Assembly: GCA_951406725.2 (NCBI GenBank) | Contig: OX597820.1 | Span: 100,874,001 to 100,938,000 of the forward strand | From: Octopus vulgaris | Taxonomy: Eukaryota | Reading direction: 5' to 3' | DNA: 64,000 nt | Part shown: positions 1-64,000 of the stretch, in pieces | Layout of the letters: each line of letters starts with the position of its first letter | Numbering within the stretch: position 1 is the first letter of the stretch | Made by a program: the position numbers and the translations under genes | The notes under the pieces: generated by a model | The model's database searches: none | What the model was told of the DNA's origin: nothing | What the model saw: only the letters and a program-made list of their open reading frames with translations

Positions 1-805
1 TACCTCAAGTCTTTCATCCTCACGACGCAGGACATTGGCAAATTTTTCCTTCTCTGCTTCCCCTCTGGCTAGATAGACCTGTCTCCTGGCTTCCCTTCTG
101 GCAGACTGATACACTTCCCTGCTACCACCGTTCTTCCAGGCCTTCCAAGCCTGTTTCTTTTGTCTAATAGCCCTGTCAACAATATTGTTCCACCACCACG
201 TTATTTTGGGTCTTAAGGGGACTTTGCACCAGCCACAGATCTGGTCAGCGGCTTTCAGCAGGTTGTCCCTCAGAAGCGTCCAGTTGTCTTCTACCCCATG
301 CGTAGCTATACTCCCTTCCATTTCGTCTAAAGCTTCAAATAACATATCTCTAAATCTCTGTCCATTCGCAGGGTCTTTAAGCTTCCAGACCCTTCTTCTC
401 CATGTTGGTCGTCTTCTAGTCGCCCTCTTAGTCCTGATCCTAAAGTCACTAACTACCAGTCTATGTTGTGGGGTGCATTCTTCACTTGGGAAGGTTTTGG
501 CATTTATAAGCAGCCATCTTTCCCTTTTTCTGGCAAGGATGTAGTCGATTTGGCTAGTATGCCGGCCCGATCGGTAGGTGACCAGGTGGCTTGTCGGTTT
601 CCTGAAGTTAGTGTTGCAAATCATAAGACTATTCGCATCGCAGAACTCCAGCAGCCTGGTTCCCTCCTCGTTGCGGGAACCATAACCGTAGCCTCCATGC
701 ACGCCATGGAAGCCCCCAGCACGTCGTCCAACATGCCCATTGAAGTCACCAGCCACAAAGAGAAGGTCCCTGTCGTTCGTCAATGATGTGGTCTGCAGTA
801 GGGTG

Positions 806-808
<3 letters not shown>
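1..808 (-). mobile_element. RTE/BovB-clade LINE fragment (AP endonuclease and linker), runs off window start
   Basis: Minus-strand translation LFVAGDFNGHVG...SRNEEGTRLLEFC...SQIDYILAR...ECTPQHRLVVSDF...TWWWN; frameshift near 215. Confidence 0.92.
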
Positions 809-864
<56 letters not shown>

Positions 865-868
865 TATA

Positions 869-1133
869 TTACATACATATTAGAGGGATGACCACTAAGT
901 GGACATCCATTATGCTAAAAGCGAGCTTACATTCTGGCGTTTGCTAAATTTTCTTGAGAACAATCCATAGGGTGTCTACTCCTAGCATAATGGATGTCCA
1001 CTTTAGTGGTCATCCCTCTTTTATGTATGTAATATAATTTTTCTGAATCTTCAGATTTTGCAATATGCTAGACCGCTGGTTTTAAATTGATATTAATCAA
1101 ATTAATATTCAATTTTTCACCCTTATTATTTTA

Positions 1134-1138
<5 letters not shown>
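869..1138 (+). mobile_element. PLE-like 3' terminal remnant with 5' inverted duplication
   Basis: ~869-917 is the reverse complement of ~983-1032; end motifs ctagaccgctggt and cacccttatt resemble those of the 1706, 12561 and 14140 elements; between microsatellites. Confidence 0.6.
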
Positions 1139-1201
<63 letters not shown>

Positions 1202-1204
1202 AAT

Positions 1205-1237
<33 letters not shown>

Positions 1238-1239
1238 TA

Positions 1240-1470
1240 TTCTTTATTCTTTTATTTGTTTCAATCATTTGGCTGCGGCCATGCTGGAGCACCGCCTTTA
1301 GTCAAGCAAATCGACCCCAGTACTTATTCTTTGTATGCCCAGTACTTATTCTATTCGTCTCTTTTGCCAAACTGCTAAGTGACGGAGACGTAAACACACC
1401 AGCATCGGTTGTCAAGTAATGTTGGGGGAATAAACACAGATACACAAACACACACACACACACACATATG

Positions 1471-1524
<54 letters not shown>

Positions 1525-1683
1525 TATATACGATGGGCTTCTTTCGGTTTCCGTCTACCAAATCCACTTACAAGACTTTGGTCAGCCTGAGGCTATAGTA
1601 GAAGACACTTGCCCAAGGTGCCACAGAGTGGGTCTGAACCCAGAACCATGTGATTGGTAAGCAAGCTACTTACCACACAGCTA
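1240..1683 (-). mobile_element. tRNA-derived SINE family A (CORE-like) with internal (CA)n(TA)n
   Basis: Head tgtgtggtaag...ggttcagacccac, ccttgggcaagtgtctt; closely similar copies at 19552, 27157, 34478, 45530. Confidence 0.85.
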
Positions 1684-1705
1684 CTATATATATATATATA
1701 TATAT

Positions 1706-2019
1706 AAGCAATTAGGGGTTTAGCAACGAATTGCCTTACCGCACACCGAATTTAGAAATAGCAGTCAAAGAGATTATAGCTATTTCTTCTACTAAAAGGG
1801 AGATCTGTGTTTTTACTGAGATCTCCCTTTTAGTAGAAGAAATAGCTATAATCTCTTTGACTGCTATTTCTAAATTCGGTGTGCGGTAAGGCAATTCGTT
1901 GCTAAACCCCTAATTGCTTAGTATTACTTAAATTTTCCTCGAATGAGGCTTTTACATGCCGAAGACTACTTGGTGTAATTGATAATTATTCCAAATTAAT
2001 TAATTTCACCCTTCATTGT

Positions 2020-2021
<2 letters not shown>
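1706..2021 (+). mobile_element. PLE-like terminal remnant with perfect ~100 bp fold-back
   Basis: 1706-1806 is the reverse complement of ~1819-1919; tail motifs shared with 12561 element; both flanks (TA)n. Confidence 0.65.
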
Positions 2022-2067
<46 letters not shown>

Positions 2068-2068
2068 G

Positions 2069-2102
<34 letters not shown>

Positions 2103-3234
2103 TATATATATATATATAAAAACAAACGCACATATTCACACACACACTGGGATTCCATCCAGTTTCTCTCAACCAAAAACCACTCACAAGTCTTTGGTTG
2201 GCCCAGAGCTATAGAAGTAAACATTTGCTGAATGTGTCACAATGGGACTGAACCCTAAACCACAGTCTCACATACCCCCAATATACAATATATACATGTA
2301 TGTGTGTGTGTGTGTGTGCATGCATGCATGCATGTGTGTGTGTGCATGCATGCATGCATGTGTGTGTGTATTTGTGTGTGTGTGTGTGTTTGTGAGTGTG
2401 TGTTTTGACCTTCATCTACAATCACTGAATCATTGTAAGCAGTATTGTTTTCAATTTCTCATTTCCCGAGCACTTCATGCTTTCGAAGCTGTGTAGAATA
2501 AGTGGTCCCTTACTTGAGAAACAAGTAAGGGTCAGTATTAAGTAGGATGTATGCGCCTATAAAACAATGCCTCAAATAACATATCAGTTCAACTCATACA
2601 AGCAAGGGAAAATGAGGCATAAAATTAATGAATGAACGAACAAGATCTGTTTGTTTCAGATCCTATTTTTCATGTCAGCAGATCTAATCAATAAGTATTT
2701 TCTTCATCATTTATACATTGAACATAACAACTTCCAACTATTTCCTTCTGGTCTTCTGATTTTATTTCGCCCTTGGGATATATATATAAACATGGGTTGA
2801 AATGAATGGCAAATTAGTGATGGGGGATTTTAATCAGCGTATTTTTGCTGAAGATATTTTCTCCTCCACTCAATCAATACCTTCCATACTACTCCCTTAT
2901 TTTACTCTCTCTACTACCACCCTTTTACAACTATTAATCTGTTCCTTTCATCTTACTTACGCTATTCTCCCTTAATTATAGAGACTACTCTGGGCTCGTA
3001 GCTTTGCAAGTTATGAGGTGAACTTCACACTAATGGTGGTACCGCATAGGAAAAAGGAAAAAAAATAAAACAAGCATCCAGTACACTCTGTAAAGTGGTT
3101 GACATTAGGAAGGTCATCCAACCATAGAAACCATACCAGAGTAGATGCTGTAGGATGGACATAAACCTCTGAGTCGTTGAATCCAGTAAAAACTGTTCAA
3201 ACCAATGTCAGCATAGAAACTGAACATTAAAAGG

Positions 3235-3430
3235 GTGGTGGTGATGAGAATGATGGTGTGGTGGTGGTGGTGGTGGCGGCGGTGGCGGTGGTAGTTGTGG
3301 TGGTGGTGACAGTGACGATGATGATGATAGTGGTGACAACAATGATGATGATGATGGCAACAAGGATGACGACAATGACGAAGACGACAACGACGACGAT
3401 GATGACGATGATGATGATGATGACAATAAC
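3235..3430. repeat. (GGT)n/(GAT)n compound microsatellite
   Basis: Direct reading; follows a diverged RTE-tail copy at ~3060-3235. Confidence 0.9.
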
Positions 3431-4067
3431 AATGTATAAATACCTGTCATGAGTAATTCAAAGTTGATAACCCAGATAGACAAAAAAAAAAAAGAAAAAA
3501 GAAAGAAACCCCTGCCCCCTTTGTTTATGTTTCAGAATACTTCTTTTTTTTTTTGTATTACAACAAACCAGTGTTTAGACTAAAACAAACCATGTGAAAA
3601 CTATTTACTGTGTCAAAATAACAGCATAACAGTTGAATAACTCTGGCCTGCTCTGATGTATAATAAAGTCATTCACCTGACACACAGGTAAGTTGTATGA
3701 CAATATAGAATTTCTCTTGATAACTCATCCTAATTGCAAAGACTGAAGTAGTGTTTACTGCTTGGAATATTGAGTCAACAATTTATTTATTTAGTCCAAG
3801 CTAAAAGTGCTTCTTTATTTCTTTTTCCCCTTTTTCTTTCTCTTTATATTTCTCTTTTTTTATTTTCTTGAAAGGTTTTATTTCACTAAAATACGAGTAA
3901 CAAAACTCTTTATCATTGCGTCCCTTTATAAAAATTAATCCCAGGTTTTTGTATATTCCTGAAAAAGGTAATATCAAAGCATTCTAAGAAATGCTTTGAT
4001 ACCATAGTTGGGATTGGAAATCAGCATTCTTTCAGAAGAAATCTTTAAAGGGATGATACGTGAGCTC

Positions 4068-4105
<38 letters not shown>

Positions 4106-4659
4106 GTTTTTAGACTTTGGGATTTGAGGATTTGGGCTTTATTTTTTTCTTGAAGATAAGTAATCTTGTAAGTTATTATCTTTAGCTATATATTATCCAT
4201 TATCCTTTCAAAGCTGCAGATAAGTTCCTTATTGATAACAGAAGAGAGCTTCTGAAACACCTCATATGCATTGTTTGAGATTTGGAAGATAAGAAAGAAT
4301 GAATGAAAAATCATTTTGTTGTTAAATCAGAGGAAAAAGCTTCAGATGGAACTGTGGCTTCGTTGAAATATCATTATAAGATGATACATGGTATTATATT
4401 TTCTATCAAAGGTGTCTATATGTGGCATGAGTGTATATGTGTGTGTGTGTGTGTATGAATGTATGTGTGTGTGTGTGTGTGAGAGAGTTTTATAATATCT
4501 ATTTCAGTTCCTCACACTTTAGTGTATAAATCTCATCAATCCGAATTTTGCCACTTTGTCTTTCTTGCACATTAGTCTTTGGATTTGATTCAACCTTGTC
4601 ATATATATGTATGTGCATGAAAACTATGTATATGTATATGCATTTGTATGTGTATATAT

Positions 4660-5075
4660 ATAGTTAATCCAAACAAGAAAGACCAAAAAAACACAACAAA
4701 GCGAGGACGTGGAACAAATATAGTATTATTGGACGCTCAGGAAAGAAGGAAAGAAGGAGGGTTTAACGTTTTGGGCGGAGCTCTTCGTTGGAAACATAGG
4801 AGAAGGAAAGATCCAGAGAAGGGAAGACAGAGGAAAAAAAATCGCCAACGGTACACACGCGGTCACATCTTTCCTGAGCGTCCAATAATACTATATTTGT
4901 TCCACATCCTCGTGTTGTTGTGTTTTTCTTTTGTGCTTTCTTGTTTGGATTAACTTTATATACCGCACGCTCACATGGACCCCAGCCTTCTGAGTGCCTG
5001 AATACCAATTCCTTGATTTTTACACCTACGGATTACTGTTACCATCCATTCTTCCGGAGTACACCACTGAAATCG

Positions 5076-5080
<5 letters not shown>
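4660..5080 (-). mobile_element. Short PLE-like element (family H) with decayed hammerhead and 5' inverted piece
   Basis: Homologous to 14459-14645 and 42366-42575; 4869-4958 inverts 4660-4745; core at 4761-4795 reads gttt CCAACGA agagctccgccc AAAA cgtt aaac. Confidence 0.7.
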
Positions 5081-5137
<57 letters not shown>

Positions 5138-5144
5138 TATTCTG

Positions 5145-5363
5145 TGTGCCACAGCAGAATTGATATTGGTGTTGGTGCCACATAAAAAGCACCTAGTACA
5201 CCCTGTAGGGTGGTTGGCATTTGGAAAGACATCCAGTTATAGAAACCAAGCCAAAATAGAGAATGGAGCCTGATGTGGCCTCTGTCTTTACCAGCTTTGG
5301 TCAAACTGTCCAACCCATGCCAGCACGAAAAAAAGGACATTAAATGATGATGATGATGATGAT
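5145..5363 (+). mobile_element. RTE LINE 3' tail fragment ending in (GAT)n
   Basis: Same sequence abuts RTE coding remnant at 40875-41932. Confidence 0.75.
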
Positions 5364-5384
5364 GGTATTATATATATATATATA

Positions 5385-5632
5385 TATATTTACTGAGGAA
5401 GGCCAGTTTATGGGATTACCCTGGGTTTCCCTTTCATAAAGGATTTAACTTTATGGTGTATTGTCAGACCCCAAAACTTGTTGGCCTAAGACCTCATCAA
5501 AATATGGTCTTAAATTGAAGAGGTCTTAGGCCAACAGGTTTTGGGGTCTGTTGATATGCCATGAAATTAAACCTTTTAGGGACAGGAAACCCAGGGTAAT
5601 CCTATAAATCGGCCTTCCCCAGAAAAATATAT
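5385..5632. mobile_element. Imperfect fold-back (MITE-like) element
   Basis: ~115 bp arms (actgaggaaggcc...ggcctaagacctc / gaggtcttaggcc...ggccttccccag), TA flanks. Confidence 0.7.
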
Positions 5633-5709
5633 ACTGCTCTACATCTTAAACTGTGCTTCTTGTCTGGATATGTTTTCTACAAATGATATATATATATATA
5701 TGTATGTAT

Positions 5710-5764
<55 letters not shown>

Positions 5765-5802
5765 CATACATACATACATACATACATACATACATACATA
5801 CA

Positions 5803-5834
<32 letters not shown>

Positions 5835-5844
5835 CACATACACA

Positions 5845-6555
5845 CTTGAGGGTGAGCTGAAAAGTTCATAGGCTAACTATGAAGGAGTGATGCTAGGGCT
5901 GTGAAATCTTGTATGCATTAGATTCAAATCCTCTTCTTAATAACTGCATTGTTTCTTTCCATCTTAACTGACATCTCACTATTCAAAGACTTCAAAAGTA
6001 ACCAGTAGCAGCTTCTCTTGAAAATCGACAACATTTGGCATTGTGGTATTATCAAGCACCTGCAAAAAAGGGTTTAACCACCAAGGATATTCATGCTGAC
6101 AGGATTACTACATTAGGGGATGATACTGCAGCATTACCAATAGTACAAAAGTGGGCAGTTGAATTTAGGAGGGGAAGGAAGAGTCTCGAAGATGTCCCAA
6201 AGTCTGGACATTCTGCAACTGCCATCACCAAAGAAAACATTGATCATGTTCATCACATGGTGATGGATGACAGGTGATTGACTATAAATCAAATAGCCAA
6301 TGCTGTTAGCATATCCCATGAGAGTGTCGAGAATATTCTGCACAAAGAACTCGGCATGACAAACATTTCTGCTTGGTGGGGGTCATGTCTTCTGATACCT
6401 GATCAAAAACACACCAGGCTGATCCTATCAACAGAAAATCTGAGGCAGATCCAGCTGGTTTCCTCGAACGTTTCCTAACCCAGGATGAGTGCTGGCTTTG
6501 AACCAGAGACAAAGAGATATCCACTCATTAGAAACACACCTCCCCACCTGCTCCA
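5845..6555 (+). mobile_element. mariner transposon relic (5' end and HTH region)
   Basis: VQKWAVEFRRGRKSLEDVPKSG...TINQIANAVSISHESVENILHKELGM...; TIR-like gagggtgagctgaaaagttc; stops and frameshifts. Confidence 0.88.
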
Positions 6556-6584
6556 TATATGTATATATATATGTGTATATATAT

Positions 6585-6750
6585 ATTGTTCAAATTTACA
6601 GAAAACAAAAGATGAAGACAAGTGAAGGAACAACAAGAAGGTGTATTAGTTTAATACTCAGGAAGAATGGAAAAGACTGACATTTCAAGCCTACGAGCTT
6701 ATGCTCTTCAACAGAAAGGATTGAGGGGGAAAAACAGAGAAAAAATGTGC
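6585..6750 (-). mobile_element. Short PLE-like element related to family H with variant hammerhead core
   Basis: Minus strand cttt CTGTTGA agagc...gctt GAAA tgtc; related fragment at 38468-38583. Confidence 0.5.
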
Positions 6751-6755
6751 ATATA

Positions 6756-7152
6756 TCTTTATATATAAAAGAGAGGTTGTGTGCTGTCTATCTCCTACGA
6801 TTTAGATTCCTAACTACTCCCACATTTTGCGGTGCAGTTTAACCAAAACCGGGTATCTTTATAGTTGTGATTCATATCGAGCCCTTCTGGGTATTAGTGC
6901 GCGTCTACAATGAGTCTACGATTTTAAAAAAAATTTACCATCAATTTTTCCCATTTTTAATGCATTTTTGGCATATATAAGGGAAGTAACTCTCTAAAAA
7001 TTTATTATTAAATCTCAGAACGTAAAAAGCTACAGTAACACCCCGCCTTTGTGGTTAGCCATATTGAGATGGCTATTATACTTTACATCTCTAAAAATGC
7101 TTATATAGTTATTTCCCTTATAAACCCAAGCAACGCCGGGTGATACTGCTAG
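6756..7152 (+). mobile_element. Non-autonomous Helitron
   Basis: 5' TC (tctttatatataaaag), 3' GC-rich hairpin cccaagcaacgccggg then CTAG, inserted between A and T, no TSD. Confidence 0.85.
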
Positions 7153-7166
7153 TATATATATATATA

Positions 7167-8067
7167 TTGGGTTGTCCCATAAATAATGGGTGTTTTGTAT
7201 ACTTCTTTTATTTTTCAACATTAAAATAAACAAATTTCTTTTTTAATCTAAAATATACTCTCCTTCATTTTCTAGAATGCTCTTCCACCTGTCTGGTAGA
7301 CTTGCATGGCCCGTTGTACAAAATTCACTTGTCTATGAGGAAAAATACTCCTCCAGTACTGTCCTGACCTCATCTACAGAATTCATATTGTTTCCATCGA
7401 AATGATTTTGAAGACTGCAGAAAAAATGATAATTAGATGAGGTAATGTCTGGCGAGTATGGTGGGTGGAGCATCGTTTCCCATTCAAACTCCTCCAGCCT
7501 TTGGAATGTCATCCTCACTGTATGTGGCTGAGCAGTATCCTGAAACCAAAGTTGGTCGTTTTATTTCTAGAACTGATTTGAATGACTGGTTGAATAACTA
7601 AATCCAAGCTTCTCTGCTAGTTCCTCAACAGTTGTGCTGGGATACTGTTCCACCAAGGTTTGCAAGAATCCTTGTCGAGCTCTACAGATCTTCCAAGATG
7701 AAACTCATTTCCTAGGCTGTAGTTTCTGGCTTGGAATTTCTGAAACTACCATTGACATTGGCTTATGCTTATTGTCATATCCCCATATATTGTATTAATA
7801 TTCCTCACACTTTCTGTTGTGTTGTTGCCTTTATTGAACTCATAAAGCAAAATATGCTGAATGTGCACCCTTATCATTTCCATTATAGTTTTGAAAAAAA
7901 TAACTGTTAAAATCGAGCTGCACTCTTCAAAACTTGCACTAAGAATAAGGACAAGGTAAAATTACTACCTACTTTTATAACAAGTTGATGCAAGTAGTTT
8001 ATCCCATCTTCCTACAACTTTTAGTTCAAGCAATTGAAAAAACTGCATTATTTATGGGATGACCCAA
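7167..8067 (-). mobile_element. Internally deleted mariner element with both TIRs
   Basis: TIRs ttgggttgtcccataaataatg / cattatttatgggatgacccaa, TA TSD; HPPYSPDITSSNYHFFCSLQNHF motif. Confidence 0.92.
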
Positions 8068-8107
8068 TATATAAACACATACATATGCATATACATTTAT
8101 ACATATA

Positions 8108-8148
<41 letters not shown>

Positions 8149-8514
8149 ATGTGTTCCATGTTGTAAGCTACTTGCTTGCTTGCAGCTAGTAGACCGAAAA
8201 CTCACATAGTGGTACATCTTCTCAAGGAGAAAGTCATAGACTTTGTGACTTTAATGAAATTTGTTATTTTTAGTTCCAGACATAAACATCTAAGAATACT
8301 GTATATCCACCTTAAGCACAGTTATAAACATTGAAAACATTTACTGACCAGGAAAATAATTGCTTTGCAGTAAGTAATTATAAAAATTAAAACAGTGTTT
8401 AGAAAAGAAAATCATGTTTTGTGAGAAAATTGAAAATGTTAAAGAATAAAAATTCATTTTAGATTCTGCTTGCTTGTTTTTTTTTTATTGTACTCTATTT
8501 CATTTTTTTCTTCA

Positions 8515-8842
8515 TCTTTTACATGTTCCAGTCATTAGAGTGCAACCATGCTGGGGCCCCACCTTGAAGGGTTTTATTCAAACAAACTGACCCCAGAACT
8601 TACATTTTTTTTTCAGTTTTGTTTTGGATTTTAAGTATGGTATTTATTCTGTCATTCTCTTTTGCCTAGCCTCGAAGTTAAGGGGATTTAAACAAGTCAA
8701 CACCAATAGTTAAAAGTGGTGGGTGGGAGGAGAAACACAAACACATACATACACACACACACATACACACACACGCACACACACTCATCAAAGGCTCCCA
8801 CATAGTTTACCATTTGCCAAGTTCACTCACAAACCATTGCTC
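8515..8842 (-). mobile_element. Diverged SINE family A copy
   Basis: Similarity to 1240-1683. Confidence 0.65.
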
Positions 8843-9774
8843 AACTTTAAACTGTCTCTTAGATAGAGAGGATGCAATATTTCTGAGTGAATAAAATTTG
8901 ACAGCATCTTTTTAAAGTAATTTATACAAAATATACTAAATTTTTGAGATTGAATTTTTTTAGGTACTAATAAACTCACACAGGACATAATACTTCTGCT
9001 CTATAGATTGCTACATTAATTTGATACTATTTTGCATACACTGAATTTTTATTCAGCCTGGCAGCTATTTGCAATGTCAGTGAATGTTTTATTCACTGTT
9101 TCCTTGGCATGAGATGATCTGTCAAACTAAAACCCTCCAGAGCAGTGTACCAGCATGGCTGCAGTCCAATAATTGAAATAAGTAAAGAATAAAAGGAAGA
9201 TAAAGAGAAATATTGGCAGAAAGCCAGACATGTAACCAGAAAGACAGCCAAACTGATATCTATATGTGTCTATATTTGTATGTATTTCCAGTTCTTGAAT
9301 TAAAGATATTTCACTTGTTATTCTACTCACATTTGTTCTACCCTCAACCTGCTATTTGATTCAACCATCTGTTAGAAAGATATTTCATGGTGTTTACTGT
9401 TGAATTCTGCCATATCATTATAACATCTACGTGTCATCTACTTGATTACACTTATTGTATCATGATGAAATATAAACTTATCAGTGACTGACTGTTTTGT
9501 AAATGCATGCACTCATACACATGTTTATGTTTTGTGTATAAAAAGCTGGTATATTCTGCATTTTGTACCACATACATCAATATAATGTTTCCATAACAGT
9601 AATATGTTTAAACCTCTAAACGCTATTTGAAATAACTTGATTTTTTTCTGAAATTCTATTCAAGCAGAAATCCTTTTTCTTTGATGCTATTAGCCTCTGG
9701 AAAGTGTTGAAATTCATAGGACTGGTTCAGAGAATATTCTCTTCCATTCAGTTGTAATTATTATCTTGAATAAA

Positions 9775-9983
9775 ACACTGGCAGAATCGTCAGCACACCA
9801 GGCAAAATTCTTAGCAACATTTCATCTATCTTTACGTTCTGAGTTCAAATTCCACCAAAGTCGACTTTGCCTTTCATCTTTTCAGGGTTGATAAATTAAG
9901 TACCAGTGAAACACTGGGTCGATGTAATCAGCTAGTCCCCTCCCCCATAATTTCAGTCCTTGCATCTTTAGTAGACAGGATTA
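9775..9983 (+). mobile_element. tRNA-derived SINE family B (Meta-domain-like)
   Basis: B-box gagttcaaattcc followed by gcctttcatc...gataaattaagtaccag. Confidence 0.8.
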
Positions 9984-10220
9984 TCTTGAATAAAACACAT
10001 GTTTCAACTATAGTTATATTTTGAAGCCAATATTTATATTTCTACAATGAAACCAGTAATGGTGAATTCAAACCTCGCTAGGCAACTTTTCATAACCATT
10101 AATCAGCATTTCTTACACTTAAGCCAATAATAAATTTTTTACATATTCTTCCAAATAACATGACTGTGACTATAACATCTAGAGAAGAACACCTTGTTAT
10201 CATTAACTAGGAGGAAAATA

Positions 10221-11011
10221 CCGTAAAAACCCATGTAATTTACACACTTTTTTCGTAAAAATAAAAATAAACTTTGGGGATGTGTAAATTACAAGAGTAG
10301 ATCATTTCCAGAATTTTTTTTAAAGTTTTTTTGTTGAAAAAAGGCATACAAAACAAATATTTGTACCGGAAGTTGACTCATTTAATGTCAGAATACGTTT
10401 TTACAGAAAAAAATAAGGACTGAACTATAATGAAGTTGACTTTTATTTATGCTGGACGGTATAATGCTTACTTTTACTGTATAAATTTACTAAAACTGTT
10501 AAACGGTTAACTACTTTTTGAAGTCTGATGTATCAAAGGTTCTGACAAGAATAGGTAGAAAATCAGAGCTTGAGACAAGAAGAGAATTCTGATAATTGAC
10601 TTTTCAGCTTTGTTTTTGTTCATAATTCTTATCAACAACTTTTCCTATGATCATGATTTGAGAAGACATACAGCAGTATGCCAAAGATCATATATAATCT
10701 TTTGTGGGCAAGAAATATAAAATAAAGTTTATTATAAACAACACCAGCACTTTGTAATTTAATAGGTTTTAATGTGATACCTGTTAAACAGAAATTGTTT
10801 TAGTTTATGAAAATTTAATAAAATCTAATCATTAGTAAGTGACATTATGCTAAGTACAACAAAACTGAAAACCTTTCTCCCTGGTTATATTGGCAATTCT
10901 GAAAACTTTTGGGTGTGAATTTTACAAGAGTAGAAGCTTTATTAACAAATTTTATCCTGAAAATTACCTGTGTAAATTACACAGGTGTGCAAATTATATG
11001 GGTTTTTACAG
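10221..11011. mobile_element. Non-autonomous pogo/Tigger-like DNA transposon
   Basis: TIRs ccgtaaaaacccatgtaatttacacac / gtgtgcaaattatatgggtttttacag, TA on both sides. Confidence 0.8.
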
Positions 11012-11070
11012 TATTCACCATTACACTGATTGAAAAATGATCATCATCAGAAACCTAACGAATACTTTAA

Positions 11071-11290
11071 CCCTTTCGTTACTGTATTTATTTTGAGATG
11101 CTCTGTGTTTCTTTCAATTATTTTAAATATAACAAAGAATTTAGTAAAATAATTTAATTATCATTAAGCGAGTGTTAGGAACATAAATTGCAACTAAGGT
11201 TTGGTGGTATAGTTTAATGCAAAACTTATGAAAACAAGACATTTCTACAACAGAGCCAGAGCCGGTTTTGGCCGGGTTGGTAACAAAAGG
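11071..11290 (+). mobile_element. piggyBac-like MITE
   Basis: ttaa-ccctttcgttac ... gtaacaaaaggg; copies at 18340, 22971, 51568. Confidence 0.8.
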
Positions 11291-12169
11291 CATCATATAG
11301 CCTTAAGTTTTCCATTTACTTCATTAAATTTCCATAGGGCCTTCTTGGCTTTTGCCAAGGGAATCTATACTAACTTTGCAGAACTTTCATACCTGCTATT
11401 CCTCACCCAAAAGTGTTCTGTAAGTTGCACTCCCATGAATAAAAGCTCTATATTTGTGATCATTTTATTTCTAGATCTAAACTACACAAAGCAATATGAC
11501 AGAAATCTGCCCACACTTCTCTTCTGCACTCCACCTTCTTCATCATCCTCATATAATGGAGAAAACTTTTCTAATCACTCTAACAGAATGAGGCAACTAG
11601 CAAATAGTGCACACCAAAGCTTAATGTGATTTTCAGCAAACTTTTTATTATATTCATATTTATTCTCAGAACCTGCTGAGAGGAACAATCTCACTGACCC
11701 TTGAAACTGTTATCCTATCAACTTTTTAATATCTCCATGACAGTGGAAGTACTTAAACAACCACAGTCATCACCATCAAACTCTTTCCTTTCTTAATGAC
11801 TTTCAGTATAATTTATGATGCACCAGCTCTTGCTTTCCTGAAGCTACAAACATTGGTACTTGCAAAGCAATATATAATGTTCTTGAAAACTTTGACAAAA
11901 GAAAAGCTGTTGCTATTAACTGTGGTGTTTGTGGTGTTATGGGCTGTGATGAGCTATGTGGTGTTGGTGGAGAAGATTGCAGATGAGGTAGACAGAAGTG
12001 AAGACTGCAGGGGCCGGTGGAACAGCCACGGGCACATGCGTGGGCAGGAAGCACGGGTGGGCTAGTTCGAGGAGAGACAGCAGCTTGCAAGGACGTGTTT
12101 ATTTCTTGACAGTGATCGCTCATCCCGCCTAGGTCAACAGTTAAGGTCTCTGTATTTCTTTCTCCTGTT

Positions 12170-12500
12170 TGCTTCTTTTTCTGTTGTCTTTTTCCTCCAT
12201 GTCCTACTTGTTGGCAACTGTAACACTTTGGTATTTTGAAAGGACAATACTTCCTAAAATGTTGGGCTCCACATCCGTAGCATGGGTTTGGTCTTAAAAT
12301 TCTTTTGTTTATACCTTCCTAGTCAACATGCTTGTACTTGTGAGAACTCCTTCTCTTCAATTTTCTTTATGTTCTGACATAAGTTTACCATTCTTTGACA
12401 CTTCTCTACAACTGGTCCACTTGTTCAAGTTTTGTGAGAATTCTTGCACGTATTTCCACATCTTTGTTTGCCATAAGCCCTTATACAAAAATGAGGCACT
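12170..12500 (-). mobile_element. Gypsy-like LTR retrotransposon gag relic (paired zinc knuckles)
   Basis: Minus-strand translation RPNPCYGCGAQHFRKYCPFKIPKCYSCQQVGH at ~12195-12295. Confidence 0.7.
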
Positions 12501-12560
12501 TAAAATTATCATATATATATATTATTTATATTATTATATATATATATTATATATATATAT

Positions 12561-13150
12561 AATCAACTAATAAGGGTGAGAAAATTGGATACTAATTTAA
12601 TAGTACATCCATTTAACACCAAGTGTCTTAGTGCATAAAAAACCTGGATTTCGATAAATTTTATACATAAATATAAGAGAGTAACCACTATGTGGTCGAC
12701 TCTAGCACTAAAAATAGATCCGCTAGGTTTCAGCCACAAAGAAGTGTTTCCGATGAAAGTTAGCACAACTACTAGTGCAAACGAACAGGGCAAATAAAAA
12801 TAACAAAAATGCAGATTAGTTCAGGACAATTGTTTCGCTATTAATAAATTATGTAATTTTACTCACATAACATATCTATAGCTCTTCAGCCGAACCCGTC
12901 CAGGATACAATTTACTCAACCGCACGTTAGATTTTACCATAACGATAAACACCCGTGCGGTTCAGTCAATTGCATTCGCTGTTATAATTCAAGTGCCCCT
13001 GCCACAGCCCGCCAAAATTCACGGAAACAGATACTACATCCAAAATTAAATGTAGTATAATTACAATCAACTAATAAGGGTGTTTGTGGTTGAAACCTAG
13101 CGGATCTATTTTTAGTGCTAGAGTCGACCACATAGTGGTTACTCTCTTAT

Positions 13151-13156
<6 letters not shown>
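12561..13156 (-). mobile_element. 504 bp ORF-less hammerhead-bearing monomer (retrozyme/PLE-like) with terminal direct repeat and 5' inversion
   Basis: aatcaactaataagggtg at 12561 and 13065; 13083-13156 inverts 12667-12740; within (TA)n. Confidence 0.75.
12819..12895 (-). ncRNA. Type I hammerhead ribozyme with extended stem II
   Basis: gttcgg CTGAAGA gctat...atagc GAAA caattg TC ctgaac; palindromic stem III ACAATTGT; GUC site. Confidence 0.85.
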
Positions 13157-13201
<45 letters not shown>

Positions 13202-13205
<4 letters not shown>

Positions 13206-13377
13206 CCGGTGGCACCTAAAAAGCACCCACTACACTCATGGAGTGGTTGGTGTTAGGAAGGGCATCCAGCTGTAGAAACATTGCCAGATCAGACTGGAGC
13301 CTGGTGCAGCCTTCTGGCTTCCCAGATCCCCAGTCGAACCGTCCAACCCATGCTAGCATGGAGAACGGACGTTAAAC

Positions 13378-13410
<33 letters not shown>
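13202..13410 (+). mobile_element. RTE LINE 3' tail with (GAT)n
   Basis: ggacgttaaacgatgatg end; many copies in window. Confidence 0.8.
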
Positions 13411-13411
<1 letters not shown>

Positions 13412-13447
13412 TGCATATATACATACGTATATGTACATACATCTATA

Positions 13448-13480
<33 letters not shown>

Positions 13481-13550
13481 GTGGAAGTTACTGCCGTGTG
13501 TGTATATGTGCATGTAGGTGCTTGTGCCTCTCCGAAAGAGAGAGAGAGAG

Positions 13551-13589
<39 letters not shown>

Positions 13590-13597
13590 CATGCATA

Positions 13598-14075
13598 TGT
13601 GGGCACAAGACATCATGAAACATGTACAACAAAAACAATACAAAGTACGAGTACATCAAAAGACACAAATGGAAAACAAGACAAACAACATAAAGAACGG
13701 CTCTTCATCAGTTGTTGGCTGTTTTTCTATTGTCGTATTTTGAGCATTTAACAACAATATACTCTTTTGATAAAACAGTTGCTAATGCAAAGCACATTAA
13801 ATAAAATTTGGGATTTTGTGGAGGGTGAAAATTTGTAATGCAAACAGGACAGTAAAAACAAACAGGAAGGGTTGCTAAGCCTGAATGAGGTTGTGGTGGC
13901 AAATGAATAAATCCAACTTGAACAGGAGACAGACAAGAACACATCTTTGTTTCAGATACAATGGAGAAAAAGAAAGAAACACAAGTTAGGAGAAGAAAGA
14001 AAGATGGCCGATGTTCATGTGGGAGCCACGTGAGCAAGGGAGGAGGAGTGAGGGAGAGAGAGTGACAGAGTAATA
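13598..14075 (-). mobile_element. Probable PLE-like terminal remnant in (TA)n
   Basis: Related to 53660-53800; carries only a CTGATGA half-core. Confidence 0.4.
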
Positions 14076-14139
14076 GGATATATGTGTATATATATATACA
14101 CACACACACACATTCATATATGTATATATATATATATAT

Positions 14140-14385
14140 ACATTTCCAGTGGTCTAACGTGCAAAAATTTTATCCGTTATTTTTGTGCTTTACAGAACCT
14201 AGCTGTTCTTTCTAGTGTGCTGAATTCCTTATGTGGATTCCTGATGTGTTTAAATATACGATATATCGTATGACTAATATATAGTCTTCTTGACTAATTT
14301 TTTTGCACGTTAGACCACTGGAAATTTAAATTTTGATTGAGTGTTTTAATCTTAATTAAATTCCATTTCCCTTTGACATGATTCA
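14140..14385 (+). mobile_element. PLE-like terminal remnant with 5' inverted piece
   Basis: atttccagtggtctaacgtgcaaaaa (14141-14166) inverted at ~14300-14325; end motif like 869 element. Confidence 0.55.
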
Positions 14386-14418
14386 TCATCATGATTATAT
14401 ATATATATATATACATAT

Positions 14419-14458
<40 letters not shown>

Positions 14459-14463
<5 letters not shown>

Positions 14464-14645
14464 ATCCAAACAAGAAAATACAGAAAAAAAGAGAAAAAAA
14501 CACAGCAACGCAGGACGTGGAACAATTAAAGTATTATTGATGCTCAGGAAAGAAGGGAAGGAGGGTTTAACGTTTCAAGCGGAGCTCTTCGTCGGAAACA
14601 AGGAGAAGGAAAGATCCCAAGAAGGGAAGACAGAGGAAAAAATAT
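14459..14645 (-). mobile_element. Family H short element with near-canonical hammerhead (14565-14599)
   Basis: gttt CCGACGA agagctccgctt GAAA cgtt aaac. Confidence 0.7.
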
Positions 14646-16127
14646 TTGAGCTGGTGGTGCTCAAGAGATCACGCGCCAAAAGCCAATATGAGAGATTCTC
14701 TCATGTTAACTACCACACTATTCTTTGTTCTAATACATCTACTTTTATATGGGAATAAATATCACCTTCCAGTATTAATACTGCTTCTGTTGCTAATTAT
14801 TATTTTGTGTGTGTGTATGTGTGTGTGTGTGTGTGTGTGTATAGATTCCTTTCTCTTTTTAATTTAGAGTAAATTTTGACTGGTCACCTGCTTGGTAGTG
14901 ATGTTGTGAAGGAAAGTCTCTTGATTTAACTGTCATCCTTTAAATCTTAAGAAGGTCTTGCAGATTTTTACAGTCCCAGAAACTGTATGTATGTATGCAA
15001 TATATATCATGATGATGATGATGATATGTATATATCCCGTGCTAGCACGGAAAACAGACATTAAATGATGATGATGATGATGGTGATAATGATGATGATG
15101 ATACAATGAGCATCTTTCAGTTTCTGAGTACCAAATCCACTCACAAATCTTTGGTCAGCACAGGGACTACAGTAGAAGACACTATTGCTATGTAATAGGA
15201 TTGAACCCAGAACCATGTGGTGGTTGAGAAGCAAGCATTCTACCACACAACCACGTCTGATTGTGGGGAAACGTACTTAAATAAAACCCAATGTGCATCT
15301 CTCAAGTCATTGGTACACATGATATCGATCCCAGAAGGATGACCTACAAAGTCAAACTTGGTAGGTATCAAATTGCAATATGATAGATGTAATGCAATAT
15401 CATAAGGTGTTTCCCTCATCCCCACTCTTTGCCTGATTTGCAGACCTTGCAGTTAACACTTTCCCCTCATCTTTCCTCTCCAGAACAACTCTCTTGATTT
15501 CCCTCATTTTTTCTCCACTGATGTTCAAACTAAATATTACATGTTTTGATCTTATTAACCATAGTAATAATAATGATTATAATGCCAATGATAATTATAA
15601 TATTGATTTCTACAAATGATACAAGGTCAGAAAATCACAAAGGAGTGAACATAATCTAATCAATTGGATTAACCTTAAAAATACCAGGTACTTGATTTAT
15701 CGACCTTTGGCAATGAAAATCAAGATCAAAATCCTAATGCTATTTGAACTTAAAGATTTAAACTTCTTATTTTTCCAGTCAGATTCACATGGTTCTCAAT
15801 GGAGACAAGCAAAATAACTATAATCTTGTCAGCATTATCTGGGTTTGTTTGTTTTGTTTTTTTTCTTTGGTACTTATTTATTCATTTTCTTTTTTTTTAT
15901 ATACGAAAGGCAACTAAAGAGGGAGAAAACATCACAATAAATAATAGCTATCTAAGTTTCGTGTTGGTGTGTAGTTGCACACAAAGAGAAATCTATATGG
16001 ATGACAAAACAGATAAATCAATAGGAACACACGTGTGTAGAGAAAGGAAGAAAGAGAAAAATGAAAAAAAGAAAAGCTAAGAAATACAGACCAGTGGCAC
16101 TTTAATACAGTATCAGCTAATACACTG

Positions 16128-16600
16128 AAGAAGGAGGAGGAGGAGGGGAAGAGGAGGAGAAGAAGAAAAAGAAGAAAAAGAAGAAGAAGAAAAAGAAGAA
16201 AAAGAAGAAAAAGAAGAAGAAGAAGAAGGAGGAGGAGGAGGAGGAGGGGGGGAGAAGAAGAAGGAGGAGGAGGAGGAGGAGGAGGAGGAGGGGGAGAAGG
16301 AGAAGAAGAAGAAGAAAAAGAAAAAGAAGAAGAAGAAAAAGAAGAAGAAGAAGGGGAGGAGGAGGAGGGGTGGAGGAGGGGGAGAAGGAGAAGAAGAAGA
16401 AGAAGAAGAAGAAGAAGAAGAAGAAGACGAAGAAGAAAAAGAAGGGGGGGGAGGAGGAGGAGGAGGAGAGGGAGAAGAAGAAGAAGAAAAAGAAGGGGAG
16501 AAGAAGAAGAAGAAGAAAAGGAAGGGGAGAAGAAGAAGAAGAAGGAGGAGAAGGAGGAGGAGTGGAGGAGGAAGAGGAGGAAGAGGAGGAGGACAGTTGT
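16128..16600. repeat. Long polypurine (GAA/GAG)n tract
   Basis: Direct reading. Confidence 0.95.
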
Positions 16601-17619
16601 AGCAGTAGCATCAACAAAAACAGCATCATCTTCATCATCATTATCCTCATCATCATCTTCATCCTCCTCCTCCTCCTCCTCCTCCCCTCCTTCTTTTCCC
16701 CTCCTCCTCTTCCTCCTCCAATTCCTATTTCTTTTCCCTCTTTTCCTCTTCTTTCATCCTTTTATAAATTCATTAAAATGTAATTCTGAGTAAAGATTTT
16801 CTTAGTTATTCTCACTATCTCTCTTTTACCTTGCTGCTTATTTCCAACCACCACCACCACCACGAATGCCACTACCACTATGAACTCTACCATTGCTTAT
16901 AGCTTTTTGCTGCTTCACAGAATTCAAATTCAGGCTGCAAAGCCTGATACATGAAACTTTTCAGATATCCACTTAGTTTTACACCATTCTGTTCAATTCA
17001 GAAGTTGATTGCTCTGATCTGAGACCTAACTATACAGTCCAAGACAATTAGATTTAGGTATGTTGGTTGTCAAGGAAACAAAATAGGAAGTCACAAACCA
17101 TGCAATTGAAGATTAATATCAAATCAATAATTTAGAGCCTCATCGTTAGACATGAGGATTGATTCTATACAATATTAATTAGTGATAACATGTGTGCAGG
17201 AGACATTAAACTTTTGCAAAACTGAGACAATTTGATGCAAGGTGCTACTTCATTGTACTTTTATCAATAATGTCTTTGAGAAAGTTATGAATGTCACATA
17301 ATTCTCCAAACATCACATTTTATGCCAGGTGTCTGAAAGGAATTTAGAAACAACAGATAGCAATGAATTATTATCTGTGGTTTTTTCCTTTTTTTTTTTT
17401 TTATGGTACAAGATCAATGAGCATACTGCAGCAAATATTTTGTACTCATGAGTGAACTTACCTGATTCTTCTGACTTTAGTGAAGGTGTATGACAGTGGT
17501 TTTGGGTGTTCATCTTGCAGTTATGTCATGGGCTCAATTCCTAAACGAAGCAGCAAGTTATGTTCATTTCTCATTGCTCCCATCTATTCGGCCAAAAACA
17601 AATGCTGACTGAGTGCAGG

Positions 17620-17650
<31 letters not shown>

Positions 17651-17674
17651 CCTCTCTCTCTCTTGCTGTCAGGT

Positions 17675-17907
17675 AAGGTGTGCTAGCAGAAATGTTAGCA
17701 TGCCGGGCGAAATACGTTGCCGTATTTCGTCTGCCGCTACGTTCTGAGTTCAAATTCAGCCAAGCTCGACTTTGCCTTTCATCCTTTCGGGGTCAATGAA
17801 TTAAGTACCAGTTACACAGTGGGGTCGATGTAATCGACTTAATACCTATGTCTGTCCTTGTTTGTCCCCTCTGTGTTTAGCCCCTTGTGGGTAATAAAGA
17901 AATAGGT
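17675..17907 (+). mobile_element. SINE family B
   Basis: Closely similar to 51219-51448. Confidence 0.85.
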
Positions 17908-18339
17908 ACTGATGTGCTACAGGATCTAAGTATTGGAAGAGTATTAATATCTAAATATGACTATATAGACACTTAAAATGATTAGCAGAACTATGGTACA
18001 TGTTACTGAGTTATACTTCTCCACAAGTGATGGCTGGATTATATTTTCTTCTTAAGTTTCCTTGCAAAGACATACCGCTCTCCAGCTAACTGAGAGTTTA
18101 ACAGTAGAAATAGTGTATTTCACAAAAAATATAGTCTTGAAGGGATAAATTCCTTCATTAGACCTATATGCCAGTTCAAGAAAACCTCATTATTTGTTTT
18201 TGTTTCAAGATTAACAAGGGTAAGTTTTTTTTCCTGTGTAATATGGAATGGTCTGTTATACTCCAGCCATCAACAAAAACCTCATAATCATGGCTCCATT
18301 TTAGTGGTAAGCTTGACAGAAAAATGGCTCTTTGGTTAA

Positions 18340-18523
18340 CCCTTTCGTTACCGAAATTTAGTAATTTAGAATTTAGTAAAATAACTTAGTCATCATTAAG
18401 CTAGTGTTAGGAGCGTAAATTGTGACTGAGGTTTGGTGGAAGATTTTAATTCAAAACTTATGAAAACAAGACATTTGTACTACAGAGCCACAGCCAGTTT
18501 CAGCTGGGTTGGTAATGAAAGGG
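18340..18523 (+). mobile_element. piggyBac-like MITE
   Basis: TTAA on both sides, CCC...GGG TIRs. Confidence 0.85.
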
Positions 18524-18534
18524 TTAAGGTAATA

Positions 18535-18737
18535 ATCGTTTCAAATTTTGGGACAAGATCAGCAATTTTAGGAAAAGGGGTAAGTCGATTACATTGATCC
18601 CAGTCCTCAACTGGTACTTATTTTATTGACTCCAAAAGTATGCAAAGCAAAGTTGATGTTTGAACTCAAAACATAAAAGTAGATGAAATGCCATTAAATA
18701 TTTTGTCTGGCATTTAAATGATTCTGCCAGCTTGCTG
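18535..18737 (-). mobile_element. Diverged SINE family B
   Basis: ctggtacttattttattgac...tttgaactc. Confidence 0.7.
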
Positions 18738-18784
18738 TCTTTTTGCTTAAGATAATTGTTTTTCTTCCATTAGTTTAAATCCAG

Positions 18785-19515
18785 GTTTTGTCCCCGTTAA
18801 CGGGGGTGGCCGGATCTACCTCAATGCCATAGCAACTGCCCTCACACCATCACGCCATCTTACCCTGTTTTGGGCATCCTCCCTTCTCAAGCCAACCCTC
18901 CCAATCTCCTCTTCCACATGTCCCCTCTACATTTTCCTTGGTCGACCTCACTTTCGCTGTCCATTTACCTCAAACTCTAGCACCCTCTTCAGAACATGCT
19001 CCTCATACCTCCTCAACACATGCCTATACCTATTTCTTTATTACCCACAAGGGGCTAAACACAGAAGGGACAAACAAGGACAGACAAACGGATTAAGTCA
19101 ATTACATCGACCCCAGTGCGTAACTGGTACTTAATTTATCGACCCCGAAAGGATGAAAGGCAAAGTCGACCTCGACGGAATTTGAACTCAGAACGTAACG
19201 GCAGACGAAATACGGCTACGAATTTCACCCGGTGTGTTAACGATTCTGCCAGCTCGCCCATACCATCACACTCCATTCGCCCTTGCAAACCATTCCTCTG
19301 ATTCCTTCAACCCCAGCAACCCCATCAAATCCTCTGTCTTCTTATCAAACAGCCTCATGCCACTTATTTCTCTCACCATTGCTCTCTCAGTCCTTCTCAA
19401 AATTCCCATCTCTCTCTCTCCCTCAAACACCATGTCTCACTCCCATACAGCATTGCAGCTCTCACACAACTCCTATAGACCTTTCCTTTACTCTTCAATG
19501 AGAACCTTTTCCCAT
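18785..19515 (-). mobile_element. RTE LINE 3' end interrupted by a SINE
   Basis: Minus strand ARANGV*WYGHVLRRYEEHVLKRVLEFEVNGQRK*GRPRK after removing the SINE. Confidence 0.8.
19031..19256 (-). mobile_element. SINE family B nested in RTE
   Basis: Full head to tail; gcc(t/c)atacc on both flanks. Confidence 0.85.
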
Positions 19516-19551
19516 ATAACAACTAGTTTGAATTCTGAAATAACTACCTGT

Positions 19552-19959
19552 ATTCTTTTACTCTTTTACTCTTTTATTTGTTTCAGTCAATTGACTGCAG
19601 CCATGCTGGAACACTGCCTTTAGTCGAGCAAATTAACTCCTTGACTTATTCTTTGTAAGCCTAGTACTTATTCTATCGATCTCTTTTGCCGAACCGCTAA
19701 GTTACGGGGATGTAAACACACCAGCATTGGTTGTCAAGCAATGTTGGGGGGACAAACACAGACAAACACATACACACACACACAAATATATATCTACATA
19801 TACATATATATGACGGGCTTCTTTCAGTTTCCATCTACCAAATCCACTCACAAGGCTTTGGTCGACCCGAGGCTATAGTAGAAGACACTTGCCCAAGGTG
19901 CCATGCAGTGGGACTGAACCCGGAACCATGTAGTTGGTAAGCAAGCTACTTACCACACA
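19552..19959 (-). mobile_element. SINE family A
   Basis: Closely similar to 1240 and 34478. Confidence 0.87.
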
Positions 19960-20259
19960 AAGAGGAATTTAAGTTTTCAATAGAGCTCTAACACTGCCAG
20001 AGTTTTCTTGTTTGAATTCTGAAATAACTACCTATATTTTTTACACGAACCATTTAGTTATCTTTTCCACAAGATATAGTGTTTAGTTTATTACAAATTT
20101 TTAGTCATGAAAATATGTAAATATCAAGACAGTTAGATGGCAGGAACATTCATCAGAGACGTAGTTTATCTACTGCATATAGGAATCATCAACATAATCA
20201 TCATCGACTCTAGTGGCATGAAGACACATTTTCTTCTTTCTCCAAGACAACTTTATTTT

Positions 20260-20807
20260 ATAGTGGACATATACTGTCAACTCAATGTGACAGTTCCTAC
20301 AGGGAATTACACCTAGGAAACATCGACGTCTCCTGTCGGCTTTGACACATTTTCTGTGTCCTTATATTTGCAAAGAGGAGGCAATCACCCCTGCCAGCTG
20401 AGACTAAGCACCTGAAGACCACCGCTTATGTCTCTCTGACATTTAGAAATTCAATATTTCTAATTTCGGTGATCGGTAAATAAATTTTACTGAAAATATG
20501 AGATATTTGCGAAGAGGTTGCAGTCATCTCAGCGAGCGAGACAAGCTACCCTGAACTGACGACGAGCAATACACTCTGAAACATATGTCTTCAGGTGCTT
20601 AGTCCCAGCTGGCAGGGGTGATTGCCTCCCCTTTGCAAATATAAATGTGTCAAAGCCGACAGGAGACGTCGATGTTTCCTAGGGCTAAATGGCGGTGGTG
20701 TAATTCCCTTATGGGATTGTCACATTGAGATGACAGTATACAACCACTATATTGCTCCACCACCACTTATGTCTCTCTTGAGACATTTAGAAATTCAATA
20801 TTTCTAA
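20260..20807 (+). mobile_element. ~341 bp hammerhead-bearing monomer with direct terminal redundancy, 5' inverted arm and TSD
   Basis: Direct repeat 20419-20463 / 20760-20807; 20260-20419 inverts 20587-20751; flanks aactttatttta / aacttttatttta. Confidence 0.78.
20550..20595 (+). ncRNA. Minimal type I hammerhead ribozyme
   Basis: cctgaa CTGACGA c gag caataca ctc t GAAA catatg TC ttcagg. Confidence 0.8.
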
Positions 20808-21643
20808 CTTTATTTTAGGCATTACCAAATTAAAATTTTCTTTGGAATAGTTGCTAAAAGGAATTATAATTACCTGAGGAAAACCTGCCCTCAGTACCAA
20901 CCAAAAATGAAAGCTTTTTTTCTAGACTTTATTTTATTTATTTGTATGTGCCAGTCACAGTTTCAGATTCTAAATGGTTATCAGACACAATCACAAGTCA
21001 AGATACTGTAATAGCAAACAAGACAAAAATGACAACACAAAAGCAAATTACACAGCTGAATGAGTAAAAAGAAACAAAAATTACAAAAGGTTTCTTAAAC
21101 AGTTTGAAAAATAAATTTAAGATAACAATAATAACAGTAATGATAATGACATTCACACAAGGTCAGGCATTTAAATTTTTTAAGATAGTGGTTGTGTTAA
21201 AGGTAATTATACTTCGTTTGTAACACAAACAAAAGTTTAACACAGTTCCCAGATTTTTAAAAATTTATCTGGGAGAATTTTGTAAAACCTAATGGTGTTT
21301 CTATACCACAGGTTCTGATTGAAGAGGAAGCAAAGGAAAAAATTACATATCTTAGTTTTAGAAAGGATGGCACCATACTAGAATTCCTATTGAAGCAACA
21401 TTATAACAAACATTTTAGGATATCCCAGGGAAAATGAGAAAAGATATGGTGCTGTCTGTTGGATTTTTAAAACTGAAAACTAAACCAAAATATAGGCTGA
21501 AATTGTTTATATATGTGTATATATCTATACACACACACGCACATACACATACACACACACATACATGCATACATACATACATACATACATACATACATAC
21601 ATACATACATACATACATACATACATACATACATACATAATTA

Positions 21644-22496
21644 CAGGTTGTGGTAAATAAATTGTTGTCTAAATTATGCAAAAAGGAAAATAACACCGAC
21701 ATCTCATTTTGACAGATATATTTACCAAAATTACATAAAAATATTTTGAAATACTAAAGAGTAAATCTATTCAATAAAATCGTCATTGGCTTCAACCATG
21801 GCCTCCAAACTTCAGAATCTCCTGCAACACTTCTGGATGGTCTCCTTGTTTAAGTTGGTGAATGCTGCCATAATCCTTGCCTTCAGTTCATCTTTGATGT
21901 TACAAGGGATTTTGCTGGTCTCTCACTCAATTGCACCCCATACATAGCAATCAAGGGGTTGTAGTCTGAGGAGTTAGTTGGCCAGATGTTAGGGGTGATG
22001 CAGTCGCAGAAATTGTCTGATAGCCATGGCTGGGTTCACCTGCTTGTGGTGACATGGTGCAGTCCTGTTACTAGACACAGGTTTCTTCCAGCAGCCACTC
22101 TCTTGACTCAGGGCAGCACCACTTCCTCCAGGCCTCCATGTTGAGTCTGAGGCCATGTGGGAAGATGAATGGAGGCATAATGTCGCCATCACTAGCGATC
22201 ACTCCAAACACCATGATGTTGACAGGATGTTTGATTTTTATCATTCTCAGTACATATTTTGAAGACTTGGCAAACACTCAGATTGACACCCAAACACTAA
22301 AATGGTCATACTGGAGCTCCCAGGGGGAATGCCAAGCAATACAGCATATCGTTTCCAAATTTCTGGCAGAGTGAATTGCATCAGACAATATCCAACTGAC
22401 CTTACTATATTGTGTAGTGGACAAAATTAAAAACAACAAATGTGCATGCATGAAATAAAAAATATAAAATAGTGACAATTTACTCATCGCACCCTG
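21644..22496 (-). mobile_element. Deleted Tc1/mariner-superfamily element (DD37D/maT-like)
   Basis: Imperfect TIRs caggttgtggtaaataaattgt / acaatttactcatcgcaccctg with TA; KHPVNIMVFGVIASDGDIMPPFIFPHGLRLN. Confidence 0.82.
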
Positions 22497-22504
22497 TATA
22501 TGTA

Positions 22505-22576
<72 letters not shown>

Positions 22577-22970
22577 TACCTGTGTCCTTGTATGTAGAGT
22601 AAACATATAGAGCAAAGATACACAAATATGATGGTAAAAGAAGTTGGAGATGATGTAGAACCAAGGTTGGTTATCACTGTCATGTCACAGTATGGGTGGT
22701 GGCATGCTTTCTTTGTAAGGAGACATAAAGACAGTTGAAACAGGTATCACAAGGAGCATATTTTCATTAGTGGGAGGGGGCTATTCCTTACTTGCACACC
22801 TTGGCTTAACAAATTTGTGATGTCTTGTATAAAAATGGAACTCAAGGGAGAGACAGTTGCACAATGATAGCCTCACTCTCTCATTTAGAGCTAATTTGAG
22901 ACAAAGGTGAATCACAGATTGAATACATCTGGTGGTAGAACTGGATAGAGTAGATGACTAGGGCTTTTAA

Positions 22971-23173
22971 CCCTTTTGTTCCCAACCTAGCTGAAACCGG
23001 CTCTGGATCTGAGTACAAGTGTTTTGTTTTCATAAGTTTTGCATTAAAATCTTCCACCAAAATCTTAGTCACGATTTACGTTCCTAACACTAGCTGAATG
23101 ATAACTAAGTTATTTTACTAAATTCTTTGTTATATTTAAAGTAATTGAAAGAATAAATACAGCAACGAAAGGG
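22971..23173 (-). mobile_element. piggyBac-like MITE
   Basis: TTAA flanks; reverse copy of 11071 family. Confidence 0.85.
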
Positions 23174-23519
23174 TTAAAGTATCTTATCACATTCTTAGTG
23201 GTGTACAATGCTTACTGAAATGGCATGTTTGACAATTAGAATCAAGATTAGTCCATTCTAATTGTCAAAGCTGTTTGCCAGGCTATAGCTGGTACATGTG
23301 TTACCAGTTCCCAAAGCCACAGATCATAATTGGGTATCAAGTAGAAACCAAAGGCAGATGACTTGTTTTCAAGGAAACATGATCAGTGCTGTCACTAGAG
23401 GTGCTACCTCTATCTGAACCTACCACATCTACTCTTGTAGTGGATGGAGCAAGTCTTGCAACCTACTGAATCCACGAGGCCAGAAGGACTTTCTGAATGG
23501 CACACTTGACAAACAAATC

Positions 23520-23531
23520 ATCATCATCATC

Positions 23532-23565
<34 letters not shown>

Positions 23566-23920
23566 TTTAATGTCCATTGTCCATGCAGGCATGGGTGGGA
23601 CAGTTTGACCAGGGCCAGTAAGCTAAGAGGCACCAGACTCTGGCCTGATTTGGCATGGTTTCTATGGCTTGATACCCTTCCTAATGCCAGCCACTGTTAG
23701 AGTGCAATGGTAGCTTTTATGTGCGACTACCATGAGTGCCAGTTGCATTACACCAGTATCTGCCATGACTACAATTTCACTTGGTTTGATGGGTTTTCTT
23801 CCCAAGCACAGCATATTGCCAAAGGTCGCAGTCATTTGTCATTGCCTCTGTGAGGTCCAACATTCGAAAGGTGCTTTTTATGTACCAGTAGCATGGGTGC
23901 TAGTTACACAACACAGGCCA
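23520..23920 (-). mobile_element. RTE 3' tail/UTR fragment
   Basis: (CAT)n then tttaatgtcc...; similarity to 40875 element. Confidence 0.7.
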
Positions 23921-25021
23921 CAACAAATACCTTCAATTTTTGTTTTAATAGTGCAGCTTACCTGATGAGCTATGACTCATGCAACCTGTTTCTTGACAAA
24001 GGTTGCCCATGCTTGAGCTAAAGGACGCAGAAGTAAATTGAATGATTGCCTGTAACGCCATACATATCTTGTCATTAGAAAAATAAATAATTGTTTCCTA
24101 GTGATAAGGTTCCATGTTGAAAACAAATAGAAAAATTTCTCTTTTATTAAAACATTTCAATTTAAAAATGAAATTAGGATGAATGAAAAATCACTGTAAA
24201 TTTAAATTATCAAAAACAGGTTTAAAATCTTACTCTTCCTTTCTAATTGAAAAGTAAAAAAACAAAACAATTAGAATATTTATATAGATATGACAAGTAC
24301 ATATATGAATGTCAATGTTTGCATGTCTATGTGTGCACATGTGTGTATGATCAGGATGTTTGTATGTATATTTGTATGTGTGTGTGTATGTGTGTGTGTG
24401 TGTGTGTACCACATCATGCATGTACATAAACAGACTGACGCACACACACACACACACAAGTATGTATGTTGTGTGTATATTTCTCTGTCTCTATGTGTGT
24501 ATGTGTCCGCATATTTGTGTGTATATACTTGTATATAAAGAAAAACAAGCACACATGTGTATGTGATGTATATGATGTATATGATGTATGTAATGTATGC
24601 ATACAATGTGCACATATATGTGCATGTGTGTGTGTCTGTGTATGATATAGAATAGAAAAACAAATTTTAAAATGGTGTTGAGATGGTGGCAATGATGATG
24701 GTGATGATAATGATGATGATGATGATGATGATGTTATATTCAAAACAGTGTTTTACAATTTTTTAAAAAATTAAGATATCAATAATTCACAATTTTTTTT
24801 TCTTTTTCTTTTTTTTTTTTTTTTGCGATAGAAGTTTATAAAACTTCAAAAATCGGTTTTGTTTTATTTTTTAATCGATTATGAAGATATATCCATGAAG
24901 ATGAAGGTATAACTGCAAAATATGCTGACGTCTTAAAGCTGATTATTTCACAGCACTACAATGATAAACAAAAATAAATACATAAATTAAAATAATACGA
25001 TATAACAACAACACCAATAAG

Positions 25022-25054
<33 letters not shown>

Positions 25055-25339
25055 AATAATAATAATCCAGCTGAAGAAAATGCCAACTTAAATTATGTGA
25101 TAATGTTAAAAATTTATTGCAAGCTTTATAAGAAGAGAATTTAGTTCTATTGCAAAGTAAGTAGATTACTGATATGTTTTGGGCTTGTTCCTTTATGGAA
25201 CTAAAATATCAAGGGAATTGTCTAAAACTATAATAATATTGTCAGTATAGTTGTTGTTTTTTTTATTTTTTACTTATTTATTTATTTATCTATTTTTACT
25301 TATTGAATCTGGAGGAAAGGGCAGAGTCCATAACCCTTT

Positions 25340-25600
25340 CAGGCGCTCCAAGACCACTGAATGCTTTTATGGAAACCTATTGAAAGTTGGTGAGAAGATT
25401 GGGCAAAGACAGCTGTGACTAACTGGTCACTGCATGCACCACGCTAGAAGCTCCCAAATTAGTCTTGTAGAAGCTACTTCATGGTGATGTCAGAAGAAAA
25501 TGTTGTCACACATCAACAACTTGATTGCAGACACTGGCCTGGAATGTATCCAAGACCTTGAGGCAGCAATGATGGACTGAGAAGTGTTTGCAGGTGGATT
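25340..25600 (+). mobile_element. Old RTE/RTEX-like LINE C-terminal relic
   Basis: KIGQRQL*LTGHC...DTGLECIQDLEAAMMD. Confidence 0.55.
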
Positions 25601-26283
25601 TTGTTACTGCTGTTCAGGTTGGAACCTGGCCATAATAATAATAAAGATCACAGTGGTTGGTGCCATTAAATGTTTCCATGGAAACTGTTGTAGGTCAACA
25701 CCAGCATCCAGACAAGTACAGAGAAAAGATTCTAGAGTGCTTATGTCCTCAGTATGAAGGATCGCAGCCAAACTTCTTTTCCTTGCACTGACCATCTTTT
25801 GGAGAAGGTTAGTGTAGGGAAAGGGGATTGGATGCAACAAGTATTATAAGTGAGAGAAAGAAACATGTAGCAGTGGGGTGTCTTAGTAGTGGCAGTGTGA
25901 GACTGGTCAGCTCCATGGAGCAGAGGCCATGCCAAAAATGTTAAACTCAATAAAGAATTTAGTTGTATCACCTTGACCTGTCACTTGGTTTAATACCAAC
26001 ACCTGCTAATTACGTGGTGCTTTTTGTAGAGGTCACATTTTTGGAAGAATCTGCAACAGATTTCCTGTTTGAGAATAATTTCCTCAATTCCACCCACTAG
26101 AGACAAATATCCTGGAAAGGATCATAACCCACTGCTATTCCAGATCTGATTACATAACATTTCATCCCTCTCTATCCTAAGTTTAAATTTCTGGGATCAA
26201 ATTTGCTTTCTCATAATTCCAAATTACAATATAATGAATGTCAGTTTTTAACCTAGGTCAAACTGATCAACTATAAGCTTCCA

Positions 26284-26824
26284 CAGTTCTATATTTAAGA
26301 GATGAGAAATTATGTACATTATTTACATTATTTATATTTGACAGATATTTGTCCTCATCTTGCTTGTTGCTGATATACCCTCCAGCCTTCATCAGGTGTC
26401 TTGGGGAAATTTTGAACCTGGGTTCTCATTCCTAAGGTATTTTTTGATGTTATTATTATTATTAAGGTCACTACCTGGAATCGAACTCAAAATCTTGGGG
26501 TTAGTAGCCTATGCTCTTATGCCTGTGGGCAATTATGGAGTGAATTTTAGGGCATATAAATCTAAAATTTTCCTCTCCTTCCTTAATACCAGTTCCCATA
26601 TGCTATTCATGTCTGCACCCGGTCTGCTTAGGAGGTTGTTGTGTCCTAGCATATGTGCTGCTTCTTTCAGTTTTCGTATTTTCCAGTGGTGTTCACTGTC
26701 TATTATTTTAACTTCATCCTACTGGGGGAGGTGGTTGTATGTATATACATATATACGAGAGGTTTCGATATTCAGGAGATCCAAAAGGCAGGTCATGTAA
26801 ATAATGTAAATAATGTAAATAATG
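26284..26824 (-). mobile_element. Penelope-like 3' fragment (GIY-YIG C-terminus, tRNA-like box, broken hammerhead) with 12 bp TSD
   Basis: NHLPQ*DEVKIIDSEHHWKIRKLKEAAHML; TSD tataagcttcca at 26272 and 26825; CTGATGA aggctg...cagc lacking GAAA. Confidence 0.78.
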
Positions 26825-27156
26825 TATAAGCTTCCATTAAAAAAAATGTATGGCCTTGTTAGAAATAAATTAACATTTAGGCCAAACCACATCTGATCTG
26901 ACTATGCAATGATTACTTGCACATTTTGTTTAAAGTTATGGATGCCAACTAGAGGTCAACAACAGAAAGCTGCTGACGTCAACTACATGTGCAACAATGT
27001 AATAAGGTATCGTTTTACACATGCCTATCCTGTACATCCTGTATTATACAGAATATATTTCCCTGCTAACTATGCAGCATATATGATTCACATATCCAAG
27101 TTTTTTCAACCATGTGGGACCTATGGAAGGAAAGTTTTATATTTTAAAGTTTTATA

Positions 27157-27565
27157 GGCACAGGAGTGGCTGTGTGGTAAGTAGCTTGCTTACCAACTAC
27201 ACAGTTCCAGGTTCAGTCCCACTGCGTGGCACTTTGGGAAAGTGTCTTCTACTATAGCCTCAGGCCGACCAAAGCCTTGTGAGTGGATTTGGTAGACAGA
27301 AACTGAAAGAAGCCCATCGTAAATATATATATATGTATGTATGTGTGTGTGTGTGTGTGTGTTTGTGTTTGTCCCTCCAACATCGCTTGACAACTGATGC
27401 TGGCATGTTTACATCCCCGTTACTTAGCGGTTCGGCAAAAGAGACTGATAGAATAAGTACTAGGTTTACAAAGAATATGTCCTGGGGTCAATTTGCTCGA
27501 CTAAAAGGCGGTGCTCCAGCATGGCCACAGTCAAATGACTGAAACAAGTAAAAGAGTAAAAGAGT
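27157..27565 (+). mobile_element. SINE family A, full length
   Basis: ggcacaggagtggctgtgtggtaag head, ggttcagtccc B-box, (aaaagagt)n tail. Confidence 0.88.
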
Positions 27566-27759
27566 ATTACTCAGGACACATGAAACAAGAGTTAGCTAAA
27601 AGTTTGAACACAAGTATGGATAAACTTATAAAAATGCAATGGACAGGCAAAGGGTTGAGACAGAAATTGTTGTGGCAATGCTACAGTTGTGATTGCTTTG
27701 GTTGTAATAGTGGTGATGGTGTTGTTTGCTGTTGTTATGTTTATGACAGTGATGGTAGT

Positions 27760-28062
27760 GAAGGCTTACTGGTTAGGGGTATTCATTCATGATCGTAAGG
27801 TCACAAGTTCAATTTCTGGTGGCGTGCTGCGTCCTTGAGCAAGACACTTAATTTCACATTTTCTCCAGTTCGCTCAGCTAGCAAAAATTAGTTGTACCTG
27901 TATTTCAAAGGGCCAGTCTTGTCACACACTGGGTCCTGCTGAATTTCTCAGGGAACTACATTGAGGGTAAACATGTCTGTGGAATGCTCAGGCACTTGCA
28001 TGTTAATTTCACAAGCAGGTTGTTGCATTGGAATCCATGTCATCATAAGTGACAAAGTGCCA
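27760..28062 (+). mobile_element. tRNA-derived CORE-like SINE (family C)
   Basis: Head then gtccttgagcaagacactt; head and core related to 49951. Confidence 0.7.
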
Positions 28063-28289
28063 GTGGTGGTAGCATTAAGTTGTCCAGAAAGTTCTTAGCA
28101 TTTTTAAGGGCAATAAAGGATAAGAAATTTTAAATATACTCTCATCTTTATTCATTAAAAAATCTCCATTGTTTTCTGAGTTACTTTTGAGAAAAAAAAG
28201 TAATCTAAATGGGTTTTGACTCATCTAAATCATTAAATGATTCTCTTTTTAGTGAGTTTTGCAGAGACAAAAACAAATGATAGTCAGAT

Positions 28290-28314
28290 TGCACAATGAT
28301 GATGGCGAAGTTGT

Positions 28315-28353
<39 letters not shown>

Positions 28354-28382
28354 CGATGGTGTTGGTAGTGGTGGTGGTGATG

Positions 28383-28437
<55 letters not shown>

Positions 28438-28560
28438 CGATGATGATGACGATGGTGTTGGTGGTGGTGGTGGTGGTGGTGGTTGTGATGATGATGATGA
28501 TGATGACGACGACGACGATGACGATGGTGGTGGTGGTGGTGGTGATGATGATGATGATAA

Positions 28561-28594
<34 letters not shown>

Positions 28595-28750
28595 GGTGAT
28601 GGTGATGGTGATGGTGATGGTGATGTTTATGATGACAATGATGATGATGGAAATGATGATGATGGAGATGATGATGATGGTGATGATGATGATGACGATG
28701 ACAATGACAACGACAATGATGAAGATGATGACGACGATGATGATGATGAT
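28290..28750. repeat. (GAT)n/(GGT)n compound microsatellite
   Basis: Direct reading. Confidence 0.95.
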
Positions 28751-29217
28751 ATACACCTATCTGCAGCTGAGTGCACTTTTTTACTTGTATCGAGCTAAAG
28801 CACTCTGTATACAGCTAAATAGACGACCGTTTAATAGCCATGCTTTCTGGACACAGATGCAGCACAAGCTCTGGATCTTTCAATTGGTTGTCTCTCACAT
28901 AGCCCAATAATCCCATCCTTGTTCTTATCCTTGTACTATTACTTTCAGATAATTTATTGTTACTAATTAACAGCCAGTGAATGGACTCCATTTAGACTTG
29001 TTGTTTACTCAACAAATGACATTAGCAACAGTATCAACAACAACAGCATCATATGTTAATCCTTGCAAAACTACAAAAACTGAAATAACTTGCCAATTAT
29101 TGATTGCATTGTTTGATAGCTTTTACTTTCTATCTTCCTTTTTCTTTATCTTTCTTTCCTTCTTTTTCTTTCTTTCTTTCCTTCTTTTTTTCTTTCTTTC
29201 TTTCCTTCTTTTTTTTT

Positions 29218-29253
<36 letters not shown>

Positions 29254-29432
29254 TTGTTTCTTTCTTGCTTGCTTTCTTGCTTGCTTTCTTGCTTTCTTTT
29301 CTTTCTAATTATTCCTCAATTTTGTGATTTGCTATTAAATGTTTGTTGATAGACTTAAAATTGGTGGAGTTATGGCTTTATATCATATGCTGATTACCAA
29401 ATCAGTGGTTAGCATTAATAATAATAATAATG

Positions 29433-29493
<61 letters not shown>

Positions 29494-29499
29494 TCTTTC

Positions 29500-29745
29500 C
29501 TACTCTAAGAGCACTATGTAAAACTTTGCATATACATGTAAAGTAAAGAAAATATAAAAAATAATCCAGAATCTTTGTCCAGTACCAGTTTGATCCCCAA
29601 ATCTAATCATTTTGTGCCAGTCACAAGGCCAAATATTCCTGAAAGTTTCATCCGAATCCATCCGATGGTTCTTGAGATATCTTGTCCATGGACAAACAAA
29701 CACAGCTGAAAATTTACCTCCACCTTAGCAAAGAAGGAGGTAAAA
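29500..29745 (-). mobile_element. Partial Helentron-associated (HINE/DINE-like) element
   Basis: Reverse copy of 48090-48290. Confidence 0.65.
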
Positions 29746-30224
29746 AATAAGGTAGTGAGAAGGAGGAGTTTTTTTTTATGCTGAACTATGTCAGGGCAGG
29801 GAAGCTATGGTAGTCAGAGGTTGGAATACAAGAATGTGCTGAAGAGACATATGAAAAACTCCAACATCACCCCAGACACTGGGAGAACACCCTCCAGCAC
29901 AATGAATGGCACTGATAGCTAAAGCATGTAATTCTAGCCACTGAGAAGAAACAACTGAGGGAATATGGAAGAGCTCAGGAGAGGCATCACTTCTCTGCTG
30001 TGTCAAGTAACCTCACCTGCAGCAGATGTCATCACTGCTGTAAATCAAAAGCAAACCTTGTAGCCCCATGCAAGCTTCCCAGAGATGATTATGTACGGAA
30101 CAGTTGACGTTAACCTATGACAGACAGCTGCTATCAGCAACAATATGTGTGTGTGTTTGTGTGTGTGTGTGTTTGTGTGTATGTGTGTGTGTGTGCGTAT
30201 GGGTGTGGAGGCTTAGTGGTTAGA

Positions 30225-30300
30225 GCAGTGTTTCTCAACTATTTTACCCTTGCATAACCCTTAAAGTAAATTACATGTCTCAAGGAACCCTTGCACAAAA
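30225..30300 (+). mobile_element. hAT/Charlie-like terminal fragment
   Basis: cagtgtttctcaac start, later ggaacccttg. Confidence 0.5.
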
Positions 30301-30362
30301 AAAAATGATACACCATATCTTTCACATATTTTTTCATCGTAGTTCATGTAGTAAATATCATT

Positions 30363-30415
<53 letters not shown>

Positions 30416-30420
<5 letters not shown>

Positions 30421-30537
30421 GTAAATGTAATATGTGACAATTAATAATTGTCACATATTACATTTACAGATAAATTCCTCTATTTACATAATATCGAGGT
30501 CTCTTTCATTCTTTTGATGTCTTACCATTTTTATCAA
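30416..30537 (+). mobile_element. PLE-like end with perfect 27 bp fold-back in (TA)n
   Basis: tatctgtaaatgtaatatgtgacaatt aat aattgtcacatattacatttacagata. Confidence 0.5.
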
Positions 30538-30782
30538 TATATATATATACATATAATATACCGGAGTAAGCACATAAATGTGAAACAAAGTGGGAAAAAG
30601 AGTACTCAAATACCAGAGGTAGAGTAATATGCTTTATTTAAAAGTAGCAGAAATATAACAAAAGATGGGGTGGTGTTTCGACACAGGAAAAAATATGGGA
30701 AAATGTGTTGTTGAAAATGCACCTAAATTTCAAAAACTTGTAAATGTTTAAAATACATTTATTTACACATATACCAAACTAG

Positions 30783-31015
30783 TTTCAACAATATTTTTTG
30801 TTTATCAATGATAAATTTAAAAATTAGAAAAACATCTTTAAAAGTTTCAACGTTGACAAATTAAAATGTTTCAATGTTGACAAATAAAAATGTTAATTTT
30901 TGAACATATTAATTTATCAACATTGAAACATTTTAATTTGTCAACATTGAAACTTTTTAAAATGTTTTTCTAATTTTAAACTTTTACCATTGATAAACAA
31001 AAAATATTGTTGAAA
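30783..31015. repeat. AT-rich palindrome, ~110 bp arms with internal subrepeats
   Basis: tttcaacaatattttttgtttatcaatg ... cattgataaacaaaaaatattgttgaaa. Confidence 0.85.
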
Positions 31016-31511
31016 TGCGAAAAGTTTGTTTGTCTGGTTTTGGCATTGGAACTGGTTAAAGGCCACTAGATCCCGTCGGATTGACTCCAAAATTTACAGG
31101 GACATGTAAAATGAGGTGAGGATGTGAGTGGGCTAGATTAGAAATCCCTATCTTAAAAGGTGTTGTTACAAGGGCAAAAAACGCACACTTTGACAAGTGT
31201 CCTCTCATTCTCTTATCTGCATGTCTTCCTACGTCTCTCTCTGTTTCCTCCCTTCCCATCACTTTCTCTCTATAACGACGTTTGACAGATACTACTATCT
31301 TTCCCCCACCGCCTCCCTCTCTCTCTCTCTCTCTCTGTATGTCTGTCTGCATTCATAGAGAGTTTTATTATCGCCACTACCACCACACAATTATGAGAAC
31401 AAATATTATGAATCAGATATTTATTGGGTTAATTTATATATGTGTGTGTGTGTGTGTGTTCTATATATAAATATGTATATATAATGTATATATACAAAGT
31501 GTATATATCTG

Positions 31512-31551
<40 letters not shown>

Positions 31552-32496
31552 GTATACATTTGTATATATAATGCGTACACACACATATATATATATATAA
31601 TGTGTGCATTATGTGGTCGGTTGTGCTGAAAATATGCACACCTATGTTAAAAGTGCTGGCGAGTTTGCATGGCAACTATTTTTTTCCTCAAATGAAAGGC
31701 GTGACCTCTAGGACAAAATTCCTCATCTTATAAAATGTGGCCCGAGTAGACCTGAATGAAATCGGGTTATATTAACCAAAATGTGAAAAGAGGTCTAAAT
31801 GGGGCTGGAAGGGGATTAAAATTTACAGGAGCGGGTGTTTAGGAATTCTCTGTTACATCAAGCTAAAAAGTTTGTGCCAGCCTTTAAATCATCAATGTGT
31901 TGCCGTCCATGATGAAGAAGTTTGAATGCTTGCCATGGTGAGTCTACTGTTGTAAGAAAGAATCACTTCAAAACTTGCTGTTTAGGAATTTTCTTTTACA
32001 TCAAGTTCAAAATTTTATGCCAGCCATTAAACTGCCACTACGTTGCTGTCCATCGTTAAGAAATGCTAGCCATGGTGACTCTACTATCCTCAGATTTTAT
32101 CCCTTCAAACTTTGGTTTCCAATATTTTTTATCTTTATTCAGCTCGCAAGTTCATCTGTCCCTTTTAAATGTTAGTGTTTTGCTGTCTGCCTTGAAGCAG
32201 ACCTTTCCATTGTCAGTGCCTGATATTTATGATTGATCTTTCAAAATATTTTCCTTTCTTAACTTACTCAAGATCTTTTGTTATTTATAAATGGGAGAGA
32301 CATAGATAGAAAAAGACAGAGAGTAAGAGAAAGCGAGGGAGAGTCTGAGAGAAATGAAGAATAAGAGAGTGAGAAAGTGAGAGAGAAAGGAGAGAGAAAC
32401 AAAGAGGGAGAATGTGGTGATAAAAACCAGAAAGGAAGCAACAGAAAGTAACAACCACACTCTTACCCGCGCGTAGAGCAGGTCACCTTAAGCTAG
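31015..32496 (+). mobile_element. Probable non-autonomous Helitron (composite)
   Basis: 3' hairpin acccgcgcgtagagcaggt then CTAG-T at ~32496; 5' limit uncertain. Confidence 0.55.
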
Positions 32497-33334
32497 TATA
32501 AATATATAAAGAAGTTTAAAATGCACAGAGAATGTAGAGAATGTACATGAAGATTTATTCAAATTAATATTTATACACTTAACAAGTTTTACATTCATAT
32601 GATTTTCAAAAGAGTAAGTTTCCAGGGTCAGGGAGCTGTGTCATAAACTGTATTGTTTCTGATTCTTGTTTTCAAATTCATTCATTTTCATTGAGAGAAT
32701 GTGGCTCAAGTCACTATCAGTTAATGTACAGATTGAATAGTTGAGGATCGTCGAGGTAAGGGAAGTTTTTGGTCAGTTTTCTACAACATCCATGTTTTAA
32801 GGTCATGTGATAGCCAAACATGAAGTCCAGTTAATACATCGTCATGTGATAGCCATGCGTGTAGTCCAGTTAATACATCGTGGTACAGACAGAAATCTGT
32901 ATGATGTTCCAAACACAAAACATTACTATTAATAAAACAATGTGCTGTCATTGAGACAGACAAAGGAAAAAGGATATTTACACTAGGTGGGTCAGTTCGC
33001 ATGTGACCATGACAGATATATGTTATCAATGATAGTAGCTATCATTGAGTAGAGTGAAGTCATTGCATTTCATCATTGAAGTTGAGTATACATTCCTGCA
33101 GTGAGTAAGCTTAAGGTGTGTCATGGCCACTAACTGATTTAAGTGCATCATCTATATATAGGCAAGGACTGTCAAAGCAAAGGTATCAAAAACTAAATCT
33201 TTAATGATATTTCAATATGTTGCTTGTGCAAAATTTCGTGTTTATAACACTGGGACCTTAAAGAGCTAAACACCTGAGTTGGTTCTTCTTTTGGGTTTTT
33301 CTTTTTCTATTTTTTTTTCTTTTTCGTGGTCAAC

Positions 33335-33880
33335 CTAGCCGCATAAAAAAGAGATGAATGAAGTAGAAGATTGAGATGAGTGCAAACAGCTTTCAAATGC
33401 TTTATAGTATCTCTCAAACAGCACCTGCCAAACAACAGCAGCAAAAATAAATAAATAAACAAACCTAGTGCTGAAAAGCAAAGACAACAACATCCTATAT
33501 CTCACCAATAAGGAAACACTCTCTTCCTCACAACCCCAAAACAGCTGGAATGACATGAGAATCTTTCTCTATATATATAGATAGAGAGAGAGAGGGGGAG
33601 AGAGAAAGTAATAATGAGTGAATGAGAATAACGACGAAGGGTTTAAAAATCGTAAAAATATTGAAGGCAGCAGAGGAAAGATAGTAGACGCTATCAAACG
33701 ACGTTATAGAGAGAAAGTGAAAGGAAGGGAGGAAAGATAGAGAGAGAGAGAGAGATGGAGGAAGACAGACACATAAAAGAATGAGAGTTGGCTTTTCAAA
33801 GTGTGCATTTTTTGCCCTAGTAACCACACCTTTTAAGATAGGGATTTCTAATCTAGCCCACTCGCATCCTCACCTCATTC
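33335..33880 (-). mobile_element. Inverted relative of the 31015 element
   Basis: ~33790-33880 is the reverse complement of ~31110-31195. Confidence 0.55.
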
Positions 33881-33964
33881 AAAGAAGATCTAGACCTAAA
33901 ACACACAGTATACCGAAAAAGGATTATGTATGGGTATGTTTCCTGAAGACTTGAAGATGATATT

Positions 33965-34140
33965 GCTTTCAAGTTTTGGCACAAGACCAGCAATTTTGAG
34001 GAAGAGAGAGGTTGATTAGATTGCCCTCAGTGCTCAACTGGTACTGAAAGGATGAAAGGCAAAGTCGACCTTGGCAGAATTCTAACTCAGAATATAACAA
34101 TGATTAAAATGCCACTAAGCATTTTCCCAGTTCACCACCT
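33965..34140 (-). mobile_element. Diverged SINE family B
   Basis: aaaggatgaaaggcaaagtcgacc. Confidence 0.7.
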
Positions 34141-34477
34141 TGAAGATGACACTCGTATCAACATGAAGTGTAGCCTTTCTTGAACTGGTGACTGTTACCC
34201 CACATCTCACTCCAAATGCCTTAAAAATTTGCAGTCCAAAAACAAGGGATTGCAATAAAAAATATAAAAAGAGACAGAGAAACCCTTGGAACCCAAAGAT
34301 GCAACCAAAAATGTCGATTATGCTAGATTTCTATGGGAGACATAATATGTGATCTGCAGCTACTGAAAAATGCCATTATCTACCTATGTGACACAACATC
34401 GTTGCTAAAACAATATACAGTGTTGTCTGAAAAGAAAAACAGGATAGATTGTTATATACATTTATATATACTCATTA

Positions 34478-34877
34478 ACTCTTTTACTTGTTTCAGTCAT
34501 TTGACTGTGGCCATGCTGGAGCACCACCTTTAGTCGACCAAATCAACCCCAGGACTTATTCTTTGTAAGTTTTGTACTTATTCTATCGGTCTCTTTTGCC
34601 AAACCACTAAGTTACGGAGATGTAAACACACCAGCATCGGTTGTCAAGCGATGTTGGGGCAACAAACACAGACACACAAACACACACTCACATATATATA
34701 CATATACATATATACGACAGGCTTCTTTCAGTTCCCATCTACCAAATCCACTCACAAGGCTTTGGTCGGCCCAAGGCTATAGAAGAAGACACTTGCCCAA
34801 GGTGCCATGCAGTGGGAATGAACCCAGAACCATGTGGCTGGTAAGCAAGCTACTTACCACACAGCCACTCCTACGTC
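34478..34877 (-). mobile_element. SINE family A
   Basis: Full-length similarity to 27157. Confidence 0.88.
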
Positions 34878-35266
34878 TATTATATAAATTTTTATTGAAT
34901 ATATGCAGAAACATCAACACAAGGAATATTGATTGAATTCTCTTACTAAACTACCAAATGAAAACAGCCTGGATATTATTTGGGACAGGCAAAAAGAAGT
35001 TATGTACTGTTGTATACTAGTTATGTACTAGTTGCCCTGCTGATGTGAATATTTCTTTGGAAACCAAAAAGGAAGAGGATAACTATGGACATCTTTTTCA
35101 AAACCTTCAGCTTCTGTACTCAGATTATAAATTCACAATTATACTGATGATAATCAGTGCACTTGGTTATTTCTTTGTACCATATACAGATAATTGTATA
35201 ATGCTTTGTTTGGAAATAGCTGTGAGAATGACCTGAACATTGTGAATAAAGACAAAGTCAAGTATG

Positions 35267-35480
35267 TTATTTTCCCCTAATTGGACGGGTAATGATTTGT
35301 TGTATGGGAAAGTCTTTCGTTGTATCGAGGAAAGGGTTCATATCCCTCCACTTCAGTTGCTTAGTTCCAGGCTGGATATAATCCTCGGACCAGCTAAGAT
35401 TAGTAAAGTTAAAGACCCCTGTTAAAAGTATATTAGCTTGTGTGCTGGCCTCAGCTAGGGTTAGACTTATGAGCAAAAAA
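35267..35480 (-). mobile_element. CR1/L2-type LINE endonuclease relic
   Basis: ILLTGVFNFTNLSW...FLDTTKDFPIQQIITRPIRGK (GDFN and PTRG-like motifs). Confidence 0.65.
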
Positions 35481-36359
35481 AAGCGCCTCTGAAGTGATCT
35501 TCGTGGTTAACCGCATCAAGATGACGGTAGGTAATGCTTTTAATATCATTTCCTTTTTGTATAAATTAGTCTGAAATTGTCGAATACATTTCTTTGCAAA
35601 TTAGGTAATTTCAGGGTTGATCTGCAATCATTTATAGTTAAATGTTTCCTTTCAAAATCTTTTTTTTTTATTAAACTGGACTAGTATTTCGAATGAGCAA
35701 TAAGTATCAAAGCATTTAACAATGAGCATTAAATATCAAAGATAAAAATAAATCATTTTGTTCCCTTGTCAAACTTTGGACCTTAACAACCTAAATGAGA
35801 AACCCCGATATGACTGAAAGAATTTTTAAAGGGCTTTTATTTTTAGGCTGAGGTCAAACAGTCGAATCCATTCAACCATGTCGTCAGTCTTCAGCAACAT
35901 CAACTACAAAGAACTTGAGAGAGGTGACAGACTGAGAGAGAACAAGAACCTTCACATATTTTCAGCATTGCAAGATTTTGGAGTTATTTTTGTCAGAATA
36001 GAGCTGTCTTCAAGAATCCAAGTAATGCTACTTGTATTGAAGAGTAGCTGTAGATGCTGGTCATGTTGTTGTTCTTGTTGTTTGCTGCTACAGTTGTTGT
36101 TGTCACATGCTTTTTATTTTGATGCTACTTTGCTTCAGAAGTTGGTTTAGTCATAAATTCCCTTGGGAATTTTAAGCCCAGCTTCATCACTTTTATTTAT
36201 TTATTTTTTTCTTTGCTTTTGCTTTGAAACGAAATCTAGCTTCAATCATCTTATACAGATAATTTTTTAGACACTATTTTCTGAAACTGGTAAAATTATG
36301 TAGATCATTTTAGAGCTCCATAACCTCCATTTTTCAGGAGCAAAATCCTTTTAACAGGT

Positions 36360-36586
36360 TCTATAAGACTGGAATTTTGGAATATGCGCATAAAAATTAG
36401 TAGTATGGGATACATGTGGCATGATTACAATTTTGTTTTGGTGTGTAAAGAGGGAAATAACCCTCATCTGCAATTTTGAGGAAATTCGAAACATAGGTAT
36501 TCCAGTTCATTTGAGAGAAAATATAACAGAAAAGTCTAATTCTTCAATTGTATGTAACTCGGGCAACGCCGGGCAACTCTGCTACT
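36360..36586 (+). mobile_element. Helitron 3' fragment
   Basis: ctcgggcaacgccgggcaactctgctac, like the end of 6756-7152. Confidence 0.6.
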
Positions 36587-37092
36587 ATATATATATATAT
36601 ATATATGATATTGAGCAGTTGATAATTTTTCATTTCATGATCAAGCAAACACTATTTTTATTAGTTTTAATGCAGAAAATTATAAAAAGTGTTCAATACA
36701 CCAATACACCATTGATTTCAAAGTCTTCAGAGCTTGTTATATGTGTTTACTGTTACCAGAGAAACAAATGCATTCCAAATTAACCTGTGCCACCCTCTCA
36801 TTAAAAAATGCATCTGAACACAAGTGATATGATATTTGACACTTACTTATGAACCATGTTATTGGTTTCACTCATTACCTGCTATTTCTCTTCATACAGT
36901 GACAAACACAATTACCCTAGAAAGGGTAGGTATCCAAAGCATTTAGTTATGGGTTAGTAACATTTATCTAAGTAATGGATGTATGAACACACACACATAC
37001 TCGTGTATGTGTGTGATTATCATCATCATTTTAACAACCACTTTTCCACCTTTATTTTTACACACACACATACATATATATATACATATCTA

Positions 37093-37208
<116 letters not shown>

Positions 37209-37419
37209 TATATACATATATACATATATACATACTACATTCATAAATATATATGCACTGTAATCATCCCAGGAATATGGACTGTGATCTTAAAAATACA
37301 TGTAATTTGTGGAAATGCATGTAGTGATGCATTACAGTATTTATAGATTCCATCCAAGAATTATCCTTGTTATTACTATTTTTATATATATTCTAGAAGA
37401 GTTGTGCCCCACCCACATG

Positions 37420-38398
37420 TAACAACACACTTTTTGCACACCCTATGGCAAGAAACTGAACTACATCTCCTCTTCTAAACAGCATCTTTCTCTTCCTCAC
37501 ATTTCCTCTTCATAAACTGTGATTGTCTTATAATCCCCTTTCCTGCCCTCACTGCCTTCTACCCAGGTTTACGCCAGCCACAGCAATCCCCACTCCTTAC
37601 TTGTGCCGTCTTGGCAACACCTGACCTCATATTTTATGACCTTCATACCTCTCTTTTCTTTACTCAACCATCACATCTATGCTCTGATTCTTGGTACTTT
37701 TGAGCATACCTTGGACTTTACCATCTCTCTCCTGCTCTCTCTTACACTTTCACTGTTTTCTACTCTCTCTCTCTCTCTTTCCCTCCCTCTTCCTTTTGGT
37801 TGGGTAGCCACGTATAACCTTCACAGCAGTACACCTATTTCTGCCCTCGTTCATGGTCTCTCTCTCTCTCTGTAACCATGTACCCCCTCCATAGCAAGAC
37901 ACCTATTTCTGCTTCCCTATTTCTCAGTCACACTCAAACTTTTGTCATCTAATACTGGATCACCTCCACCTGTGCCCCCTCCTTTATAGCAAGACACCAG
38001 TTTCTAGCTTTTGTCACCCTCTAACCCTTTATCCTCTGGCACGAGTTGCCCTCCTCAAATACCCCTGCCCCTCTCATAATTCCTTGTCTTGTGAGTTACT
38101 TGGTGACCCTGCCAGTGCTTGTGCTATGTAAAAAGTATCCAGTCTACACTGTAATAGTTGGCATTTGGAAGGACATCCAGCTTTAAATTCATGCCAAAAC
38201 TAACCTCGCCTGTGACTAGTGCCATGTAAACAGCACTGATTCCACTCTACAGAGTGGTTGGTGTTAGGAAGGGCATCCAGCTGCAAAAACCCTGCCAAAA
38301 CAGACAGAATAGCAACAGGTAGTTTTTCTACCTGGCCAGCTCCTGTGAACTGTCCTTCCCATGCATGCATGGAAGAGGGACGTTAAATGACAATGATG

Positions 38399-38400
<2 letters not shown>
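37420..38400 (+). mobile_element. RTE-related 3' region with pyrimidine-rich UTR and (GAT) tail
   Basis: Inverted relative of 42615-43620 (agcaagacacctatttctgcttccctattt). Confidence 0.65.
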
Positions 38401-38455
<55 letters not shown>

Positions 38456-38650
38456 GAGAGATTTATATAAGAGCATAGGCTCAAAACGTTAAAGACTTTT
38501 TCACTTTCCAAGCGTTATACTAATACATCTATTTGTTGTCTACACCACCTGTCTTCACCTTTTGTTTTTTTGTGAATTCTCCCTATATATATATACATAC
38601 ATAAAACCTTGTAAGTGCATTTGGTTGATTGAACCTGAAGAAAACTTGTG

Positions 38651-38691
<41 letters not shown>

Positions 38692-39103
38692 TGTGTGCAT
38701 GCATGTTTGGGCATGTGTGTGTATTTGTGCATATGTGTGTGTATTTGTGCATATGTGTGTGTATGTGTGCGTGTTCGTGTGTGTGTGTGTGTATGTGTGT
38801 GTGTTCGTGTGTGTGTGTGTGTGTCTGTGTGCATATGAGTGTGAATGTGTGTATAATTTTAAAAATATATAAAAAAATATAAAAATTTATAAATATAAAA
38901 AATTTTTAATTTAATAATTTAAATTTTAAATTTTATATTTTTTGTATATTATATTAATTATATTTATTTTTATGCTTTGGTTTATGTTTTTCACTGTTTG
39001 ATTTGCCTAATAGTGGTTTTATCTCTAATTTAATTTATATTTATACTGTGAAATTTGATTTAATCTTAAATCTAATTTTTCCCTGTAAGTTTGGATTTAA
39101 TCC

Positions 39104-39169
<66 letters not shown>

Positions 39170-39232
39170 TATATATACATAAATATATATATACATATAT
39201 ATATATATATACATATCATCATCATCATCATC

Positions 39233-40164
39233 TTGGTGGAAAGGGAGTAGGCATTAAAAATTGGTAATTAAATCCATATTCCTTTTACAAATTTATTGAA
39301 ACAAACGATATTTGTTCTTTATTACATGGGAAAATGAAAATAACTCTTCATATTTCAAAGTAAGCACCAGTGACATCAACCAGTTTCCTCAAACGGCCAG
39401 GGATGGAATGAACAGCTTTCTGAAGGATGTCATCTGGGATATCATTGAGAACCTCCTGAATCCATGACTCTAAGTCTTCCAGTGTGTGAGGTTTTGTTTT
39501 GTACACCTCTTTTGTGTAACCCCACAGGTAAAAATCACATGGAAATGAAATCTGAGCTTCTTGGTGGCAATTCATAAAGTCTGCATTGTCCCATCCAACT
39601 TCCTGGAAAATGTTGATCTAACCACACACACACAGTAAGAGCAAAATGGGATGGTGCACCATCCTGCATGAATATCAGGTCATCAATGTTATTGCAGCCA
39701 GACACCATGAGTCACACGTAATTTTCAAGCATTTGAAGATAGCCGTCTGTATTCATGTGTCACACAGAAGATATAGGCCAAGGACTCTTGTTGCTGGCAT
39801 TCTGCACTACACAGTCACTTTTGGTCGAGCCCATATCCTCTCAACCATCATGTTTGTATCCTTAATCATGCAACGCCCAATAATGGCAGTTGTGAAAATT
39901 GATGAAACCCCCAACATAGAATACAGTCTCATCACTCCAGAGGATGTTTTCAAACAATTCAGGCCAATCTCCATACCAACCTAGTACTAATTCTCCATGT
40001 TTCATTCTGTGGTCAAGCGACTGGCCATCTGGAAAATAAGACAATAAGAAAATAAAAAATTGTCATTAGTGTTGTCTGTTTGAAAAATGTTTCCATCATG
40101 ACTTCAGTGATACTAAAAATTCTATAAGCAATTTCTAATGCCTAGTCACTTTCCACCCACCCTG
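39233..40164 (-). mobile_element. Tc1/mariner-superfamily relic (DD41D/rosa-like)
   Basis: ILWSDETVFYVGGFINFHNCHYWA, PCDFYLWGYTK; TIRs ggtggaaagggagtaggcatt / aatgcctagtcactttccacc. Confidence 0.85.
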
Positions 40165-40165
<1 letters not shown>

Positions 40166-40196
<31 letters not shown>

Positions 40197-40668
40197 TGTA
40201 TGTATGTATGTATGTATGTATGTATGTATGTATGTATGTATGTATGTATGTATGTATGTATGAATGTATGTATGTATGTATGTATGTATGTATGTATGAA
40301 TGTATGTATGTATGTATGTATGTATGTTTGTATGTATGTATGTATGTATGTATGTATGAATGTATGTATGTATGTATGTATGTATGTTTGTATGTATGTA
40401 TGTATATATGTATGTAAGTATTTATGTATGTATGTATGTATGTATGTATGTATGTATGTATGAATGTATGTATGTATGTATGTATGTATGTATGTTTGTA
40501 TGTATGTATGTATATATGTATGTAAGTATTTATGTATGTATGTATGTATGTATGTATGTATGTATGTATGTATGTATGAATGTATGTATGTATGTATGTA
40601 TGTATGTATGTTTGTATGTATGTATGTATATATGTATGTAAGTATTTATGTATGTATGTATGTATGTA
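40166..40668. repeat. (TATG)n microsatellite with higher-order structure
   Basis: Variant block taagtattt recurs at ~40416, 40524, 40640. Confidence 0.95.
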
Positions 40669-40874
40669 TCATTGCAAATAGAGGGGTATATTTATTGAAT
40701 AATGCAGTGATGGACACTCACATACAGGATGTCAAGTCTCCATGTCAACAATACAATGATTGATGTTTGTAATCAATGGTAACTTGCAACAGATGAAGAA
40801 GTGATATGATCATTGACACACAAACTTAAAGTCCTGCATATGAGACTCAGTGATTGTATCGTTCAACATATATC

Positions 40875-41932
40875 ATCATCATCATCATCATCGCCTGCTT
40901 TCCATGCTGACTTGGGTTGGATGGTTTGACTGAGGACTGGCAAACCAGAAGGCTGTACCAGGTTCCAATCTGATTTGGTACGGTTTCTACAGCTTGATGC
41001 CGCTCCTCACGCCAACCACTCTAAGTGTGTAGTGGGTGCTTTTTACATGTCACCGGCATGAGGGCCAGTCAGGCGGTACTGGCATCAATCACTATGCTTG
41101 AATGGAGCTTTTTACATGCCACTAGCACAGGAGCCAGTCAGGCAGCTCTAGCAACGACCACGCTCGAATGGTGCTTTTTACATGCCACTGGCATGGGAGC
41201 CACTTAGGCGGTACTGGCAACAACAACACTTGAATGGTGCTTTTTATGTTCCACTGGCACAGGAGTCACTCAGTGGCACTGACAGTTATGGTCCCATTTG
41301 GCTTGCAGGGTCTTCTCAAGCACAGCATAACTCCAAAGGTCTTAATCACTTGTGATCACATCCGTTAGGCCTAACGTTCAAAGATCATGATTCATCACCC
41401 CATCCTAGGTCTTCCTGGGTCTACCTCTTCCACAGGTTCCCTCTACTGTTAGGGTGTGACACCTTTTCACACAACTGTCCTCTTCCATACACAACACACG
41501 ACCATACCAGTGCAGTCATCTCTCTTACACACTACATCTGATGCTTCTTATGTCCAACTTTTCTCTCAGAGTACTTAAACTCTGTGATGTATGCACACTG
41601 ACATTACACATCCAGCAGAGCTTACTAGCTTCGTTTCTTACAAGCTCACACATGTCCTCAGTAGTCACAGCCCGTGTTTCACTGCCATATAGTATGACTG
41701 TTCACACACATGCATCATACAGTTTACCTTTCACTCTGAGCAAGAAGCCCTTTGTCACCAATAGAGCTAGGAGCTCTCTGAACTTTACCCAGGCTATTCT
41801 TATTCTAGCAGCTACACTCTCAGTGCATCCACCCCCACTACTGACTTGGTCACCTAGGTAATGGAAGCTATCAACTACTTCTAGTTTTTCCCTCTGGCAT
41901 GAGATAGAAGCTGTTTCCTGCACATTTTCAGA
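40875..41932 (-). mobile_element. RTE LINE 3' portion (RT C-terminus, tandem-repeat UTR, (GAT)n tail)
   Basis: EKLEVVDSFHYLGDQVSSGGGCTESVAARIRIAWVKFRELL...KGKLYDACV. Confidence 0.9.
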
Positions 41933-42313
41933 GTTTATATATATATCAATTATTTTATATATATCAATTATCTTGCTTCAATGAGCTTCAGCTATAAGCA
42001 CATGAAATGTTCAGGCAAGTTGTGACTCAACTTGTCACTACTTGCCTGAAGAATTTGCATGCCTGCAGATGAAACTCAAAAAAGCATGAGACTGACTCAA
42101 CAAATAAAGCATCATTAATCTCTACCAAGGCACCGAGTATGCTTGTATTCAACAGTTAATATAACATTGAGAATAGGTGCAGACACACACACACATTATT
42201 TAAAACTGTTTCATATGGTTTATGTGCTACTTTAACCAAATCAAACTATTTTAAATAATACATATAATTCCTACTAAATGTATTGAGTGCCCTTTTCTTT
42301 CATTTTATCCACT

Positions 42314-42365
<52 letters not shown>

Positions 42366-42369
<4 letters not shown>

Positions 42370-42575
42370 ACCGCGTGTGCACCATTGGTGATTTTTTTTC
42401 CTCCGTCTTCCCTTCTTTGGATCTTTCCTTTTCCTATGTTTCTGACGAAGAGCTCTGCTCGAAACGTTAAACCCTCCTTCTTACCTTCCTTCCTGAGCGT
42501 CCAATAATACTATATTTGTTCCACGTCCTCGCGTTGTTGTGTTTTCTCTTTGTGTTTTCATGTTTGGATTAACTT
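42366..42575 (+). mobile_element. Family H short element in (TA)n
   Basis: Homologous to 4660 and 14459 copies. Confidence 0.75.
42438..42472 (+). ncRNA. Minimal type I hammerhead ribozyme (dimer-type)
   Basis: gttt CTGACGA a gagc tct gctc GAAA c gtt aaac; loopless palindromic stem III AACGTT; GUU site. Confidence 0.8.
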
Positions 42576-42576
42576 C

Positions 42577-42610
<34 letters not shown>

Positions 42611-42614
42611 GTAT

Positions 42615-43260
42615 CATCACCATCTTCATCACTATCATTTAATGTCCATCTTCCATGCATGCATGGGTAGGATGGTTGAGAGGAGCTTGCCAGGTAAAAA
42701 ATCTACCCAAGGGTTCTGTGTCTATCTTGGCAGGGATTTTACGGCTGGATGCTCTTCCTAACACCAACCACTCCACAGAGTGGACTCAGTGCTTTTTACA
42801 TAGCACTAGCACAGGCGAAGTTAGTTTTGGCAAGATTTTTACAGCTGGATGCCTTTCCAGATGCCAGTGTAGATTGGATGCTTTTAATGTAGCACCAGCA
42901 CTAGCAGGGAACCAAGTAACTCACATGACAAGAAAATATGAAAAGGGTAGGGCATTTGTATGAGAGGATGAAAGTTAGAATGTGAGAAAGAGACAGAAGC
43001 AGGCGTCTTACCACAACAGAGGGAGCATTAAAGGAGGAGGTCTAGTATCAAATGCTGAAAGGTTAGAGTGTAACAGAGAAATAGGGAAGCAGAAATAGGT
43101 GTCTTGCTATAGAGTAGGTACATGGTTACCCAGTGAGAGAGAGAGAGGGGGAGATAGAGACAGAGGAGATAGAGAGTGAGAGAGAAGTACAGAAAGAGGC
43201 CATAAAGGGTGCTGATGTAAATGTGATACTTGGTTACTTAATCAGAGGAAAAACAAGAGA

Positions 43261-43304
<44 letters not shown>

Positions 43305-44860
43305 AAAGGAAAAGAGAGAGAGAATAGGAAACAGTAAAAGTGTAAAAGAGAACAGAAAAGAGATGGTGTAGTGCTAGGGTAACAAGAATATGTGTGTGGA
43401 ACCTGATTAGAAAAATAGGGAGTGGCTGTGGGTGGTGGTGGTGGTGGTAGATGTGGGGAGCAGTGATACAGTGAGCATGGCTGTGAGGGCAGGAAAGGAG
43501 ATTGGAAAACAATCATAATGTATGAGGAGGAAATGTGAAAAAGAGAAAGATGGAATTAGAAGAGGAGTCGTAGTTTGATTTCTCAGGGTAGAGTGGGTGC
43601 AAAGTGTATTGTTACATGTGGGTGAGACACAACACTTCTAGCACTCAGTTTCATTGATGAATCTTCCCAAAGATCTCATATTGCCAAACATCTTGGTCTA
43701 CTGTCATTTCCTCAGTGAGCCCCAACATCCTAAGGTCAGTCTTCACCACTTCCTGGGTCTCCCTCTTCCACAGTTCCATCCGTTTTCGGCACCAGGCACT
43801 TCTGTATACAGCTGTCTTCACTCATACGATGGATGTTGTTTAACTTGCCCATTGAAGTTGCTAGCCACAAAGAGAAGGTCCCTGTCATTTGTTGACAAGG
43901 TAGTCTGCAAGAAGGTGCCATAAAATCAGTCTTTCTGTTCATTAGGTAGGCCTGGCTGAGATTGCTATTCCATGTTACAACACTAGTCTAAGCTTAAGTA
44001 TTCTGTCACAGATTCTGACTACCTCGATTACCTTAACCCATTTCTCAGCAAGGAGTATACCCACATCCTCAACCCCATCACTGCTCCCTACCCGAAGATC
44101 TTATACCTATGTTCTTTGCCTGTGTGGAATCTAGAGGAAACCCCTCTCCACCTTACTTCTTGGATGCAACACAAATCTACACGTCCCCATTCAAGCATCC
44201 CAACAGTCTCACCAGACCTACCTTTCAATGTGCCAACATTAAGTGTACCAGCTCTGAGGGTGTGAGCTGGCGAGACCCAGGGATGGAGATGGGGTACAGC
44301 ATTTTGCATCTGAAAAGAAAGCTTGCATGTGCATTTGGTAGACATCGTAAGCGTACATATGCTTTGAACCTACATACATTTCACTATCATTTTATTCACT
44401 TCACATTCACTACATTTACCAGGAGAAAAAACACTAGATAGGGATGGAGGAAAAGGGAAAGGGGAGGGGACAGCGTTCTGTATAAGTGACCATTAGAGGT
44501 ACTAGGGGAAAGGCTTCCGTTAGAGGTTAGAAAGTAGTATTTCCAGGGTGACAGCTTGCCATACAGGTAACCATTAGAGGTGTTAGAAGAAAGGCTTTCA
44601 GTAGTGGTTAGAAAAGAAAGACTTCTGGGGGTGGGAGCAGCTTGTCATACAGGTAACCATTAGGAATGGTAGGAGAAAAAGCTTCTGGTAGAGGACAGAA
44701 GAAAAGGGAGTGGGGGAACAGCTTGTCATATGGGTAACTAATACAGGTGCTAAGAGGGCAATGAAGCATTGTGTTTGCTCTTGTCCAGCTAAAGGTTAAG
44801 GTTAGATTTTGTCCAGCTAAAGGCTAAGGGCAGCTCTTGTCCAGCTAAAAGCTAAGGGTG
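42615..44860 (-). mobile_element. Internally deleted RTE LINE (putative 5' UTR repeats, endonuclease start, C-terminus, 3' tail)
   Basis: TLRAGTLNVGTLKGRSGE...VDLCCIQEVRWRG at 44100-44260; junction near 43840 to ORF end; tail at 42615. Confidence 0.75.
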
Positions 44861-44974
44861 AAATAACATAGTCATGAATTTTTGAAAATTATAGACAATA
44901 TATATATATATATATATATATATACTAAATTTTATATACATAAATACATACATACATATATACTTACAAATACA

Positions 44975-45195
44975 TCATCATCATAATCATCATCGTTTAA
45001 CGTCCATTTTCCATGCTAGGATGGGTTGGATGGTTCACCGGGGTTTGGGAAGCCAGGAGGCTGCACCAGGCTCCAGCCTGATCTAGCAGTGTTTCTACAG
45101 CTGGATGCCCTTCCTAATGCCAACCACTCCATGAGTTTGCTGGGTGCTTTTTTCGGTCACAGGGGCCAGAAGAGGCTGGCAACGGTCATGATCAA
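44975..45195 (-). mobile_element. RTE 3' tail
   Basis: catcgtttaacgtcc...ctggatgcccttcctaa. Confidence 0.8.
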
Positions 45196-45233
45196 TTGGT
45201 AATATATAAATTTTCAGGAATTAGGGACAGTAG

Positions 45234-45310
<77 letters not shown>

Positions 45311-45529
45311 CATATAAAAGTAAATAAATGGTACAATGAGGTACCGATATTTACTGTACATACACATATAAATACACATGTACATACATACAAATACACA
45401 CATACATAAATACATGCATACATACCTACTTATGTATATACATAAATACATACATAAGTATATACATAAATACGTACATCCTTATATACACACAAATAAA
45501 TACACACATACATACATATATATATTCTT

Positions 45530-45905
45530 TTATTCTTTTACTTGGTTCTGTAATTTGACTGCAGCCATGCTGGAGTACAGCCTTTAGTCGAACAAATCGA
45601 CTCCAGGAATTATTCTTTGTAAGTCTAGTACTTATTCTATTGGTCTCTTTTGCTACACCACTAGGTTATGGAGATATAGACACACCAACATTGGTTGTTA
45701 AGTGATGAGGGAGGGACAAACACAAACTTGCAAACTCAAACACACACACACACACACACAACAGTCTTCTTTCAGTTTCATCTACCAAATCCACTCACAT
45801 GGCTTTGATCAGCTCGAGACTATAATAGAAAACACTTGCCCAAGGTGCCATGCAGTGGGACTGAACCCGGAACCATGTGATTGGGAAGCAAGCTTCTTAC
45901 CACAG
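45530..45905 (-). mobile_element. SINE family A
   Basis: Similarity to other copies. Confidence 0.85.
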
Positions 45906-46154
45906 ATAATAAGTGCATAGATTTAATGATAATTATAATAAATGATGAAATACTATAGGTATGAAACAAGTGCAATGTGAAATGGGGATTAGGTTTTTGC
46001 TAAGTTGAAACACGAGATCGCATATCTGAACATGTCTTTGCAGCTTCACTCTGTGAGGTAAGGCGAGGATGTATATACATATACATATACATATATATAA
46101 TTAATAATATCAGGGTAATAAAGATTTTTAGAAATTTTTACTACCAGTGGCCTA

Positions 46155-46585
46155 GCATCATCATCATCATTATCATTGTTTAGCATCCGCTTTCCATGCT
46201 AGCATGGGTTGGATGGTTCAACTGGGGTCTGGGAAGCCAGAAGGCTGCACCAGGCCCAGTCTGATCTGGCAATGTTTCTACGGCTGGATGCCCTTCCTAA
46301 CGCCAACCACTCCGTGAGTGTAGTGGGGGCTTTTTACGTGCCACCGGCACAGGTGCCAGACGAGGCTGGCAAGCGACTACGATCGGATGGTGCTTTTTAT
46401 GTGCCACCAGCACGGGGGTCAGGCGAGGCTAGCAATGGCCACGATCGGATGGTGCTTTTTATGTGCCACTGGCACAAGGCCAGTCGGGGCAGTGCTGGCA
46501 ACAGCCACGTTCGGATGGTTCTCTTACGTACCACCGGCACTGGTATCACAGCTGCAATTTCCATTGATGTTGATCGATTTCGATT
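46155..46585 (-). mobile_element. RTE 3' tail with ~60 bp tandem subrepeats
   Basis: Repeated ggtgctttttatgtgccac units. Confidence 0.8.
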
Positions 46586-46676
46586 TAGAAAAGCGTATAG
46601 AAAAATTAGTCAATAGATTATATATTATTCATATAAAATACAGTGTACATTTATATGTACACTGTATTTTATAAAC

Positions 46677-46707
<31 letters not shown>

Positions 46708-47129
46708 CACACACACACACATATATGCACACACACACATATATACACTTATACATATATATATACACACATACATATATATATATACATGTATATGTGA
46801 GTGTATGTGTGTGAGTGTGTGTGTGTGTCTGTGTGTGTGAGTGCATGTGTGTGAGTGTATAGTTTGTAATTGTATTTGGTTTGCAAGATTCTTGATGTGA
46901 ATTTATGTTAAAAGAAATACTGTTGAACCTTGGGAGGGGCATTATTGACCAAAGTGTTTAACATATAAGTTACAAAAACTAGTGAAAGAAAACAGTGTAA
47001 TTCTAGAGAGGCATGGATATCTTTAGAATGTCTTGATACAAGCATAACATGAAACTTCAAAATATGTTTCAGCTCCCATGCCAAATTTATTACATTGAGT
47101 GATGTTTGTGAAACTTCTGATAATAGCTG

Positions 47130-48915
47130 TTTCTATGAAATCTGGTAGAATCTTTGGAACATCAGGCAAAATGCTTAGCACCATTTTTCTGGCTTTTACA
47201 TTCTGAGTTTCAGTTTCATTAAGGGTAGCTTTATCTTTCATCCATTTAGTGTCAATGAAATAAAGAACCACTCAGGAACTGATGTCAAAGTAATCAACAA
47301 TCACCCTCTCTCTATAACAGCTGACCTTGAGCAAAAATTATTATTATTACTGTTGTTGTTGTTGTTGTTGTTATTATTATTTAAGGGAAAGCAGTGAGCT
47401 GGCAGAAGTGTTAGTGTGCTGGACTAAATGCTTAGTAGTAGTTCGCCTGTCGCTACGTTCTGAGTTAAAATTCCGCCAAGGTCGACTTTGCCGTTCATCC
47501 TTTCATGATCAATGATATAAGTACAGTTATGCACAGTTATGGAGTTGATGAAATCAACTATCCACCTTTCCACAAATTGCAGGACTTGCGCCTATAGTAG
47601 AAAGGTTTATTATCATTTAAGTTGGTGAACTGGCAGGATCGTTAGTACGCCAAGAAAAACACTTAATGGCATTTGGTTCATCTTTAGGTTCTGAGTTCAA
47701 ATTCCACTAAGATCAATAATGCCACGGCTTGCATTATTTTTCATCCTTTTGGGGTTGATGATCAAATAAGTACCAGCCATGTAATCAACTTATCCCCCAC
47801 CCCAAAATGGCTAACCTTGTACCAAGTTTTAAAATTATTATTATTATTATTATTGTTGTTGTTGTTGTTTTTGTTAAGGTGGTGAGTTGACAGAACTGTT
47901 AACATGTTGGGCAAAATGCTTAGCAATATTCATCCACCTTTACATTCCATATTCAAATTCCTCCAAGGTCAACTTTGCTTTTCATCCTTTCAGGGTTGAT
48001 AAAAAGAGTACCTGTTGAGCACTGAGGTCAATGTAATCAACTTAATTCCTCCCCCGAAATTGCTGGCCTTGTGCCAAAATTTGAAATTATTATTACCTCT
48101 GCCTTGGCGAAGGCAGAGGTATTGCTTTCATTTGTGTTCGCTTGTTTGTTTATCCGTGGAGAAGATATCTCAAGAACCACTAGATGGATTCAAATGAAAC
48201 TTTCAGGAATGTTTGGCCTCATGACTGGCACAAACTGATTAGAATTTGGGATTGATCCAATACTGGACAAGGATCCTGGATTATTTGTTATATTTACTTC
48301 ACTTTACATAATTACGATCTTATATTAACCATCAAGTTTTTCTCAATTATCTCCCAATAGGCTGTAACTATTTTGAATGGTAAATTTGTTAATTTTAGCT
48401 TGTATTAGATAATGATAAACTATTTATTACTGTTACTAACAGCCACCTTCACATTCCATGATTACCATTGGGACCAATCAAATACCAGACAAGGATTCTG
48501 GATTATTTTTCTGATTTTTTTACTTAATTTTTGAGAGCAGTGAGGTTCGTTTTCCGTATTCTCATTTGTGAGAGCAGTCGAGTTTATTTCAGATATTCAC
48601 ATTTTAAAAATCATCTCTGGTTAATTGCTGAGAGGATGTTGGTGTTGCCATGGTGGAGATTTGCACTCTCCGAGTGCTCTTGTTATTGTTGTTGTTGTTT
48701 AGGTGGCTACCTGGAAAAACTGTTAGCATGTTGGGCAAAATGCTTAGGAGTATTTGGTCAATCTTTATGTTCTAAGTTCAAATTCTTCCAAGAGCGACTT
48801 TGCCTTTCATCTTTTGGGAATCAATAAAATAAGTACCATTTGAGAACTAAGATCAATGTAATCAACTCACTACTTTCCCCTGAAATTGTTGGCCTTGAAC
48901 CAAAATTTGAAATGA
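47130..48915 (+). mobile_element. Cluster of five co-oriented SINE family B copies
   Basis: Heads at ~47140, 47385, 47618, 47876, 48700. Confidence 0.8.
48090..48685 (+). mobile_element. Helentron-associated HINE/DINE-1-like element
   Basis: 5' acctctgccttggcgaaggcagaggt hairpin; 3' ggtggagat then stem-loop gcactctccgagtgc; T-rich flanks. Confidence 0.72.
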
Positions 48916-48969
48916 TTATTATTATTGTTGTTCATGTTGTTGCTATATCATGTATGTGTGTATATTAAT

Positions 48970-49250
48970 GTTATCGTCACCGACCAGGCTATCAGATGTT
49001 GCTACACATCGCTGTTCACAATGCACTTTGCATTGTTTTAGCCTTCAAATGACGCCACCCTGCTGGCTAAGTGAGCAGGCCAACAGAAGAAAGAGTGAGA
49101 GAAAGTTGTGGCGAAAGAGTACAGCAGGGATCGCCACCACCCACTGCCGGAGCTTCGTGGAGCTTTAGGTGTAAACACACAACGCCCGGTCTGGGAATCG
49201 AAACCGCGATTCTATGACCGCGAGTCCACTGCCCTAACCACTGGGCCATT
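48970..49250 (-). mobile_element. tRNA-derived SINE (family D)
   Basis: Minus head tggcccagtggttagggcagtggactcgcggtc...gtttcgattccc (A and B boxes). Confidence 0.78.
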
Positions 49251-49950
49251 AATGTACATATGCTTATGTGTAAAAGTATAAATATATATACCTTTTCACA
49301 CATGTACACATATGCTTGCATGTAATTGTATATATTTGATGTGCATATACATTCAGCATATGCACATGTGTATCCATACATGTTTACATGTATATGTATA
49401 AGTATCTGTGCTTACACATGTTAATCTATATATTTACACATTCACACATATATCTGAATAAACTCACCTATGCATTCACACATAGATATTCATAAAAGTC
49501 AACAGAATTACATGTATTTTTTAAAATTTTATACTGCTATATCTACATTTCTATATTTCCATATTCCCATTTTCCTATAATCCCAGGAGATTTCCTCATT
49601 ATCTGTGATCATAAGAATTATCTAACACTTATTATATAATAGTTGTATTTGTACAACAATTTTTATACAAATTTCATACACCTAACATTTATATATTTAT
49701 TCATTTATTAAGCTATTCTAGTTATCAAATTTTTATTCAGCTTTTTTTTTAATCCTTAACCAGTTTTTAAATAATTAATTGTTTACATCTTATATATTTT
49801 ATATATATATCTATATAGATATACAGTGATTAGAAACTCAAGTAGTTTTATATTTATATATTTATGCATTTGTTGCATTTTTGTATTTAGATTGTTTGTG
49901 TTTTACACATTCATATCTATATCATTTTTGTGCATTTACTGTTCATGTAC

Positions 49951-50290
49951 AGGCGCATGGCTCAGTGGTTAGAGCGTTGAGCTTACGATCGTGAGGTTGT
50001 GAGCTCGAATCCCGGACCGGGCTGCGTGTTGTGTTCTTGAGCAAGACACTTTATTTCACGTTGCTCCAGTTCACTCAGCTGTAGAAATGAGTTGCGATGT
50101 CACGAGTGCCAAGCTGTATCGGCCTTTGCCTTTCCCTTGGATAACACTGGTGGCGTGGAGAGGGAGGCCGGTATGCATGGGCGACTGCTGGTCTTCCATA
50201 AACAACCATGCCCAGACTTGTGACTAGGAGGGTAACTTTCTAGGTGCAATCCCATGGTCAGTGTCGTGACCGAAGGGGGTTCCGGATCCC
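49951..50290 (+). mobile_element. tRNA-derived CORE-like SINE
   Basis: tggctcagtggttagagc A box, gctcgaatccc B box, gttcttgagcaagacactt core. Confidence 0.8.
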
Positions 50291-50909
50291 GGACAGGAAC
50301 CCACATTTGCAAAAATATATATTGCATAATTGTGCGTGTGTACACACACAAACACATGCACGCGTGCACGCACACACACATACACACACACACACACACA
50401 TATGCTATGTGTATAAAACATGTGTAATAGGTGCTTTTATGTGCCACGGGCACAAGTGCCATTTGTGTGACACTGGTATCTGCCACAACTTCAGTTTTGG
50501 TCAATGGACTTGGTCATTGCCTCTGTAAGGCCCAATGCTTGAAGCCCAGCATAATGCCAAATGGTCTCAGTCCTTGCCTCTGTGAGTCCCAATGCTTAAA
50601 AGGTGCTTTTACATGCCACTGGCACAGGTGCCTTTTGCATGACACCAGTATCTGCCATGACTGCAATTTTACTTGGCTTGATGGGTCTTCTTCTCAAGCA
50701 CAACATAATGCCAAAGGTCTCGGTCATTGCCTCTGTGAGGTCTAACATTTGATTTGCCTCTGTGAGGCTCAACACTTGAAAGGTGCTTTTTCTGTGCCAC
50801 TGGTACGGGTGCCAGTTACATGACACCAGTATCAGCCACAACTACAATTTCACTTGGCTTGATGGGTCACCTCAATCACAACATATTTCCAAAGTTCTTG
50901 GCTACTAGT

Positions 50910-51530
50910 CATTGCAGCAAGTATATTGTTCTTTGAAAGCGCACTACCCAGCATTAATCAGTCAAAGATGTGCACTCCTACAGTATAATGTTCCAGCACA
51001 CACTGCCAATGCGGCCAAGTACAAATTGGAGGAACTTGAGGTGTTGGATGTGCTGTCTCACTCTGCCTACAGTCCAGACCTTTCACCATTAGATTACTAC
51101 CTTTTCTTAGCCATGGCTCATTTCCTGCATAGATGAAGGTTCAACAATGTAGATGAGGTTGAAAATGGGTGCAGGAATTTCTTTGCCTCTAAACCAGCCA
51201 AATGGTATAAGCACAGAAGGCAGCGAGCTGGCAGAAACGTTAGCACGCCGGGCGAAATGCTTAGCGGTATTTCGTCTGCATTACGTTCTGAGTTCGAATT
51301 CCGACGAGGTCGACTTTGCCTTTCATCCTTTCGGGGTCGATAAATTAAGTACCAGTTACGCACTGGGGTCGATGTAATCGACTTAATACCTATGTCTGTC
51401 CTTGTTTGTCCCCTCTGTGTTTAGCCCCTTGTGGGTAATAAAGAAATAGGTATAAGCACAGAATCGAGCTTCTGACACAATGAGAGCAATAGACAATAGA
51501 ATAATGATGGGATATATTTTGATGAATAAA
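50910..51530 (+). mobile_element. mariner catalytic-domain relic
   Basis: LLQYNVPAHTA...LSHSAYSPDLSPLDYYLFLAMAHFL. Confidence 0.88.
51219..51448 (+). mobile_element. Young SINE family B with 15 bp TSD, inserted in mariner
   Basis: ggtataagcacagaa at 51204-51218 and 51449-51463. Confidence 0.92.
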
Positions 51531-51567
51531 CACTTTTCATATTTAATTTGTTTGAATTTTTAATTAA

Positions 51568-51788
51568 CCCTTTCGTTACCGTATTTATTTTGAGATGCTC
51601 TGTGTTTCTTTCAATTACTTTAAATATAACAAAGAATTTAGTAAAATAACTTAGTTATCATTCAGCTAGTGTTAGGGACATGAATTGTGACTAAGGCTTG
51701 GTGGAAGATTTTAATTCAGAATGTATGAAAACAAGACCTTTGTACTACAGAGCCAGAGGCGGTTTCAGCCGGGTTGGTAACGAAAGGG
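51568..51788 (+). mobile_element. piggyBac-like MITE
   Basis: ccctttcgttacc / ggtaacgaaaggg TIRs, left TTAA. Confidence 0.85.
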
Positions 51789-52519
51789 TTTAAGCTTAAA
51801 ATCCAGAAACAGACTGTTGACTCAACCTAGTGTATATAGTATGCTGTTCCATTATTGATGGGATTAACAATAAAAGTACTTCATCCAATGACTGACAAAT
51901 ATCATTTAATATGTACAGGATTTAAATGTGAGCTGCCATAAGTTTCATGCCTGTAATAATACAACTGATGGATGAGTTTATATAGCATGGTGTGTACTAT
52001 CAAGCAATCATTCAAACTCAGTGATTGCTTCATACTACACAGTATGCTATACAAAGCTCATCTTCTTTTTTTTTTCTTGAAGGAGTTAGGATATGATTTG
52101 TAAGAGATTTAGTTGTTATTTCTTGCAAGCCATACAGCTGTATAGAAGCACACTTGTTGGTGGGTTCTGTTGATGTTTCATGCATAAATTCTCTTTTTTA
52201 TGTGTGCTTTCTAATATTTTGCCAATTTAAACAATATTATAATACAAAAATATAATTTTGATCTGAAATTTTTCTAGTTTGAAAATTAATTTGAAAATCA
52301 AAAACCAAAAAAAAATGATTAAAAATAATAATAGTAGAAGCATTTTAAGATACAAATTGATTGGCACATGCAAAATTCAAATTAAGGTGGAATAATCACT
52401 TCTTAATGTAAAAGAGAAATAAAAAAAAAAACAGAAAACAACAACAATAACAAGAGCAACAAAAGCACCTGCAGGAAATGTAGTAATTATTATTGTTATT
52501 GTTTAAGCTCAGGGCAGAT

Positions 52520-52546
52520 TGTAGTAGTAGCAGTAGTAGTAGTAGC

Positions 52547-52596
<50 letters not shown>

Positions 52597-52832
52597 CAGC
52601 AGCAGTAGTAGTAGTAGTAGTAGTGTTGGTGGTGGTGGTGGTTGTGGTGGTGGCAGCAGTGGTGGTGGTAGTGGTGGTTGATGGTGGCAGCGGCGGCAGC
52701 AGTGGCATGGGAATTGGTGGTGGTGGTGGTGGTGGTTGTGGTGGTGGCAGCAGTGGTGGCGGTGGTGGTGTTGGTGGTGGCAGCAGTGGTGGGGGAAGTG
52801 GTGGTGTTGGTGGTGGTGGTGGTGGCAGCAGG
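52520..52832. repeat. (AGT)n/(GGT)n microsatellite
   Basis: Direct reading. Confidence 0.95.
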
Positions 52833-53566
52833 TGAGGTAAAATTTGGTCATTTTTATACTAGTATTAGCACCACCTCACAAACTATTAAAAGAAACAAAT
52901 AAAGGCAAAAATAATAAATAAACAAATAAATGAACACATAAATAAATAACTTAACAAACAAATATATAAATAAATAAATAATATAAAAAATAACCTGACC
53001 CAGAACAGTAGCAAAATAAAATATCTAATGACTGAAGCTGATCTCTTATTTTCTTCTTTTTATCTGTTTTTGTATTTTCTATTTTTTATAATTATTTTGT
53101 TTTTATATGCTCTGTCAACATTTATAAAAATTAATCACAAAAGACATGGATTAAACAGCAGTGGCAGTACCTCCATCCTCCAATCTTTCTCATCCTCAAC
53201 ATCATCACCATCATCATTGTTATCGTAATCATCATCATCATCATCATCGTCATCATTATCATCATCTCAGTAATCACTGTCTACGATATTTTTTTGTGTT
53301 TTGTTAGTTAATTTTTTCATGTAAATATCAACAATTCTGCTGCAAAGTAATAGCAGACATTTAAAACTGTGTCATTATCAACCTCATCATCATCACCATC
53401 ACCACCACCACCACCACCATCATCAATATCATTATCATCACCTACATATGTGTGTGTGTGTGTGTACAGGTGCAGTTGTGGCTGTGTGGTAAGAAGCTTG
53501 CCTCAGGTCTCAAGCAGTCAAAGCCTTGTGAGTGGATTTTGTAGACAGAAACTGAAAGACGCCCAT

Positions 53567-53608
<42 letters not shown>

Positions 53609-53618
53609 TATAAATTAT

Positions 53619-53663
<45 letters not shown>

Positions 53664-53798
53664 TACAGCTGCTGAAGGGGAATATTCCTTGTATTGTTTG
53701 TCTTGTACTCTCTTTTTTGGTTGTTAAAATAGTCCGTTTCCTTGTTTGTTTTTATGTTTTCGTTTCTCGTGTTCTACGTTTATTTGTGGTGTCCTGTA

Positions 53799-53846
<48 letters not shown>

Positions 53847-54074
53847 TGTATATATACATATAGATGTAGCTATGTGCATATATGTATGAACGTATGCATA
53901 TGTTTTATTTGTTAAATTGTTATTATATATATATATATAGAGAGAGAGAAAATAGTAAAAAGTGAAAAAACTACAGAAGGCTTGTTTTAGAAGGTTAAAA
54001 AATATATATTTGAGTCAATATGTCTGAAGGATGTTATAAATTTTTTTCCTACAATGACAGTTTTTGATGAAATG

Positions 54075-55031
54075 ACCAGTTTAAAATAGAAACAGACATT
54101 TTTTACAAAGCCACAGACGCCAAACAATACCTTCTTTTTGATTCATGCCACTCAAGACACACTAAAACAAACATCCCCTTCAACCTTGCAAGAAGGATAT
54201 GCACAATAGTGTCAGAACAAAATACCAGGATCTTTAGACTGCAAGAACTCAAAAACACCCTAATTGACAGACATTACCCAGCTCAACTCATAGAGGATGG
54301 GATCAGACGTGCAACAGAAATCAACATAGAAACTTTGAAAAAAGTTCAACACAACAACACACCTTACCCGAAAATACTACCTTACATATCCACATACAAC
54401 CCCAGAAACAAAGAAGCCTTCACCATCATCACCCAGAATTTACCAATACTTCATAAGGACCCCAAATTAAAGGAAATTCTAAACATACACCAAATCATTA
54501 AAAGCTACAAACAACCTAAATCACTTAAAAAGATTCTCACAAAGGCAAAATTGTTTTCTGAAATTACGGATGCAAAAGTAAAAAAAATGTGGTAGACCGA
54601 ACTGTGCAACATGTCCAAACCTGCAAGAAGGATCAAAATTCCTCTTCAAAGAGGGACAGAAATTCAAGATCAAATCTAATTTTACTTGTGCCTCTGAAAA
54701 CATAATTTATGTCATAAAATGCTCGGGCTGCCACCAAGACTACGTGGGGTCCATGGGACTATCACTCAGATGTAGATGCACACCGCATCGACAACAGATT
54801 GCATTCCCAGAATATAGAATGATACCCTTTAGTGAGCACATTGAGAAATGCGCAAAGCAACAACTACCACAATTTTTAATCTTTCCATTTTACCAATGTG
54901 CAATCGGAACACCAACACAAATTAGACTAAACAAGGAAACATTCTTTATTGAAAAATACAAGCCCAAACTTAACCATTCCAACATACTTACACAGAGAAA
55001 TTCACTCCAAAAGAAAGGCAAGAAATTTTAA
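54075..55031 (+). pseudogene. Penelope RT thumb, Cys-linker and GIY-YIG endonuclease, frameshifted
   Basis: IETDIFYKATDAKQYLLFDSCHSRHTK...CGRPNCATC...FTCASENIIYVIKCSGCHQDYVG...FSEHIEKC; frameshift in A-run at ~54585. Confidence 0.9.
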
Positions 55032-55140
55032 GCGATTATCTCCCTTACACCAGAAGAAATCACTTATTACCTCCCCTTATCTGGAACTCTTCTTAACATA
55101 AACATAACGATAACTCTTCTCAACGTAAACATAACGATGT

Positions 55141-55180
55141 AAGAAATTTGAAAAGCTGAACGCGAAACTGGTCATTTCTT
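55141..55180 (+). ncRNA. Decayed hammerhead in Penelope pLTR
   Basis: aagaaat TTGAAAA gctgaacgc GAAA ctgg TC atttctt; stem I intact, two core substitutions. Confidence 0.6.
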
Positions 55181-55341
55181 CAAAAACTATGTCATTGTAG
55201 GAAAAAAATTTATAACATCCTTCAGACATATTGACTCAAATATATATTTTTTAACCTTCTAAAACAAGCCTTCTGTAGTTTTTTCACTTTTTACTATTTT
55301 CTATATATTCAACCACGTGCTTTCACATACCAACTTTCTCA

Positions 55342-55378
<37 letters not shown>

Positions 55379-56066
55379 ATAATATATTCTGTTAAGAATG
55401 TAATAGAGCACAGTATTAATCTTGACCACCTTCAGATTTACCCTGTGCTATCCCACAATCTGACTTTTTTCCTCATAACTTTTAGGAAGATTGGTATCTT
55501 TTAATGAAAATTTATACAAATCCCTTTCAAACAGCATAGATTACGATTATGAAGAAATTTGTTGAGAAATTTTTTTCGGGCGTTTTCCCCATTTTTTTAA
55601 AGCTGCAGCCTTCGAAATGATGGGACTGGGTGGGGTGGGGTGGGGGTCATCTTTGTATGAAAAAATTTTTGAAAACTTCTTTTTACAACCCCCTCCCTCA
55701 TCTTCCCACTCCAGACCTATTTTGGCCAATATTTTTTGCACTTCAAACCATGGGAAAAGCATTTTCGGTAAAAAAATTTTTTCAATTGTTAATATCTTCA
55801 GAGGGAAAAGTGAGGGCGATTTGGCTGTTTTTTCTAGCACATCCAAAGACAACCCTCCTTGTTTCTTTATCACTTTCGCATGAATTGATGTTTTTCAATA
55901 ATTTCCCCATAAATACATTTATATGCTTTAAAAATGGAAAATTTGAGAAATCAGGAATTTTTTTTGCGACCCCACTCCCTGTCCCCGATTGTTTCTGTTT
56001 AGAAATTAAAATATTGAAGAGCCTGAGAAGGTCATTGCTGGCATTTATCCACAGTGATTTTTAAAA

Positions 56067-56512
56067 ATTACGGAGATGTACTTGCATAGCAAGTGACTTG
56101 ATCTGAGATCGTGTGCTGAAAGAAAAACAATTGCAGCATGGAAGAAGTTTGTAAGCCATTCAAGAAAACTCAAAAACTGTTAGTTTCATGGCACTATTTA
56201 AATACAGATATCCTGATGCATCTATGTAATGATATGAAAGGGGTAGTTAGTTTTTAGGGTTAGTTTTAGGGTTAGTTAGGGTTAGGGTTAGGGCTAGGGT
56301 GTCATTACACGTCCACACAGTGTACATTTAAAATGTTTTGTACGTAACACCTGTATTTAAGTAGTATCGTTAAGGGACCTCAGTATTTAAGTATTACCAG
56401 TTTCAGCATTAAAATTTCATTTGTGTCAAAATATTTTCGTCGCTTTGAAACTATGACCTGTTCACGAACAAGACTGCACAAAAGTGATGCAGCACTAAGT
56501 TTTGTCAGTGAG
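56067..56512. repeat. Unclassified interspersed repeat (second copy at 60327-60565)
   Basis: ttacggagatgtacttgc...gatctgagatcgtgtgctgaaa shared. Confidence 0.8.
56189..56399. mobile_element. MITE with internal TTAGGG repeats and 6 bp TSD
   Basis: gtttca on both sides; imperfect TIR tggcactatttaaatac / gtatttaagtattacca; absent from 60327 paralog. Confidence 0.75.
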
Positions 56513-56531
56513 TATACACACACACACACAC

Positions 56532-56571
<40 letters not shown>

Positions 56572-57208
56572 ACACACACACACACTCACTCATTCATTGT
56601 CTTTCATTTGTGTGTATGTGTGCTAGTGTGTATAGGTGTGTGCATGTGTCACTGTTGAAGTCGCTCATGCAACTTGTTTAGTGGTATAGAACATTTGGAA
56701 ACTGTGAATAAGGTGCAAGTTTTGAGTACTTGTTGGTAACTTTTTTTTCTCCTCGCCTTCTAATAGTAATTATCCAACTTTCTAGGCTTTTCTCACACCT
56801 ATCCTGTGTTCAAAAATTATACGGGTATTTTGAAAAAATTTCAATCGATAGATAATGTTGTTGCATTGCGTATACATTAATAAAATAAACTGTCAGGTTT
56901 CCAAATAGTGAATTAAAACTTAAAAGACAAAGTGAGGGACATTGTAAATGAAAATGGAATCTTACGCAGTGGATGCAATGAATATTTAAATCTGTGATGA
57001 ATTGGACGCAGTGAATGAAATGAATATTTAAATTTGCGAGAAAGTGGTGTTTAAAAAATTCAATAAACTTCAGAAATTGAAATTATAGGAAATTTCTTAG
57101 AACATGAAGTTATAAAAATATTTCCAGTCAACCCTTTAATAATTGCTTTCTTTTAGTTCTTTTAGTAATTCTTACATACCTAATTAATAAGCAGCTTTCT
57201 CCATTACA

Positions 57209-57244
<36 letters not shown>

Positions 57245-57245
57245 A

Positions 57246-58430
57246 CAAGGGGTGGACAAAATAATGGAAACACCTTAAAATTTAACAAATTTTTTTAAAT
57301 ATTGGGTAGGATAGCCTTTGGCAGTAATTACATCTTGAATTCTATGAGGTATAGACTCGTACAAAGTTTGAATTGTTTCCAAAGGAATTTTTCTCCATTC
57401 TTCAGCTAAAACAGTGTCCAATTCTTGTAGTGATGATAGAGGAGGATTTTGACTCCTTGCTTGTTTTTCTGAAATGCACCATAAATGTTCAATAATATTG
57501 AGATCTGGAGACTGTGGTGGCCAGATAGGATGTTCAACTTCACTAGAATGTTCCTCGTGCCATTCAGTAACAACTTTAGCTGTGTAAATTGGTGCATTGT
57601 CATCCTGAAAGATTGTGTTTCACTCCAGAAATAGTTCTGCAAGCATAGGATGAATTTGATCAGATAAAATACTTAAATAGTTTTGACTATTAATTCTGCA
57701 TTGAACGGAAACTGTTGAGCCGGCAGATTTCCAAGATAGAGTCCCCAAGATTATCACAGATCCTCCTCCATGTTTAACAGTTGGAAGAAGGCAGTCTGGG
57801 TCAAATGCTTCTTTTGGCTATCTCCTCACGTATACTTGGCTGGTGGTCGGAAATAAGGTAAAGGATGACTCATTCGAGAAAATAACATTCTTCCACTGCT
57901 CTAGGAACCAATTCTATAGGTTTTTACTCCACTCTAAATGCTTTGCAACGTTTCTTTTTGAAAGTAATGGTTTTCTGATTGCAGCCCTCCCATGAAATCC
58001 GGCTTTGTGAAGCTGCCGGTGAACAGTTTTTGTGGAAACTGGGTTCTCAAGGTGGCCATTAAGCTCTGCAGTAATTTTGGGATCCTTTCTAACAATTCAC
58101 ATGCGTCCGATGTTCCATATCTGCAAGTTTTGGTTTTCTTCCGGAGTTTTGTTTCGATGAGGAGGTTTTTCCCTCTTTCTCAAAAAGTATGTCATTACTT
58201 TCAATCAGTACTTCTTGATACTCCAAACATTTCGGCTGTTTTCATTATGCTAGTGTTTGCAATACCAGCACTAACAATTTGACCTCTTTGAAAGTCCGAT
58301 AGATCTGTCATTTTAATGAATTTTAATTACCTTTTTTCTGATGATATCTGAAAAGAAACAGCAATTTTAACAAAATATATTAAGCAACACTAATAATAAA
58401 TAAAAAAACATAAAAATAGACAAGCTTTTG
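57246..58430 (-). mobile_element. Tc1 (DD34E) transposon relic, near full-length transposase from 58311
   Basis: MTDLSDFQRGQIV...VIFSNESSF...FQDDNAPIYTA...WPPQSPDLNIIEHLW; one TIR after TA. Confidence 0.9.
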
Positions 58431-58639
58431 TAAAAGATTATTTGTTTCAAACACGATATTGAGATTTTATGGATTTTATCACGATTCTAGGTAATTTGAC
58501 ACCAGGGAAATGTCACTAACCCACAACGCCACTCCCTTTTGAAAACACAAAGATCGCATTTAGGGTTCAAACTCATTCACTTTTTGTAAACATGGTAATG
58601 CTTGCGAATGCATCTTTATGAAAAGCATGATGCACATGC

Positions 58640-58865
58640 AAAACGTTGACTCATTGGGTATAAAAGGCACCCAAATTTACCAACCTGTCATTCATTCCCC
58701 GAACATAGCAAGCATGCTATGACTGACATGAAATCAGAGGGAGCAAGCCATTGGACATCTCCAATGCTGGTCTACGTCCATGAGACAATTGAGCAGCTGA
58801 AATAATGATACAATGCCACAAACAGCACGGATGATTGCCCATGTGGTGGCCAACAGAGAACAGTC
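58640..58865 (+). mobile_element. Second Tc1-like 5' fragment
   Basis: tataaaagg followed by decayed HTH-like coding ending YNATNSTDDCPCGGQQRT. Confidence 0.5.
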
Positions 58866-59080
58866 ACTATATTCTCTTCCATATCAGCTAACTCTGATGA
58901 GCATAAAGTTATATAATCAGATTGTTACCTAACACTCCATTGTATTCTTTACACGAAACCAATAGGTTAGATCAGCCATGATGGATATTTAATACTATTG
59001 ATTTCAGATAATATACCCACTCTACTGACAGATATACAAGTGCATCTTTTCCCTGACTTAGGTCTCTTAGATGGCTCACG

Positions 59081-59168
<88 letters not shown>

Positions 59169-59192
59169 ACTGTATTGACAATCCTACTGGAT

Positions 59193-59991
59193 TACTATTT
59201 CTAAATCTCACAATGTGAGATATTCAGTAACAGTATTTTGTAGTAAAGATTGTTTCCAACATAACATGGCAGTCTTGGTTTAGGACTAATGTTGCCGTAA
59301 TTTATCCCTGGGGAGACATCATCTCCAGCTGGCTATACGACACACTCTGTGTTCTTATATTTTCGAACAAGGGAATCTAGCACCTCCACTCAGCTCAAAA
59401 CAATATCTGTGTATCGCAATTTCTGGGTTATTTCCCTTCATCAGCACAGAATAATTGTTCAGCTAGAGTTGGTGCCACAAAATTCCCGTTCAAAATATAT
59501 AGTTTTCAAAGTGACAACTAGTCACTGATTTATGAATTAGAAAATTGCTATTTCTAAATCTCACAACGTGAAATTATTAAGCAACAGTACTTTGTAGTTA
59601 AGCACCTGACTGGCCCTCATGCCAGTGGCACATAAAAGCACCCACTACACTCTCGGGATGGTTGGCATTAGGAAAGGCATCCAGCTGTAGAAAATCTGCC
59701 AGATTAGATTGGAGCCTGGTGCAGCCATCTGGTTCACCAGTCCTCAGTCAAATTGTCCAACCCATGCTAGTGTGGAAAGCAGACGTTAAACGATGATGAT
59801 GAGGATGATGATGATAATTGTTTGCCAACATAATATGGCAGTCCTGGTTTAGGACTAATGCTAGTAGATTCCCTTCTTCGAAAATATAAGGACACAGATC
59901 GTTTTGTATAGCCAGCTAGAGACGATGTCTCCTGGGGCTAAATTACAGCAACATTAGTCCTAAACCAGAACTGCCATGTTATGTTGGCAAG
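59193..59991 (-). mobile_element. ~353 bp hammerhead-bearing monomer with partial tandem, 5' inversion and 14 bp TSD; RTE tail inserted at 59604-59815
   Basis: ctatttctaaatctcacaa at 59195 and 59548; ~59864-59996 inverts ~59249-59380; caatcc(t/c)actggat at 59179 and 59992. Confidence 0.8.
59406..59450 (-). ncRNA. Minimal type I hammerhead ribozyme
   Basis: tctgtg CTGATGA a ggg aaataa ccc a GAAA ttgcga TA cacaga. Confidence 0.8.
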
Positions 59992-60171
59992 CAATCCCAC
60001 TGGATGTTGTTATATGTTGCTAATTACAATGTGCTTCTACACGTTGTAGTTTTTGAATGAAGCCACCTCACTGGTTGGGTAAGCAGGCCAACATTCCCAA
60101 TTCATTACCCATTTATGGCTGACTGAACTCAGATCCTCCAACTCTCTGTTTCTGTGTCTGTCTCTCTCCCT

Positions 60172-60246
<75 letters not shown>

Positions 60247-60623
60247 TACATCAACAACATTCTTGTATAAGAATAATAAATTTGTACTCGAGAAAAATAT
60301 AGAGTAACCCATCAGATTAATGTAAAATTACGGAGATGTACTTGCCATAGCAAGTGATTTGATCTGAGATCGTGTGCTGAAACGAAAACAATTGCAGCAT
60401 GGAAGGTGTTGTAAGCCATTTAAGAAACACACAAAAGCCGTTCGATTCACTTCAACATTTAAGTTTAATATGTCAAAATATTTTCGTCGCTTTAAGACCG
60501 CTACCTGTTCACTGACAAAAATCTGTGCTGCATCTCGGAATGTAAAATTGTTTTTATTATAACTGAAATACACACACACACACACACATATATATTTAGA
60601 TATATATAAATTATATCTATCTA

Positions 60624-60660
<37 letters not shown>

Positions 60661-61016
60661 CCCTCAACTTTCTTTATGGAGAGTGTTTTGGAAATGCTTA
60701 TAAAAGCTCCAATTTCATTATGCCAGCTACAGCCTAACGAGGCCAACTGGCAATACTAGTTTTTCGGGTCACTCTGAGCTGTGCTTATATAATGTAGGAT
60801 AAATATAGCAATAAGGATAATAATAACCCGTGGATGGAATTTATAAATATACTTTAATGCACGTTTCCACAATTTATGCTCCTTAAGATCATAGTTCGTA
60901 TTCCTGGGAGGATTATAAAGTACAGGCTGTAATATCCATGGAGATTGGATAGATCATATTCTTGCATTTGCACACATAATGATGCATTAAAATATTTATA
61001 AATTCCATTCAAAGAT

Positions 61017-61275
61017 TATCATTATTATTATTACTATTTTATGTTTGACTTTTGCTTTACACTTGTACAAGTTGGCTCCAAGTCTCACCCAGAGACATCA
61101 TGAGACAACAAGTTGGAAAATCATGCTGGTGTTATGCCTAGGGTGCCATTTATTTGGTTTTGTACATAGTGTTGTTCTAGAGAATGTTTAAGAAACAATA
61201 AGAAAACTGTATGTTTGTTTTAAAACTTGAGATTACATAGAAAGTATTTTGTGTAGGATATGAGCAGTTCCCCTG
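61017..61275 (-). mobile_element. R4/Dong-like non-LTR retrotransposon 3' end in (TAA)n
   Basis: Minus strand [12 protein letters not shown] then ~200 nt UTR and (TAA)n. Confidence 0.7.
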
Positions 61276-61309
61276 AGCACTATCTTTTGAATTTTTGCCA
61301 TTTTGGGTG

Positions 61310-61565
61310 AACGGATGGATGGATGGATGGATGAATGGATGGATGGTCGGATGGTTGGATGGATGGATGGATGAATGGTTGGGTGGATGGATGGATGAAT
61401 GGATGGATGAATTGATGGATGGATGGATGGATGGATGGGTGAATGGATGGTTGTATGAATGGATGGACGGATGGGTGGATGGATGGTTGGATGGATGAAT
61501 GGTTGGATGGATGGATGGATGGATGGATGGATGGATGGGTAGATTATGTTTGGATGGATGGATGA
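61310..61565. repeat. (GGAT)n microsatellite
   Basis: Direct reading. Confidence 0.95.
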
Positions 61566-62677
61566 AATAAATGCATAAGTGCTCCAACATTTAAAATTTA
61601 GATATTAGGGTTATGCGTTCAATAACTATACTAACATAGAACAAGTATATGATTCAAAAGCTTTGGATGAGAAGCTCAGAGTATCCGAATATTTACAATA
61701 TTGCATAATTACAACATTACATATTTGATTACATAAACAATGCCAGTCCAGCTTTTTCCATCCAAAAGTAATTTGGAAAACAATCTTGAATAAGAGAAAA
61801 CATTTGAAAATACCAGTCAAACCACATCTGTTTTACAGTTATACTTATAATTACAGTTTTGCACTGATGTTCTGTTTGTTTATTTTTTACCTTATATTCT
61901 TGTTACTTTGTTAGTTGATTAATATTTTTAAGGGACTTCTGTATCATGGGTCCCTGAGGCTGTTTAAACTAACAAATGAACAACTGGTCAAAACTTATTT
62001 ACCTATTACTAAAAAATGAAAACAGGGAGCAAAACTGCTAAAGAAAAACCTGACGAAAATATTTCAAAAATAAACAAAAACACAAAAGATGAATTAATTT
62101 ACATTTTTATATTTGTTATAAATACTGTATGAGAATGAATTTCAGGAAAAATAATGATCTCGGGCAAATTTCTTGCTTGGTTGTCAAACTCAATCTGATT
62201 AGCTGATAATAGCAATTAGTGAAATACATTCAATGCTTGCTTGATGGCACACATAAAAATAAATTATTTGTATTTAGCTAAGAGGGTCCATGATTAATTA
62301 TCAATTATTTGTTCAAGCTATGAAAATCCTCTGCTTGTCTTTTTACTGTTTATAATTTCATGTTTTATTTTGTTTTGTTTTTTTTAATGTACTACTTTGG
62401 TTACAAACATGCAAATATGACCTGTGTGGTTGAGAAACTTGCTTGCCAACTATGCCTTGGGGTTCAGTCCCACTACACAATAGCTTGGGTGAGTATTTAA
62501 AACATCATTTAGAAATGTCTGCCACGTTTCAGTATTGTTTCTCATTTTATCATTCTTGCCTTGTCCTTTCTCACCAAAGGCATCCTTGCAGAGATGTTAT
62601 TTGCTTTCTATCATAGGCTTAGGTTGATCAAAGCCTTGTGGGTGGATATTGTTGATAGAAACAGCGAGAAGCCTATT

Positions 62678-62960
62678 GTACTTACTTACTTGTACTTGTG
62701 ACGGCATTCACCCAGGGCAGGTTGAGCCAGCTTCTTCTCTGGTCCTGACGGCATCATGAACCATGGCGGCCCACGCCCGATGGTCATGTGCGAGGTCACT
62801 GGAGATAGCGAGCCATTCGCGGTTCCATCTGCGCAGACCAACCACCTGCAGACCTGGGAGTTCGGAGAGGTCCTCCTTTATCGTCGCTGCCCAGGTCTTC
62901 AGCTGCCCACCCATGCATTTGTGCCAACCCCTCCTCAAAGTAGTAGGGTGATGTAAATGG
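62678..62960 (-). mobile_element. RTE-clade LINE 3' end (distinct family)
   Basis: GGQLKTWAATIKEDL...RRWNREWLAISSDLAHDHRAWAAMVHD; short (CAAGTA)/(TAAG) tail. Confidence 0.75.
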
Positions 62961-63628
62961 GCAGTGTCAGAGCCATGCCATCAGGAACTTCGGTTCCTGG
63001 TAGGGCCACTCAAGGCGGATTGGTCTGGCACTGAGCAGTATTAGGACCACAGCCTGGCCAACTAATCCCCTATAGAACTTCATAGTCAAACTTCCACCAT
63101 CTGCATTGCCCACCTGTAGAGAGCTGTAAGTGCTTTCTGATACTCCAGGTGCCGAGCACCCTTTCTTGGTCTATGTTTGCTCCAGGACTGTAGCTCCATC
63201 AATGAGATGAGCTGCGGAAAATCCTGTGTGACAAACGGTGACCACTCCTACTTACTGTTAAGTAAGCACTGGAGATGTTGTAGCCGCAGCACACTTAACA
63301 CTGTAACGATGTTCTCATCTCTTAATGTCACTGACCAAACAACTAACAAGAGGTGAACTATTCAAACCCCAAAGAATCCCTCTCAACACATGGCTATGAT
63401 GCTCCCCCACTACTTCTGCTTGTGATCAGAGATGCACATATCGTCAGCCACTAAGGGACATGCTCAACTGGTTAAGGTCAAACAACTGACAAGCAAATCT
63501 GTGGTATTGAGCAGAATATTTGCTGTAGCCCATCTTTTATACCAAGACAAAACAATGTACATGATAACACTTCTAATCAGTTAAGATCAGAAGCCATGAG
63601 AGCCACTGCCTGGTACTGCATCAGGGCA

Positions 63629-63629
<1 letters not shown>

Positions 63630-63662
<33 letters not shown>

Positions 63663-63790
63663 GTTGTTGTTGTTGTTGTTGTTCTTCTTCTTCTTCTTCT
63701 TCTTCTTCTTCTTCTTCTTCTTCTTCTTCTTCTTCTTCTTCTTCTTCTTGCTGCTGCTGCTGCTGCTGCTGCTGTTGTTGATGTAGTTGA

Positions 63791-63833
<43 letters not shown>

Positions 63834-63848
63834 ATTATTATTATTATT
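63630..63848. repeat. Compound trinucleotide microsatellite (TTA/TTG/TTC/CTG)
   Basis: Direct reading. Confidence 0.95.
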
Positions 63849-64000
63849 TAAGGCAGCAAGCTTGCTGAATCATTAACATGGGCAAAATGCTTAGTGACAT
63901 TTCATCTGTCTTCATGTTCTGAGTTCAAATTCCGCCAAAATCAACATTGCCTTTCATCCTCTCAGGGTCAATAAATTAAGGATCAGTAAAACACTGGGTC
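63849..64000 (+). mobile_element. SINE family B, runs off window end
   Basis: gagttcaaattccgcc...gcctttcatcct. Confidence 0.8.

Follow-up and report, generated by a model that had tools for sequence, protein, structure and literature searches.

A high-copy non-coding 504-bp hammerhead repeat of Octopus vulgaris, likely a non-LTR retrozyme inserted by Penelope-type machinery

Introduction

What kind of element places a hammerhead ribozyme motif, a short direct repeat and an inverted fragment of the same sequence between two (TA)n tracts, and which machinery would insert it? This question is raised by a locus of Octopus vulgaris at positions 12561–13156 of a 64,000-nt window (assembly GCA_951406725.2, contig OX597820.1, forward-strand positions 100,874,001 to 100,938,000), the window being the whole stretch of DNA that was analyzed and the frame for all coordinates given here.

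Insertions of Penelope-like elements (PLEs) are described as partial tandems that carry an inverted 5′-truncated copy and a one-sided tail of 30–40 bp, with a bias toward (TA)n targets (PMC8557442). A PLE protein is reported to nick AT-rich DNA on both strands and to extend them, with starts at two internal sites between which the tail lies, and the ribozyme is dispensable in vitro for that protein (PMC11167929). Retrozymes, which are known as expressed circles (PMC7229834), are described as derivatives of PLE terminal repeats that occur as solo monomers (bioRxiv 10.64898/2026.07.22.740005). The published link between retrozymes and PLEs rests on co-occurrence and sequence relationship, and the enzymes that move animal retrozymes, as well as the circular template, are stated as open (PMC7229834; bioRxiv 10.64898/2026.07.22.740005). 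For O. vulgaris, 190 PLE families are reported, with PLEs at 6.8%. Two additional papers (PMC6765202 and PMC3088659) served as background only, in the parts available.

Anatomy of the insertion

The locus is built around a full 504-bp non-coding unit on the minus strand (12561–13064; 35.5% GC), which is strongly structured on that strand and is followed by an 18-nt wrap (13065–13082, minus strand) equal to the last 18 nt of a preceding unit, giving a partial tandem. The 18-nt direct repeat that the original prediction placed 504 bp apart is exact (12561–12578 and 13065–13082), and no 18-nt repeat arose in any of 2000 dinucleotide shuffles of the element. A target-site duplication was considered for this repeat and rejected; because the repeat matches the termini of two related pieces, B and C, described below, the wrap is element sequence. 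The same prediction called the locus a complete 504-bp wrapped monomer, a description that is apt for the full unit plus 18 nt, but completeness extends to a single ribozyme.

The wrap passes through a blunt junction into an inverted, 5′-truncated second copy (13083–13156, plus strand), which lies head to head with the unit and whose 3′ end enters (TA)n. This 74-bp piece, which had also been foreseen, is identical to 12740–12667 at 72/74 positions, extendable to 76/79 (13161/12662), and pairwise alignment places its source segment at 12662–12740 on the minus strand. Simple fold-back was rejected as its origin, since the arm is not adjacent to its source. Both outer ends of the locus are 3′ ends of the element, and each enters (TA)n: a degenerate target microsatellite abuts the primary 3′ end of the unit (12511–12560; TRF, 12511–12561, period 2), and a perfect (TA)n target lies at the 3′ end of the inverted arm (TRF, 13154–13202), as expected from the (TA)n surroundings originally noted. 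Between the primary 3′ end at 12561 and a secondary 3′ end at 12662–12667 lies a one-sided tail of ~100 nt (12561–12661, minus strand). The locus displays the features of a PLE insertion, with a partial tandem, an inverted 5′-truncated copy at the 5′ end and a (TA)n target; a one-sided tail between two putative RT start sites is likewise present, with recurring ends at 12561 and 12662–12667, and measures ~100 nt against the published 30–40.

Stops occur in all six frames of the unit, an 85-aa frame of the element has no Pfam match, and no Pol III A or B box was found in the element at ≤1 mismatch to the consensus. No match to a PLE RT or GIY-YIG endonuclease was found in the 148 of 212 window frames that were scanned. 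The element lacks the ORF with telomerase-like RT and GIY-YIG domains of an autonomous PLE; it is considered non-autonomous because the unit encodes no protein and the 148 of 212 frames hold no PLE ORF remnant.

The hammerhead ribozyme motif

A type I hammerhead motif is located at 12818–12896 on the minus strand, with the core elements CUGANGA, GAAA and UH arranged around three stems and with both ends in stem I. The core is intact, as had been proposed: CUGAAGA occupies 12889–12883, GAAA 12836–12833, and C17 falls at 12825, in agreement with the predicted cut at 12825/12824. Stem I pairs 12896–12890 with 12824–12818 through 7 bp, of which 2 are G-U. Stem III, ACAAUUGU at 12833–12826, is an 8-nt palindrome, as originally described, and corresponds to the short palindromic helix III of dimer-type hammerheads; its folding energy is +2.4 kcal/mol as a 2-bp hairpin (unstable) and −6.4 kcal/mol as an 8-bp dimer duplex (stable). 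Stem II is long, although its length is corrected from ~50 nt to 46 nt (12882–12837, minus strand), with three helices of 5, 4 and 9 predicted pairs (18 in all) and a 6-nt loop, which departs from the canonical helix II of 4 bp and from the 7–8 bp of min-HHR. Such an arm may lose the contact between loop 1 and loop 2. Upstream of the ribozyme lies a long imperfect hairpin (12905–12975, minus strand), which is among the most abundant modules of the family by contig depth.

A relaxed hammerhead descriptor yields three motifs in the window (in the 504-bp element, at 20556 and at 59444), compared with a mean of 0.06 over 100 shuffled windows, none of which holds more than one. At Rfam curated thresholds, none of the three is found; for the 504-bp element, Rfam reports no hammerhead family, with 0 matches at gathering level and 23 at E ≤ 10 that are AT-repeat noise only.

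The unit folds with a z score of −5.5, and 0 of 100 shuffles fold as well. As a circle, the sense (ribozyme) strand reaches −141.5 kcal/mol versus −104.5 kcal/mol for the antisense strand. In the modeled circular monomer, predicted pair probabilities are 0.42–0.78 for stem I and 0.90–0.99 for the base of stem II, and an active-like ribozyme fold is predicted at 0.4 kcal/mol above the minimum. When 17 family variants were mapped on the single-sequence circular fold, five kept a pair, six broke one and six were unpaired.

Abundance and variation of the family

Part of the stretch is contained in 20 of the 24 listed runs, which come from four organisms and 10 studies and none of which is recorded as RNA. 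The family was surveyed in four of them (X1, X2, X12 and X17) with contigs placed at ≥85% likeness, the run types "DNA?" and "RNA?" being guesses. Contigs that match the element at ≥85% number 669 and 581 in the two DNA-type runs and 63 and 14 in the others, and they cover 29/29 bins in X2, X1 and X12 and 24/29 in X17. Summed depth, which is not a copy number, amounts to a few thousand for 12975–13064 and climbs to 2–3 × 10^5 elsewhere; some modules are 20–100 times deeper than this segment. The contig depth shows a high-copy family with subfamilies. The depth in X12 tracks the DNA profile (Spearman 0.92 with X2), is relatively 2–5 times greater over the ribozyme side, and is uninformative on expression.

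The periodicity of 504 bp, which was expected to recur in other copies, does so as the same head-to-tail joint, 13064>12561 ("back 504"), in X1 (DNA?) and X12 (RNA?), with 46 and 34 letters, respectively, on the short side. Record 9 of X12 extends over 153 nt of the upstream unit and shows 13 differences there; it thus represents another copy with the same junction. Since the joint recurs in two of the four runs, 504 is taken as the unit of the family. The joint is not listed in X2, the largest DNA-type run, nor in X17. X17 presents a joint 12999>12561 with unknown letters between, which probably marks a sister subfamily of similar length. Among the contigs listed from the four runs, none spans the 504-bp unit, and they are too short to reveal two ribozymes in tandem.

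The catalytic core is free of variants among 40 of the 67 variant rows, while the window copy differs from the family contigs mostly by 1–10%. At 12823, the majority letter turns a stem I G-U pair of the window copy into G-C; in the same 40 of 67 rows, majority changes at 12819 (stem I) and 12878 (stem II) disrupt a pair each, unless the partner positions co-change. Stem II is spanned without gaps in other copies (X1 record 6 and X12 record 13), and a variant with a loose end at 12851 in X2 retains the long hairpin over its reach. In the upstream hairpin, record 23 of X17 and its loose end carry two two-sided changes at 12953/12927 and 12968/12912 that keep or create pairs, and 12920/12960 and 12908/12972 appear broken in record 23, all judged by hand. 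Covariation in the family is suggestive only.

Beyond these runs, no match was found among metagenome contigs for a 23-nt ribozyme motif, nor among viral contigs for one of 19 nt. A 15-nt motif gave 119 loci in the 7 of 64 parts scanned, all of them consistent with chance and set aside; the best alignment spans 44 nt, and a core-like motif lies upstream in 1 of the 119. The family may already stand in the O. vulgaris repeat library under another label.

Two recurring 3′ ends

The secondary 3′ end seen in the inverted arm recurs in other copies. Among 24 of the 151 loose-end rows, loose ends in (TA)n are present at 12662 in at least five records of X1 and at least three of X17, and at 12669 in X17. 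Record 17 of X17 is a second head-to-head copy, in which the outer end of the inverted arm is again 12662. The inner ends of the opposite-strand joints vary (12782, 12819, 12870, 12897 and 12955) without being tied to the cut site, a scatter such as random 5′ truncation would give.

Two pieces within the window are related to the 3′ part of the element. Piece B (865–1135, plus strand) matches it at 70% over 175 columns (z 19.8) and piece C (1705–2024, plus strand) at 69% over 118 columns (z 8.1), with 0 of 200 shuffles scoring as well in either case; the aligned stretches are 918–1135 and 1806–2020. Because the 3′ 120–175 nt of the element are ~70% identical to these pieces, it is not isolated. 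Both share its layout, with tails of ~99 and ~104 nt between the two ends. The pieces are themselves 5′-truncated and carry head-to-head inverted arms of 54 nt at 94% and 102 nt at 100%. A segment of piece C (1864–1906) resembles the start of the 344-bp unit described in the following section (z 6.4), which loosely links the two families. The anatomy and the abundance of the family are direct observations, as is the recurrence of both the 504 junction and the second 3′ end.

Other elements in the window

The two other hammerheads belong to a pair of elements with periods of 341 and 353 bp, taken here as 20438–20781 (period 341–344) and 59195–59547 (353). Local alignment of the 504-bp element with them gives z 0.3 and 1.7, with 61/200 and 17/200 shuffles scoring as well; this is shuffle level and agrees with the earlier claim of a distinct family. 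The two members of the pair are related to each other (z 11). The further claim that several ribozyme retroelement lineages coexist here stands. All three elements are built alike, from a unit, a wrap and an inverted arm, and each has one hammerhead whose stem III is palindromic or nearly so.

In the element with a 344-bp period (element D; 20248–20810, plus strand), the inverted arm stops at 20587, no more than 3 nt from the predicted cut (after 20589), as if the cDNA had run off a ribozyme-cut 5′ end; its wrap of 52 nt is about equal to its tail of 59 nt. The 353-bp-period element (59190–59996, minus strand) has a wrap of 59 nt and a tail of 57 nt and is interrupted at ~59600–59815 by a SINE-like repeat with a 44-nt duplication. 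A further (TA)n-anchored family with a decayed hammerhead-like core is found at 4655–4962 and 14460–14640 (minus strand); in the former, unit and inverted arm share one 3′ end, which leaves no tail. Additional local inverted repeats, several of which start at (TA)n, occur at 5381–5633, 14136–14331, 30393–30494, 30783–31015, 41971–42089 and 60799–61042; these six are probably more 5′-inverted PLE stubs. The window also contains a LINE endonuclease remnant (1–879, minus strand; Exo_endo_phos_2, below cut-off), a mariner HTH_48 remnant (7749–7961, minus strand), a DDE_3 transposase remnant (57278–57619, minus strand) and a short interstitial (TTAGGG)n tract (56239–56300).

Proposed mechanism and alternative explanations

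The locus is best explained as one dispersed member of an abundant family of non-coding 504-bp hammerhead repeats, likely a non-LTR retrozyme (a non-autonomous PLE) that was likely inserted by a Penelope-type RT/GIY-YIG endonuclease. A Penelope-like mobilizer is indicated by the inverted piece, the one-sided tail and the (TA)n target. Counting against this explanation are the presence of the 504 joint in only two of four runs, with none in X2, the lack of a listed contig that spans the unit, the difference between the ~100-nt tail and the published 30–40 nt, and the pair-breaking majority changes at 12819 and 12878. In addition, no autonomous partner emerged from the comparison, described below, with published cephalopod PLE consensi, and in vitro cleavage of such ribozymes often fails, 1 of 9 Xenopus dimers having been cleaved (bioRxiv 10.64898/2026.07.22.740005).

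Every RNA and enzyme step of the mechanism is one that we infer. Tandem source loci would be transcribed, and paired hammerheads, held by the dimer form of stem III, would cut out 504-nt monomers, which could be ligated into circles. At a (TA)n tract, a PLE protein would cut each strand and start cDNA synthesis from both ends, at two fixed internal positions that lie ~100 nt apart. One cDNA of 522 nt, starting from 12561, would copy the whole unit, pass across the ribozyme cut site and continue 18 nt into the previous unit, and another, starting from 12662–12667, would stop after ~74 nt; the two would then be joined bluntly, head to head. Since the long cDNA crosses both the predicted cut site and the unit junction, its template would have been circular, an uncut multimer or rejoined by a jump. 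Because it holds a single hammerhead, the window copy would probably be unable to excise a 504-nt monomer or circle by itself and is thus likely an inert offspring. A bolder form of this explanation, in which the insertions of an abundant long-armed retrozyme, overlooked by standard searches, are the footprint of Penelope machinery copying ribozyme-made 504-nt circular RNA, with both target strands priming at the two fixed sites and one cDNA passing the ligated cut site, is put forward tentatively, as something that we would sooner doubt than assume. If true, it would tie retrozyme circles to the target-primed reverse transcription of PLEs and provide a minimal non-coding substrate on which to test this.

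The same insertion could also arise if the element is real and PLE-mobilized but its long-armed hammerhead is dead or irrelevant to transposition, the copies coming from uncut tandem transcripts without any circle; we hold this to be a serious possibility, albeit not a favored one. Ribozyme mutants of an anole PLE inserted normally, with uncut RNA as the main substrate (PMC11167929). Three of the five opposite-strand joints lie at positions upstream of the cut site (12870, 12897 and 12955), and the 46-nt stem II may, as noted, forgo its loop–loop contact. Against a dead ribozyme speak a core that has no variant in the 40 of 67 rows considered and has stayed intact in a copy that differs mostly by 1–10% from the family contigs, and the inverted arm of element D, which ends ≤3 nt from its predicted cut site.

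A less probable explanation regards the 504 bp as the pseudo-LTR or 3′ UTR of an autonomous PLE and the locus as an ordinary 5′-truncated partial tandem, with no separate short non-autonomous unit. The anatomy would be identical, PLE copies are described as mostly 5′-truncated with a single terminal repeat (PMC8557442; bioRxiv 10.64898/2026.07.22.740005), and O. vulgaris has 190 PLE families. Additionally, the modules that are 20–100 times deeper than 12975–13064 imply more abundant relatives of unseen full length, although these stay colinear past 12964, where a loose end is 22/30 identical and ungapped by hand alignment. The recurrence of the same 504 junction in other copies, the absence of a coding remnant in every frame of the unit and the predicted folding of the entire unit as one structured RNA all favor a separate short unit. 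Least probable of all is a hammerhead repeat that a LINE (RTE, CR1 or Tx1) mobilized through twin priming, or else a satellite unit that spread as DNA. A 5′ inversion with deletion resembles L1 twin priming, and LINE endonuclease remnants lie within the window. LINEs were also left open as partners by Cervera and de la Peña (PMC7229834). Neither form accounts well for a second 3′ end that stays at 12662 from copy to copy and has its counterpart at the homologous position of pieces B and C; the element has no poly(A) or tail of its own, a target duplication is not discernible, and spread at the DNA level leaves two 3′ ends that both abut (TA)n unexplained.

Relation to known elements

With Penelope-type insertion of a non-autonomous unit as the preferred reading, the closest known systems are the non-LTR metazoan retrozymes (PMC7229834; bioRxiv 10.64898/2026.07.22.740005), which are described as non-coding units of a few hundred bp (51–972 bp reported) with GC <45%, a type I hammerhead, a weak palindromic helix III, a ribozyme fold that is free in the predicted circle, head-to-tail junctions and solo monomers. 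The octopus element shares these features, being non-coding, 504 nt in a range of 150–1000 nt and 35.5% GC (<45%), with a type I hammerhead and a head-to-tail period. In contrast to the canonical helix II of 4 bp in those retrozymes, its arm has 46 nt (18 pairs), and it differs further as a dispersed copy with an explicit PLE insertion signature.

The same signature, with a hammerhead upstream of the 3′ end, is reported for PLE insertions of the Hydra, Neptune and Naiad clades with (TA)n bias (Craig et al. 2021, PMC8557442; Frangieh et al. 2024, PMC11167929), and Hydra-1_Obim has the CUGAAGA core and palindromic stem III that are present here (PMC8557442). Unlike these, the 504-bp element has no RT/EN ORF, and its tail is ~100 rather than 30–40 nt. 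By eye, the 3′ ends of five of the six published cephalopod PLE consensi in the available part of the PMC8557442 supplement are unlike it, and four of five element motifs are absent from that part. Chlamys elements such as MRC1 are also non-autonomous PLE derivatives with pLTRs and head-to-tail multimers, but they are algal, mostly lack canonical hammerheads and have an identified autonomous partner (PMC8557442).

The min-HHR of PLEs (Cervera and de la Peña 2014, PMC4209133) is likewise type I and has a G10.1–C11.1 pair and a palindromic helix III that is predicted to work in dimeric form, whereas its helix II has 7–8 bp, less than half of that in the octopus element. Forms with a long helix or loop II are described for a few plant PLEs, including PLE-X1 of spike mosses with a loop II of 29–35 nt (PMC8557442 supplement), and the long stem II is therefore rare rather than unprecedented. 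In the same supplement, the record before Physarum-Pp2 ends at its 3′ side in what appears by eye to be a type I hammerhead, in which stem I is a perfect 6 bp and stem II is ~100 nt long; this hammerhead is absent from the ribozyme table of PMC8557442, as far as the table is available. Long-armed hammerheads in PLEs may be commoner than surveyed.

No cephalopod retrozyme was found in the literature search, where Craig et al. (PMC8557442) was the only relevant work for octopus or cephalopod with hammerhead or retrozyme; two papers on octopus repeats do not mention ribozymes in their available text. Searches that joined non-autonomous Penelope with hammerhead, or extended stem II with hammerhead and retrotransposition, returned nothing.

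Conclusions

The 504-bp element is of a known kind. Its unusual points are a 46-nt stem II that is missed by Rfam and a tail of ~100 nt, together with an unusually clear PLE footprint on a retrozyme-sized unit. Since such a stem II lies outside the Rfam models and the 7–17-nt spacer used in the published PLE survey (PMC8557442), surveys of such genomes may undercount ribozymes. The one locus described here is probably inert. With the full PLE signature and two recurring 3′ ends on a short non-coding unit, the question of how such repeats are moved becomes testable with one genome and one purified protein.
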